Shown: positions 1-64,000 of the stretch, in pieces | Numbering within the stretch: position 1 is the stretch's first letter | How the letters are laid out: every line of letters begins with the position of its first letter | Origin: Hyphochytrium catenoides | Lineage: Eukaryota; Protista; Hyphochytriomycota | DNA length: 64,000 bases | Assembly (NCBI GenBank): GCA_900088475.1 | Contig: FLMG01000368.1 | Span: 62,001 to 126,000 of the forward strand | Reading direction: 5' to 3' | Program-made: the position numbers and the translations under genes | The notes under the pieces: generated by a model | What the model was told of the DNA's origin: nothing | The model's input: the letters and a program-made list of their open reading frames with translations, nothing else | Database searches by the model: none

Positions 1-3000
1 GTCCTCTTCGCTAAGGCTGTCCATATGTACCTTAGAAAATCTGTTAAGAAATGAGCGTGGGAGACCCTTTCTTCCCCCTCCCTGCTGCAATGGGTTCTGC
101 GCTGCAAAAATTCGAAAGCCCGGAGGGCATTCAAACCACTGATCAATCTCAGGAATATAGACTGTTGAACGATGGTCCAGAACAGAGTTTAGGCCTTCGA
201 GCACGGCCTGCGGCGCCAGATTTAGCTCATCTAGAAGAACCCAGCTACCTGCCTTTAAAGCTCTAAGGAATACACCGTCACACCAGGCAAATCTTGGAGT
301 GGAGGATGCAGAAGAAGCACCTGTGCCCTCATTATCTTGATCTGGAAGAGGGAGATCCGAACCAAAAAGGTCGGCAACGTCAGTCTGTTCCGATAGATTG
401 ATACGGACTAGGGTATGGCCCGTCGCCTTGGCCAAGTTCGCAATCAAGCTTGTTTTCCCTACACCTGGACTTCCTTCCAACAGAATTGGCTTCTTCAGCT
501 GCAACGCACGAAGTACACGTAGTAGGTTGACAGCAGTAGTGGGCGCGTTGAAGGCGAAAGGAATAGACTCAGGCATCGGTACAAGGCCATAACTAAGGTA
601 GAAAGGAGAGATCCCGAAGCGAGAAGAGGACCGCTCCACCTCAGGCTTCCATTGTGAAGGCAACAAGGAAAGAGGAACAAACGCTTCGAGGAGGTAGCGG
701 CCCCTCTCTAGGTCCTGTGGTGGCAACTGCTTTTGGAGCTGTTTGATGACGACAAGCTTCATTCCTCGAATAGTTTGAGGAGATAAGCCAGAGCCCAGCC
801 CCATGCCATCAAGAAGAACCATACAGATGCCGTGAAGATAAGCCTGCCAGGGCTCTAAGTGGCTCGCATCCACAACCTCATTCATGAAAGAACTCCACGA
901 AAGAATGTCACGTAGAGTAATCACAAGGCCCGGTGCAGGAGAAACGTCTTCTTGCATTCCCTTGCCTCCTCTTCTCGATTGACTGTCGCCTGCACACACC
1001 TCATTGAAAACCCTGACAAGCTCCAACATTGGCCTACTGAAGCCTCTAAGAACGTCTACGCCATTCTCTACAAGTCTATCCTCGATAATCTGCGTCAAGT
1101 CGGAGTGATCATGGATAGCTGGAACCCAAATCTCAGTGAAACGATTTCGCAATGCAGGGGACAACTCCCTCTTCCCATAGTCACCGCCTGGGTTCATAGT
1201 AGCAAATATCCTCCATGCAGGGGAGGCCACAATCGTGTCAACTGTACTTCCACCCTTCTCCGCCAGAGTCAGAGAGCGGGAAGGCTCTAGGACACTATTG
1301 AGTCTTTCCAGAACAGCATCCTCCGCCAGGCTGATCTCATCTACAAGGAAGAGATCTCCATTCCGCATAGAGCTAACCAAAGGCCCATCTTGCCACTCAA
1401 AAAGTGCTTGGCGCTTCTCCTTCATCGCGCCTATCTTCTGCTCCAGCTCTAGCAGCCTAATTCTGTAGGCCTCCTCTACTCTCTCACTCCGTCCTTGCCG
1501 CACCACTTTGAATAAGCCTTCAACCTTGGCGAGCAATTCGTGCGCAGAAGGTCCAGAGGGCGATGAGAGTAGTGTCTCCCACTCTGTCAGTACTGGCGAC
1601 GAGGACGGCAAAGAGCCAGAAACGACAGCCTCCTGAAGGTACGAGCGAAGTAGGGCCACAACCTCCGTCACGAGTTTGTCTTCTCTGTGTCTAACTGGCC
1701 GCAAACTTCCCAGCAGGTCGGCCGTCTCTGTGTGCTGATGGCAGTTGAGAATATGCAGTGGTTGGTCAAGGAGAATAGAATAAAGCTGGCAGACAGTAGT
1801 CTTCCCACATCCAGTCTCGCCGACAAGCAGCACCGGCTCCTTGTTTGCCAGGCACTTGCCCACGAGGGTAAAAAGGCGCCTCATAGAGTTCGTGAAGGCA
1901 ATAGAGCCCAACCCACTGGCTGTTCCTCTAGTCTCAGAACCTTGCTTTCCAGTTCGCAATGCTTCCAGCTTTTCCTGGACCTTAAGAAAGTTCTGGTGAA
2001 TTGCCCTTTCTTCGTCCACACCCTCTAAATCATAGAGCTTTTCTACTGGAAGCTTTACTCCGATGCATTTCTCTAAAGACTTTCGGACCAACTCTTTCTC
2101 ATCGTCTCGCCTTAACCTCTCCGCCAGCAGGTAATAGCCTTCTTTGGCCAGGGCTTCCTTGCTCTGAGGCCGGCGTTGAGCCCAGCGAAGGAGATCTCTA
2201 GTGGTAATGAAACCCTCCTTTCCTGCAAAGACTGAGGACTGCGAATGCTGGATCTGCAGGTCTTGCATCACTGCCACAAGCTTCTCGCAATAAGAAGGTG
2301 GGAGAGAACACCGTTCTGTCAGGATCCTTTGAAGCTCCGTGCCAGGTATCTCATCTACTTGCATCTCCAAAAACCGGTTCCGAAAGGCGCGTGAAAGGAC
2401 CTTTCTCCCCCCGTAAAGCCCTGGCGGGTTTTGAGTGGCAAAAAGCATAAAGTTTGGATGAGGAAGCACGGTTTCCTGTGTCTCCGGGATGAAGAGCTCT
2501 CTGTTATCGTCAAGCAGACGGTTGAGTGCCTCCAAGACCTCCGATGGTGCCAGATTGAGCTCGTCAAGGATAATCCACCAGCCACGGCGTACGGCTTCGA
2601 CAAGGATACCCTCCTGGAATACTAATCGCCCAGTCTCATCACTGTTATAGCTGCCCATGTACTCTTGGATGTCAGTGTGTTCATGATTATTGATCCTCAC
2701 ACATTTATGCCCCGATAAAGCGGCCAAATATTCAACGATCGATGTCTTCCCGGTGCTTGTGGGGCCTTGAAGAAGTATGGGGTACTTCCCTGAGGTGGCA
2801 GCCCTTGCCAGGTTCCGCAAGTTCACCTCCACTGAGGGTGTCACAACGAACTTGCTAAGACCAGTCGTAGGGTCTCGCTGCGCTAAATCTACCCTTTCTT
2901 GATCCCCTGCCCGTATCCAGAAACTTGTAACCAAGCAAAAGTCCTCGCCTCCACTACGGCCTCCTGGGCGTGATGGAGGCTTTTGAAGATCTTTTGGTCG

Positions 3001-6000
3001 CAACCCCTTGCCAAAGGCCTTCATTAACTTCTTCTCCACTAAGTTCCGGGACGGCTTGTCCAGCTGAGTGGCAAAGGACATACCGAAAGCATCCAACAGA
3101 GACCTTTGCAGACCGTAGCCTCTATCCAAAAACAGTAAAGTCGTTTCAAGAGACCGCGAAAGCGTGCGGAGACTGTACTTGGGCTTTTGCCTTGCGCCGT
3201 CTGCCAACACCTCATTTGCCATTTTCCTCAGTTCCAAGTAGAGAGTGACAATTTCTGAAATAGGAGCCGTAGATACCCCTTTGAGATACTGCTGCACGAT
3301 AACCTGAAGATCTGTTACGTCCTCCATTTCGTCGACATAGAGCTCAGTAAACCGGTTCCGTAGTGCAGGAGCTAAATCCTTCTTGCCAACATCTGTTGGC
3401 GGATTCATCGCCGCAAATAACCTAAATCTAGGGTGCTTCACCACAGGATCAATGTCCCCCTTCTCCATAAGAGAAAGAGTGCCGTTCTCGCCTTCGAGGA
3501 GATTACTGAGCCTCTGCAGCGTCTCGGACGAGGCCAGATTGATCTCATCTAAAAGGACCCAACTACCATCTCTCATTGCTTTTACGAGAGAGCCCTCCAC
3601 AAAGGAGAACGCGAAGCTGCTCTCTACTTGTTCCCGTTGCCTCTCGAAGCGAGCAAGATCCTGAGCTAACTTCCTCCACTGGCCCCTGAGCGCTGGAGCG
3701 GTCTTAGGTTCCGGGTCCCCGTTGCTATCCTTCCTCTGCTCAGTCTCAGCATGCTGTTCTTCCTTATAGGAACACTCTTCGTCGTCCGTTAACGGACCCA
3801 CCTTGCTTTCCGCCATGGTCACCGCTCTCCTCAGTCCCTTGCTCAGTACCTTCCACTGTCGCTGTTCTAGGGCTTCCTTCAGCTTGAAGAGAAAGGATGC
3901 ATTCTTCTTCTTTGAGAAGAGAAGCGGAAAGAGCTCTTGAAATTGCAGGTATAAGGGAAGGGCCAGCTGCCTCAACTCTACCGGTTTAAAACCGCCCAAC
4001 AGGTCCGCACTATCGCTCTGGATGTTTAGATTCTGCACCACCAGCTGTTGACCCGTCAGCCGTGCCAACTGCTGCACTGCTGTAGTCTTCCCGCAGCCTG
4101 TCTCTCCAACCAAGAGTAACGGCTCTCTCATCGCCGTCGCAGCAGCCACCCTCTCCATGAGACGAAGAGCATGACCTGTGTTAGCAAAAGGCATTCTGTT
4201 CCCTTCCCCTTCTCCTCTCTTGCCATGAACTATCGGTAACGTGATTCTTCCAATGGCCACAGAGTACTCCGAGGCTGTTTCGAGTCGTGGCTTTGCGGAA
4301 GAGCAAAGAGAGACAGCCACCTCAGGACGAATCCTCCAAATAGCTGCAATAACAGCCGACACGTTCTCTCGCTCCGCCTTGCTCTGCATTCCTGCTGTGA
4401 AGATATCGACTGCCTCACTAACGATGCTCTGTCGCTCGCTTTCTGTCAGCACAGCTGAAATGTCAACATGCTCTAATTCTCTGTCTCCTCTCTCAACGGG
4501 ATGGATATGCCCGAGAGAAGTCACTCTCTTGACCCACTTGAGCAGATCTCGTACCGTGAAAACCCGCCGATACCTAGAGAGAGATCGCAGGAAAGAGAGC
4601 TTCTCCCTCACTGCATCCAGAATATGGATCAGGCCAGGTGCCACTTTCCCCAGTTGGTCCACCAGCGTTGCCTCTTCAAGTTGCTTGGGCTGCTCTGCCA
4701 ATGACAGCATAATAAAGGTTGCCACCATCAATTGAGCTACTGTAAGGTTGACCGACTGTTGGAGTATGTGCACCAGCTCTTCAGCTTTGAGAGCCGCAAT
4801 GGGAACGCAGGACCAAAGAGAATCATTAAATCCGCCGACTCCCGTGTCCCGTCCTCTCTCCCTTTCATGCCCTGTTGACCGTGTAGCAAAGAGTCGAAAA
4901 CCTGGCGCAGCGGTTATGGTCTCCCCTCTGCCTGCCAAGCTGATCCGCTTCTCCTCAACCAGCGGTAGAAGGGCTGCAATGATCTCGAATGGTGCTCTGT
5001 CTATATCTTCTATCATAACCCACCGTCCCTCACGTAACGCCTGGGTTAGAACACCAGGCTGCCAAACGAACTCACCTGGCACTTCAGTGCACAGATATGT
5101 CCCCAGCAATGTCTTGCTATCTATTTGGTCATCCAAGTGGATCTCTACCAAGTCAGCATGATCAGTCAGACGGGCAAACTCCCTCAGTAAGACTGTCTTT
5201 CCTGAGCCTGATGGACCCTCCAGAAGTATGGGTCTATCCTCGCAGAAGGAGAGCGCAATGCGTCGCAAATTGTTTACAGTCGTATCGACGTGGACAAGAG
5301 AGAACGAATGATCGAGAGATGGAGGCAGTGATGGTTCTCTTCTGAAGCCAGAGCGCCGCGTGTTCCGCCTGCGGAGCCTGATGCCCCCAATGCTGACTGT
5401 TTCCTCAGACAGTATAATCTGCTGACTCCGGCCGCTGACTGAGACTCTGTCACTCCCCTCAGCAGAGGGAGCGGCAGAGGAGGTAAAAAGCGCTACGCTT
5501 TCCTCAGTATCCCCCATCTTCTCTCTAAGCTCTAAGGCTTCTATAGATAATAGCTCCTCCTCTTGTGAAGGGCTCTCCGCCGTTTCCACTAGTACATTGA
5601 GGCCCTGTAGCCACTGCTTCTTCTCCTCACCCTTAAGCCGAAGCACCATGGCGCAGATCCTTGCCGCATACCAGCGAATGCCGAGGTGGTGGCACCGCGC
5701 CACTTGGAAGAATGGAGCCCAGTGCCATAGAGGAGAGAAGTGCTCTTCAAATAGGTCTAGGAAGCAGTAGACACTGCGCGCTATGCTGTGAATCCTCTGT
5801 AGGACAATAGGATCTTGTATGGCCGTCATGTCCGGGATAGTGGCCAGGAAGTCAAAGGGACAGGGAGAGGTTTCAAAGAACTGCACTACCTCTGCGATGT
5901 ACTGCGGGGCCATCCGAAGAATGATACAGAGCGCGTTTGCCACTTGATCTGAGGTACTATGGAGCAACGCGCTGGAGGAGAGCGCTGACTGAAGCAGTGT

Positions 6001-6099
6001 CAGAAGGACCGACCGGGCTACTCTGACGATCGCTGCCGTGTACGTTGGGTTCAATAAGTGGTTTGTCAGTGCAGCCAAAAGAGAGTGCACACCAGCGTC
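1..6099 (-). CDS. MDN1: Midasin (Rea1) AAA+ ATPase, 5' part. One long exon running off the window start; upstream exon(s) beyond the N-gap not resolved.
   Basis: Five Walker A motifs in one minus frame: LEGPSGSGKT (~5190-5225), LVGETGCGKTT (~4081-4115), LQGPTSTGKTS (~2740-2775), LVGETGCGK (~1801-1830), LEGSPGVGKTS (~448-480). Midasin motifs also present: EFVWQPGVLTQA, LLDELNLA, FAAQNPLQQGGGRKGLPRSFLNRF. Candidate acceptor ttcag at 6100-6104. Probably absent from the ORF track because no stop occurs inside the window. Confidence 0.95.
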
Positions 6100-6660
6100 C
6101 TGAAGGACAATGGCAGACCAGTCANNNNNNNNNNNNNNNNNNNNNNNNNNNNNNNNNNNNNNNNNNNNNNNNNNNATAGCTGCTATAAATAAAGAAACAG
6201 CGCAGCGCTGTCTACCTATCTTACACTCTGCTTAGTAACGCTATACCGCTAGAGGCAGGCCCGTCCCTGAGACCAGCCTCAAGATCTATTGATAGAGTGC
6301 GCTGGCTGGTGATTCCGCAGGCCGAAGACGCTGTTCAGAGACGCAATGACCGTCTCACACCTTGGCCTCGAGCGCAAGCGGTGGCGTTTCCTTCCTTGGC
6401 TCGCTGATTCTGAGGGTTCGCATCCAGCCGTGCTCCTTCGCAACAGGGAGGGAAAAGGTGACATTATTAAGGATCATACTATACTCGAAATGTACGCACA
6501 CTTACAGATACAGCCTTTCAAAGTCGCTTTAAGTCTCCTTTGTTGTGCGCTTTTACTCTTGTATTAGGAATATGGATGATTGGTGGTATTGGCTGGAGGA
6601 CATGACTCGGAGGTTGCGATGAGTTCTGATCTCCTGACACCTCTTCCTGTCTCTACCGTC

Positions 6661-6671
6661 CTCCCTCCCTC

Positions 6672-6726
<55 letters not shown>

Positions 6727-6734
6727 AGCTCTCT

Positions 6735-6765
<31 letters not shown>

Positions 6766-6810
6766 GCTCGCTCCCTCTCTCTCCCTCTCTCTCGCTGTCT
6801 CTTCTCTCTC
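6661..6810 (+). repeat. (CT)n microsatellite between MDN1 and PWP1
   Basis: Imperfect CT dinucleotide run, directly visible. Confidence 0.95.
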
Positions 6811-7140
6811 TGCGTGCGTGCCACTATACATAGAACTATCACTTCTCTCTCCTGTCTACTCTCTCCCCTTTCACTCGTTCTCTCGCCCCTTTCTTGTCTC
6901 CGGTGGGTGTCCGGTCCGCGCCCTTCCAGCTCGAAGGAGGTCCCATATTCGTCCCAGTAAGCCTCTTCTCTGCATCTCTCCCTCCTGGCGTGGCTAGTCA
7001 AGCTACAGACATCGGGACCCTTAAGTTCAGGCACTGACTCGTGACAGCCTCCCGCCGGTCCCGTTCACCTTTAGAGAGAAGGCTTCTAGGCAAGTAAAAG
7101 GACAGAAGGTGCAAGTCAGTAGAAAAAGCAGGAGGAAATC

Positions 7141-9114
7141 ATGATCTCTGCGCTCTGTTGGGTGCCCAAAGGCGCCGCCAAGCGAAAGCCCGATCGCTAT
7201 GTCCCGTCCGCAGAGGAAGTGGCGATGATCAAGAATATGGCAGCAGAAGAAGAAGAGCTCGAGGCTGAGGATGAAGAAGAGGAAAAGCACCAAGGAGGTT
7301 CGGAAGGAGAGAATAACACAGATGATGCGATGCAGGAGGAGGACGATGAGCTTCCTGCTGAGCTGCGGATGGACGAATACGATGACGAGGACGGAGACAT
7401 TGTCAACGCCACCGCCCCAGATGGGATTGAAGAGTCAGAGGACGGACCTGTAGATTATAACTCAGACAATGAGTCAGACCAGGTGGCGCAGCGCCAGGAC
7501 CGCTTACCCCTTGTCTTTGACTCCTGTTGCTCCTTGGAGTTATCTCGCTCACGAGCCATCAATGATTACGCTTTTGATCCTCCTTCTCTCTCTCTCTCTC
7601 TCTTCCCCTCTCTCTTTTCTCTTCTTATTTCTCTCTTTCTCTCTCTCTCGCTTCTCATCCTCTTCTTGTCACACAGTTCACCTTTATTCGTCCACCTTGC
7701 TCTCTCTCTCTCCCAAGTCTCGCCCCCTAGCGTCTCTCTCAAGGAATTCTCTGGGCATATTGGCTGTTTTTCCTCTCATATTCATGCTCTTGGAATTCTC
7801 ATTGAAGACGTTTTAAGCTGACTTCTGTTGCAGGAAGACGATGAGGTTCGACCCAACGATGCCTTGCTGCTTGTGGCTCGGACTGAGGAAGACTATAGTC
7901 TATTAGAGGTGTATCTCTTTGAAGAGGAGACCGACACTCTGTACGTTCACCACGACATTACCCTGCCAGCCTTTCCCCTCTCTCTTGCCTGGATGGACTG
8001 TCCACCATATACGCAGCGAGGAGAGGCAGTGACAGGAAGCTATGTAGCCGTTGGCACGTTTAAGCCAGGTAAGCGACCGTTAAAGGGAGCGAGACTCCTA
8101 ATGTTAGGCATAGCTGCACTCACGTTGTCGCCCTATTCCCTGCGCCTCCTCTTCTTATTCGTTGCGAGCAGGTATTGAGCTGTGGAATCTGGATGTCATG
8201 GATGTCTTTGAGCCCGCTGCTACACTGGGAGGGGAACTAGACACAGAGCTGAGGTGAGGAGTCAACAAGCGAGGGAGATGAGAGGTGTAGCCTTGCCAGC
8301 TTGGCACATGATAGACGAAGAGGAGGTGTTATTGATGGAGTAAGCAAGCCCCAAAACTTTAGTCAACAGCTAGACTGAGGTTTGGGGCAATTCTTAGTCA
8401 AAAAGGTTGCAACCAGAGCGCATGTCTTATAATTGCGCTTTCCACTGCAGAGACGTCGCGACTGTTCCGGCGGCGACAGGAGGAAAGAAGAAGAGAAAGA
8501 AGAAGAAGAATCGTTTCGAGGTCTCGCTAAAGCCAGGCAGCCACAGCGACGCGGTTCTGACGCTAGATTGGAACAGAGACATTAGGTAAGGTCCATCATT
8601 CGCATTGTTCTTCATTCAGTTGTCTCTTTTCCTTGCTTCTTCTTGGTTTAGGGACAATCCACATGCGTTCCTGCCATCATTGACATGCTCACCCATGTGG
8701 TGATCTGTCACACTACCAGGAACCTGCTTGCCAGCGGCTCTGCAGACTCCACTGTGAAGGTATGGGACGTTACCACCCAGACAGCAGTCCACACCTTCAA
8801 CCACCACAAGGATAAGGTGCAGAGCGTAGTTTGGAATCCTGCAGAGGCTACTGTTCTAGCATCAGGATCCTTCGATAGATCCATAGCAGTTCTCGACGGA
8901 CGGAGTCCTGATAAAGTAGCTCGCATAAGCCTGAACCGCGACGTGGAATGCATGGCCTGGAACCCGGTCAACCCGGTCCAATTAGCGGTAACTTTGACTT
9001 CCAGGCCTCATTGTCACAAGCGCCTCCGTATTACTTCCTCCGCTAGAAAGGATTACTTCCTGAGCAGTACCTATTCTTTCCCCGTCTCGCTTTCAAGCTC
9101 ATTTCACTTGTTGT

Positions 9115-9150
<36 letters not shown>

Positions 9151-10036
9151 TGTGATTCTTCCGTTTTCTTCTATCTTTCTCATCCAATACCACTCCGGTG
9201 AGCTCATATCCTCTGCCTCTGCTTAATCATCAGGTCAGCACTGAGGATGGCATAGTCCGAGGCTATGATGTTCGCACCATGTCTTCCTCCCCTCTATATA
9301 CTCTTACAGCGCACTCTGGAGCGTGCAGCAGCCTCTCTTTTAGCCCCGGTGTCAGTGGAATGCTTGCTACCGCAGGCGTGGATAAGCAAGTGAAGATCTG
9401 GGACGTGCAGGATAACTCGCCCATCTGTATTGCATCAAAGGGCTTATCGATTGTAGGTTATTTTCTCTCATCTGCCTCTCAGTTCCTTCTCTCTTACTCC
9501 TGTTCTCCAAGAATCTTCCTCCCAAGTCCTTAACCTGAAGTCATCCTCCTCAAGTCTTTAGCTTGCGCCCAGGAATCCTGCTTATGTTTCCTCCTTGGTT
9601 CTCTTGCTCTCAACAGTCTGCGGCCTTCTTTTCTTCAAGACTTTACTGAGAAGAAAGTTATCTTTTTGCCTTCGCTTGGTCCCTTGAGACGAGCTTTGTA
9701 TCCATTTTTTAAGAGGAACGATGTCGCACTCATTAAGACATTCTGACTCTCCTCTTCGGACAGGGAGAAATCTTCAGCATTTCTTTTTATGAGGACTCAC
9801 CATTTGTCTTGGCTGCGGGAGGGTCGAAAGGAATGGTGGCTGTATGGGACACAGAGGAAAACCGCGGAGTACAGGTCCGCTTTTCGGATAGAAGAAAAGA
9901 GACAGCGAGCCAAGAAGAGGAAGGACAGGATGTAGAAGAGCTAACCGGAGCCGAAGAAGAAGAAGAAAAGGCCGCCACTAGTACGGGGAACGAAGAGCGC
10001 AAGAGTAAGAAGAAGCCAAAGAAGAAGAAGAAGTAA
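7141..10036 (+). CDS. PWP1: Periodic tryptophan protein 1 (WD40 ribosome-biogenesis factor), 7 exons: 7141-7482, 7834-8068, 8172-8253, 8451-8585, 8720-8987, 9234-9452, 9764-10036
   Basis: N-terminus MISALCWVPKGAA, acidic region ending ELRMDEYDD, LYVHHDITLPAFPLSLAW, GIELWNLDVMD, WD repeats (LASGSADSTVKVWD, LATAGVDKQVKIWD). GT-AG junctions keep frame. Confidence 0.93.
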
Positions 10037-10514
10037 GGGAGCGACAAGTATCTTTCTCGTCCTTCGCCGCTATCCGTGTACCATAATCCCTAAAGAAACA
10101 AGACCAAGTGCCTTGCCTCCATGCTCAGGCTCTCTTCCTCAGAGATGAATATAAGGAAAGATGACTGCTGGGTAGATAGACATGGAGAAGATGCGTCAAA
10201 GGCTGGTGATCATGGGAGAGCAACCGGCATATCAGCTTGCGCGGGAGAGAGAAAGCTAATGGAGGAGAGAGGCGCCCTTAAGCGAGAGAAGAGGAGAGAG
10301 AGAGAGAAAGAAAGGACAGAGAGAGACACATGGAAGGAGGTCAAGCACATCAGGAAGTCAAGCCTTTGTCTGCCACTTGAAGCGTATTACTAAGCCACTC
10401 CAAGCTAGGCGTATGCTAGATAAATATACTACTGTGGTGACTACTATTACGTAATAGGATGACTTGTCGGTTTCTTCAACTGAAAGGGCAAATTTCTGGC
10501 ATCAGAATCTTCCT

Positions 10515-10516
10515 CC

Positions 10517-10573
<57 letters not shown>

Positions 10574-10837
10574 CTCTCTCTCTCTCTCTCTCTCCCTTCT
10601 TTTTGTCACTCTCTCTCTCTCACTCTCTCTTTTCCTCTCTCTCTTTCCCTACGTATCGCTCTGTCTCTCTATCGGTGACTCTCTTCATTAGGTCTACCTT
10701 ATTTCTCTTCTTCTTCACGATCTCTCTGTTAGCACTACGCTCTCTCTTCTATACTGCGTGTTTCCTCACTCTTCCACTTCTCTCACCTCTTTCTCTCTTC
10801 TTCTCTCTTCCTCTCTCTTCCTCTCTCTTCCTCTCTC

Positions 10838-10870
<33 letters not shown>

Positions 10871-10895
10871 GCTCTTCTCTTCTCTTCTCTCTCCA
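10515..10895 (+). repeat. Long imperfect (CT)n/polypyrimidine tract, intergenic
   Basis: Visible CT runs, flanked by GA runs at ~10285-10330 and ~11190-11280. Confidence 0.95.
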
Positions 10896-11290
10896 ATCAC
10901 TTCTTTTCATGACCAAAAACGCTTAATAGAGGTGTCTCCATGACTGTCCCGGCCCTTGGTCCCGCAGAGATCCTCTGCTTGCTCTAACGTCTTCGCTTTA
11001 CATTCGCTCGATCGTAGGTTTCCGCTGAACATCTGGCTCGCTGGCTCTATAGATCAGCGCTCTGTCTGTCGCTTGTCTCGGCTGCTTACTCCTCTACTCT
11101 TCCTGACTCTGTTGACTAGCGGTATCTCTTTCATACACTCATAACGTGTGCAGAAGAGAGAGGTTTCAAAGAACAACGAAGAGCCTCGAAGAGACACACA
11201 GACAGGGAGACAAGCAGAGAAAGAGAGAGAAAGAGAGAGAAAGAGAAGAAAGAGAAACAGAGAGAGAGAGAGAGAGGACAAGACGGGACC

Positions 11291-11717
11291 ATGTCGGTGG
11301 CCGGTTTGCCTCTCCCGGTACATCCTCTGCCAGGTCCGGCAGCTAAGCCTTTTGATCTGGGCCAAGAGAAGAGCCCGGACTCGAACCGGCGCAAGGTTTC
11401 CACTGCCTCTTCGTCTCTCAGTAATCGGCTGCAGTCTCCCTCTCTAGGCGGGAGAAGCTCTGTCTTCCATGCACGATCTCCATCGGTTGGGGCCAGGAGC
11501 TCTCTGTGCTTTCCTCTCTCGCCATCTCCGTCTCTCTCTCGTCCTTCCTCTTCTCAAGACACTGCAAACGCTGTGCAGCTCGCCAAGCTCACGGCGCGGG
11601 TGGAAGAGCTCCAGGAACTGTTGCTCAGGAGAGGAAGAGAGGAGCAGGGACGTTGCCAGCTTTTGCAGATACAAGCACAGAGGTTGCAGCAGGAGCTGGA
11701 AGCGGTAGAGTCTTGGA

Positions 11718-11748
<31 letters not shown>

Positions 11749-11777
11749 TTCTCTCTCTCTCACTCTTTCTCTCTCCT

Positions 11778-11810
<33 letters not shown>

Positions 11811-14800
11811 TCCTCTCTGGCTCTCGCTTCAGCTGTTCCACTCCTCTGTCTCTCCGCTTCTCTTTCTTCTCTCGCATTTTCCTTCGCCTTCTCCATGTCC
11901 TTGACTATCTGTGTCTCTGGTTCTCCTCTCCCTTGTCCGTAAGCGTATCCCGTTCTTACCTCACCAACTGCATCACCAATGGCCTGGCCCCTCTGTCAAG
12001 TTCTCTCTGTTTCTCTCTATCTTGGGATCGGCTGTCTCACTCCTTCTCACACTCTTTCTCTCTCTTCCTCTCTCTTTCTCCCTCTCTCCTTCTCCGCCAA
12101 CCTTGGTGACTTCAGCACCAGCACCACGCAGCAGAGAAGTCTTTGGAGGTCTCTCTCCTCAAAAGTGAGAGGAACACCTTGGGAGTCAAAGTGGAGGAGC
12201 TTATCAAGGCAAAGCTAACCTACGAAGCTCAACGAATCGAACTGAGCGAGAAATTTCGGGAGAAGGAGAGAGAGACAGAGGTGGAGAGAGAGAAAGTGAG
12301 GATGCTTGAGAGAGAGAATGACAGGCAATACCTTTACGTCCAAGACAGAGAGAAAGAACGGTCACTCAATGCTGACAGCAAGGCACAGGCCATTAGGCTG
12401 CTGGAGAAAGAAGTGAAGGAGAAGGAAAGAGTGCTGCAAGAAGAGAGAAAGAAAGGAGCAGAGCTTGAGGCAGAGAACAGCCTTCTCTCTTCAAAGTGCT
12501 CAGCCTTTGAAGAGACAGTGGCAAAGCTAACCTCCTCAATGGCGCAGTGCGTACCTGAGAGTAGGCTGACAGAAGAGCAGAAGAAAGTGGCGGAGAGAGA
12601 AGAACGCATACTCTCCTTGGAACTGCAGCATCGCCGTGGAGAAGGAGAGAGAGAGACTCAAAGACAGGAACTAACTCTACTCTCTCAGCAGCTGAGGGAG
12701 ACCCAGAGGATGAAAGAGGAAGAGGCCCTCCTGCTGCAGCGTAAACTGACAGAGATGACTCTCACGCTAGAGAGAGAGAGAGGTGAACACCATGACACGT
12801 TAAGACAGCAACAGAAGGAACATGAGCAGGAGCTCGACCGGGAGAGAGAAGAACAGGGACAAAAGTTCAGGAAGTTGAAGGAAGAGAGTGAAGAGAGAGA
12901 GAGACTTATGCGACAGAAGCAAGAAGATGGTCTCTGCCAAGAGAGAGACCGCTGCGATAGGAAGCAGCGAGAGCTTAGCGATGCGCTGGAGGAAATGCAT
13001 AGGGAGAGAAGGTGTCTGCAAGAGGAACTAGAGAAGGAGAAAGAGCGTCTACAAAAAGAGAGAGACAGCAGGGAAAGGGCAGAAAGAGAGCTAGCTTGCT
13101 CTTTACTCTCCTTACGACGGGCGAATGTCCTCAGTCGCATTTTTCAGAAGATGACCCAGCGTCTGGACGATGAGAGGATCAGAGGACTCGTCTTCCTTCG
13201 CTGGAAAGCCGAAACACGGATAGAGAGAGACCGGGGTCTGATCCAAGCGAGAGAAAGAGAGATGCATGAACTCTCTCATCTAGCCCTAGAGGACATCTCG
13301 GGCTCTCTTCTAAGAATCATTGAGAAACAGGAAAGAGAAGGCAAAGAAAGGACCCAAGCCGCCGTGCAGGGAAGTGCCTGTAACGAGGCAATCGAGGAGA
13401 AGAATCTTCTTTCTGTCTCCCATTCCAATCCCTGTTTAGAAGCAAGTGCTGGGCACCACTCGTCCACGGTCAATGCAGCACCAGCAGTGGGAGAGCGGGT
13501 GCAGGCCAAAGGCGGGAGAGAGGAGTCCCCGAAGACGTTGACAGGTGAAACCTGGACTGACTCTTGTTTACGTTTTATAGGCCTTCTCGGATGTAAAGCG
13601 CACTGCTTGCTGTCTTCTTCCGTTCTAGGCAGCTTTCCCTCCTTCTCTCCATGTCTTAGCGTCTCTTCCATCTCTCACAGCCTTTCTTCAAGCGGTGTTT
13701 CCTAAGAAAACGCACATGCACGCCGTTTCACCGCTGGTTTACCCTGTCATCTCCTTTCATTTTCTCTCTCTCTCTCTTTACTTCTAGAGGACCTGGGGAT
13801 ACTTGTTAGGAGGACAATAGATGAAGGCAGCGTGCATCAAAGGCAGCAGCTGTGGTCAGAGATGAGGGCCAGCGGTGTCGAGCAGAAAAGAGGAGAGGAA
13901 AAGGGACTTGTCTGGCTTTTCTCTCGAGCTCTCACTCTTGCTGCAGGGACCGGGGAGGGCAACGATGGAAATGGCGAATCGGCCTCTCTCTCACAACTCT
14001 CGCAGGTCCTAACTCTTATCCGCTTCTTCCTCTGCTGTCCTCTCATCTCCTTTTCTCTCCTCTGACCGCTTAAGCTGTCTCTCTCTCTCTCTCTCTCCTC
14101 ATTTTTATCCACTCTCCTTGTCCAATGTATCCCCGGTGTTCATGTCTAATATTGCCTTGTCTTGCCTCTTCAAGGCCATCGAGAGGAAGATTGCGCAGGA
14201 ATGTGCCCGTTTCGCTCAAGACCTCTTACTTCCTCTCTCTTGCGCAGGGGCAATGCCTCACATATCTCCCTCTACTTGCTCATACCCCGCCTGTGCTGAG
14301 GAGAAAAGGTTCGACTCTTTGATTAGGGGATTCTTCCTCACCCTCCGTCGACTTCTCCTCTTCTCTCTCTTCCTGAGATCCTCGTTTTCAATCCTAAACG
14401 TGATTGTCTCCCCGGTGTCTCAATCATCTCTCTCGCTCTCTGTCGCTCTCTCTGTCTCTGTTCCTCTGTCTCTCTCTCTGTTTCCTTGTGTTTCTCCCCC
14501 TCTCTCTCACTCCCTCTCGCTCTCTGTCTTCCTTCTCTCTTTCCGCGTCCTGGAACTCTAGGAGACTCGTATCATTATCAGCGCTGAGCCATCACTTTCA
14601 GAGCGTTATCGTAGAAGTGGCGAATAGTGGGATCTCTTCTCTTCTCCTTGCCTACCTCCAGGAGCTCGAGGTGAACTAAAGCGGCCGCCTTCGTCGCCTA
14701 TGTCTTTCTCTTTCTCTTTTTCTGCTAGAGAGTTCTCCTAAGGCTATGGTGCTCTGTCTCTGGATCCCACTCTCTTCTCCGTTCTCTGCGTCTCTTCCCA

Positions 14801-14957
14801 GTTTTCGTTCTTTTCCAGTGATTAGTTCTGGGGGCTCGCTGTTGTGGATTGCTATCCCCGGTTCCTCCTGCTCCCTTCCCTCGTCGCATTCGCTCCATGG
14901 CTGGATATCTCTCTATTCATGTTTTTACAGACGAAGAAGGCCCTTAGCCATCTCTCT

Positions 14958-14997
<40 letters not shown>

Positions 14998-15830
14998 TCT
15001 CTTTTATACTCTCTCTCTCTCTCTCTCCATTGACTAGAACGGGCAGTACAGCAAGAGAGGGAAGGAACAAGGCGATAGGAGTGAGGAGGAACGTCGGTAT
15101 CCTCAGCAGCAAGAGTTTCTCCTGGGGTCCATCCTCCTACTTTGTGACGAGCTGTCTATGAGCGGAGACACTTACTTCCCTACCTCTGCAACTGGTGACA
15201 CAGCAAGAAGGAGCACAAAAGCCGAGAGTATGCCTTGCTCAGTATTGCGAGAGCAAGTGAGCCCAATCTTCAGGTGAGATTACCCGTCTTCTTAGCCTTC
15301 CTCCCGCACCATCATCGACCAGCTTCCTTGACGCCTCTTTAAGGGGCTAATGCCTTGCCCTGGGCAGCTGTTGGTGCCTAGCGGTCTAAGGCACCTCTCT
15401 TTTACTCTTCTTTTCTCTTATGGACTTTGTTCTTTTCAGTCCTCTTTAAGGTCTCTCTGCCTTCGAAACTCTCATGGACACCTCAAAAGCTAAGCTGCTG
15501 ATTAACAGGTCGTATCAGCGCCTCTGTCGGGAGCTGGACGACGAAGGAACTTCGCTATCACAAGCGGGGAAAGAGAAAGCAAAGATCTGGGATGGACTGC
15601 GTCTATTGCGGAGAAATCTGAAGCGACCTTCTTCCTCTTCGTCTCTCTCTCATGTGAAAGGAGCGACCGTACCTTGCCCGTTTCGACAGCTATGCTGTAA
15701 GAGCTTTGTGCGGCTGCTGCAGGAGAACCTCATCCGGTTCCTTCTTGCCGTCGTTCAAGAGAGAAGGGCTCTGCTGAGAGAAAGATCGTTGAGAGCTACA
15801 GAAGCACGTCCTGCTGTGGCCCTTGCATAG
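11291..15830 (+). CDS. Hypothetical E/R/K/Q-rich coiled-coil protein, multi-exon (11291-11704, 12116-13544, 13788-14005, 14175-14308, 14562-14670, further 3' exons uncertain)
   Basis: 520-aa ORF 12143-13705 with heptad-like composition. In-frame join GCG|gtagag ... ttcag|CAC links it to the ATG at 11291. Introns are CT-rich. No family recognised. Confidence 0.65.
11718..11820 (+). repeat. (CT)n microsatellite in intron 1 of the coiled-coil gene
   Basis: Visible CT run between donor 11705 and acceptor 12115. Confidence 0.9.
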
Positions 15831-16364
15831 AGGACCTTCCACTGCTGCACGCCTAAAGTTAGAGGGCGAACTGACAGTCCTCTCTCGTGTGAATAATCGG
15901 TCTTCGGCCTCGCCCTTTCCTTGCTCTATAAATCCAGAGCAGCACTCGCTCTAACTCTGTGTGAGTCATGGGGGAAGTCGCTCAGTGCTTACAAGTCTTC
16001 TCGCCAAGACGCGTGACAGCCGGATCAAGCTCTTATAAAGGTTTGCACCTCAAACCCCAGGAGAGCGTGGGCAGTGAGAGAGACAAGCGTGGCCAACTAT
16101 AGAACGAAGGTAAAACGGTAACACTGCACGGGTGACTGAGGCCGAGGCATCTTGAAAATGCATCTTCTCACGAGTCTCCCTCAGCAGAGTATTCATGATA
16201 TTTATAAAAATAAATAGGGTAGAAGACGAGACCACAAGCAAGAGAATGGCAAGAGAGAAAATATCTCTTCTCCCTTGATCGCCATGATCTATGACTGGCT
16301 AAGATCCTAATAGTGCGCTCCACCATGACTACCCGCCACTTGCCATTAAATCGCCATTGTCGGA

Positions 16365-18463
16365 CTAGAGCTTGTACAGCACACTGCCGCGAGACTCACT
16401 GAAGGCTGCCCCAGAAACGATAGACACCTCCACTTCTCCTGGCGCCGAGGCTGTGCTCTCCCTCTCTGGGCTATCCACACTAAACCGCGCCACTACGAAG
16501 TTCTTGTTCTGAAACTCTAGGGAGTTTCTAAGGAAGAGAAGAGAGCAGATGCCCAAGATCAGCACCACAAACTGGTAGACAAACTCCAAGTTTCCTTTGT
16601 TGAGGTCTCCACGAGGGACAAAGCCTTCTGCGAGTAGGTCGAGACCGTTCCAGAACGCCATAGAAAGGACCAAGCTGTATAGAACTACGGCTTGTGTGAA
16701 CCCGCGGGCCGTCTTTGGGCACTGGTCATAGGCGAAGAAAAGGACCGGAGGGAGCATCAAGCTCTGAGAGAGACCCAGAAGCATCATCGGGAGATACATG
16801 ATGAAGCCACTGAAGTCATTGATGCCCACCCCGGCTGCACAGTGTTGGTTTGTCAGGGAGGACCCCAGTACTGGTGAGGCTCGGCGTCGCATCTCAAGGA
16901 TCGCTGCTACTTCACAAGCCAGCACTGCGACTACGAACCCCGCAACAATCTTCTGGGTTCGACTGACCGCGCGCTTCTGCGCTCTCTCACATAGGGGGAA
17001 TATGCAGTGCTCTAACAGTGGGACAAAGAGAAGCACTCCCAACGAGTCCCCGATAGAAAGGACGTACGGACTGGGACTCTTCTCGCTAAAGAAGATGTTG
17101 GACTGACAGGTCTGGCGGATGGTGAAGGAGAAAGCTTTCTTTTGAACTCCCACCGCCACTCCTACGGATAAAAGTATAGGTATGAGTCTCAGTGTGTCTT
17201 TCGCATCCTGCTGCTTCAACCCTGGCCGGTCACTGATTGGGCGGCAGAAGTCAGAGTTCCTTAGCGCAGTCACAGATAGGATGAAGGCACTGAATCCAGC
17301 GAGGAAGCAAGAAAGGCTAAGAGCAGAAGATGCGTGGAAAGCTTGTGAGATGACCAGGCCGACGAAGATGAGATGTAAAAGGGCCACCGAGAGCATCAGC
17401 TTGCCCTGAAGGGTACACCGCGCACTGTGCACGATATACTCCAGTAGAGCTGTGACAGAGAGAGGCAACAGGCAGGGAGAAAAGTGGTGAGAGAAAGAGA
17501 GTGGAATAGAAGAGCAGAAGGAAGGAGCAGGACAGGACAGCAAGAAACATGTTAGACCTCAAGGGAAACAAGGATCATCAGCACAAGTAGCTCATCAGGA
17601 GATCGCTTACCAGGTAAGAACCTCCCTTCTCCCTCAGTGGAAAAGTACTGGCGCCTCGCAAAGAGAAAGAGCATCACACCAACCGCCATAGAGGAAGTGC
17701 AGAGGAAGAATGCGACGAAGTAACCACTCTCCGTAGGGATCTCAGGCGGATTGCCATAGACGGCCAGGTCAGTCAAATAGCCAGAGGAGACCGCATTGGC
17801 GCCACTTATGGCGAAGAGAAGATAGGAGAAAAACATTTGCTGGGCCTTTGCTTGAGCTGGATCCGTGAAGTCGTACTGATCAGCGCCAAAGACACCGATG
17901 TTAGAAGACATACCGGCGGCACCAGTGCTCAAGAAGAGAAGAGCTGCGATTAGGAAGAGAACGGCACTGTGTAGAGAGGAGATGGTGGCAACTATCATCA
18001 GCAAGAGCCCCACGAGAACGATGCTGGAGGAGAACTGGATGGCTCTATAACGGCCCAAGAGAGTGTCGCCTAGATGTCCGCCAAGGAAGGAGAGACAGCA
18101 AGATAGAACCACGAACAGCGTCTGAAAAGCACTTGCAGTCTCTACGTCCGTCTTCCTACTGACAAACAGGAATGGAAACATCGTGCCTACCGCTAGAAAG
18201 AAGGCGATGCGCTCTGTAAACTGAAGGACTAAGATCCATAGGAAGACTCTTAAGAATTTGCGCCGCGTTATGGACTCTGAGCTAGGAATGTTACTAAGAT
18301 AGTTGCTCGTGGTTGTCAAGGTGAAGGTGGAGTTGGTCTTGGCTGACACTCTTTCAGAGGGGCTCCTTTCCAAGTTGTACTGCACATCTGCAGAGCGAGG
18401 AGGAGTGAAGCTCTCCAGAGAGGCTGGGAATAGTGCAGCCTCCTTCTTTGACCGTTTGTCCAT
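16365..18463 (-). CDS. POT/PTR (proton-dependent oligopeptide transporter) family MFS protein, 2 exons (18463-17611, 17449-16365)
   Basis: Motifs QFTERIAFF, GGHLGDTLLGRYRAI, FGADQYD and FAYDQCPKTARG, with many TM helices. A phase-1 GT-AG intron 17610-17450 joins the two ORFs. Start could be the ATG at 18469. Confidence 0.88.
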
Positions 18464-18960
18464 CCGCATCCTTCCCACACAGGGCGAAGCGAAGCGCTCC
18501 GCTCGGTAGCCGCAGGGGAATAGAGATGAAGGACCGTTGAGCAGGAGAGAGACTACGCGAGAAGGATGCAACAACGAAACTTCAGACGCATTTGAAAGGA
18601 AGCTGAAGATCTGAGTCCTGCCAAGCCCTGCGCCTTGGTAAGCTCTGACCCTTTGGTACCTGGCTTTTGCCGCGTTCACTGAAGCAGACTTCGAAGTCGA
18701 GAGCGTAAGGCGGAGATTCCTTAGAGCGTGCGTAGGGAAAGAGCAGCAATGACAGAGATCGCTGCTTCTATTTGGACGACGAGAAGAAAAGAGAGAAAAG
18801 AAGAGTGAGAAAGCTTGAAAAGAATATCGGAACAGAAGATTGAGAGATGACGATTGTCCCTCCGTCCCTCTTGCCTTTTCAGACCTTCGGTGAAGGAGAA
18901 AGATCGGTAGGACAGAGACAGCCAACTTCCAACGCCGCCCCTACTAGCGCTACCCATCAT

Positions 18961-19215
18961 CTCTCTCTCTCTCTCACTCTCTCTCTNNNNNNNNNNNNNN
19001 NNNNNNNNNNNNNNNNNNNNNNNNNNNNNNNNNNNNNNNNNNNNNNNNNNTCTCTCTCTCTCTCTCTCTCTCTCCCCCTCTCCCCTTCTTCGGATTCTCA
19101 TTCTTCTGTTGCCTGCTGGTTGATTGGCGGCCTAGAAGAACCAGGCAGGGTCTTTTGGCTCTTGCGTCCATCATAACCCTTCCTCCTCCTCTGTGTCTTT
19201 TGGCGCTCGCTTGCT

Positions 19216-19262
<47 letters not shown>

Positions 19263-19335
19263 CCCCTCTCTCTCTCTCTCTTTCTTTCTCCTCTCTCTCT
19301 CTCTCTCTCACTCTGTCTCTCACTCTGTCTCTCTC
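18961..19335 (+). repeat. (CT)n microsatellites containing assembly gap 18987-19050
   Basis: Visible CT runs on both sides of the Ns. Confidence 0.95.
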
Positions 19336-21434
19336 CATCATCAGTGAGAAAAGACACTGCTGCTTTGAGAGTAACAGTGTTTCCCTGTACAGCCAACCCT
19401 GGCTCAATATCTATTTAGTAAAGTCTTTATGTAGAAGCCAGTCTTTTACCTTACTCTGTCTCGTGCGGAGTTCCTGGTGATGATGGCCAAAAGAAGAGTC
19501 TTCGATAGTGCCAAGGTTTCCCTTGCAACTGCAATATATCATACATCTTATATGCATGATAGTAATGTATTTAATCAGGGATAAGGTTGCATTATATCCG
19601 TTTTATAGTCAATAAAAGGCTCTATTACTGCATTTATTGAATTAATGGAAAGTAAAGTAATTTGTTTCATTCACTTGCTTGGCTCAGAGGACCGACGATG
19701 CAGAGAGACCAGGAGAGCCAAGAAAGAGGGAGGGGGGGAACCCAACGAAGACTGTGGGGGATAGGGGAGGGAGGACGACCCAACTTGACGAGACAGTGTC
19801 GGTAAGACATAGGGGCCCTTCGGCCAAAGTTGGATAGACTTTGAGAATAAATGTTCGACACTGGGGTAAGACAGAGTGCTGGAGATAGAGTGGGATGACC
19901 CCATGATAAGCTGACCAAAATACGAGGTCCTGTTACTCCCACCCATCCCAATGTACAAAGCACTAAGCAAACTTCAAGGCAGGACCCACCCATCCAACAC
20001 GTCTACCTTTTGAATGAGAAAGGGCAGAAGTGGCTGTGCAACGTGCGTTGTTGATGTTAGCTTCTGCTATTATATAATCATGTGTAGTTCGGCCCGGAAG
20101 GTGTAGCGGTGATCCAAATCTTGATCTCTCGTCACCTCCTCCTCTTCCTCCTCCATCTCCCTTCCACTCTCGCCACTCTGTCTCGTCTCAATTTCTTTCC
20201 ATCAGCAAAGCAAAATCTTCACTTTTCATGTCTTCGGCGCTTCTGTCCTGACGCTGCTGCACTTCTTTCAATGCGTCCATTGCCCGACAACACAGAGAAG
20301 ACCGGCCGCGGGCAGAACCCGTCTAACTGAAGATCAAGCACTGGTCCTCCTGCTCTCTTGCAACCTGCAGCCGTCATAGGAGTTCTATGTCCTCCCCCAG
20401 CCAGAGCTGACGCGTCAAACTGATGTTGCCCTGTAGGAGGATCGTGGTTGGTCATCGGCATGTATGAAGATTGACAAGACTCAACTTGCTTTGCATAGAC
20501 TGTCCAAGTTGCCGTATAGATCTAGAAGGGGGTTCACCAGTGGTGACACTGGCAAAGTGGTAGGGAATAGAGTAGGCCAGAAGGACTTCCATTGAAGCAG
20601 AGAGAGCAAAGAAGTGAACGCCTCGTTTTTTATCGAAAGCTTAAGGATCCTTTACCATTGCAGATTCTCTTGTTCTCCATCAGGCCCCAGTGCTATTGCT
20701 ATTGCTCCATGAGCCTGTTTTGTAAGGCTTCCTTAAGCGCCACGCTTATGTAGTACTACGTAGCAGGGTTGAATGAATAGCTCCATAAGCACATATTCTG
20801 CGAGCGGGCTGTTACTCCTTCACTTAGTTTGCCTACTACCGTCAAAAGCGTCAATGGCAATGGTCGCAACGAGTATTCCGAACTGAAAGACCCAATGTCG
20901 GTTCTCCTTTCCTTCAAGCAAAGCTTGCGGCAGCCGAACTGTGGTCCTGCTTGGCCTCACTCACAGTCAGATGATGTTGGCCTACCGTTTCTGATTAAGC
21001 GAAAGACCGCCTAAGCAATGTAAGCCGCTCCTTCCTGACGGCTGTTTCCTAACTTGTACCCCACAGACCACGACAAGCGTCCTGGGCCCTCTTACCAGCG
21101 AAATATTGTCCGTTGCAGTTATGATGATGAGGTGTCCACTGGGGCATTCTACTTTTTCTAAGGCTTCTTCTGATTAGTCAACGTGCAGAGCTAGAATGGG
21201 GAGTGTTGCATGTGACTGGGATAGCTCCTGGTCTGTCGCTTGTCAGTTGGAAACCTGTACTTCTTTTGACAGTCTTCGTTTACGTTAACGAATATATATA
21301 TAATAGCTCTGTCACCTAACAGCGTCCTTGCTCCATCTCTCCATTCACACTTCCATAGATTGCCATCAACTGATGCTATTGAGTGAGGGCTATTGAGACT
21401 GTGACAGCCACCACCCTTACTTCTTTTTCTTTAT

Positions 21435-24400
21435 CTACCGGTCTCTATCCAGCTCTGACTCTCCAATGTAGGTAAAGCCGTCAAAATGCGTCTTGGCCTT
21501 CGTAGTCGTACTTAAAGTGGACGTAGACGGTGAGTCCTACAGAGGATGAGTACGGAACGTAAGGACGAAGCGCTACTAGGAAGAGCCTGGGATCCTAGGA
21601 TTTAAAGCTCGTGGAGAACAAGAAAAAAGGGATGACACAGGGGCCAAACACTTTCAGGCAGAGGGAGGTTATAAGTCAGGCTGGCAGCACCATGAAGTAG
21701 AACAAAAGAGAGAGTGCTAAGCCCAAGAAAGCTTCATGGGCATGATAGGATATGTAACAAAGGAACCCAAGTGACCGCCCGTTCTCTCCCCATCTAGCCT
21801 CATGCTGACCTTAGGGACCTCTCTAGTAAAGACGTTGGCAACATTGGATACATCCATCTCATCCTTCACCTCCGGTTTGAAGGGGGCGTGGACCTTTTTC
21901 CTGAAGAGAAAAAGAACAAAGGGATGGTGAGTGTACGGAGAAACAAAAGAATCACACAGCTGTCAAAGGGTTAGAAGCGGCTAGGGATAGAAGCGAACGA
22001 GCCCAAGGTAAGATGGGGAACAACGGATGAGCAGCATTCGAGGTATAGTGCGAGGAAAGATCCTCGCTTCCCAGTGGGCCCCTAGGTTCTAAATGCAGAG
22101 ACGTACTCATAGAGCCGTTCCCAATCGATTGAGGAGAACCATGGGTGATCCATGATCTCCTGAGAGCCGTTGCTTGCAGATCCGAGACGCTTCTGAGGAT
22201 CTCGTCTCAAAAGGCCTAATAGAAGGCTCTGGCACTCTTCTGAAAAGGCAGGCGTGAACTGCACGTCTCTGTAGAGGATGTTATGGAACATTCTCTTCCG
22301 GTTCTTGTCGAAGAAAGGTGTCTGGCCAGTCATCATTTCGTACACCAGAGTACCAAAGCTCCACCAGTCCACTGCCTTGCCGTACGCCTGAGGACGAGGA
22401 ATAGAGATAGACAACGTTATGAGAAGCCAAACATTGCAAAAAACACTTGCAGATGCCATTATCCGCAAGCCAGAAAGACCCAAGAGAGTAAGATCTAGGT
22501 TGGAGGATACAAGAGATGTAAGCCCAGGGTATGTAGGGAAAGGGGAATGTAGTCAGTTCCTAGGGGTTAATTGCATTGCACCCTCTCACCTGTCCTTTCA
22601 GAAGTTCTGGTGCAATGTACTCAGCCGTGCCGCAAAAGGTGGTGGCTCCATTTGGCAGATCCACATGCTCCTTTGATAGACCAAAGTCCGTCAAAGCTAC
22701 GTTACCTACGATAATATAGTGGGAAGCGAGGGAAGATTTAGCTACAAAGATGAACACAAACAAGCACAGCAAAGGGACGGCGAAGCAACGAGAGGTAAGC
22801 TCGTCATGTCCGCAACTAAGATTTATTACCTTCTGCATCCATAAGGATATTCTCAAGCTTAAGGTCTCTGTAAGCAATACCGAGCTGGTGAAGGTGAGAA
22901 AGGGNNNNNCGTAGGGTAAGAGCTTCCATAATAATATTGTGATAATCTCTTGACCGCAACCTACCCTGGATAGTAGTCCATGACAAGATAAAGCTTGTCC
23001 TCACTCTGGAAGGCAAATCGCAATCTCACAATGAACGGCTGTGGGGTTGTGATGACAAACACGAAGGAAGGTGACGAAGAACTGCTGAGTATCTCATTAA
23101 CGAGATGGATTGAGGATTTATAAAAAGGCCAGTCCAGGAAGCAAGAGAAGAAGGAGCGGAGAGAGACGGGGCGAAGGACAGGTCATAGCCCTTCCACGAT
23201 CTGTCAGCAGCGCAAGGACTCACATGATCAATGTCTCTCAATATTCGCCGTTCTGCCTTGGTGTGCTCTACCTGATTTTTCTCGAACACAGCCTGCTTCT
23301 TAAGAACCTACAGAGCTTTGTAAGCAACATTGTACTATAAAAGGAGATGGTGTTTGGGCCCCCGCAAGACTGTAGGCCCATAGGGCTCTCCTCTTCCCAC
23401 ATAGTGGTTCTTCTAAGGACGTTACCTCTTATCCTTCCGATCCGCACAGATTACGCATAGCCTACTCAGCTTTCTCATATGATCCCGTTGGGGTGCTTAT
23501 GCTTACCTTCATTGCATAGATATTGGCCTGTCCGGTTCTGTCCTTCTTTCGCACTAGCATGACCTTGCCGAAGGCCCCTTTACCAACAACTTTGAGCAGG
23601 TCAAAGTCCTCAACAGTCAATTTTTCCTCCCTCTTGCTCTTTCTCGAATCCTCCTGCTCATACATCGAGGTATTTCGGACATCTGCAGATACAGCCCGCG
23701 GCTTCGCGTCCTGTACGCATTCCTGACATACCCTCTGTGCCGTAGAAGAGCCCGGCAAAAACAATCGATCCGGTGAACATGCGCTGCATACTGCCCTTCC
23801 ACACATGCGACAATGGTGTCTCCGATCGAAGAGGTTGAAGGACTGGGCACAGATATTGCACTGTTTCTCGGTGTACATTGTAGGTGAGGCGGCATTGTTT
23901 CGCTCATTGCTCGGCGCTCGTGATGGCTTTCGTTTGGGAGAAGGCTCTGGAGCGGCTTGGGGAGCAATCTCAGTCACAAAACGAGCTAAATCCTTGGTTT
24001 GCAGGAACTGAAAAACTGGTTTCGTTACCACCTCCAGCGTATAGGCGGCGTTACTATTCTCTCCTGTACAAGCAGGCGGGAGTCAGTGCACCAGGTGACC
24101 ACCTCAATTTTAAAGAGAAATGTCACAGAGCAATGAGAGGACAAGGGAGAGAGAACAAGATATGAACGAAAGGACATCAAATAGGCCTTCCATAGCTTTC
24201 ATGTGGCTAAAAGGCGTCCAAGTGGAGGAAGGGAAAAGCTGGAAGGTACTAAGGCAGCAACGATGACGCACCAATGCGCCTCTTGTCAGGCTTCCCAGCA
24301 GAGATGCAGGTGCACCCCGTGCGATGCGGAGCAGCCCCTTCAAGTTTGGCACCAAGGGGTACGTCCTCGGTGGACTCAAAAGCAACAGACTTCTCCGACA

Positions 24401-25177
24401 GAATCTTCTTGACGAGCTCGGGGTCTGAGTCCTCGCTACGATGACTCGATTCCACAAAAACCACACCTCCGACGCGAGGTAGCATCTCTTCACTCTGATG
24501 ACCAAGCAGGTTTTTGACCAGCACTCCTCCATAGCCAAAGCAAATGAAGCTAACCTCCTCCGCCTGAGAAGGAAGAATATAGGTCTCCCATACGTGGGAC
24601 ATGTGCTCCTCAGCTGTGGAGGAAGAAGGAATATTCACTTTCTCAATAGCTCCGTCCGCTGTGGTCACAGCCACATGTGTCAGATTCGGGTTCAGAACAA
24701 GCACGCCGTAGTGCTCCTTCTGTGCGGCCTTAAAGTACGGTAGCATGGAACCGCTCTTAAGACCATGCCTTAAAACGACACTGCGGGACCAAATCCCCGG
24801 CGCAAGGCCCCGGCCACTAGCTACAAAGACTAAAAGCTTTTTGGCAGATGAAAACCCCGTGCTGGCAAAGATGTTACACCTCGCCTCTGCATCTTCCTCT
24901 GGAATCCAAAGCTCTTCAAATCCCAACTCTTCTTTCATAATAGAGTGTACATACGAGATGATGCAGGCCAGCAGCTGCTCACCTTCCACGGCGCTGCCAA
25001 CCTCCGTGAATGGCTCCTTTGTCTCTTTATTCCTGAGAGACCCATCGGCATCGATTTCAAACGAAGGGTGCTCGAAAGTCACTGCGTTGAGAGCAGCAAC
25101 AATAGTAAATAAACTGTATAGATGACTCCTACAGGCAACGTTTTTTGCTACTCACCTTTCGATGCTGGCGCAGCCAT
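21435..25177 (-). CDS. AGC Ser/Thr kinase (AKT/SGK-like) with N-terminal Arb2/FAM172-like domain and FYVE finger, about 10 exons, one segment lost in the N-gap
   Basis: Kinase motifs GKGAFGKV, YAMKVLKK, YRDLKLEN, DFG, TFCGTAEYIAPE, DWWSFG and hydrophobic motif FDGFTY. FYVE motif RRHHCRMCG...RVC. Exons 25177-25156, 25081-24272, 24063-23507, 23307-23224, 23038-22965, [gap]-22830, 22705-22590, 22387-22107, 21900-21810, 21536-21435. Confidence 0.92.
22905..22909. other. Assembly gap, probably much longer than 5 nt. Other gaps: 6125-6175, 18987-19050, 25630-25654, 39578-39634.
   Basis: The conserved kinase segment between MDYYPG and ALSHLHQLGIAYRD (about 25-30 codons) is missing exactly here. Confidence 0.85.
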
Positions 25178-25575
25178 CTTCCTTCTCTGCAGCCTGCAGC
25201 CCAGTTAGAGATCCAGAAATGTCCTTGGCAACGTAACCGGTAGCAATAGAGTAGAGAGAGTGGGCCTGAACTCCGTCAGAGAGCCTAAGGATGCCAGGGT
25301 GTGGAGCTCTATGAAGCCATCAGAGTCCTTTGGAACCTGACTCGAGGTTCTAATTCAGGCTGCTGTTTGTTCCAAAACAGTAAATCAGCCGCAGCAAAAA
25401 GAGTCTAAAGAGAGAAGAAGGGAGCAATTAATCTGCCTGCACCGAAGCAAACTAAGATTATTGGCGTCTGAAACTATCGCTCTTCAAAAAGCTCCAGGTG
25501 GATAATCTGCAGAGCTTCAGAAGTATTAAGGAGACTCTGTCATTGTCCGATGCGAATGCCTTTCCCCTGCCGCAC

Positions 25576-25595
25576 GCTCTCTCTCTTTCTCTCTC

Positions 25596-25629
<34 letters not shown>

Positions 25630-25722
25630 NNNNNNNNNNNNNNNNNNNNNNNNNACTCTCTCTCTCTCTCTCTCTCTCGCTCTCTCTCTCTTTCTCTCCC
25701 TCTCTCTCTCTCTCTCTCTCCC
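25576..25722 (+). repeat. (CT)n microsatellite containing assembly gap 25630-25654
   Basis: Visible CT runs upstream of the kinase gene. Confidence 0.95.
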
Positions 25723-27417
25723 CCTTCCCCAAACAAAGCGTCATCAGACTGAGAGACAGTGTCTGCACCTAATGGGAAACTCTCGAAGTCCCAGTATTGT
25801 CTCTCTCCTCTCTGTCTCTCTGTCCGGCTCCTTTTATCACCTTCAGCCCTTATCTCTCTTGGCTCTTTCTTGAAGTAGAGCGAGAAGTAAGTGTTGGCGT
25901 ATCTATAGCTGACTCTGTCTCGCTAATACCCCATGGTTTGGATAATAACTTTCTGATTCATTCTCAGCTTTCTGTTGGCCTCTGTCTCGCGGTCCTAACA
26001 TGAAGACTTGACCTGATAAAAGAGCTTGTTTGTACAGTAGTTCTTTCGGTGAAGGGGGGTAGCCCTGCGTCCCTAGGGTCCGTGGCAAGTTGTGATCAGC
26101 TTGTACACTGCAAGTTAATGTTCCAGCAGATGAAGGTGACCCCCGATGCGCATAGGTAAGGAGGCCACTCCCCAGACCCACTTGGGAAATCTATGTTAGC
26201 GTATTACTAGGCTAAAAGGTGAGGCAAGAGGAAAAAGTAAAGTTATTACTACTGCCTGGTTGAAGGATGGGAGTGATGTGTCCGTCTCTCCCTCCTCCTC
26301 CTCCCTCTCCTCTTCCTTCCTTGTGCCAACAGCAACCATCAGAATCACTACGAACATTTATTCTGATCCAATAACTTCTGAATTACCGAAAGTAAATTGC
26401 AACTCACGTAGACTAGACACCGTATCTGACAAACTACCGAACCTTAATGTGGGCTGGAGTTGAATACCTCGAGGAATTTGGGAAGAATCCCGAAGGTGCC
26501 CCTGACTCCCGAGGTCTCTTAATAACATTTGTCGAAAATATTACTTGGAGTGCTACATGGCGGCGTTGGAAGACATGTATGACTGTAGAGACTCCGCCGC
26601 TCCAAGCGGCGCCATCAGTAGAACTATGCAGAGAACGTGAAGATGGAAGCACGAGAGAGGCATAATGCTAGGGGGGGAGAAGGGCAAACCACGAGGAAAC
26701 GTTATAAGTTGTCGACACCGGGTGGTGGGGCCTGGGGTGCCGTCTGCGTTGTCCTGGGCCCTGGCTCGTCATAAGAGGCAGGCTAGCCTGATCGTGCTGC
26801 CGGTGTTGGCCTGTTGGCATGCTGAGGGTCTATAGAACTATTGTTGGCTGCAAGAGCCTTGGCCGTAGTTAGAAATGCCTTTTTTCTGCCAGGTTCCACG
26901 GATTAACCCTCATCTCTAATAAAGACGCCAATTGCAAGCCAATGTGTCGTCAGCAGGACAAAAGAGAAGCTAAAGGGTGGAAAGTTCTGCCCCTTTGGAA
27001 GGGTGATGGATGTTAGGGGAAGAAGCGAGAAGTGTCACTAAACGCTTCCTTCCCCTCATAACTTCACATCATCAACTTTATTTTATGCGACTCTTTTCTA
27101 ACCCTCACTACTATGAAAGCCATCCTCCGGATACTCTGTTTCCTTTAGCTTTAATCCAACCCTTTCTACACTCGTTTAGCCTCACAAAGAAGTGTCTGGA
27201 CGAACGAAGAACGCTGCATTAGCTGGTTGAAGAATCATGCCATAATGACTGGGAAAGCGCACGTCACGTCTTGTACTTTAGATAGCTCCTCCTCCGAGCA
27301 GCTTTAAGAATAGCAATCTCCAAATTTGGCCCCCCATCCTTGTGTTCCTTTCCGCCTCGGCTTATGGCGTATGGGCAATAAATACTAAGCTCTATCTAGT
27401 GAGTTCCCAGCCCAAGC

Positions 27418-30400
27418 TCAACCTCCATCGGCGGACTGCTTTCCGACCTCTAAAAAGAAGTCCCGCATCACAACTTTGCCTAAAAACAGATTCTTCAAGC
27501 GCATCCGCTCGTTCTGTCGAGCAAGGTCTGGTCAGCATTAGGGTTGGGACATTCAAGAGTGATACGAGCACTTCTCTTTTTCCTGGGATGCATGAAATAG
27601 AAGAGGCACAAGGAATCTTCGAACGCACCTGCAGATGGGCGCTATCCGTGGACTGCCCCATGGGAAAGTGCAATGCTGGCGCCTTGAAATGATCAGCCAG
27701 GAATGAGGTCGCCTGAATCGTACCACCTTCGCGGACATAATTCGGTTTTACACCCCAGTGCTTATGTATTGCGCGCTCAGCAGCCCTGTAGTACATCTGA
27801 CAGGGAGATTAGCTGCAAGTAGTGCTCAATAGAGAGGGCTAAGAAACAGTCGGAGCGTTGTATAAACTCGCCCTTTCGTCCTCTCCCTCAATTCCTGTAA
27901 GCCCCACCGTCACAGAGCAAACTATCTTCTGGCGGATGGCCTTATCTGGCTAGGCAATGACAGTAGACTCTGCTCTCTGCCAGACACATCCGCTCCAGCT
28001 TCTTTACAGGTCCTTGCTCCTGCCGTCCAGGTGACCGTCCGGCACCCTTTTATTATGTCATGACATCATCTTACATTATTTGTATCTGCCAGCCACCATC
28101 CAATGCTCCGCTTGACAGATATAGAGAGGTGGTTCCAGGTGTCAAGCGCCTGGAATTGCTCTTGGCAGTGTGCAATAAAGCGCTCCGCAACTTTCTCAGA
28201 CTCCTGGTCAGGCACTGTCCGAATTGTCACCATTGCCTATGCCGAGCGGCAGTTAGCAGTCAACAAGAGTGGTCCGGAGTTACTCAAGGGCAGCTTGCGA
28301 CAGCAGCAATGGGAAATCGGAGAGAAGAGAAGAAGAACGAAAGAGCGCACAAGCATATTGAGGGCAGATATGAAAGTAAGGGTTCAACAAGTCGTCAAAT
28401 AGAATCTAGCTACGCAGTTGCAAATAAGGATAAATGGAGGGATCTGTTGGGGCAGAGGCTTTGCCAAGTTGTAGAGCAGCTGCAAACAACTTGCCAGAGA
28501 AGAGGCAAAGGACGTACCATAGCTCCTCGAGGAATGACCGAGTGATCATCCAAGGAAGATTTGAAACATGTCACTGAAACTGAGGGGCTCCTCCAGCGAC
28601 TCATAAGAACCTACAGTAAACTCTCGTTATGAGAGGGACGAGGCAATGAAGGCAGCTTACACTTTCTCCCCGATCTATATATATTCTTCTACCCTTTGTC
28701 CCACTCTCTTGTATTGTATCAAGTGCAAAGCCTCGGAGTGTCTCTCTTTAACATACCTGTTTCTTGGCTTTATTCCTTCGAGAGTCAGCTCGGGACGACG
28801 CTGACGAATCTGCTTTGGCACTTAAAGACGGTCTCCGGGCTGTATTAAAGAGATTATCAGCTTTCTGGCTAAGTAGACCTGTTCACTGAGGCGACTTTAT
28901 CCCCTAGTGAGAAGGTGTTCTCCTTAAGTTGTGTCGTTCCGCTTAGGCCAATGCTGCTCTTTCACCCCTCTTCCGTCTAACTTGAGCTTCAATGAAATAA
29001 GTGAGCTTGCTCTCTTTACCTGTGGGCTCGCTTACAGCATTAACAACGGAAGAGCTACTTGAAGAGCTACCAAGAAAACTACCCATGCGGAAACCTCCGG
29101 GTGTAGACGCCCCAGACGGAAGGGGATCCTCCCAACGGAGTTTCGGGATGCCGTTCACAGCTTTGTAGCCCTCGAAATCCCAGTCAATTGCGTCGTATAG
29201 CGCCTCTTCCGCAGGCCCTACAGGCCTTACATTGTCATAGAAGCCGGGCGCGGTGCACAATCCTGATGGTGGAAGACAGTGGCGTAGGAGCGGTTACAAT
29301 GGGTTGGAATCTCCAGGTGTACGCTATGATTAGAGCTCACTTCCCAGCTTTATTATTCTCTCCCTGCAAATCTCTTCAATCACATGCATATTCCATTACC
29401 TGTCTTGCTGTCAATCACCGAGGACAGCAGCGCAATGAGGTCTACAAGGGGCTCTCTTATAGATCCGCCATCGACTCCAGTGTGCAAGTCGCGCTTTGCG
29501 CCGCTCACCTGGAAGAAAAAAGTCAACGGACATACAGTGGTGGGTTGTCGTAGGCTGTTTGCCCATTTTTCTTCTATATTTGTCTCCATAAGCAGGCTAG
29601 AAATAGGATAAAGGGCTAGCTGTAGGCAGGAGTTGGTAAAGGTCGGTAAGGAGGACTACATGCAGAAGATGAAGGAAAGGTTAGGCACTTTCTTAGAGAC
29701 AAACCTCAAGTGAGCATAGGATTTGACCGCGCAATCCATAGGTGAGGCATGGGGTGTCCTCGCCAAGCCAGTAGTTATTGCTTATAAAAACTAGGCTCAC
29801 AGCTTCAAACCAGTCACTGTTCTCTAAAATGGCTTCTTTGAATCCTCCGCTTCCTGCAGATATCGCGCATTAATCAGGATAGGTGCCACAGTCCTTCATC
29901 TTCCTCGTATCGTCGTCGCTGCTATTTGATCAGACATGCATAAGAAGCAGTGAATCAGCTTACCGTTTTCGCCTTCTCCCTCGAACACGAAGATGAAGTT
30001 AGGAACCTTTCCATTCTCGACATTCTCCCTTTCTAGGTTCACAGCTTCTTGGATAGCATAGAAAAGGGCAATTATAGGTCCCTTGTCATCTGATACTCCA
30101 CGTCCATAGAGATAGCCATCCCGGCCAGTAAGAGAAAATGGAGGAGAATGCCATCCATCCCTTTCATTGGCCGGTACCACGTCGCTGGTCAGCAGATAGA
30201 AACATTTTGTGAGCCTAGGCAAATCAAAAATGCCGGCAGATCGTAGTCACGTACTAATGGCCATATACGAGAATGGTCTTCAAGCTGGGATCGCGCACCA
30301 GTTTTCCTAGCACCACGGGGTTCTGCGATGGACTCGAATGTGCCAACCTCGTTTCCGCGCCCAAATGATAAAGTAAAGACTGAAGAGGGAAAGCATTGTC

Positions 30401-33105
30401 ACAGCGGTCAGGTAATAATGGAAAAAAGGGAAAGGAGAGCAACATGTTCCCCATTCATTTCCCTACCTGCAGCATTTTGGCGCCCCTCCAGCACTCCTCA
30501 TGGGAAGTTGGGTCTCCACTGACGGTTCTAATGCCCACGAACTGCCTGAGCAGGTAGATCATTGAGCCTTCGGACTTCCTTCCTCTGCAACGTTAGGCAT
30601 CTGGTTAGAGAATAGGCCGAACAACCATGATTTATGTGTACAACTGACTGGCGTACTTGTCGTTCCCGATATAGGGGAGACTTCTATTCAGTAGCCACTC
30701 GGGGTTAGCGTTGGAAGGCTCCATAAAGTTCACATCCCAGACCTGTTATCCAAACCTTAGCAAGGACAGTTGCCCCAATTCTTGATTTTTGAAAGGTTAG
30801 ACTATAATTTGGGCAAACCTTTACGGCACCATCAGCTGAAGCGCTAACCACGAAGACATCAGCACAGACCAAAGAGTGAACCACACTTTCGTGCCCATGG
30901 AGAGTCTGTCCAACAGCGACCACACCGTACATGCACACAATGGAAAGAGACGTAAGCCACCATTCTCCAGTGCCAATTACGAGGGTTATTACCGTGATCT
31001 TTGTGAGAGTGTTCGTGTCCCATATACAGACAGTGTTATCTGCCGACCCGCTGCACAGCCGTCTACCATTCAATGCAGTGCAGAGGCAAAGGACCTAAGA
31101 AGGAATATGCATACCGTTAGGCCGCCATTCTGTGTTCCACGCAAAGAGCACAAGAGTGCTAAGGAAGACTACCTCCGCTTCGTGGCCCTGCAATACAGTC
31201 TTACACTTTAAGGAATCGGTATCCCAGCAACGAATGGTCTTATCCTGGGACCCTGAGTAGGCAGAAAGAGTGATAGTCTGAGAACAAGCCGGAAAGGTGT
31301 AAGGCAGAGGGACCATTGAACATCTCAAGATATGTCTGAAACGTAAAAGCGACAAAGAGGTTAATCGCCGGTCCCTCATTCACGCTTTGGATGTACCTGA
31401 AAATACCATGCTATCTGATATGTCAAGAGCAAAGACGCTGCCACTGTGACCAACAAGCGTCGTCACTCTTTCTAGGTTTGGCAAGCTCCAAACGATAATC
31501 TGCCCATCTCCTCCACCAGTGAAGAGCCGCTCGCCGCTGCTGGATCCAATGCTTGAGTCTAGCGGTTGGTGTTGGCTCTTTGTCGCGTCTGCTTTACGTT
31601 CCACAGCTGTGCAGTATACAAAGCCGAAGTGTCCCTTTAGATGCCGCCAATGACGCAAGGGGTTGAAACTAGAGTCCATATCAACTATCTAGACCATGGA
31701 TACATTAGTCGATGTGGACTATAATACGTGAGGTCGATAATGAGAGGCCAAAGGGAAGAGGAGAGCTGAAGGGGGACTCCAAAAGAAAGTGACCCATCAA
31801 CGGTGGCGCAGGGTAGCAGGAACTGGACGATGGAAGAGGCTACGAAGTTGCAGGTTGCTTAAGGAGCGGCCATTCGAGTGTAGAAAGACATAAAAGTTTG
31901 AAGAGAGTCCATTCTTAAGACCTTTGCATCTTGGCCGGAGCCGTTGCCGTGTGCTTCTTCACTGTCTCCTGCCAAGCGGAAGTCAATCCCCGGCAGTAGA
32001 GGTATGGGAGAGGAAGAAGGGAAGCAGAGGGCTCAACCGCGAACCAAAGATAGCAAGTAATTAAGCCAATAGAATCTCAACGAGATCTTTCCTACCAGGA
32101 GATAAATATTGAGCCGTCCGGACGGAGGTATCCTGAAGGCCGAAGATCAAGGTAGAGCCAGAACCTGCGAGGGCCAGGATAATAGCCCTGGTGACGGTTG
32201 TGACGGAAAGGCAGGCAAACCCGTTGTGGATGTCCCAGACCCGACATGTCTTATCTGCTGCCACAGAGAAGAGTTTCCCGTCTAATACTAGGAGTGCTAA
32301 AAAGGAAATCATGCAAGTCAGTCCTCCTCACTCTTCGCACCAGCGTGACCACGCTTGTACGTGCCAGCGCTTTCCTCACTTCTCACTGCGATCTGAACTG
32401 CTTAAGCCTTATCTAATACTTTCCCTAATCCCTCCGTCCGTTCCCCTTCGCATTGTTCTATGCGTAGATACATGTTTCTTCCTCAAACTCTCTCTCTCTC
32501 TTTCCGCCCTAAATCTCTCTCTTTCCTCCCTTCTCTCTCTCTCTCTCTCGCTTCTCCCTTGATCTCTCTCTTATCCGGTCTTCTGAGTGGCCTTGGACCT
32601 CAGGCCCATCTATCCTGCTAACAAGTGTCTCACCTGTGATGCTCCGCCCATGCCCATGGATCTCATGAATGCACTTGAATTCTTCCAGGTCCCAAACCTT
32701 TATGACATTATCTTCTTGTCCGACGAACAACCTTTGCCAAAAGCGAGAAAGTATGGTCCATGAATCCCGGCTGTCATTAGTCCAAGCACCAAAAAGCATC
32801 ACACCTTAGAGGATCCTCGGTCACAGCCATTGCCGTCACAATGCTAGTGTTCTGAAGTGTCATAAAAGCTGATACCGGGTTCCGTGACTGCTGCTCTTCT
32901 TCTAACGTAGCACTCAACTGTTAAGTAATTGACGCCAAGGAAAGCCAGAAGCCTCACCTAAGGTCGAGACAAGCATCTCCCCAAACTTGCGGATGCCCTT
33001 GTTAATGTGCAGAGGCCCCGCACAGCTCCTACTTGCGGAGACAATGGAAGGAATGTGGTCGGCAAGAGCCTTTGGTGAAAAAACATGCCTAGCTTCGTGC
33101 GCCAT
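27418..33105 (-). CDS. DUG2: Dug2-like protein: N-terminal WD40 repeats plus C-terminal M20A peptidase-like domain, many exons
   Basis: WD repeats (SVAADKTCRVWD, SGSQDKTIRCWD, SGSADNTVCIWD), then YGHYDVVPA, GRGVSDDKGP, ISNNYWLGEDTPCLTYGLRG, DLHTGVDGG, REGGTI and DSAHLQNERM. Stop TGA at 27418-27420. Confidence 0.85.
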
Positions 33106-33642
33106 GCTGCCAGAGGGTGCCGTTATTTAGGGTCTTGGTCCTTGCTAGGCGCTTGTTACTTCATGGGCAGGCTGCTGCGATAGTCTCCTGAAAACAGGGA
33201 GTCTATTGCCTTCATCCGCCGCTAACGCGACGACAGTTGCCATGCTCAGAGCTGCTTTCTCATTGAGCCCTAGGGAAGGTGCTTGCCTCATTGCGAAGGC
33301 CAGCGCCGATCGGTGCTGTAGCTTTTGGCATCTTCAGATTCTCGAGGTCAAGCTCAATATCACCTTCCGTGAGAGGAGGTCTCTGTACTCCCCCAGGAAT
33401 GAAAAACCATATAAAGGAATCAGTTATTAGTAACCGGTCAATGTCTTCATGAGATTCATGATAACAGCCTCCTATAATGCTGTGTATCAGGGATATATAA
33501 CCGTACATCAGAGATAACGTCCGCAACCACAGCCCTTCTATCAGACCGTTTCTCTCTTTGGTTCTGACAGACGTCGAAGCGACATGCCATCCCTTGCTCG
33601 GCACAGTGCCCTGAGGAGCCATCATCAGCATCATCAGCATCG

Positions 33643-33746
33643 GAAGGGAGACACAACGCAGGGTTGGCCCAGCTCCCAGCGCATTGCATTAGAAGAAGGG
33701 AGACACAACGCAGGGTTGGCCCAGCTCCCAGCGCATCGCATTAGAA
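33643..33746 (+). repeat. Tandem duplication, 52 bp x 2, one mismatch
   Basis: GAAGGGAGACACAACGCAGGGTTGGCCCAGCTCCCAGCGCAT(T/C)GCATTAGAA starts at 33643 and again at 33695. Confidence 0.95.
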
Positions 33747-34058
33747 GAGAGAAGATGCTCTCTGTCAAAAAGAATAGTCAAAGAGGTAAACCACTTCTAT
33801 CTGGAAGCCTGCGGAGAACAGGATGCTGTTCTAGAGGCCCTAAGGCCGCAACGAAGCAATTTATCATTGGTACATGCCCATGCCCTAGATCATCCCTCGT
33901 GTTCACGCTCTCTCGCAGATTTCGGCATTGAAGTTGAGCATGAGTTGACCCAGCTTCTAGGAAGCTCACTAATGGATCCTAAGGCTCAAATCTTGGTCAA
34001 ACGGAGCCCTATTAGCTGAAGGAAGCCGCGCTCCGGGACCGCTCACCTGTTTGACATC

Positions 34059-34628
34059 ATGACGCTAAAGCCTGAGCTCCCCCAAGGGCTAGTCATTGGG
34101 GTTAGTGATGTCTATTCTGCGATTTGAAGGGCGATTTATCTAACACCCGCCTTCAGTGTCTAGCCCGCATCTGTGAGCACAAAGAGTTTAGCAAGCGTGG
34201 TATCGTGGACCTGGAAGTCAACCAAAAAAAAATTAGTGTCCTTCCTTCCATGCTGGATGGCGACAAGGTACTCAAATGCAATCGACACAAACCAGAGCCG
34301 AGACTAAATATCCTCACTCCTGATTGCGCCGGCATGTCCTTCTGCTTGATCCTCTTCCTTCCTTTGTCTTCCTGTGCTTGTGAACCTCGGCGCAACATAT
34401 TATCCCTACCTTCTCTTGATCGAATGCTGTCTAGCACATGCAACCCGTCGAGTTTGATCGGATCTTCAAGCCTGCGGAGGGTACTGTTCTTATGGAGGCT
34501 GGGTAGGCTAGAAGCCCAGAGAATACTTGTCCTAACGGAATGCACTGTTGGGCTTCGCTAATGGTGTTTTCTAAACCTTATAGCCCATTGTCCATTAACA
34601 ATCCACACATCTGCCTCCTTCTCCTCTC

Positions 34629-34663
<35 letters not shown>

Positions 34664-37600
34664 TGTTCTACTTTTTCTTTCGGGTCGCCACTCTGATCCC
34701 GCTAACTGCTGCTTGAAAACAGCTTCAAGACTATAGTGGATTCCTTGCTGGAAGGTGTCAACTGTAGCATCATTGTCGTAGGCTCATCCGCCACAGACAA
34801 GGACAACGTGACTGAAGGCTATGTAACGGAGGATGGAGACAAAAAGGACGGTCTCATCTCCTGCTTGGTGTCCCAAATCTTTGCTGCCATTGACAAGAAA
34901 GTTGAAGGGTTTGGGAAGAAGGCGCCATTCTATGAGTCCACCGTCGGTGCCGGTTTTGTCGAGTGCTATGATGAGGTCATCAATGTATGTAACACCCTTC
35001 TGATACCTGCTTCAGGTCCTATACACATGGCAGGCCCTTCTCCTACACTCATTTTCTATCTTGACGTCTGTTACCTATGAATGGTCTTAACGCAGGGCTT
35101 CTTCATGTGCAGGACCTTCTACAGCCACAAAGTCGGAACCTGAGAGTGGTTGAGGACGAGACGTATGGGGTGAGTTACTCATCCGTGAGAGATTCGTTTC
35201 AGTCTATTAAAGTCGCCTCCTCTGTCCTATTACCTCAATGGCCTTTCGGCCTTCGGCACTTTCGCTCCCAGATCCACCCCCTGGGAGAAACGATTCGTAC
35301 TGGGAGCCGTGAAGTCATTCAGACAGTGGTAGAGACCGGTCGGGCAAATCGGGACAAGGCTACTGGCATGCATGGACCAGTGCGCACGCATGCCGCTTCT
35401 CTATTTAAGCTCATCATATCACAGACTTTGAAGGAGGGTCTGGTCCCAGGACAAACATACGACTTGAAGCTAGCATCCACGCTGTTAGTGGTCAATTTGC
35501 CGTGCTCGGAAAAGCTAGCTATTCCTCCCTCTAGTCTGAGGTAGGTCGCTTCACTGCCTGCTATCCCGCCGTCCAAGCGTGACTAGCTCCCGCGTCCTTC
35601 CCTGTTACCTTCCATCTTCTCACCTTCCTTTGGTCTTTGCCTTCAGTTCCCGCAATACTATTTTCGCTCTGCCACATCTTCATCTTCCGTCTCGATCTCT
35701 TTTTCCTTCAGTCACTATCTCATTGGCTCATTAACCCTCAATGCGCCCACAGGCTGAAGGAAGGTCCGACCTTGAACAAGACGATGCTCACACTGCGTAC
35801 CATCTGCGAGCACATCAGCCGGCAAGGGCTAGACTTTGCTCCCTTTTCCTCTTCGAAGATGACGCATCTCATGCAGGTTTTTGTTCATTTCGTACCTCTA
35901 TCTGCTCCTTTTTGGCTTTGGTCGCAAAACTTACTCCCGTTATTATTGTTTGATATATATCCCCGTCTCCGTCGTCTTTACCTTCTCAATCGTCTTTACC
36001 TTTTCATTATCTGCGCTTTGCACCGGTCCCACCGCTGTAGGACTCGTTGGGTGGAAACAGCATCACGGCCTGTCTAGCCTTCTTAGCCAACGGCGACTCT
36101 GTCGGGTCTTATGAGACGCTCCGACTGGTAAACTTGATGCAGGCTCTGACCACTTTCCCGGTTGTCAATGATGAAATGGTCCAAGGTGAGTCAGACCTAT
36201 GGAGTGAAACTTGGTAAAACCAAGTGGCTACGCCTGTGAGGGAGCTGAAAGGTGTTAGCGGGAGAAAAACACGAGCAGGGAGGAAATCATCAAGAAGAAG
36301 AGAAACAAAGATTGGTCTTGAACAAGAGACAAACAAGAATCCAAACCAGGGCTGCATGGCCTTGTCTTATCGACTGTATTTTTACTCTTGTGAAGATCCT
36401 TCCAGAAGTTGATGCCTTGTCCTCTTTCTTGCCGTGGTGATCTTGCCTTTGGCTCCCAGTAAAGGCAGCCGAGCTAACCTTCTCTTCTCTTGAGGCCTTC
36501 TCCGTCGTCATCGGCTAGAGGTCATTGGTATTAGAGACGAGATGGAGAGCTTGCGAACTGGCAACAATACCAAGGAGATCAGTGATGATGAGCTTATGCA
36601 GCGAATTACTGAGCTGGAGGGCAAACAAGTCTCTACCAAGATGGAGAAGCTCAAGGTCACACAGGAAAGGTATGCCCCAGCCGGAGACCGATGAGAAGAC
36701 CACGAAGGGGGGACTTGATCAGAAGACCAGGATGTAGTAAGCTTCTATCGATGAAGAGAAAACTGAACTGCCAAGTGGCTACGGGTTGAGCCATCTTGAA
36801 GTTCCCGTACATGACGGACAAGTCCGACCTACCCTGTTCAGTTGATGCGATCTTAGATATCTCTATCTGCTATTTACCTTGGCTGGCTGAGCTTATAGTT
36901 TGAACCCCTTGCCTTGGTAGGGAAGCACTGTCGGAGAAGCTGCTGGCACTGAAGCGGAAGTACCAGGCACTCGTTCAAAGTAAAATGGACGTGCAAAACG
37001 AGCTCATCCAAAGTGAGGAAGAGAAGCTGCGCCTCTCAAGGGCACTGCTTGATCTCCAGATGCAAAGTGTGCAAATGAAGGAGAAATGGGAAAAAGAGGT
37101 GAGTTGAAAGATCGATGGGATAAAGCACCCGAAAGAAGGAGGACTAAAATAGAGTCTACTCCCTAGCTGCATTTACCGTGTCTCGCAAATCCTAAGTCTT
37201 ATCCCTATCAGTTTCGGCATCTGGCACTGATCCTAGCACCTTCCTACCCAGTTATTAATTCTCTGTTTAACCTGCTTGCTCGTTGTCCTCTTCCTCCCTC
37301 TCCACTCTCACTTAATACTACCTTCGACAGAAATACGAGTTGGTGTCAAAGCTGTTGAACGCTGAGAATGATATTCTGGAGCTGGAGCAGAAGGAGCAGA
37401 ACAAAGAGAAAAATACGTCTGAGGTTCAGCTAAGGCTGCAGGAAGAGATGGCAGAAAGGTAAGAAGGGAAACAGCTCGGTTTGATCCGCTAGAATTGGGA
37501 GCTTAGATCTGAGAGAACGCACGATGCAAAGGTGCATTGGTCTCACGGGAAAGGCATGAACGCAAGGGGCTTAGGTTTATAGGACTCTCGGAGTAATTTG

Positions 37601-40600
37601 ACCACCGAGGCCATCCCAATAGTTGAAAAGGGCCGCAACCATGCGAAGCGGCCGGCGGTGGAGAGCAGGCACACTCAAACGTCGTCCTTCTCCGATCTTA
37701 CGCACACTTTAGGAAAGGACTTGCCATGGAGTTTATTGCTCTAAAGACAAACTTCATGAACCTCACTGCGTCTGCGCAGCAAGAGAAGCTCAAGAACAAA
37801 GAGCTGGCGGAGGAGCTACTGACTGTCATAAACCAGAAGCAGGCAATCTACCTTTCTCAATAGACCTCTCTTTTGGGGTTTGCTCCTTTAATGAAGCTCT
37901 TATCGCTTTTGTCTGCCCGTTTTCCCTTCAGCTGCTTTGAGTGTAGCCTAACATGCCTCCTTTTGTCCTCCTTCCTCTAGGTGCTTTCTCGACAAAATGA
38001 GGACTTGGAGCGCTCTCTCCAGACCCTCAAGGGTCAGGTGGCAGAGGCCAAGGGGGAGGTAGAGGCGCTTAGAGTCGGTAAGGAGGAGATGGCGTCGGAA
38101 GTCAAGCACCAGGCTGAAGCTACAGAGACACTCAAACGAGAAAAGGCCAAGGTTGGTTGTTGCAGGAGGACCGACATCTCTCTTTCTCCTGTTACTTTGT
38201 CCTCCTTTCTTTGACAGTATTTTTTCTCTCGTTTGACCTACTCTCTCCTATTCACATATAATGCAAACATGCTCTTGACTTCTCTGATGGCTTTTCCTAC
38301 TCGGCTGACCGCCTCTCGTAGCTGGAGCTTCAGCTGGAAGCAGCTACTCTCGAGTTCCAGAGTCGAAAGCTGGAATATGACAAGACCTCAATGGATCAGA
38401 GCAGAGAGAAGGATAGTGAAGCGCAATTGGTGCGAAAGGCGATGGAGGGAGAGTATAAGAAACTTAGTCAGGAAAGAGAGGCTCTTGTCAAGAAACTCAA
38501 AGAGGTATACTTACTCTCGAGCTACCAAGTCTCGTATCCAGTCCCGCTGGCACTTCATCCTCTTGTGTGTATAGGACCTTTACGTATGTGAGGGTGTTTC
38601 TTGTGGCTACATCGCTGCTTATCCGGCTGTGCTTGTGCCTTTCTTTCTCGCTCTCTTTCGCTTCCTCTCGGTATCTCTTCAAGCCTGGAGTCTCCGTCTC
38701 TGCCCCTGACTTTCTGGGTGTCTCTTCCTTGCCTCCCTTTTGCGCTGTATATGACTTCTCTCACATGTCCTGCAAATACTAAAACGATTTGTCTTCATGC
38801 GTATAACGTCCACCTCTATCCCACAGGCGGAAACAGAGAGTCGCTCGCGTCAGCGGCGAATTACCGAACTGGAGACAGCTATGGCCCGAAAGAGTGAGGA
38901 TGTTTTGGAACTAACTGGGAAGGCAGCAGCGCTAGGAGAGTCACTCAACTCACTGCAAGAGAGCTATAGATTGAAGCTGTTGCACTTTCTCACGAGTGAT
39001 GAGGAGGGAAACAAGGCTAAAGAGAACGTAAGGGAAGCTAGAGCCATGACGCCAGGTAAGAAAGAAAGCGTCCCTCTTTGTCTCGCCCATCCTCCTTGTT
39101 TTCTGCCTGGCCCTTCTGCATTGGCGGTTGGTCTTCGTCTCTAGCGTTTTCATGAGATTCTTGTTGTTCCTCTCTTTGATGTCATGGTTTTCGGCTTCCT
39201 GCTTCCTGCTTTGGGTGCTCTGAGCAATGGTTATCCCACTTCGAGAAGTAGATACATCATCACCTCTCTTTTTCTGATATTTAATTCGATATGTTGGACC
39301 AGCTGGAGAGACATCTGCCAGTGGCAACTCAATTCCCGCAGCCTGGGCGAAGTATGCATCCGAGGCCAAGGAGGGCAAAGCGGAGGCATCCGCGAATGTG
39401 CAGCGCCAGGAGCTGTTGAAGGAGCTAACGCTCACCTACAAGGCCAAGGAAGTAGAGCTCCAGGCTGCACTAGAGAGGTACTCGTAGGACTGTTTCAGGA
39501 CATTAGACAAGATACATTTCTTGCTAAATAGCCGCTTGCTCTCTAATACTCTCTCTTCCTGCCTCCAAGTAATTCTGNNNNNNNNNNNNNNNNNNNNNNN
39601 NNNNNNNNNNNNNNNNNNNNNNNNNNNNNNNNNNCGGACAAAAGTATCCTTTTATCTTTCCCATTGGTCACACATGTGTCTCATGGTGTTCGCGTTGCGG
39701 TGTAGTCTACGTGCCAAGAACAGTGAGGTGACGCGTAAGAATCGATTGCTCTACGAAACCTTCGAGAAGATGAAGTATGTGCTAGAAGACCAGGTATTGG
39801 CAATTTTTCCACCCCTTGTCTCTGATGCTCTTGTTATGCCCATTGTCGGGCCCTAATGGCTCGAAAAGCAGATGCCTTGATCATTACCTCCAAACATCTT
39901 CCCTAATCTGAAGGTGATTCCTCTATTCTGTTGTCCCTCAAAATAAATGAGAGAGCTTCATCTTTCTCCGTTGCCTAATGAGAATCTCTTCTGTTGCTTT
40001 CCTGATAATCATCATTCGCTTGGTCAACGCGACTCTGCAGAACTCGGGAGAGAAGCTACCCAATTTACCTCCGGAAAGCGAGCTGAAGGCGGCTGGGCCT
40101 ACTGAGCTAGAGGCAGAGATGGAGAGAGAAATTGTATGTCTCAAGAAATTGTCTTCTTGGACCTTTCTTCTCTTCGCTTACCGTTTTCTTACGAAGTTTC
40201 CCTTTTTGCCCTGTATATCAATGAATGGATTCCATAGTTTTCCTGCTACTTCTGCTTCTGAAAGAGCTTTGATGGCGGATTTTGATCTCGCCCCTACTTG
40301 GGCGGGGCATTTATACATCTGTTGGCTCTAGCTTCTTAGTGCTTACACTCCTCTTCCCATCTTTATTATCGGCATCATTGACCGGGCACCTCTTTGCAGA
40401 CCATTCTTAGGGAGAAAGCTCGCCACTTGCAGGCTGAAGTTTCAATGCAGCAAGAGAAAGGGCTTCAAATGGCCGAACAGTTCAAAGGGACCGTCTCAGG
40501 GCTAGAGGTAGAGGATCGTTTTGTGCTTTTCTCCATGCACTGCCGTCACATCAGCCTTTTGGGTTACTTTTTGCCTCTGCTTGCCTCAATAACGTAGTGT

Positions 40601-42146
40601 TTCACAATGGCCTTGCTTCTCACATACCGCACACTGCAGGCGCGCTGTGCGAAGTTGAACAACCAAGTGGAAAGTCTTAGAGAAGAGAATAAACGACTGT
40701 TCGGGGATCTTAGTCGCTTCGGTAAGCAAGGCGTCCAGACCGTTTCTCCTGCACTCAGCTCGTGTTACTTTTGATGGCTTGGTCGCCCTCTGAGCAAGGT
40801 GTTGAGGGAGTTCTTCCCCCTTTCCCGCTGCTTTCTAGCGGGTGGATGCCTTCCTGCTCATGTGACGGCCAGCTTTTCACGCTCTCTTTCCTGGTGGTCT
40901 GATGAGCTGTGTCTCTCTCCCTTCCACAACCTCCTTGTGCAGGGAACAATGAGAGAGGTTCAGACCCGGAGACCCTAAAGGAGCTGAAAGAACTGCAAAA
41001 GACCGTTCTGAGTCAGCTTGAAGAGATCAAACAGCACCGACCAGGTTCACGATTTCATTCTCTCTCAACTGTCCAGCTATCCTGTGTCTATGCCCGCCAA
41101 CTATCCTACTTCCGCCGCACTGCCGTTTGGAGCATAGCTCTTCTATGATCCACTCGGCTAAGATTTGACCCTTTTTCAAGGTCCTCGCATGCGAAGTAAT
41201 CTCATTTGCCCTAGAGCACTTACTGTTTCCAACTCATCTCTTTCTCTGTGTAACAAAGTTCATTGATGCTCGCGAATAGTCTCCTAATGATCTTGCCATG
41301 CCATTTCTTTAGCTGGTTCTTCAGCTGGCGCTAACCACGACCGGCAAGAAAGAAGTCCCAAGAATGAGAGGGAGACGGAAGAGCTCAGAAGAAAATTGAA
41401 GAGACTAGAAGAAGAGAATGAAGGGCTCCGGTCCGAGAATAGCAAGCTCCATAGCGATATGGAAGGGCTGAAGACAAGAAGACCCTCAAACGCTCCGTCT
41501 GGGGCCGCTCAGCAGGGAGATGACGGACAGGTAGAGGCTGCTCGATCGCTCTCTTTCGGTGATTGCACTTCCATATTGAAGTCCTGGCATTCTGTCATAT
41601 TCAAACTTCTGAGATGCACATATTCAATGCTGCCCATCCTTCGGGAAGAAGAAATATCCTGCGCAACTCGTTTATCCCTTACCCCCTCTTTCCTATCTAC
41701 AGAAGAAGCGTATTGAAGAGCTCCAGAAGGAGAATAGCAGCCTCAGGACAAAGCTTCGGGAGCACGAAAACGTGGCAAGGGTGAGACGCTTACGGCCAGC
41801 CAAATACTCGGAGAGACCCCCGCACTGGCTGACGAGAATTCTTCGCGTCGTGGTCCCCTGTTGGTTCTCCCCTGCTTCTTGTCTAGGACAAAACCTCTAT
41901 GGCTGGATTGGATGAGAATCAAAAGTTTGCCAAGTATGTCTCTCAGGTCGCCATGCTGGAAGAGGAATTAGAGCAAACCAAGAAGTTCCTAAAGGTCCGG
42001 TGCCTATTTCTTTCTTCCTTTCCTATCACCGCCTCAAATGACTCGATTTTCCCCACCTTGCTATAAACTGACTCTGCCAGGCGACTACTGTCAAGCTCAC
42101 CAAGAGAATAAAGGACCTGGAAGCTGAGTTAGCAAAAGCAAAATGA
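34059..42146 (+). CDS. Kinesin-like protein with degenerate motor domain and CCDC78/DUF4472-like coiled-coil tail, more than 20 exons
   Basis: Kinesin scaffold motifs EFDRIF, LLEGVNCSI, VECYDEVIN|DLL, RLKEGPTLNK, SKMTHLMQ|DSLGGNS, PVVN. Tail SEEEKLRLSRALLDLQ...KYELVSKLLNAENDILELE. ATG at 34059, TGA at 42144-42146. Confidence 0.85.
34629..34663 (+). repeat. (TCTG)n tetranucleotide microsatellite in a kinesin intron
   Basis: About 8 consecutive TCTG units. Confidence 0.9.
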
Positions 42147-42354
42147 AGCTAAAGACTGGACGTGCATAGACGTTCGATGGTTCCTTTCGTACTTGGGATT
42201 GATTTATAGCAGTGTACGGACGAGTGCGTGACGGAAGGTTGCACTCTTTCGTCCACAGCCCTGTGAAGGCTGGTGAGGAGATATACGCGTCTCCTACTTC
42301 TACCTTCTACATATTGATTCAGAGAAGCGGAGAGAGCGGAACATGCTATACTAC

Positions 42355-45300
42355 TTAGTATTTAGCCAGATACTTCTGCAGCAGCGCCGTCGTGGAGGAG
42401 TTGAAGCCCTGGATGGACCCAGTTTCTGCACCTCCTGTCCCCCTGCTTTGCTGCAACTGGCCCCTGACTTTTTTGGCTAGGACCTTTCCAAGCTCCACGC
42501 CCCATTGGTCAAAGGAGTTGATGTTCCAGATGAGCCCTTGCACAGCGGTCCGGTGCTCATACAAGGCGAGCAGTTGTCCTGTGCTATATGCATCCAGGCG
42601 CTGGAAGAGAATTGAAAGAGAAGGACGATTGCCAGGGAAGAACTGTAGCAATTGAGTTAGTATATATGTCATGCCAGCTGCTGCAGTTTTGGCTGTTGGT
42701 ATGCCTCTTATACTCTTACTTCCTAGTCCTGTGGCCCTTATGTACCAATAAATTCTCTTTATTAGACCATCCCTTGTAAGTCTGCCGTTACCTAGTATTC
42801 GCCTTCGTCCCATTCTCTGGCACTTCTCAATCCTTCAGCAGTATCCCCACTCTCACCTTGTGCGGGCGGAGCTCCTCAGGAACGCCTTCCTTCTCCAATT
42901 CCTCCATGGTCTTTCCATATGCGAGCGCATCGGGTTGCGCAAAGAAGTTTGACATCAACTCATCATGGTTGGATACCGCCTGCCAGTAACGAAACGGTCG
43001 GAAGTGTCAACTCTTACGTTCAAAAGGGCTAAAAAAGACGGTGACATTGCTATCGCCCTCGGGGAGAGGTCAGGTCATAAACTATTATGAAAGGTCCCTA
43101 GTTACCTGTCCGGGAAGCTTGATAGGCTCTTGAGACACTGCATACCCGATGAAGTCCGCTGGAATGACTCTTCCTTGGTGAATCAGCTGATAGAAGGAGT
43201 GCTGTCCATTTGTTCCAGGTTCTCCAAAGTTGATCTCTCCCGCTTCAAACTTCAGCTCCCTCCCTTCTCTATCGACTCTTTTCCCGTTGCTTTCCATGTC
43301 CACTTGCTGGATGTGCGCAGGGAAGCGGAGAAGTGCCTGAGAATAAGGCAGCAGAGCCCTAGCGGCATGCCCTAGGAAAGAGGAATTCCAGACACCAACA
43401 AGGCCCATAACGACTGGTATGTTGTTTCTGAGTGGTGCAGAGAGAAGATGCTCGTCTATAGAGGCAGCACCATCCAGGAATTTGCGGAGAATGTCATAAC
43501 CATACTGGATCGAAAGAGGACATACTCCCACCTGAGCACGCATGCAAGGAAAGACGTAAGTAAACGGCCATGAAGTACGCATAAGAGATAGGGATGATCT
43601 AATACAGGCCGAGAGAGGGATATTACTCAGGGCGCCGAGTAGAGCAAGAAAGGAAAACCAATCAGATAATACTAGGTGCGCGGACAGAAGGTGTACACAA
43701 GGGAGTGCACCGAAATGCTTACCGCACTGCAGACTGAGTATCGCCCTCCTACCCAGTCCCAGAATCCAAAGACATTTTGGGAGTCTATTCCAAACTCAGA
43801 TGTGAGCTTCAAATTAGTGCTCACAGCGGCCATATGGCGCGCCACTACCGCTTTAGGATCCTGGCCCTTCAGGCCCTGAAGTAGCCAATTCTTCAGGGTG
43901 CTAGCGTTCAACATGGCTGCGAGAAAGAGGGTCCAATAATATTTGACACATGACAGCAAAGGGTGAGTATGATAGGTGATAGACCACGAGCTACGCGTGG
44001 TAAAAATGACACTCCAAACTTCCTTCCCTCCCACACTCCTCCTGTCTGGCTGCACTTATTCTAGATTCCCCTTTGGCCGCCATTGCCCATTGCAAGGCTT
44101 ACAGATAGGTGCCAAGTTAATCAGCAGAAATGGAGGTGCTCTCAAGTGAAGGGGTTTCTCCCGTTCGATCCAACTTACTTTCTGCGGTCGTGAATGTCTT
44201 TGACACGACAATGACAAGGGTCTCCTCGGGATTCAGGTCCTCGGTCGCCCGTGCCACATCTACAGGGTCCACATTTGCCAAAAAACGAAGGCGACGACCT
44301 TCGGCGGCCGCCCGGGCAGCTGGATCGTGTCGCAAAGCCTCATAGACGAACTCTGGGCCCAAGTAGCTCCCGCCAATACCAATCGAGACGACGTTCTTTA
44401 GAGGTTTGCCCGTGACTCCCTATGTGCAAACGCGAGAGAAGTACATATTGTTCAAAAAAATAAATAAAGGAAAGCTATAGTTCAGGATAAATAAATAAAG
44501 GAATGTTTTAGTTCAGGCCGGAAATGATTGTAGATGACGAGGCAATTAAAGGCTGCACACTTCAAAAGGAAGACACATAAGAAAAGCCTCAGTATTGATT
44601 GTAATGTCCGGCAAAGAGAGAATCAGAAGCAGCCCAAGTAAACGAGGAATCCAGACCTTCCAAGATCCTGAACGGATGCTGTTGCTGAAGGCTTGGATTC
44701 TGTCAAGAACTTCATGTACGTCCTTCACTACATTCTTTCCGTCCAGTTTCATGACCTATTATAAGAATGAGACGTCCATCCTGTTAAGCATAGAATCTCT
44801 CCTCCCCGTGGTAGGCTTTTCTGACCTTCTCCTTTGGGGCTCTGAGGGCCATATGGAGGACCGCCCTGTTCTCGGTGTTGTTCCATTTAGCACCGTCAGC
44901 TATGGCTCTCTACACGTCAGGCAAAAGGTGATGGGAGAGATAACGAGTCAGCTGGAGCGGTGTTAGGTAAATAAAGCTTATCATACCAGCTTTTGCTTTA
45001 GCTCTGCGACATCTGCAAGTTCAAATAGTAGGTCCTAGATGGCATATACGGCAAAGAGGAAAGGCTGTTGTGAGGCTCTCTGACCGGTTGCCCACAGTAC
45101 CTTTGCGCGAGGTGAAATAGACATGGTAGACCCTGAGCTACCTCTACCGCACTTTTACCTTACCAGAGTCTCCAAGTTCGCATTCTGCCGGGAGTAGTCC
45201 AGGTAGATACCGTCATGGTCTGCGGTCATCACCTTATTACGCTCCTCATCCTGCGCAGATTTTCTCAATAGCAGTTTAGGCGCTAAATAACAATCTTAAC

Positions 45301-45393
45301 GCGTACCTTAAGCAGGTCTCTAAGGTGCTGAGCCCTGATGGTCTCCGCATGAGCCTCAAGGCGCTGCCAGATGTTAGTGTCTTTGATAGACAT
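42355..45393 (-). CDS. GPI: Glucose-6-phosphate isomerase, cytosolic type, multi-exon
   Basis: Motifs [86 protein letters not shown]. No N-terminal targeting extension ([15 protein letters not shown]). Confidence 0.96.
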
Positions 45394-46296
45394 GATTCTG
45401 ACAGATATAAAAACAGCGCCGATCAACCCTTAGCAATATGTATGAAACCTGCAGTGACACCTTGAAGGCAAAAACCTCACTTACTGGATGTCGCTCACAA
45501 GGTAGGAGGCGTCTGAAGATCAATCGGTCTCTAGTCTGCAAGGTGTAGAAAAGGTCGGCTAGGAGCGCGATGTCGGCGAGCTTCGTGACTCTCAAGCGCT
45601 GAGCGAATGAGGAAGAAAACGGACAAATGATGAGAATCTTTGACCGTGACGGCTTCCGACTCGATCCTTGGGACCCACAGGAGACGCAAACCCACACCTT
45701 TCCTGAAAGAAATCAACTTGAAGGAAACATTCATTAGACCTTATTACCTTGATATTTGCGGATCTACCTGAACGTTTCACGAAGCAATCGCGGAGGATTC
45801 CCTAGTACTTGGCAGGTGTGTTTGCTTGAATACTGTATCTTGTGATTGTCAGAATGAGCGGAAAACAATAGGGAAAGGGCCTGTCTATGAAGCAGGAGAT
45901 CTGACCTGCTGTACACAGCCGAATGCTACAACGCACTGTACAGCATGGAAGGTACAACGAGTCCCGGAGGTGTACTGGATATTGTCCTGGGGTAGCTGTG
46001 TGGGCACAATGAGGAGCGGAGTGTCCTAGAGATTTGCACCCGATCCCAGATGAAGCTTTTGGCTAGTCTGGAAGAGCTCATCAGAGAAGTATGAACTTTA
46101 TATTTACCGGCCAATCTCACCCTACATAAGTTCAGCTGAATGCTGACCTTTCAGACTGCTAACCTCCGCTGCGCAGGTCTGGGCCCCGATGCAGCTCCCT
46201 TAGTGGTAATATTAGACGTTAGTTCATGACCGGGACTGGCGGTCCGCTGGAGCAGCGACTCTATCTGGAGCCCATGCCTCTGAGAGAGGGGAGCAG

Positions 46297-49200
46297 ATGA
46301 CGCCCAGCCTGCCTGGGACGGTCAATAATATGGGGGAAGGGATGTGGAGAGGACGGCCGCGACAGGGAAAGCCTAGTCTCCATTGGCTACTATGGGTGGG
46401 GGTCTATATATTGTGCTCTCTCTGCGTGGGGGAAGCACACCCAGATGGCCTGGTCCACGATGGCCGCCACTCTCGTTGTAAATGGGTAATCAGCTGGGAG
46501 GACTCATTCCGCCCAACATCCCTACCTGGTGTACAAGAACGTGGCCTTTCTGAGTCAGCATCCATCCAAGGACGTGGAGTGAATGGCACTGAAGGAAAGT
46601 ACCAGCTACGTACTTTTTGGGATACGCCGGCTCTAGAGGGCATTGAGGAGAGGGTCACCGTAGAGGGCAATCAGCTCTTTATTCGATCTGGAGGTAGAGG
46701 CGCTCTTAATGTCAAACGCACGTCGTATTCCCTTACATGGTCTAAAATAGATTTGTGGAAGGCAAACAGCTGCAGGACGTGGTCCTCACCTCGAAGGCGA
46801 TCAAAGACTCCAAGTACCACCGGTACGGACGAGTCAGGGTCCGCGCTAGGGTATCATTGGTGGGTGTGCTTTTGATCCTCCTAGGTTGCATCCCTGCCGC
46901 CACTGATTGCTTGTCTTATCGGGTGGACCGCACTGTGTTAACTTTTTTAGAATACGAGCTCAAGCGCAGTTTTGTGGCTCGTACCCGCAGAACCGGCGGG
47001 GACCCCAGCCCTGAATGGAGATAGGATCTTCCTCTTTTCCTATGAGCCTGCAGTCAACCCCAAAGTCCTGCGAGTTGGGGCGCTCGCGGGAGGAGAGCTT
47101 CGCCAGAGCGAGCCGTTCGAGATACCTTGCTTGGAGGTATAAGGAAGTGCAAGTAATGCTAACGTTGAGCTGTGACTTGCATCACCGTCCATCCTTCGCA
47201 CTCTTTACCTAGACGTATCTCCGTTTCCCCCTTGGTAATTCATCTTTCATCGGCTTTGTCCGTCCAACTCTCAAGTGGTTGGTGTCGTTGTTGGCTATCT
47301 ACTATCTACACTTCAAGATCTTCACCACTGACTACGCCTTTGGTCTAGACATTTGGGGAGCAGACTCACACCTTTGAACTTGTTAAGGAGGAACCTTATC
47401 TAAGGTGGTACCTCGACGAACGGTTGCTCTACGAACTGCACCGATCAGAGAGCACCTTGATTACAGAGAGACTGCTAGGTAAAATTACCCGGGAATGGAA
47501 GGGGGGTATTCGATGTTTACGTAGGGTTTTTTTCAATGCTTGATCCCCACAGGATTTCTAATAGCTCGCTCGATGTTGGACGAGGAAAGAGGGGAGGGCT
47601 TCGAAATGGGAGGGAGGGCTATGAAATAGGAGGAGTACAAAGGGAAAGCACACTGGGTAATGCAGACAGACTAACAGCGGCGTGCAGATAAAGAGTTCCG
47701 TATTGCAATGGGACTATCTTTTCTGAAGACGATGAGAGCCGCAGGTGCGCTAGAAGTTACTGTCGCCTCCCAGTCTATCTTGAAACCTCTTTGTTTCTAT
47801 TCAAGGATGCCGCTGCTGCGAAATAATGGCCCGCCCAACTCTCCACATCTAGCCCCAGAGAGTCAACTCATTCTTGAGCGTGTCGAGGTTTGGGAACGAG
47901 AAGACCTGACTGGAAGTTGTTCTCCGGACTGGCGAGCTAAGCCGCATCAAGGCTGCAAGAACTACTCTACGGCTGACCTGCGTCCAGGTGGTGACTATAA
48001 TCCAAGCAAGCAATCTGCCGTGAAGTTTCTTTTTCATCAAACATTCACTTATATCTCGGCCCTTGAGTTGATCTTGCTTGTGCGGAGATCAGTCTTACTT
48101 TTGACAAATCACCACAATTAGTGCGCGTTATCTTGCATCTGTGGCGCTTGGTCTACCGAGTTGTTCGCTAACGCCAATTGGTCCTGTCCTGCTGTGTATG
48201 CTATGACTGTTTCTTAGTGCCAGTCCAGCTAGGTAGCCTTAGGGGTTTTCTGACGGTAGAAGAGATTGGAGCCAGACTTCGAGACTTTCGAGACGCTTTC
48301 CCGTCCGTGTCTCAGCTTTGGCCCATCGGCAAATCCGTAGAGAATAGAGACATTCTCGCCCTTTGTGTAGGTCTATGTGATTCAACTCTGCTAGACGTCG
48401 CTCCTGAAGTCCCTAAGATGCTCTTTACTGGTCAGCACCACTCTCGAGAGGTAAGCCTGCTTTAGCATTATCAATATCAATGAAACACTTATTTAAAAAT
48501 ACTGACGTTACTCACTTGCGCTGTCTAGCCCGTATCATCTACAGTTGTAGTGCACTACCTTGCAGTCCTCCAGCATCGTCTCCAAAAGTAATAACCGGTT
48601 CCATTCAATCTCTTTGTGCTGTCCGCCTTCTTTTTGGAGAATGTCGAGACTGCATGGTGACGTCTTTGTTGGCTGCTTACACTTGCTCTCACGCGTTCCT
48701 TTGACCAACTGAGTGACCCTCAGCCCAGCAGCAACTGACGTCAAAAGTTATTTTTCTCAGCCACGACTTGGAGACCATAGCACTGCTGTCGTCAAGACAA
48801 GTTTGGTTCATTCCTCTTGTAAGACACCAGCCATTACTTCATTGCAGCTTTTCCGGTCATCATCGTAGGGGTTCTACACCTTACTGTTTGCCTGCATGCC
48901 ATTCCGGTCACCCGAAATGAACATTGCTAACAACAATATTCACAGGTTAATCCAGACGGGTACAAGTGGAATGAGCTAAACCTATTCAAACCGGGCCAAA
49001 AAGATCAGGATGGAAAGAGAAAGAATAATAGAGAAACCTGCAGTGGAGAAGAGCTGAATTCTGGTGTGGATCTTAACCGAAACTATGGGTTTTGTTGGGA
49101 CGCCGACGAGATTGGTAGTAGTACAAAGCCCTGTGAGGAGGTAAGGACAAGCCGTGGAAAAGAGAGACACTTCGTGAAGAGCAATTCCTGGTAAAGGGAC

Positions 49201-51586
49201 CTGCTTGTGGACCACTCACCGATAGATCTCGAGGGTACGGATTGATTTCGACCGATTCTAGACGTGCCGGAGGGCTCCCTTTATTAGGATATTGGAATTG
49301 GGCTGTGCTTCAGCCCGTGAGAAGTATTCTTAGCGTTGCTGTTGACGTTTACCGGGCAAATAATCTCAGGATTACCGTGGGCCAGCTCCTTTTTCAGAGC
49401 CTGAAACCAGAGCAATAAGGGACTTTGTGACTAACCGTAGCTTCAGGTAAGATGGCCAGCCCGCCGCCTTAAGTGGATCCTGTACTTATAGGTCTTCACT
49501 CTACGTACTGCATAAAATCAACCTAGCATGGCACTAAATTATCACGCGTTTGGGAGGCTATTTGCTATGCCATATGGTTGCTACGGCAAGGACCCAGGAC
49601 GGGAAGACATGGCGATTCTTGCTTCTCTGGGACAGGGCCTCTCAGCGGAAAATGATTACGAGGTTGGTCAAGCTTATAAACTGGTAGGTCCAGGCTCAAG
49701 TTTATTTCCTTTTCCGGTTAAGCATGTTCCAGCAGTTTGAGTTCCAGAACCCTTATAAGCCGTTACACTACTGCTCCTAACGGGTCGACTGCGGCGTCCT
49801 GCTTCCTTGAAGAATGTATGCTTACAATACCTTCTTTCCCTGCTTTCCCATCTCTATTTGTGCCTCCAAATGTTTTGAAGAAAGGACTGTATCAAGTTAA
49901 TGGCGACGCCAGCGACTGGATGTTCCATACGCACCACATATACGCCTTTTCACCGGAGGTAGGATACCGCCCCTCTTGCTCAGCTTGAAGACCTTTTCTT
50001 CCCTCCCTTTATCCCTTCTACCTCGCTGAGGTCACTCTCAACCGGGGGCTACCTTTACTCGTCCACCTGCCTCATTTCTGCTCTCCATGCAATAATGCTA
50101 AAATCACGGGTCGGATGCTGTCTAATTACTATGTTCCAAGAAAGGTCGGTCCACATTGGGAAGCGGACAACGGCTTCTGGCCGTCAGCTCCTCAGATATC
50201 CAACATTACCCAAGAACTAGCATATACCAATACTTTTGCGGCCTGGGCTGTGGCGCCTATCTTTGCTGCCAATGTTCACGGACTCAAATATGTACATGAG
50301 AACTATTATCTTGAACTCAAGGTAATGAGGACTGGACTTAATTTAACGTCTCACGATAGCAGCGCTTGCCCTTTCATATTTTCTTCATGTTACTGGAATG
50401 GTTATACAGCTCTTTATCCACCTGTGGCATCCAGATGACTATGTTGGTTTGCCAAGAGTACAGGTTTTCGGTTTAGTGTTCTTCTGTCCGGTTTCGCTCT
50501 TTTCGCTCTTCCGGTCTGGCGATGGACTGTTCGAGCAATAACCTGTTTTTCAGGTTAGAAATAAAGGTCTTCGGGTACCAGCAGGAGAGGTCCGTCTGGC
50601 GCTTTCCTCCCGACCCGACGGTGGATCAACTTCCGCTATTATTAGAGTCCAAGCCAAGTCTCTGGCAGGACCACAGCTAGAAACGACGGATTCGCTAAAA
50701 TTACCGGGCGACGCCTTCCCACGCGAAGTATTTCTCTCAATATCTGACGGCAACGTCTGTTTCAAGTATAGAATAGGTAGAACGAAAGTGCTAGCAATTC
50801 CGATATTATCGTTTCGACCCCTTTCTGAGGTCACGACGTCACCTTCTCACTGGTCAACCATACATCAGCCAGGCGTGGGTTACTCCTTACTACCGCAAAT
50901 CTAGTGATAGCCTTCGTCTAGAGTTTCCTTGTATTCTTATCTAGATAGTCATGCCGTCAAGGTTTCTTCCATTACCCCAAGAACTGCGACTGATCTCTAG
51001 CAATTTCTTATTCATACTCAGCCATGCCTGTCAGTGACTTACACCTCTGTCTCTTGCTGTAGTGGTTAGATCGGACAAGGGCGTTCTCATCTCTTCCAGA
51101 TTAGCGCTTTCAATGTGCTCTGCCTGTGGTTTTCTCTTCGAGCACCGGGCCTCAGATGTCCGGCGCGACGCTTGGTGCCAGCTGTATCCATCCGCAGTGG
51201 ACTACAACCTTCTGAATTCTTTCCAGCAGTCAGACAGAAACGATAGTGGTGCCCCAGCAGTTCCTCCAGAGGAGCAGAACAAGTTTCCACTATACTGGTT
51301 GGGGCTAGGAATCTTCATACCAGTGATTTTTGGGATGCTCTCGATGAAGAGGAATAGAGAAAGGAACAAGCAGCCTCTCACTTACGATAAACTGGAGCAG
51401 GAGAGTGCTAGCAGCGTAGAGGAAGAACAAGTAGGCGATGTGGCTGGAGTGGTTATTGGAGTATCCGAAACGATGCAAGATGCTGAAGATGATGGCTGTG
51501 ATAGCGAAGAAGAGCTCAGTCCCACTGCTGAGGAAGAAGAAGAAAACCGCTTGCAAAGCGATGGCTCTAGGCATGCAGTTGCTTGA
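46297..51586 (+). CDS. Membrane-anchored M14 zinc carboxypeptidase with N-terminal degenerate GH16-like domain
   Basis: Signal/anchor LLWVGVYILCSLCVGEA. M14 motifs GQHHSRE, VNPDGY, RKN, GVDLNRNY, YRGPAPFSEPET, LNYHAFG, GDASDWM, FSPE|VG. TM helix LYWLGLGIFIPVIFGMLSM, then an acidic tail. Start ATG could be 46297, 46330 or 46342. Confidence 0.85.
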
Positions 51587-51694
51587 AGAGCACTGCACTT
51601 AAAGTGAGCATGAGACAGAAGCCGGCATACGCTTAGGCTAGCAAGTACATATATACTTTGCAAGTGCTGCTAGCTTAGATTATTCTCGTTAGCT

Positions 51695-53512
51695 CTAACA
51701 GTCTCCCACATCAAAGTTAAAACTAAAGCCCTCCGTCCCCTTGTCGTCTCCGCTTTCTTCTTCCTTGATTGCCTCCCACATAGTCTTCCCACGTCCAATT
51801 GACTTTAGTGCTTCCTTCTCATACTCCTCAATTATTGAGCGGCATACAGGCCGTTTCTCCATCAGAGCAGTCTTGAGCTCTTTACACATCTCGGCCTTGA
51901 AGCGCTCATCGCAGAGGCCTGATATTTGAGGGACTCTTGTTTCCAGGAATTTCAGTACATGAGTAAGGTTGGCGGAGCTGACGTAGTTCTGGGTTATGGC
52001 CACAGAGTCTTCTAGGTTGATGACAGCATGCCACCAGCCCCTAGGCACAAAGATAAGCTCCCCCTCCTTGACCACACACTCCAGGGGCTTCACCGTGGTG
52101 TTTCTGGTATGATGATAGAAACCGAGGAACCATTCCACGAGTGAGACAGGGGTTGCAACGTCCGCGCCATCCTGGCTAGGATGCACGCCAGGAGGGACGA
52201 TGTCTGGAGGATACAGAATCCATTTCTTCGCTCCTTTGATAACAGCGTTCCAAGCAGATGTGGAGTTCGGGTCTTGGTGAAAGGAGCTCCCAGACTTCGC
52301 AGGGCCGATAATTATCCAACGGTAGTCTGGACGGTTGTCACCGAGAACTTGAAAAAAGTCTTCCTGTTAGTAATACGGTAGTAAGCATTGAGAACCACCT
52401 CCAGCTCAAGGACAGTATAGAATGTACCAGCAGTAAATAGATGCTGCAGAAGAAGAGAAGGGGGTCAACCAAAAGCTGTTCCTCTCATCTTGAAAGTCCC
52501 AAGTAAGAGTACGAGCGAAACCACTATCAATCAATGCTCTTTTCCTTACCTCAAAATAAATAGGGACGCTGTAGTCTTCTGCAAACTGAGGAACGCTTGA
52601 CGCGAACTTTTTGTCAAAAATATATAATGGCTGGTCATCCGCTGCACACTGCTCGGCATAGTGGAAGTAGTCTCTTAGAGTCATCCTGAAGCCGCCAGCA
52701 GAGAAGACGGCATCTCCAGCTTTCGATATGAGGTATTCTTTACTCCAGCGGCTAAACGCAGGCCAGCGACCCACGACGTCAGTAATAATTACAGGTTTAT
52801 TAGGCTCCTCATATTCCCGTCGAAAGTCCTCTAATGAGAGGTTCGATCGCCTGTCAACATTTTGTACATCTGCCACCCAGGAGGGATGCAGCGGAGCGGA
52901 CGCGCACCAGAAGGGTTGAAACAGGAGATCGGAGTAAAAGCCCTTCACCTCTATAGGTGAGTGCTTATAAAGAAAGCACTTTTTGCCACGGGCCCTATGA
53001 AGCATTGTGGCATACGTCCCTCTCCATGTCTTTTCAAAAGAAAACCTGCCATCATAGTCCATCAGCACTCGCGCTTTCCATTGTTCTTCGTGATGAACGA
53101 AGACGTAGAAGCTCTTGCTGACTGAAGCCAATATCCCAAGATCTCTGACCGAGAGCAGATCCAGAAGCTCTAACACTTGTGAGTCATTGAGTACTTGCAG
53201 AAGTCCCAGGCCCAGGTCTCTGATAGGCCTAACTCCCTTCTCATAGTCGGAAAACGAATTACCTTGAGGCTTGACACCATACGGATGACTTCCGCGGGTA
53301 AGCGTCCCTGACGCTTTGTCATCAATATCATCAACATTATCGTTCTCTTCTACGCCTTCCGACACATCTCCTGGCCCTTCTCTGTCCGTCGAGCTCTCGT
53401 AAGCTGATCCATCACTCCTCCTCCTCTTTCTTCTGTTACCTTCCTCATGTCCGGTAGTAGTACATTGAGTTGGGTTGGCGAAAGAGGCAGACAACGTTGC
53501 GATGACTGTCAT
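51695..53512 (-). CDS. F-box plus JmjC-domain protein (JMJD6-like), 2 exons (53512-52550, 52363-51695)
   Basis: F-box-like LQVLNDSQVLELLDLLSVRDLGILASVSKSFY. JmjC motifs PNKPVIITD, PLYIFD, GSSFHQDPNSTSAWN, GELIFVPRGWWHAVINLE, AITQNYV, with an intact HxD...H triad. Confidence 0.92.
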
Positions 53513-54066
53513 GGCTCCTGCTTTATCAAGGAAAGAAGAGCGTGTGACACTTGACAAGGCACGGGACGGCCGCCGCTCGCAGGCCAGGCCAGTAGGTCAA
53601 TGGCTAAGCCACTCCGAGGACGCTGACAAGCGCCGATGACAGAGAAAAGGAGACTGAGTTTTCATTATTGAGCGCCACCATCAAACCATCAACCACCCAA
53701 ATCCTCTACCTGTACCTTTCATTCTTTCCCTTTGTGAAAGCTTCAGGATCTGTACAGTAATAGAATGAAGAAACAAATTGTGGAAAGCAAGGCGAAGTTT
53801 AATCGTCATCTATTTTCGGTCAACTGGCGCATCGTCCAGGCCTTCCCCTGGAGTGGCTATGCTAGTCTCTCATCTCCCGTGTTTGAGATCTGTGATTCAG
53901 ATTTCTTCATATTATTGATGAACAGAGATTATGAAAATTCATCAGAGGATTGTAGGAGGGCAGCTTAGTAGGTGGACTTTGTCGCTTGTCCCTCCACTAA
54001 GCTCTCCTACTATCGACCAGCAGATCTACTTACGGCCGAGAAGAGCAAATAGCAAATTGCGGAATG

Positions 54067-54096
54067 GACGTTGACACGTGACGTTGACACGTGACG
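54067..54096 (+). promoter_or_regulatory. 13-bp tandem repeat carrying two CACGTG boxes and a TGACGT site, candidate promoter element
   Basis: GACGTTGACACGT x2 plus GACG, about 50 bp upstream of the ATG at 54145 in a divergent intergenic region. Function is inferred. Confidence 0.45.
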
Positions 54097-54144
54097 GGGT
54101 TTGTGCGTGAGTCTGATCTGATAGGACTTTTCTCTGTCCGAAAA

Positions 54145-57100
54145 ATGAAGTCCGAACCCTCTCGCTTTGGAGGAAAGCCCATCCCCGAAGTGTTAGCGCT
54201 GGCACAGAAGCAGAAGAAGGCATCACGTATAGAAGGAGACGGGAGTGCGAGGAAGAAGCGAAAGCTGGCCTGGGGTAAGAGCAGTTCCGGAAGCGATAGT
54301 GATAGCAATAGTGATGACGGTAGTAGCGATAGCAGTAGCAGTAGTGATAGCAGCAGTGGCTCGTCGAGCTCTGCAGCTTCGAGTTTATCCCCACCCAGAG
54401 CCCTTCAACCTCCTAGTCGGCATGTTGGCGCCACGAACCCACCAAAGCAACAACTAGGACTTCTGGCTAAAGTAGCAAAAGGTACCAGCAAAGCAGGTCC
54501 TCCTTCTTCAGGGTCATCTAGACTGGAACTTGCCAAGAAGTCCATCCTTGGCAAGAATGTTGGAGCCAAAAAGCCGCCGCAAACACCATCTAAGGCTTCA
54601 AACAAGCCCAGCAAGCTGAAAGGCGTGGACTCTAGTGGTTCTCCTAACGGCCGGGAAAACTCACCCTCCCCTATAAAGATTCGTGGAATTCCCCCCGCAC
54701 CACCCAGTATTGAGCCCCCAGGGTATAAGGAGATTCGTGGCCGTAGGGAACTAACCCTGGTGGCCAAGGAGCGTGCCGGAGATGCGCCAGAGGAATGCCC
54801 CGAAGCGAACATTCCCGACTATTTCACGGACACTTACGCAGCTGATACTGGAGACAAATTGCGTATTCTGGACGAGTTCTACTTCTGTGATGAGAAAGGG
54901 TGGGTTAACTTATCTCTTGCCTTTACAACCTGTCTTGTCTTGTAAGAGCTAACATTTGTACTCTAGTAAACCCTTGGGCCTAGACGTCCTTGATATCTCT
55001 CCGGAGCACCGTCCAGTGCTGATTGGTTTCGGGACAGTCGTGGAGCCTTTGCCACTGGATCTCAGGCCTAAAGTACCACCTCTCCAACCACCACCATTAC
55101 AGCCCGGGGGTGCTGGTGGCAAACCTGCTGACCGGTAAGTGTGATAATAGCTAGTTGGCGAACGGTAGCATGATGCTCTCCTACTTGTAGGAAACGACCA
55201 CGAACTAAGGGACGGCAGGAGAAGGTACACAAGGAAGGACGTGAAAATGGCCTTGAGTCAGCAAGTTCTGGTCACTCAGAGAGTGAAAGTGAGAGTGGAA
55301 GTGGATCTGAGAGCTCGTCCTCCAGTGATGGCTCCGCTACTAGTGACTCAGGCTCAGATACGGACACAGATGGCTCTCTGAGATCTGGCAGCGGAAGTGG
55401 TGACCACAGTGGGATTGAGGACGGCAGTGCTGCTGCGGCTGATAGTATGTCTAAAGAAAGTCCCAAAAGTAAGACGGTCAAAGTAGCGAGGACGGTTCCA
55501 CAGTACGATGGTCCGGCGTACGAATCAGCATCAATTGCTGACCACTGTTCGGGCCCCATCCCACAGTACGATGGTTCGTCAGAGGGACCCAAGACTTCAC
55601 CCCGACGTTCACGAGTTTGGCTCCCGAAGATTGATGAGTGGTGCATTGACTATACTTATGGGGACCCAACGCTCTGGGTAATCACTGAGAGCGCATGGTA
55701 TAAAATAGGGGGTCCTCTTTCAGGTGTGGGTCCTCACTGGTCCTATATATCACACTTCCATGGCACTCGGATGAAGTTTGAAGCTTGCATACAAGTAGCG
55801 GGAGTGCTGCAGGAGCTCCTACCTCTTAACCGCAAGCTCTCCTTCAAGGCAACAGTCGATGAGGTTGTACGCAGATCCTCGAAGTCTGGATATTTCGTAG
55901 TGGTAGGTATATTACTGCCCTCCCTTTGACCTGCCAATGAGTAGAATCGAGCTAAGTCAAGGACACTCTCTTTTCCTGCTTAGACACAAGACTTCCTCAT
56001 CCAGAATGCAAACTTTGTCATCGAACAGATGTCTTCCCTGGACGCTGGAGATCCTAAAAGGAAGTACGAAAATTGCCGATTTATCAAGAATCTGAGGCGG
56101 TTGGGCGAGCAGTACCAGCAGCGGGAGGAGCGGCAGCTTCAAGCGCAGTTAGAGCGTGATGCCAAGGAGACAGAACGGCTAAGAAAGAAAGAGGAGAAGA
56201 ACCGAGAAAAGGAAGAGCTCAGACAGAAAAAAGAGGCAGACCGTGCGGCTCGCGAAGCTGCTCGCCTTGCAGAGGAGCTTTCCAAACGGTACCCTATTGA
56301 TGATGATGACTTCTGGCGAGAGCAAACCGCCAAAGGCATTTCCCCAAGTAGCCCGCCCCCCTTCCGGACTCCTCCCCCACTTCCACGGCACCTGATGGGA
56401 GATTGCCTTATGTCCTGGGCGTCTATTAATTGTTATAGGGAGACGCTTCAGGTGTCGCCTTTCTCTATCGACGACCTGTGTGGGGCGCTCCTTTGTAATG
56501 ACCAGCAGCCGTGGCTTCTGACGGACATTTTTCAGGCAATCCTGTTGCAACTGCTGACGGAAGGTGACAGGGCTCAGCAAACAGTTGAAGATCCGGTGGA
56601 TGAAGAAGATATGGAACCAAAAGCGCGAACTGAGGTTATTCAGCGTGCGCCTCTTTTAAATGCACTCACCTGGCAAGAACTTCTGCGAGAGATTATTGCA
56701 GAGTATGTGAGAGTGGAAGCACCAATAGGCCTAAAAGATCCTCTGCTTTATTGTAAAGAGGTTTTGCAAAGGGTTTCAACTCATCCTTTGGCGAGCCCTT
56801 TTGTCAAACCAGTTGATCATGAAACTCTTGGGTTAGTAGATTATCCTGAGAAGATAAGGCATCCAATGGATCTAGGTACAGTGGCCTCTAAGATGGATTC
56901 GGGATGGTACGCTGTGCTGGAAGAACAATTGATCATCAACGATACCACAAGTGTAAAGGAAGCTTCAGATTCACCAAACGTTAAAAAGGAGCCGGGAGCG
57001 GTAGACGATAACAAGGGTCGAGAAATCGGGACCAGGAATTCTCGATCGTCAGTCCTGAACTACGCTAAGCTGGCAAGAGGTTCCACACCGGAGCAGAACA

Positions 57101-60005
57101 AGGAGTCTACAGAAGAGCTTTCTGGCCCCTCCAGAGTTGACCTTAAATACTTATATAGCGAACCGGAACTAGGTCAACAGCATGGTGGGACCAAGGCCTT
57201 TGCTGCAGATATGCGCTTGATCTTTACAAATTGTGTCCTCTATAACGGGCGTAACTCGCCACTGGGCAAAGCAGCAGCGCAACTGGCAGCAGTCTTTGAG
57301 CGAGAGTTCCAAACACGAGTGCTGAATCGAACAGCTGCGGATGAAGAGCTCTACAGCAAACAGCAATCCGCTCTGCGTCTCATGAAGAAGGAGAAAGGTG
57401 GCAGAGATTTACACGTCATTTATGCCGACTGGGCCTCGAGTCAGCCTCCATCGTTAAAGGATCTGGTGGTGCAGCTAGGTCTTGAAGACTTCACACAGGT
57501 TTGACCCATTTTGAAGCTTAGTGCTGCAGCATTCTGTGTTACTTGACCTAAGACTATACCTGCAGCTTCCCCTAGGGACAAAGGTGGCAGCATTATCTTG
57601 GGCATGCTCGGAGCTCAATGGCCTTTCGTTTATCAGGTACAGCTCACTTCGACTTTTTGGTCATCGCAGACGGTCTGACTTTCAATGTTGGTTCAAAGGG
57701 AGATGATTGATCACAATATGGAGAAGCTGGTTGCGATGAGCAAGCAAATCAGACAAGAAGAGAAGGATGACATTGCTAGCAGGAAACAGCGCGAGAAAGA
57801 AAGAAAGGAAGCTTCAGAAACGGCAGCAGATCCGGAACAAGCTGCTGCCGTGATTGAAGCTGAGGAAGAAGAGGAAGAAAAGGGCTATCGAGAACGCCAA
57901 AACGAGAGACAGAAAAAGCTCCAGGAGCTTATCAAAGAGGTGCAAATCAATCTGAAGATCTACCCTTTCTTGCTTTTCTGATGCAAATTCACACCTTTAT
58001 ACAGGCCGACATTCGCCTCAAGCCTATGGGAACTGACCGCTATCACAACCGGTATTGGAGGTTCGACAATGACGCTACAGGATCTATATGGGTGGAATGT
58101 GGGACCAATGGGGATTGCCAAGCTTATCGTACTGGCAAGGAGTTAGATCAGCTCATAGCCTGGCTAGAAGAGAAAGGGGTCAGAGAAAAGAGTTTCAAAG
58201 ACCTGCTGATGACCGAAAAGGGAGCCCTACTTGCCAAGATGCAGGAACTTCCCAGCAATGGTCTAGAGGAGAGTGCAGACAAGATAGACCACAGGAGCCA
58301 GTCCTTTGGCCAGACTTTGTATTCACAGGAAAAACAGATTGAAGCAGCTGCTGTGTGGAGAGGCTCCACAGAGGGCAAAAAGTGGCAACATTACCTCAAC
58401 GATATTGATGGTGGCAAGGGATATAGCGAGCTGTCTCCATCGCTAGGGGAGTTCTTCCATCCCATCACCGTGAAGGTTATGAAGAAGGGACTGGTCAGCA
58501 CCCACGAAGCTCTACGTAGCCTGCTTCTGGGGTTAGAGGAGCGCTACAATAATCCGCAGATTCTTGGCGAGTTCTGGGAGGATGAACGTAAGGACTGGGT
58601 GGAAAGACTGCAAGCTCCTCATGCTTCTGACCCCTCTGAAGCTGCGAAAGATGAGCTCTCCGTCTTTGTCAAATCTCTTTTGGAGCTGGAACAGCGCCTC
58701 TATGACTCTCATCATCTCTTCAATAGCTCTTGGGCGACAGCAAGACGCTCTTGGCGGAGATCAGTGTATGCAGCCTCGACACACTCCCAGATAGCTCTTT
58801 TAATTAGCAGAATGCAGGTCTTCGGAGTAGATCGAAATGCCCTGGGAGACCTGTGCGCAGTGCTGGACAGGAAGCAGTTTATGCGGCTGGTGAATAAAGC
58901 AAGTAGGTCCTTCATACCCGAGCTCAATGAGGAGGTTGTATACTTTGGAGACGGGCACAGTGACGCCATCAAGCAAGACTCTACCTATAGTACCAATTGG
59001 AGCGCCACAGGCCCTTCGATAGGAACTACACTACCTTGCAGAGTCATTGCCATCACCTACCACGCAGGAAAGGGCGATCCCTACGTCAGGGTGTTGCTGA
59101 AGCCGTCCAAAGCAACGTTGGAGGTCGTTCCACCGTCTTTAGGAGATAGTATATGTGTGATGCCAACAGCGAGGTCGAGGATGAACAGGCTTTTCATATA
59201 TATCATCTATGCACTCCGCTCTTTGGACTGCGCAGGTCCTTTCCTGGAGCCGGTGTCCACAACCTACTTCCCAGACTATCTGAGCATCGTAAAGCACCCA
59301 ATGGACTTGCAAACCATGGAGTCAAAAGCCTTCAGAGAGGCCTATGGCAACGAGGAAGAGTTCAGAAGCGACATTGATCTCATAGCAAGTAACTGTGCAG
59401 CCTATTGCTCGGAGAAGTATCCAACCCTACCTCCACTAGCCCGGAAGCTTCGAGATCATGCTTTTGAAGCTCTAACGAATTCCAAAGATGATTTGGCAGC
59501 AATTAGAACAGAGTTTCTTCAGGAGGCTCCTGAAGCACCTACCAAGGACCAACCGTCACCGGAGGATACTGCCAACAAGGCAGGCCATAAAAGAGCAGTA
59601 GAGAATATCGAGGCAGCTTTACGGCTTGAGAATCGGCTTCCAGAGTTTATTATCCCGATCGCACGATATGTTGAGCACATCCAGAGAGTGTGGACTGTCG
59701 GTGACCGCATCAAGATGCAGTTTAGAAATAACCAGGGTCAAAAGGTCACTTACGGAGGAAAGGTGAAGGGAGCGAAGCCCTTTCTCGCTTCAAAGTTATT
59801 ACCTTGGGAAGCCCTGGAAATAGAGTGGGACTCTGGGGGAGGTGGCAACAGATATGTAAACCCTTGGTAAGTCATCGGTCTGTCCTTTCCACTCTCAAGA
59901 TGCCCAGCACTAAAGCATGCCTACTGCAGGGAAGTCAGTCCAGATGAGCCTAAAGTGGACCTGAGAGGTGGAGCCTCCAAGAAGAAGGCCAAACGGAGGG
60001 GTTAG
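54145..60005 (+). CDS. Multidomain chromatin protein: RFTS (DNMT1-RFD)-like, DDT, bromodomain, WHIM1-3, BRWD/PHIP-type Tudor module with second bromodomain, about 8 exons
   Basis: RFTS-like IDEWCIDY...LWVITESAWYKI. DDT GDCLMSWASINCYRETLQVSPFSIDDLCGAL. Bromodomains PFVKPVD...DYPEKIRHPMDLGTV...DMRLIFTNCVLYN and PFLEPV...DYLSIVKHPMDLQTM. WHIM2/3 PMGTDRYHNRYW...LEEKGVREKS. C-terminal VNPWEV. Confidence 0.85.
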
Positions 60006-60440
60006 GCGATATCGAAACAACTGTTATATAGCAATAAAGGAATTGTGCTGGGCCCGTTGAAGTCTACAGCCCGTCCACACTCGGCTTTGCCGCTGGCTGA
60101 CCAACCTTTAGTGTCTCACCCCACTCTCCTCCCTCGGTCTCCATCTCTTGCCTCATTTTCCTCTCATACGCTTATGAGCCCTGCCCTCTCTCCCCTTCCC
60201 TCAACATCTCTTTAAAAATGCCAATCGTCACTCGCGAAGAACTCCGTTGCCGTCTGCCTTTTAACAAATATCTATTTGTGGGGACGAAGTTCGATAAAAT
60301 GGTAGATTGACCAACGCGGCCAAAGTATATATATATAGGAAACATGGTCCCTTTATCAAAAAGATTAACAGTTCTATAGCTGCAATGTGTACAATAAATA
60401 GCAAAAATAAATAGCAAGTGGAGCAGATGGCTCTCCACTT

Positions 60441-61655
60441 CTAGAAGTCGATGGAAACAGAATCTGAGAAACCTCGAGGCACAAAAGCTATAGGATCGTC
60501 CACAGGGTCAAAGAGGAACATGTCCAGATCATTGAACAGAGCAGAGGCATTCGCGTACATGTCCTGCGCCAAATCTCCAGCCTGAGGAGAAGCCGGTTCA
60601 CTAGATGAATAGTCGTCCAGAGAGCGCAGCCAGAGCTGATCTACGAGGTTGACAGCTGTAGAGAACAGTGGATCCACCGCCGCCGCGACAGCTTCCTGCG
60701 CGAGAAGGGAAGCGACCATGGGTTCTGAATCCTTGTCCTCAGCCAGGGAAAGTGTACTAAAGGCACCGGAAGGTGAGCCTACTGGGGACAAAGTAGGTGC
60801 AGAGTGGTTCCCAGGGTTGGTGGGTGTGCTAGATGCTGGCGACTTGCTGCTGAAGGCGCCTCTCTGTGACTCCTCTTTGACGGTAAGGGATGTGGAGGGT
60901 ATGTCTAGCAGATGAGGTCTTTTGTTTCGCCTTAGTTTCTTTGCTGGGGGAAGGTCATAACCCACGACTGACTGCCCAATCTTCATCGCAAACTTGACAA
61001 ACTGTGTAGACCAAAAGTTCGTTGCGGCCTGAAGAAGAGCTTTAAGCTCGTCCTTGTCGTCATCTGCGGGCTTCATTTCCGTCTTCTTTGCCAGTATTAT
61101 TTGCTGGTAGAAGTTCGTCTCAAGCTTAGAAAGGGTCTTCATTCTCTCTCGATGTTGATCCTCTGGAAACTCTATGGACTTTGACTTCGGAATATTGTAT
61201 GTGTGTTTCCCTAGCGCCTTGCGCTGAAATTTCTTGGATAGTCTCATGGGGCTGCAGTTGAGTAGTCTTGCCAGTACCAGGCGAACGGGAGTGCCTTGTC
61301 CTACGGGAAGACATCCTGCTAGGAACTCCTTGATGATGCACTGAACATAGAGCTCCTCCTCTGCCGTCCATTTGCCATTGCGAAGAGGGGGTTGATCATT
61401 AGAAATGGGATAAACCAGCGCCACCTTATTAATCTCCACTTGACACGTAGGACAAGCCTTCAGCGGGTACTGGTTGATACATCGTGAGTGAAACATGTGT
61501 CCACATTTTGGCAGTGAGATGATAGCCAGAGCTCCGGCGCAGGCACTGCAGATATTCTCCTTTATGGCAGCTTCTCCGCTCTGGATGCAGCTCTTATTTA
61601 AAGCACCAGCGCCCGCAGGTCCAGTCCCCGCCATATCTGCGCATGAACGCTTCAT
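60441..61655 (-). CDS. RING-H2-like zinc finger plus conserved 'RxGKWTxEEE...CxPMRLSKKF' (Myb-like) domain protein, single exon
   Basis: 404-aa ORF. CSAC...CGHMFHSRC...CPTC, then LRNGKWTAEEELYVQCIIKEFLAGCLP...LLNCSPMRLSKKF. Acidic C-terminus. Confidence 0.85.
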   Translation of the reverse strand: MKRSCADMAGTGPAGAGALNKSCIQSGEAAIKENICSACAGALAIISLPKCGHMFHSRCINQYPLKACPTCQVEINKVALVYPISNDQPPLRNGKWTAEEELYVQCIIKEFLAGCLPVGQGTPVRLVLARLLNCSPMRLSKKFQRKALGKHTYNIPKSKSIEFPEDQHRERMKTLSKLETNFYQQIILAKKTEMKPADDDKDELKALLQAATNFWSTQFVKFAMKIGQSVVGYDLPPAKKLRRNKRPHLLDIPSTSLTVKEESQRGAFSSKSPASSTPTNPGNHSAPTLSPVGSPSGAFSTLSLAEDKDSEPMVASLLAQEAVAAAVDPLFSTAVNLVDQLWLRSLDDYSSSEPASPQAGDLAQDMYANASALFNDLDMFLFDPVDDPIAFVPRGFSDSVSIDF

Positions 61656-64000
61656 GATGGTCAGCTATATCGAAAGAGTATAACGCAGAAGGTGAGCGCG
61701 ACTTTAGTTTGGCCTATGAGCTTCACCCCCGCCTTTCTCTTCGTGTTCAGACGTTCTCTAGAGGACGGAAACTTGAGAATGAGGGAGGTGCGAGAGAGCA
61801 AGGTCAAAGTCCCTCTTATCGTTGGTGTTAGGAAGTTGCTGGTTGGACTCTAAAGCCACCTCAGTCCTCTTACTAGCACAAGTTGCCGAAGGTTCCTCTG
61901 CCTGGCCAGCTGGACCAACTGGTCACATCGCTTTAATTCCTTGGTCCAACACAAAGTGAGCTAACTTGAGAGAGAAGGTGTAGAAAGGGGAAAAAACGAT
62001 GGTCTGCACTACGTTCTACCTACTGCAATCCTTCTCTTTCCTTCCTCACTGTCTCTCTTCTCCTCCCTTTCTCCCTCAGCTTGTTTTCTCATGGAAAGCC
62101 TCTCTCCTACTCCGGAGTGCCAGTACGACGACGATCATACTCTTTTCTTTCTTCTGCTGACTCACGTCCTTTCCTCACCTCGACCACCTTTCGTTTTCCT
62201 TCCTTCCCTCCAGCTTGTCCCTTCTCATCTCTCGGTCTCCTCTGTTCACAAGCTCAGCCCCCAGCCAGTTGACAGACACACGGAAACTTCTCTCTCTCCG
62301 TACTCTGTCTCTCCTGGTCCAGCTCTCCACCCACCAGACAGTCATAAACAGGGACTTCTCCTAGCATCAGACACAGAGTCTCCTCTGCCCTGTTCCCTTC
62401 CCTCATTCTGACTTGTTTCCTCCCTCCTCTCTCTCATTCTCTCTTACTGTCTCCACCTGTCTTCTGGTTCTTCTTTCTCTCTGTCTCTACTTCTCTCCCC
62501 CTCTTTCTGCTGTGGTCACTCCTCCTCTATGGACTCTTCTCTTGGCCTGCTCTTCGGTCACAAGAAAGATCTCAGGGACAGGCGGCCAGGATGGGTGGGA
62601 CTCTATCTGCACGATGGCACCTTGAAGTCATTTATGCTGACCCACCCGCCATCGGCATAAGATATTGCAGGCCTCCTCATGTCTTTGGAATATTGTTGCC
62701 TATAAAATGACAGCTCTGTCTTCCTCGTTCTGTCTCTGCTTTCTGTCGTGCAAATGAGACATTTTCAGGTGTGTTTGCCGTATATCTAAAGAAGCCCTAC
62801 ATCTGTTAAGGGTCGAGAAGGCCCCCCTACAATCTCCTAACTGGAGAACGACACTCACTCTTTTACTTGTGTTTATATAGAGCCCAAAAGTGTCAGGCCC
62901 ATCGCCCCCCTGGGGATGAAGGAGGCACCCCCATAGAGATCAGAGGCTAAATGTGACTCTCCCTTGCATCGTCCACCTGCCCTTTCTAGCTCAGAGTGGT
63001 AACTTTCTTCACACCTGCCCCTTCTTCCCTCCCTTTAGAACTACTGTACCTCTTTCTTCCTTGTCTCTTTCTTCCTCCTTCGTGTTGCTTGTGGAGGGGA
63101 AGGATGCCTGGTGATGGCTTCCTAAGAACAATATGACAGTCACGTTCACGCTGCTCCCTTTTGTCCTTCATCCCCGCGCATAGGTCTTCCTAGCCCAAAG
63201 GTAGCACTCGGCAAGCTAAATGCTGACGAGCCCCCGAGCTCCAATGGGAGACAGGCCTGCTGACTAAGAGGCTATAGACCAATCAGGTTGCTAGATACGT
63301 TGAAATGCCAGCCAATAGAGACGGAGTAATCGGACACTCGGGTTTTGATTGGTCCTTTAAGGTGTGTCACCGATTGCTTTCCTGCCTTGGAAAGCTGCGG
63401 GACGATCATAAGACCAAAGCCCGAGAGTACCGCTAACTGCCATATAGTGCCACGATATAATAGAATAAGAGATAGTCGTCCCAAGTGGCCGAAACAGATA
63501 TTAGTGGACCATAATAGCAGTTGCCGGCTATAGAAAGCTTCTTGAACATCGTAGGGTTAGTAACACTTAGGAGTCAGCGTCAGCCGGAGTACACGAATTG
63601 TTGTGAACGTTAGCCCCTCTCAAGGCAGAGGGTTCACACTTCACACTCAGCACCCTGGGATGCGGCCCAAAATTAGGACACCACCACCATCTTGCCCCTG
63701 TCACTTTGTGGCAGAAAGATCCTCTAGGTTGAGGGGCAGCCTTGCCTCGCAGCTCCTTTGGTGTCATCTTCTCATCTCACACTGGTCCTCTATTCGGCAC
63801 CACCCAATTTGGACACACTTCTCTTCCCGCCAAAAAGTGTACATTACGGGGCAAATTCGGCCCAGCACATTTGGCTGTGTCTCGGTCAGCGCAACAGCAC
63901 CAGAAAAGAGCCCAAACCTAAGTTATAAGACATTTGTAGGTGAGAGGAGAGAAGGCAAAGGTAAAAAGAAGGTAAAGTGCACTCTTTGGAAGAGACTTTT

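Follow-up and report, generated by a model that had tools for sequence, protein, structure and literature searches.

The locus at positions 34059 to 42146 of the window (the 64,000-nucleotide stretch of Hyphochytrium catenoides contig FLMG01000368.1 analyzed here) raises the question of what a kinesin-like protein may do when the motifs that handle ATP are altered and the head is followed by a coiled coil of the CCDC78 type. The analysis confirms a real gene with these two parts. In the reading that we prefer, with a probability of about 0.6, this one gene encodes a ciliary-tip "kinesin-CCDC78" protein, which would serve as an ATP-independent microtubule anchor for a coiled coil at the tip.

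In a splice model built by hand, 25 exons join into a single open frame of 1,129 codons, and the intron boundaries are GT-AG in 23 cases and GC-AG in one.

34059, plus strand: start codon ATG of the manual model
34059-34100, 34157-34267, 34435-34502, 34723-34984 and 35113-35169, plus strand: exons 1 to 5
35272-35540, 35753-35876, 36041-36185, 36495-36669 and 36921-37098, plus strand: exons 6 to 10
37331-37458, 37713-37842, 37981-38151, 38322-38504 and 38827-39055, plus strand: exons 11 to 15
39303-39477, 39706-39793, 40041-40133, 40400-40507 and 40640-40721, plus strand: exons 16 to 20
40943-41044, 41313-41530, 41703-41780, 41887-41994 and 42081-42146, plus strand: exons 21 to 25
37843-37980, plus strand: intron 12, GC-AG with donor GCAATC, the sole junction that preserves the frame
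39478-39705, plus strand: intron 16, which holds an assembly gap (39578-39634)
42144-42146, plus strand: stop codon TGA of the manual model

Intron 12 is taken to be noncoding because two 1-nt deletions in run X2, at 37907 and 37920, fall inside it. The assembly gap (57 N) lies within intron 16 and leaves the reading frame unaffected; contig 23 of run X3 spans both of its sides, colinearly and on the same strand, with 80 letters between them, and the contigs of runs X1 and X2 extend 29 pyrimidine-rich letters into either side. Scans of the window for X-box/RFX motifs and for Rfam families returned no match.

The kinesin fold of the N-terminal part, which the initial annotation had proposed, is recovered by both profile and structure searches.

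34059-36185, plus strand: exons 1 to 8, the kinesin-fold head, residues 1 to 360 (Pfam matches of exons 4 and 7; PDB alignments of exons 4, 6, 7 and 8)
35753-35876, plus strand: exon 7, the L11/alpha4/L12 microtubule-binding stretch, RLKEGPTLNKTMLTL ... SKMTHLMQ (PF00225 and KIF14)
36041-36185, plus strand: exon 8, alpha5 to alpha6 (DSLGGNS...), followed by the first part of the neck linker, PVVNDEMVQ (structure 2owm)

Exon 4 matches the Pfam Kinesin family PF00225 over profile positions 64 to 138 (E 4.1e-6, 26.5 bits), and exon 7 matches it over positions 249 to 289 (E 4e-4), with 19.9 bits in 41 residues, the highest score density of the head; the two matches, obtained with exons scored separately, are colinear, and their combined score of 46.4 bits exceeds the cut-off of 29.3. 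Switch I and switch II lie in exon 6, which had no Pfam match at E<=1 and aligns with KIF14 motor structures (E 0.007). Exon 7 aligns with KIF14 residues 270 to 312, where LKEGPTLNKTMLTL stands opposite LKEGVSINKSLLTL of KIF14, and exon 8 aligns with residues 378 to 421 of the Neurospora kinesin-3 structure 2owm, where DSLGGNSITA stands opposite DSLGGNSKTA. Within the head, the alpha4/L12/alpha5 stretch, which faces the microtubule, is kept best, in agreement with the earlier claim that such segments are better preserved, and microtubule binding is predicted from it.

The nucleotide pocket is the part of the head that has changed.

34781-34804, plus strand: degenerate P-loop GSSATDKD (canonical GQTGTGKT; residue-level alignment with cut7 and kinesin-5 structures)
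35371-35394, plus strand: degenerate switch I HGPVRTHA (canonical NxxSSRSH; alignment with KIF14)
35494-35511, plus strand: degenerate switch II NLPCSE (canonical DLAGSE; alignment with KIF14)

The structure alignments to cut7 and KIF14 place all three alterations exactly where the initial annotation had reported them. None of the signatures of an active motor (P-loop GxxxxGK[ST], switch I NxxSSRSH, and switch II DxxGxE) is present, and canonical motifs in the proper order were not found in other frames at the locus. Two off-frame look-alikes, SSRSH at 36648-36662 and GRDRSGKS at 35328-35351, do not follow the motif order and were judged to be chance occurrences.

Might the head nevertheless still work, as a noncanonical motor or nucleotide-binding domain? 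It keeps the lysine of the P-loop and the glutamate of switch II, and because the lysine survives, the sequence would still allow some nucleotide binding. The losses around these two residues make a working head very improbable: in the P-loop both glycines (one to alanine, one to aspartate) and the Mg-binding threonine (to aspartate) are replaced, in switch I HGPVRTHAA stands opposite NDK-SSRSHS of KIF14, so that SSRSH is absent, in switch II the aspartate and the glycine are replaced, and no RxRP adenine-binding motif was seen by inspection near the N-terminus. With the residues that handle ATP lost, the head is most likely unable to turn it over.

The gene, including its head, looks constrained rather than decaying, because most differences in a divergent run are intronic and the exonic ones are synonymous or conservative. 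The contigs of run X1 are identical in sequence, and run X2, a strain or haplotype, is ∼1% divergent. Among the 40 X2 differences listed (25 more exist), 31 are intronic and 9 exonic (Fisher P = 0.006); the latter comprise 6 synonymous and 3 conservative changes (V35I, Q37K, and V353I), giving a pN/pS of ∼0.15 from small counts, and all seven indels (7/7) are intronic. Changes at codons V93 (adjoining the P-loop), G215 (within switch I), and L251 (preceding switch II) are synonymous only. A kinesin head can, as this gene shows, stay under selection after losing every ATP-handling motif.

Downstream of the head, the chain continues through a neck exon into a DUF4472 domain and a long tail.

36495-36669, plus strand: exon 9, the neck and first coiled-coil segment, where head and tail join (splice phases fit)
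37012-37098, 37331-37444 and 37720-37818, plus strand: DUF4472 (CCDC78 domain, PF14739) in three exon pieces
37981-42146, plus strand: exons 13 to 25, a long, segmented coiled-coil tail rich in E, K and L (composition and proline positions)

PF14739 matches exons 10, 11, and 12 colinearly over profile positions 1 to 29, 30 to 67, and 75 to 107, with 25.0, 22.3, and 20.5 bits, each piece below the cut-off of 26.6 when taken singly and together summing to 67.8. The DUF4472 assignment made for the tail is upheld by this ordered match, and the uninterrupted 25-exon chain of the model, which is open throughout, favors the placing of head and tail in one gene. Proline- and glycine-containing breaks divide the tail near residues 745 to 790, 846 to 866, 940 to 990, and 1027 to 1046. 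Exons 13 to 25 gave only generic coiled-coil matches in Pfam, as did exon 10 among ESM Atlas clusters, and in the PDB the neck exon and one DUF4472 exon matched coiled coils by chance only.

Head and tail would form one polypeptide according to this model, and the joint is where a competing arrangement, two genes or an additional headless CCDC78 isoform from an internal start, has to be weighed. The genome is compact, with the end of a convergent PGI gene ∼200 nt from the stop at 42146; retention of intron 8 would stop the head 10 codons on, the first in-frame methionine of the tail is residue 376, and the continuity of head and tail comes from the gene model. Against this, exon 8 ends without a stop of its own, and exon 9 is entered in phase 1 (the split codon encodes glycine) and has no in-frame upstream ATG. 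Introns 8 and 9, which separate the neck exon from the last motor exon by 309 nt and from the next exon by 251 nt, are of ordinary size with good splice sites. Exon 9 carries zero differences in the divergent strain, with indels in both flanking introns. A single Tetrahymena protein has the same head-plus-tail layout, and we consider separate products improbable.

That ciliary tip/cap-associated protein, the 1,066-residue I7LVY1 of Tetrahymena thermophila, was reported in 2023 to combine a kinesin and a CCDC78 domain and is reduced in cilia without CEP104/FAP256 (PMC10522465). In 2025 it was explicitly compared with the motor-less vertebrate Ccdc78, both being found at the ciliary tip, where vertebrate CCDC78 is a microtubule-associated protein that functions without motor activity (PMC12796433). 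The suggestion that the locus represents an overlooked module is overtaken by these two reports (PMC10522465, PMC12796433): since the head-plus-CCDC78 design has been published, only the "dead" motor is possibly new.

As in I7LVY1, a kinesin domain at the N-terminus of the Hyphochytrium protein precedes a coiled coil with CCDC78/DUF4472, and at 1,129 residues the protein is of similar size; we infer orthology from this shared architecture. The Hyphochytrium head has lost the three nucleotide motifs. With vertebrate CCDC78 it shares the coiled coil with DUF4472, but the vertebrate protein is headless, whereas the Hyphochytrium protein retains a predicted kinesin-like fold. Homologue searches with exon-sized pieces found no orthologue. 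Exon 4, searched exhaustively with phmmer among 1.84 billion representatives, returned no true relative, a word-indexed search with the reading frame of exons 5 and 6 had no match, and neither of two metagenome scans, one for exon 6 and one for exon 10, gave a relative confirmed by tblastn. The sole exon 4 match, a bacterial DUF5018 repeat protein (P0001), is spurious.

Inactive kinesins offer a further comparison. Cos2, VAB-8, KIF26A/B, Smy1, and Vik1/Cik1 are catalytically inactive members of the kinesin family. They resemble the Hyphochytrium protein in using a kinesin fold for ATP-independent microtubule binding or scaffolding and differ from it in their tails and cell biology; to our knowledge, none of them is fused to a CCDC78 domain. 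Cos2 and VAB-8 have been cited as atypical, and Kinesin-17 has been described as a flagellum-restricted family of uncharacterized function (PMC2867816). We make no claim that the Hyphochytrium head is a Kinesin-17.

How such a protein might work can be outlined from its parts. Residues 1 to 360 keep the kinesin fold and the main microtubule-binding surface (alpha4/L12/alpha5), and with the residues for holding and sensing ATP gone (the P-loop glycines and threonine, SSRSH of switch I, and the aspartate and glycine of switch II), the head may act as a static, nucleotide-independent, rigor-like foot on the microtubule. The neck and the segmented coiled coil of ∼770 residues, which includes DUF4472, would allow dimerization, and, by analogy with vertebrate CCDC78, the role of the tail at the distal tip may be to bundle or to cap axonemal microtubules, probably those of the central pair. 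That a head is kept under selection despite the loss of its motifs argues for attachment, not transport, at the tip.

A different placement of the same parts would have the protein regulate an active kinesin as its partner in a heterodimer of the Vik1/Cik1 kind, or cross-link microtubules in the cytoplasm or at centrioles, instead of acting as a tip anchor. There are precedents for a dead kinesin-like head paired with a live motor: Vik1/Cik1, which lack even a remnant of the P-loop, are partners of Kar3. Vertebrate CCDC78 also marks deuterosomes. We regard this placement as unlikely, since the tail is of the CCDC78 type and both characterized relatives are at the ciliary tip.

The tip-anchor reading leaves room for different histories of the head. 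The initial annotation had suggested a descent of CCDC78 from a pseudokinesin, that is, that the head was already ATPase-dead in a kinesin-CCDC78 ancestor and that animals lost it later. The architecture occurs in a ciliate and in the standard-code, intron-rich genome of Hyphochytrium, which makes an old fusion quite plausible; in Hyphochytrium the dead head is constrained, and pseudoenzymes recur at the ciliary tip (bioRxiv 10.64898/2026.02.04.703868). However, two features of I7LVY1 hint at a more canonical head in the ciliate, its UniProt name ("kinesin motor catalytic domain protein") and its ∼30% identity with KIF16B, the best human match, and the failure of exon 4 to find a relative among the 1.84 billion representatives fits fast local divergence. 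An ancestral dead head is possible but doubtful on this evidence. A broader proposal, which we put forward with still more reserve, is that kinesin-CCDC78 proteins are ancient ciliary-tip pseudokinesins whose head would long have held the ends of central-pair microtubules in a rigor-type, nucleotide-free clamp, and that the CCDC78 of vertebrates would be this protein minus the head, microtubule binding having passed to the coiled coil and CCDC33. By itself, a single divergent gene from one genome takes the matter a modest step further. The organizing role of CCDC78 in vertebrates has been shown recently and a kinesin-bearing relative is present at the Tetrahymena tip, and a dead head would offer a simple route to head loss in vertebrates.

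The kinesin family to which the head is nearest differs between its exons. No FHA domain was found in any exon by Pfam, exon by exon. No kinesin was among the PDB matches of the neck exon, which may resemble the KIF1A pattern NEDxxxKLIRELxxEV. Exon 4 is closest to kinesin-5 structures. The closest PDB matches of exons 6, 7, and 8 are the kinesin-3 structures of KIF14 and the Neurospora KIF1C-like motor, a weak affinity (E 0.007 to 0.9) that parallels the best human motor match of I7LVY1, the kinesin-3 KIF16B.

The gene was modeled by reading the three forward frames across 33900-42300. Joining 25 exons gives an uninterrupted reading frame (1,129 codons) that starts at the ATG at 34059 and ends with the TGA at 42144-42146. 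Introns are pyrimidine-rich and 56-318 nt in size; 23 are GT-AG, and the remaining one, intron 12 (37843-37980), begins with GC (CAG|GCAATC). The limits of the gene are well defined by its two neighbors:

34059-42146, forward strand: kinesin-CCDC78 gene; exons 1-8 encode the head, exon 9 the neck and first coiled-coil segment, and exons 10-25 the rest of the tail
Upstream of the kinesin-CCDC78 gene, reverse strand: WD40 gene
42355-44055, reverse strand: phosphoglucose isomerase gene, convergent

The phosphoglucose isomerase gene ends ∼200 nt beyond the kinesin-CCDC78 stop, and this spacing between convergent stop codons points to a compact genome in which 3′ untranslated regions are very short or overlap. 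A 52-nt unit is duplicated in tandem (perfect but for one mismatch) at 33643-33746. The duplication lies ∼300 nt before the ATG, within the divergent promoter region that the kinesin-CCDC78 gene shares with the WD40 gene.

Contigs from three DNA runs (X1, X2, and X3) were aligned onto positions 34000-39999. The assembly gap falls within intron 16 (39478-39705) and is bridged by X3 contig 23, whose sequence runs from 39577 to 39635 through 80 letters where the assembly has 57 N; X1 and X2 contigs extend 29 pyrimidine-rich letters into it from either side. The real intron length is ∼251 nt, and an exon concealed in the bridging letters is very unlikely. The reading frame does not depend on gap length, since the exon 16-17 junction is in phase 2, with the third base of the codon coming from exon 17. 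X1 contigs are identical to the window except at three bases (36834 C>A, 37457 A>C, and 39247 A>C), where the window disagrees with all three runs; these are likely consensus errors of the assembly, and the 37457 change (AGG to CGG) is synonymous. In exon 8, two 1-nt deletions (36051 and 36055) are found only in a low-depth X3 contig (depth, 4.25 of 7.35) and, being absent from X1 and X2, are probably read errors. Intron 3 holds a (GTCT)n microsatellite (34619-34670) that interrupts the contigs of every run.

Several lines of evidence suggest that head and tail probably belong to a single gene. First, exon 8 contains no stop. Second, exon 9 starts in phase 1, with no in-frame ATG upstream. Third, the spacings between exons 8 and 9 (309 nt) and exons 9 and 10 (251 nt) are those of ordinary introns. 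Fourth, the Tetrahymena thermophila protein I7LVY1 has the same head-plus-tail layout in one protein. An internal start may also yield a head-less isoform.

The initial annotation of a kinesin head and a DUF4472 tail is borne out by profile matches, with Pfam scanned exon by exon rather than on the whole spliced protein. Two exons match the Kinesin profile (PF00225), namely, exon 4 (E, 4.1e-6; profile positions 64-138) and exon 7 (E, 4e-4; positions 249-289). DUF4472 (PF14739), the domain of CCDC78, matches exons 10, 11, and 12 colinearly (positions 1-29, 30-67, and 75-107); at 25.0, 22.3, and 20.5 bits, the pieces individually fall short of the 26.6-bit cut-off. The remaining tail, which is rich in E, K, and L with a few proline-containing breaks, has generic coiled-coil matches only.

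Alignment to solved kinesins placed the three altered nucleotide motifs exactly where they had been noted. The P-loop reads GSSATDKD (34781-34804) versus GQTGTGKT in cut7, switch I reads HGPVRTHAA (from 35371) versus NDK-SSRSHS in KIF14, and switch II reads NLPCSE (35494-35511) versus DLAGSE in KIF14. The head keeps the lysine of the P-loop and the glutamate of switch II; it has lost the two glycines and the Mg-binding threonine of the P-loop, the serines and arginine of SSRSH, and the Asp and Gly of switch II. Exon 6, which carries both switches, has no Pfam match at an E of ≤1, owing to heavy divergence. In contrast, the microtubule-facing parts are better kept, as initially proposed: score density within the head peaks in exon 7 (L11/alpha4/L12), LKEGPTLNKTMLTL aligns with LKEGVSINKSLLTL, and DSLGGNSITA aligns with DSLGGNSKTA. 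A six-frame search of the locus found no canonical kinesin motifs in proper order elsewhere. SSRSH at 36648-36662 (exon 9) and GRDRSGKS at 35328-35351 (exon 6) are off-frame and out of order and were dismissed as chance matches.

Despite small counts, polymorphism in X2, an older sample ∼1% divergent from the window, follows the pattern of a coding gene under constraint, in the head as well. Among the 40 best-supported differences (25 more lie outside this list), 31 are intronic (3,072 nt) and nine exonic (2,447 nt; Fisher p, 0.006), a distribution that independently supports the exon map. Six exonic changes are synonymous and three conservative (V35I, Q37K, and V353I), giving for the listed differences a pN/pS of ∼0.15, with pS close to intron density. 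All changes in the codons for V93 (adjoining the P-loop), G215 (within switch I), and L251 (preceding switch II) are synonymous. All seven indels are intronic, two of them within the GC-AG intron.

We propose that the head folds as a kinesin-like domain, would bind microtubules via alpha4/L12/alpha5, and would be unable to cycle ATP; it would hence serve as a fixed foot and not as a motor. Dimerization would depend on the neck and long coiled coil, which would also present the CCDC78 module; in vertebrates, this module bundles microtubules and organizes tip proteins.

The initial observations (gene model, domains, and motifs) stand and their interpretation does in part, but the architecture is not an overlooked one. 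Legal et al. 2023 (PMC10522465) listed I7LVY1 (1,066 aa) as a predicted kinesin also bearing a CCDC78 domain, found its level lowered at least four-fold in cilia of FAP256/CEP104 knockouts, and proposed that it binds microtubules of the central pair in the cap. Hong et al. noted a kinesin motor domain on the Tetrahymena relative that is missing from the vertebrate protein. The same group has reported a further pseudoenzyme at the ciliary-tip domain (2026 preprint). The catalytic state of the I7LVY1 head is not discussed in either paper or in other literature found. The fusion has thus been described before; the possibly new element is the dead head.

Searches for relatives used exon-sized queries, too short for such databases, with length filters that leave out full-length proteins: exon 4 against 1.84 billion representatives matched only a bacterial repeat protein, judged spurious, and neither an exon 5-6 frame search nor two metagenome scans found relatives. 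Among solved structures, exon 4 prefers kinesin-5, and exons 6, 7, and 8 match kinesin-3 motors best, although with weak scores (to KIF14 and a KIF1C-like protein of Neurospora). This is in line with I7LVY1, whose reported match is KIF16B.

Follow-up and report, generated by a model that had tools for sequence, protein, structure and literature searches.

A Hyphochytrium catenoides gene joins an RFTS domain lacking a methyltransferase to DDT/WHIM, a pair of bromodomains and a Tudor-like barrel

We analyzed a window of 64,000 nucleotides from Hyphochytrium catenoides contig FLMG01000368.1, in which positions 54145-60005 of the forward strand read, from open reading frames and splice sites, as a single gene of eight exons that codes for ~1,797 residues (Table 1). 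The seven introns are short (56-87 nt each) with GT-AG borders and consistent phases, and read-through of any one of them leads to an in-frame stop. The donor of exon 3 has a possible alternative position at 55902. The domain order of the predicted protein is a probably disordered N-terminus, RFTS, DDT, bromodomain 1, a WHIM1-like segment, WSD/WHIM2, bromodomain 2 and an ARF_AD-type barrel. It is extremely improbable that this order is a gene-model artefact in which the RFD exons form a separate upstream gene and no single chimeric protein exists. Specifically, all eight exons align in the same order with single oomycete proteins that run without interruption, the RFTS helical lobe crosses from exon 3 into exon 4, no in-frame stop and start are placed such that one gene could finish and a second one start, and the genes flanking 54145-60005 lie on the opposite strand. 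The Phytophthora infestans orthologue, which has 1,891 residues, is located on a 6.2-kb contig that leaves hardly any space for introns.

Table 1. Exons and listed introns of the gene at 54145-60005, with the alignment of each exon to oomycete orthologues (P0002, P. infestans; P0005, Aphanomyces).
Feature	Position	Strand	Content	Alignment to orthologues
Exon 1	54145..54899	+	ATG; Ser/Lys-rich N-terminal region, probably disordered; first RFTS N-lobe strand at 54859-54899, motif LRILDEFYFCDEKG	Tail 49% identical to P0005 over 57 residues; alignable to all orthologues
Intron 1	54900-54966	+	GT..AG, 67 nt, phase 2; junction codon gg|t = Gly	
Exon 2	54967..55134	+	Remainder of RFTS N-terminal half (to ~55055), then Pro-rich start of insert	P0002, P0005, P0006, P0014: E 1e-6 to 5e-9
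Intron 2	55135-55190	+	GTAAGT..AG, 56 nt	
Exon 3	55191..55896	+	Ser/Asp/Gly-rich low-complexity insert to ~55605; C-terminal half of RFTS barrel (Pfam 55612-55872)	54-62% identity over ~91-96 residues
Exon 4	55984..57498	+	RFTS helical lobe (to ~56130), charged coiled region, DDT 56389-56559, bromodomain 1 56752-~57350	Start aligns with helical lobe
Intron 4	57499-57565	+	GT..AG, phase consistent	
Exon 5	57566..57636	+	WHIM1-like segment	57% identity to P0002 1166-1188
Intron 5	57637-57698	+	GT..AG, phase consistent	
Exon 6	57699..57939	+	Glu/Lys-rich linker, probably coiled coil; from splice reading	Weak matches
Exon 7	58005..59866	+	WSD/WHIM2 58011-58214, conserved middle region, bromodomain 2 ~59169-59525, ARF_AD-type Tudor-like barrel 59646-59866	31-36% identity over ~620 residues
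Intron 7	59867-59929	+	GTAAGT..AG, 63 nt, phase 2	
Exon 8	59930..60005	+	Final Tudor-like strand (W|EVSPDE), basic tail, TAG stop 60003-60005	Matches INPWE.E ending

An earlier note on this DNA had quoted motifs resembling the two halves of the DNMT1/MET1 replication-foci domain, all of which are present in the sequence where it placed them. The identity of the domain is borne out as well. A Pfam scan of exon 3 matched positions 63-143 of the 144-position DNMT1-RFD profile (PF12047) with 29.3 bits and E 1e-6 (gathering cut-off 22 bits), the same RFD scored 30.1 bits in a whole-genome profile search, and a PDB sequence search with exon 3 returned both Arabidopsis MET1 RFDs (RFD1 and RFD2) at E 0.004. 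The N-terminal half is missed by Pfam because intron 1 interrupts it and the Ser-rich insert sets it apart from the C-terminal half. Its identity in the window rests on alignment with the orthologues, to which its pieces are colinear block for block; the N-terminal half of an orthologue, searched alone, gives its best related score at the correct profile positions (3-30; 12.4 bits, E 0.16). The fold was assessed with an AlphaFold model of residues 63-470 of orthologue P0014, which stands in for the window chain. The top 18 Foldseek matches of this model were all RFTS domains of DNMT1, MET1 or DIM-2 (best E 2e-5), and comparison with RFTS structures gave a VIA Z of 11.6 with an rmsd of 5-6 Å over 193-209 aligned residues that cover both lobes, residues 24-349 of the model being aligned to 371-589 of human DNMT1. 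The first unrelated structure followed at Z 5.7. As judged from sequence and from this orthologue model, the protein contains a full two-lobe RFTS, a beta barrel plus a helical bundle, without a methyltransferase. Relative to DNMT1, MET1 and DIM-2, the modeled two-lobe fold and the above cut-off Pfam match are shared, whereas identity is ~17%, the barrel carries an inserted low-complexity loop of ~190 residues, and Pfam scans found no C5-methyltransferase (PF00145) in any exon and no BAH domain in any exon or in the orthologues.

DNMT1 RFTS occupies the catalytic cleft of its own enzyme, causing autoinhibition, and the RFTS structure matches include the autoinhibited structures 4WXX and 3AV4. 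One could imagine that the RFTS described here is mainly an intramolecular plug that holds the DDT/WHIM-ISWI module in check and lets go upon a chromatin signal. Such a role is established for the DNMT1 domain (4WXX, 3AV4), and RFTS lies directly upstream of DDT in every orthologue. However, what the DNMT1 RFTS plugs is the methyltransferase domain, and the present protein has none. We regard this possibility as improbable.

The remaining domains were largely those that the earlier note had listed. Pfam recovered DDT (52.9 bits, E 3.9e-14) and two bromodomains (57.4 and 60.5 bits), which like WSD score far over their cut-offs. Of the three WHIM motifs that had been claimed, WHIM2/WSD is clear (68 bits), WHIM1 is limited to a match of 17.2 bits, just under the cut-off of 19.1, in the P. 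infestans orthologue at the position where exon 5 of the window aligns, and WHIM3 was not detected in profile searches. DDT and WSD/WHIM2 followed by a C-terminal bromodomain is an arrangement shared with the ISWI accessory subunits ACF1/BAZ1A, WSTF/BAZ1B, yeast Itc1 and plant DDT proteins. Unlike these, the window protein adds an RFTS, another bromodomain and a Tudor-like barrel, has a marginal WHIM1 and an undetected WHIM3, and has neither WAC nor PHD, for which no exon gave a Pfam match at E up to 1. With no WAC and no PHD finger, it is therefore not an orthodox BAZ protein. These absences, the state of WHIM1 and WHIM3, and a DDT that in some orthologues scores 20-22 bits, under the threshold, would fit a multivalent chromatin scaffold without ISWI binding, in which the DDT/WSD motifs are structural remnants. 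We consider such a scaffold very improbable, as the DDT and WSD scores of the window protein are strong and ISWI is encoded in the genome, with its SLIDE domain located at two loci by six-frame search. To our knowledge every characterized protein with DDT plus WHIM is an ISWI partner.

The two bromodomains differ from one another. Bromodomain 1, which matches Pfam in two stretches, has the canonical Asn and by this sequence feature probably reads acetyl-lysine. It contains a 92-residue insert (56911-57186) that the orthologues do not have and that could instead be an in-frame intron. Bromodomain 2, the AF2 model of which matches TAF1 BD2 with a Z of 18.7, has an invariant Cys at the canonical Asn position and is probably atypical. 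Regarding the C-terminal barrel, the earlier note had proposed a BRWD/PHIP Tudor module; an ARF_AD-type Tudor-like domain fits better, as ARF_AD scores 31-35 bits on the window against a cut-off of 27, whereas BRWD_AD has no match on the window in profile searches and, with a cut-off of 40 bits, scores no more than 13-21 in the orthologues. The protein does resemble BRWD1, BRWD3 and PHIP in having two bromodomains, of which one is atypical, together with a Tudor-like 'ancillary' barrel of a related kind. In contrast to these proteins, its bromodomains are ~700 residues apart rather than in tandem, its barrel follows a bromodomain rather than preceding it, its BRWD_AD scores are far under cut-off, and no WD40 match was obtained in any exon by Pfam scan. 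The same scan gave no zinc finger in any exon.

The earlier note did not know this combination of domains from model organisms. The combination is not restricted to H. catenoides. Oomycetes, including Phytophthora, Pythium, Aphanomyces, Lagenidium and others, have the same protein at 34-38% identity (for example, Phytophthora infestans KAF4135764.1 of 1,891 aa and Aphanomyces stellatus KAF0683469.1) with the same order of split RFD, DDT, bromodomain, WSD, bromodomain and ARF_AD-type barrel. The same Pfam set is present in the P. infestans, Aphanomyces, Thraustotheca and environmental orthologues. The RFD low-complexity insert is at the same place and bromodomain 2 has the same Cys in these proteins, with the window gene differing by its seven short introns and the extra insert in bromodomain 1. 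The lineage of H. catenoides is sister to the oomycetes. On sequence evidence the combination is thus a conserved family across oomycetes and not a one-off chimera. Its members are named 'bromodomain' or 'hypothetical' in databases, except that one Plasmopara record is already auto-annotated as 'putative bromodomain, DDT domain, DNMT1 replication foci', and our literature search found no paper that describes this RFTS plus DDT/WHIM plus bromodomain family. The family is therefore already recorded in databases and is, as far as the literature search shows, experimentally unstudied.

Outside DNMT1, the RFTS is hardly known: in that enzyme it ties the maintenance of DNA methylation to the H3 ubiquitin mark that UHRF1 writes and the DNMT1 RFTS reads, and Raf2 is the one exception that has been studied. 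The absence of a C5-methyltransferase motif that the earlier note reported for this gene extends to a six-frame search of the 61-Mb genome, which returned no PF00145 match from an assembly that is fragmented into 4,759 contigs and so leaves absence unproven. The note had also suggested checking the genome for DNMT1 and UHRF1, and the six-frame search found no SRA (UHRF1-type) domain either. UHRF1 thus has no detectable counterpart in this genome, which counts against H3 ubiquitin reading in the style of DNMT1. One Pre-SET candidate and a second, small gene that codes for an RFD only are also present. Oomycetes lack 5mC methyltransferases (PMC11261156).

Fission yeast Raf2 is the published precedent for an RFTS that functions without a methyltransferase, and in that study methyltransferase-less RFTS proteins were called fungus-specific (PMC4121317). 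The RFTS of Raf2 is located in a chromatin protein of an organism that has no DNA methyltransferase (PMC4121317), and none was detected here either. Raf2, a CLRC subunit, is unlike the window protein in being small, in having a C2H2 zinc finger, in binding Cul4 and in having no DDT, WHIM or bromodomains. By analogy, the RFTS could be an adaptor to a cullin-type E3 ligase that links an ISWI remodeler with a ubiquitin ligase and does not read histone marks. Consistent with this, the Raf2 RFTS binds Cul4 with no methyltransferase required (PMC4121317), no UHRF1-type SRA protein was detected in the genome, and the small RFD-only gene suggests RFD roles here that are unrelated to DNA methylation. 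However, the closest structures, from a set that did not include Raf2, are the DNMT1/MET1 RFTS domains (Z 11.6) and no ligase adaptor. We consider an adaptor role rather unlikely.

The explanation that we find best, and to which we give reasonable though far from full confidence, is a joint one: the locus holds a single, complete gene that codes for a nuclear chromatin protein of ~1,800 residues, and this protein, by analogy with known systems, would be an accessory subunit of ISWI with an orphan RFTS as its guide. The DDT/WHIM module would dock the ISWI ATPase in the manner known from ACF1, WSTF and BAZ proteins, and the remaining modules would select nucleosomes for spacing. The RFTS would most likely recognize a ubiquitylated and/or K9-methylated H3 tail, as in DNMT1, or alternatively another ubiquitylated replication-coupled mark. 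In this way ISWI would be recruited to chromatin that is replicating or heterochromatic, with no need for DNA methylation.

Overall these results suggest that the RFTS reader domain can function without DNA methylation. A conserved full RFTS joined to a predicted ISWI-docking module in organisms without 5mC constitutes a natural experiment on RFTS acting alone, and the family is a candidate route for targeting nucleosome remodeling to replicating or silent chromatin. Its orthologues occur in major transformable crop pathogens (Phytophthora, Plasmopara, Pythium and Aphanomyces). More tentatively, and with considerable doubt, Pseudofungi (oomycetes plus hyphochytrids), which are without cytosine methylation, may have kept RFTS as a free-standing reader of a ubiquitin/H3 mark tied to replication or heterochromatin, with the reader wired directly to ISWI and post-replication epigenetic inheritance occurring via nucleosome spacing. 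If true, the link of RFTS to ubiquitylated H3 would be older than DNMT1 and separable from it.

The gene at window positions 54145-60005 of the forward strand, which encodes a predicted product of ~1,797 residues, was read as eight open stretches that can be joined via seven short introns, with the exon junctions based on sequence and on colinearity with orthologues. All seven introns have GT...AG borders and lengths of 56-87 nt. Removal of each intron keeps the frame, whereas retention leads in every case (7/7) to a stop after a few codons. For intron 3 a donor at either 55897 or 55903 is possible, with the frame kept by either choice. The adjacent genes both lie on the opposite strand and end at ~53557 and 60441, indicating that the gene is complete within the window. 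The upstream, divergent neighbour (51695-53557, minus strand) is a putative F-box and JmjC/cupin-like gene as read from translated open frames, and the downstream, convergent neighbour (60441-61655, minus strand) is a 404-residue open frame with an apparent RING-like Cys/His cluster near its N-terminus.

Exons of the chromatin-protein gene in window coordinates
Feature	Position	Strand	Basis
Exon 1	54145-54899	+	splice reading
Exon 2	54967-55134	+	splice reading
Exon 3	55191-55896	+	splice reading
Exon 4	55984-57498	+	splice reading
Exon 5	57566-57636	+	splice reading
Exon 6	57699-57939	+	splice reading
Exon 7	58005-59866	+	splice reading
Exon 8, ends in TAG	59930-60005	+	splice reading

Database searches with this gene were run exon by exon, with the exons unjoined. 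Pfam matches the DNMT1 replication-foci domain (DNMT1-RFD, PF12047, or RFTS) in exon 3, DDT (52.9 bits) and a first bromodomain (57.4 bits, split into two stretches) in exon 4, and WSD/WHIM2 (68 bits), a second bromodomain (60.5 bits) and ARF_AD (31 bits) in exon 7. The C-terminal half of the RFTS domain, the DDT domain and the two bromodomains proposed in an earlier note, made from the sequence alone, are thus all recovered. There is also no match to a methyltransferase, BAH, WAC, PHD or WD40 domain in any of the eight exons, which agrees with that note's statement that the gene lacks a C5-methyltransferase. Of the WHIM1-3 motifs that it listed, WHIM2 is confirmed by the WSD match, WHIM1 is seen only near threshold in the Phytophthora infestans orthologue (17.2 bits versus a cut-off of 19.1), precisely where window exon 5 aligns, and WHIM3 was not detected. 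The label BRWD/PHIP for the C-terminal barrel describes a resemblance rather than membership, as it is the related Tudor-like family ARF_AD that matches above cut-off instead (35 bits in a scan restricted to the last 88 residues); BRWD_AD matches orthologues only and far under threshold. Note that the fold search with a C-terminal model is dominated by bromodomain matches and that the putative barrel assignment rests on the Pfam ARF_AD match.

The two bromodomains have features of their own. Bromodomain 1 retains the ...YN motif and carries an extra 92 hydrophilic residues (56911-57186), not present in the orthologues, in the loop between helices A and B. An in-frame intron is possible inside this insert (GT at 56914 or 56953, AG at 57180), so the 92 residues could be coding or could be an intron, as the DNA permits either. 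Bromodomain 2 (59220-59417) folds as a bromodomain in a structure search with the C-terminal model (Z 18.7) and has a Cys (motif NCxx[YF]C) at the position normally held by the Asn that anchors acetyl-lysine, an equivalence that is a positional assignment read from the motif. Since all 14 sequences compared (the window protein and 13 orthologues) have this Cys, bromodomain 2 is probably an atypical reader.

The RFTS match in exon 3 (E 1e-6, 29.3 bits, cut-off 22) covers only profile positions 63-143 of 144, and this piece also matches both Arabidopsis MET1 replication-foci domains in a plain PDB sequence search (E 0.004). By alignment to the orthologues, the first half of the domain lies upstream of a Ser-rich insert, where the earlier note had placed it. 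Specifically, intron 1 interrupts it after ...FYFCDEKG (junction codon split gg/t) and the motif resumes in exon 2. This half is too short for a score of its own; the best related match is that of an orthologue N-terminal half (12.4 bits, E 0.16) to profile positions 3-30, its expected place in the RFD profile. The four pieces that form the RFTS of the window protein coincide with blocks conserved among the aligned orthologues, with the variable low-complexity insert at the identical point, and identity to the orthologues is 48% in the block from exon 3 and 29-33% in the other pieces.

The fold of this region was modelled on an orthologue with a short insert (P0014, residues 63-470, in alignment A1 of the RFTS region) rather than on the window chain. 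The model has a mean pLDDT of 71, with ordered parts at 70-98. When it was compared with the PDB by Foldseek, the best 18 matches were without exception DNMT1, MET1 or DIM-2 RFTS domains (top E 2e-5, probability 1.00). VIA-align gave Z 11.6 with an rmsd of 5-6 Å over 193-209 aligned residues, and equated model residues 24-349 with human DNMT1 371-589, a span that includes the helical lobe as well as the two halves of the barrel; the highest-ranking unrelated match had Z 5.7. These matches of the model indicate that the RFTS identity of the orthologue family is well supported, and for the window protein this identity holds by alignment. P0014 residues 100-470 alone gave no match among PDB sequences, and ESM Atlas searches by features and by fold returned nothing usable (TM <0.25, bacterial clusters). 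The A1 profile gave only low-complexity PDB sequence matches driven by the Ser-rich insert, which are not counted as a negative.

When the exon-7 open frame (57864-59867) was searched against 1.8 billion representative proteins, the best matches (34-38% identity) were from the oomycetes P. infestans, Lagenidium, Pythium, Aphanomyces and Thraustotheca. These proteins share the Pfam set of RFD C-terminal half, DDT, bromodomain, WSD, bromodomain and ARF_AD. With the RFD region from the Aphanomyces protein as query, a second search recovered ~30 orthologues of full length, from Peronosporales, Pythiales and Saprolegniales. Each of the eight window exons finds its counterpart, in the same order, within single oomycete proteins, and the 1,891-residue P. 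infestans orthologue lies on a 6.2-kb contig and must therefore be essentially one open frame, which rules out that the RFD belongs to another gene. On exon colinearity and this near-intronless frame, a separate transcript for the RFTS exons, a concern raised in the earlier note, was rejected. Membership of DNMT1, BRWD/PHIP or Raf2 (a fission-yeast RFTS protein) was likewise rejected, as their defining features are absent. Merging of gene models seems to have affected two database orthologues: P0001 (Lagenidium giganteum, 3,275 aa) runs ~1,900 residues beyond the normal C-terminus, and P0204 (Pythium insidiosum, 2,182 aa) has an RFD N-half-like stretch joined to Tuberin/Rap-GAP domains.

The ~35% identity of the best, oomycete, protein matches is consistent with an oomycete sister lineage. 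A more distant stramenopile relative, P0015 from the brown alga Discosporangium mesarthrocarpum, has WSD, bromodomain and ARF_AD/BRWD_AD matches and no detectable RFD or DDT, which points either to a truncated gene model or to an RFD gained in the oomycete-hyphochytrid lineage alone. Given that distant relatives such as this one have the WSD, bromodomain and ARF_AD domains but lack the RFD, its addition appears to be a feature of Pseudofungi.

None of the domains is new, and public records of oomycetes already contain the architecture, mostly without a name, with one Plasmopara record already named for bromodomain, DDT and DNMT1 replication-foci domains. The combination, said earlier to be unfamiliar from model organisms, is thus not unique to this genome, although our literature searches found no paper describing it; the WHIM paper of Aravind and Iyer may list it. 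The oomycete and hyphochytrid family contradicts the claim that methyltransferase-less RFTS proteins are specific to fungi, which was made in the Raf2 paper (PMC4121317).

Genome content was analyzed by six-frame family searches of the 61-Mb assembly (4,759 contigs). Regarding DNMT1 and UHRF1, neither a C5-methyltransferase nor an SRA domain was detected in this fragmented assembly, where absence is not proof. A review reports that neither 5mC nor a 5mC methyltransferase gene was found in oomycetes (PMC11261156), and a survey of SAR microeukaryotes reports a general lack of DNMT1 (PMC9998398). The same searches located two loci with the ISWI SLIDE domain, one additional DDT locus, one Pre-SET candidate marginally over cut-off and a second, small RFD-only gene (L001:1099-2160, minus strand, on another stretch of this genome; G000:C903 ~12731-13792 in the whole assembly). 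This 353-residue open frame has a DNMT1-RFD match of 38.5 bits, a Cys-rich end and no further Pfam domain, and may encode a small RFTS protein akin to Raf2, the genome having no detectable C5-methyltransferase.

In ACF1, WSTF and BAZ proteins, DDT plus WHIM is the module that docks ISWI and, with ISWI encoded in the genome, the window protein is most likely an ISWI accessory subunit. The RFTS domain of DNMT1 binds ubiquitylated H3 and H3K9me3, as in 5WVO and 6PZV, the structures at the top of the fold search. Complex prediction for the orthologue RFTS and the ubiquitin encoded in this genome scored 0.00 and counts for neither side. The main alternatives are that the RFTS has an autoinhibitory role or that it serves as a Raf2-like adaptor, the latter having a precedent in the binding of Cul4 by the Raf2 RFTS (PMC4121317). 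As part of an ISWI accessory subunit, the RFTS would target remodelling to chromatin that is replicating or silent.
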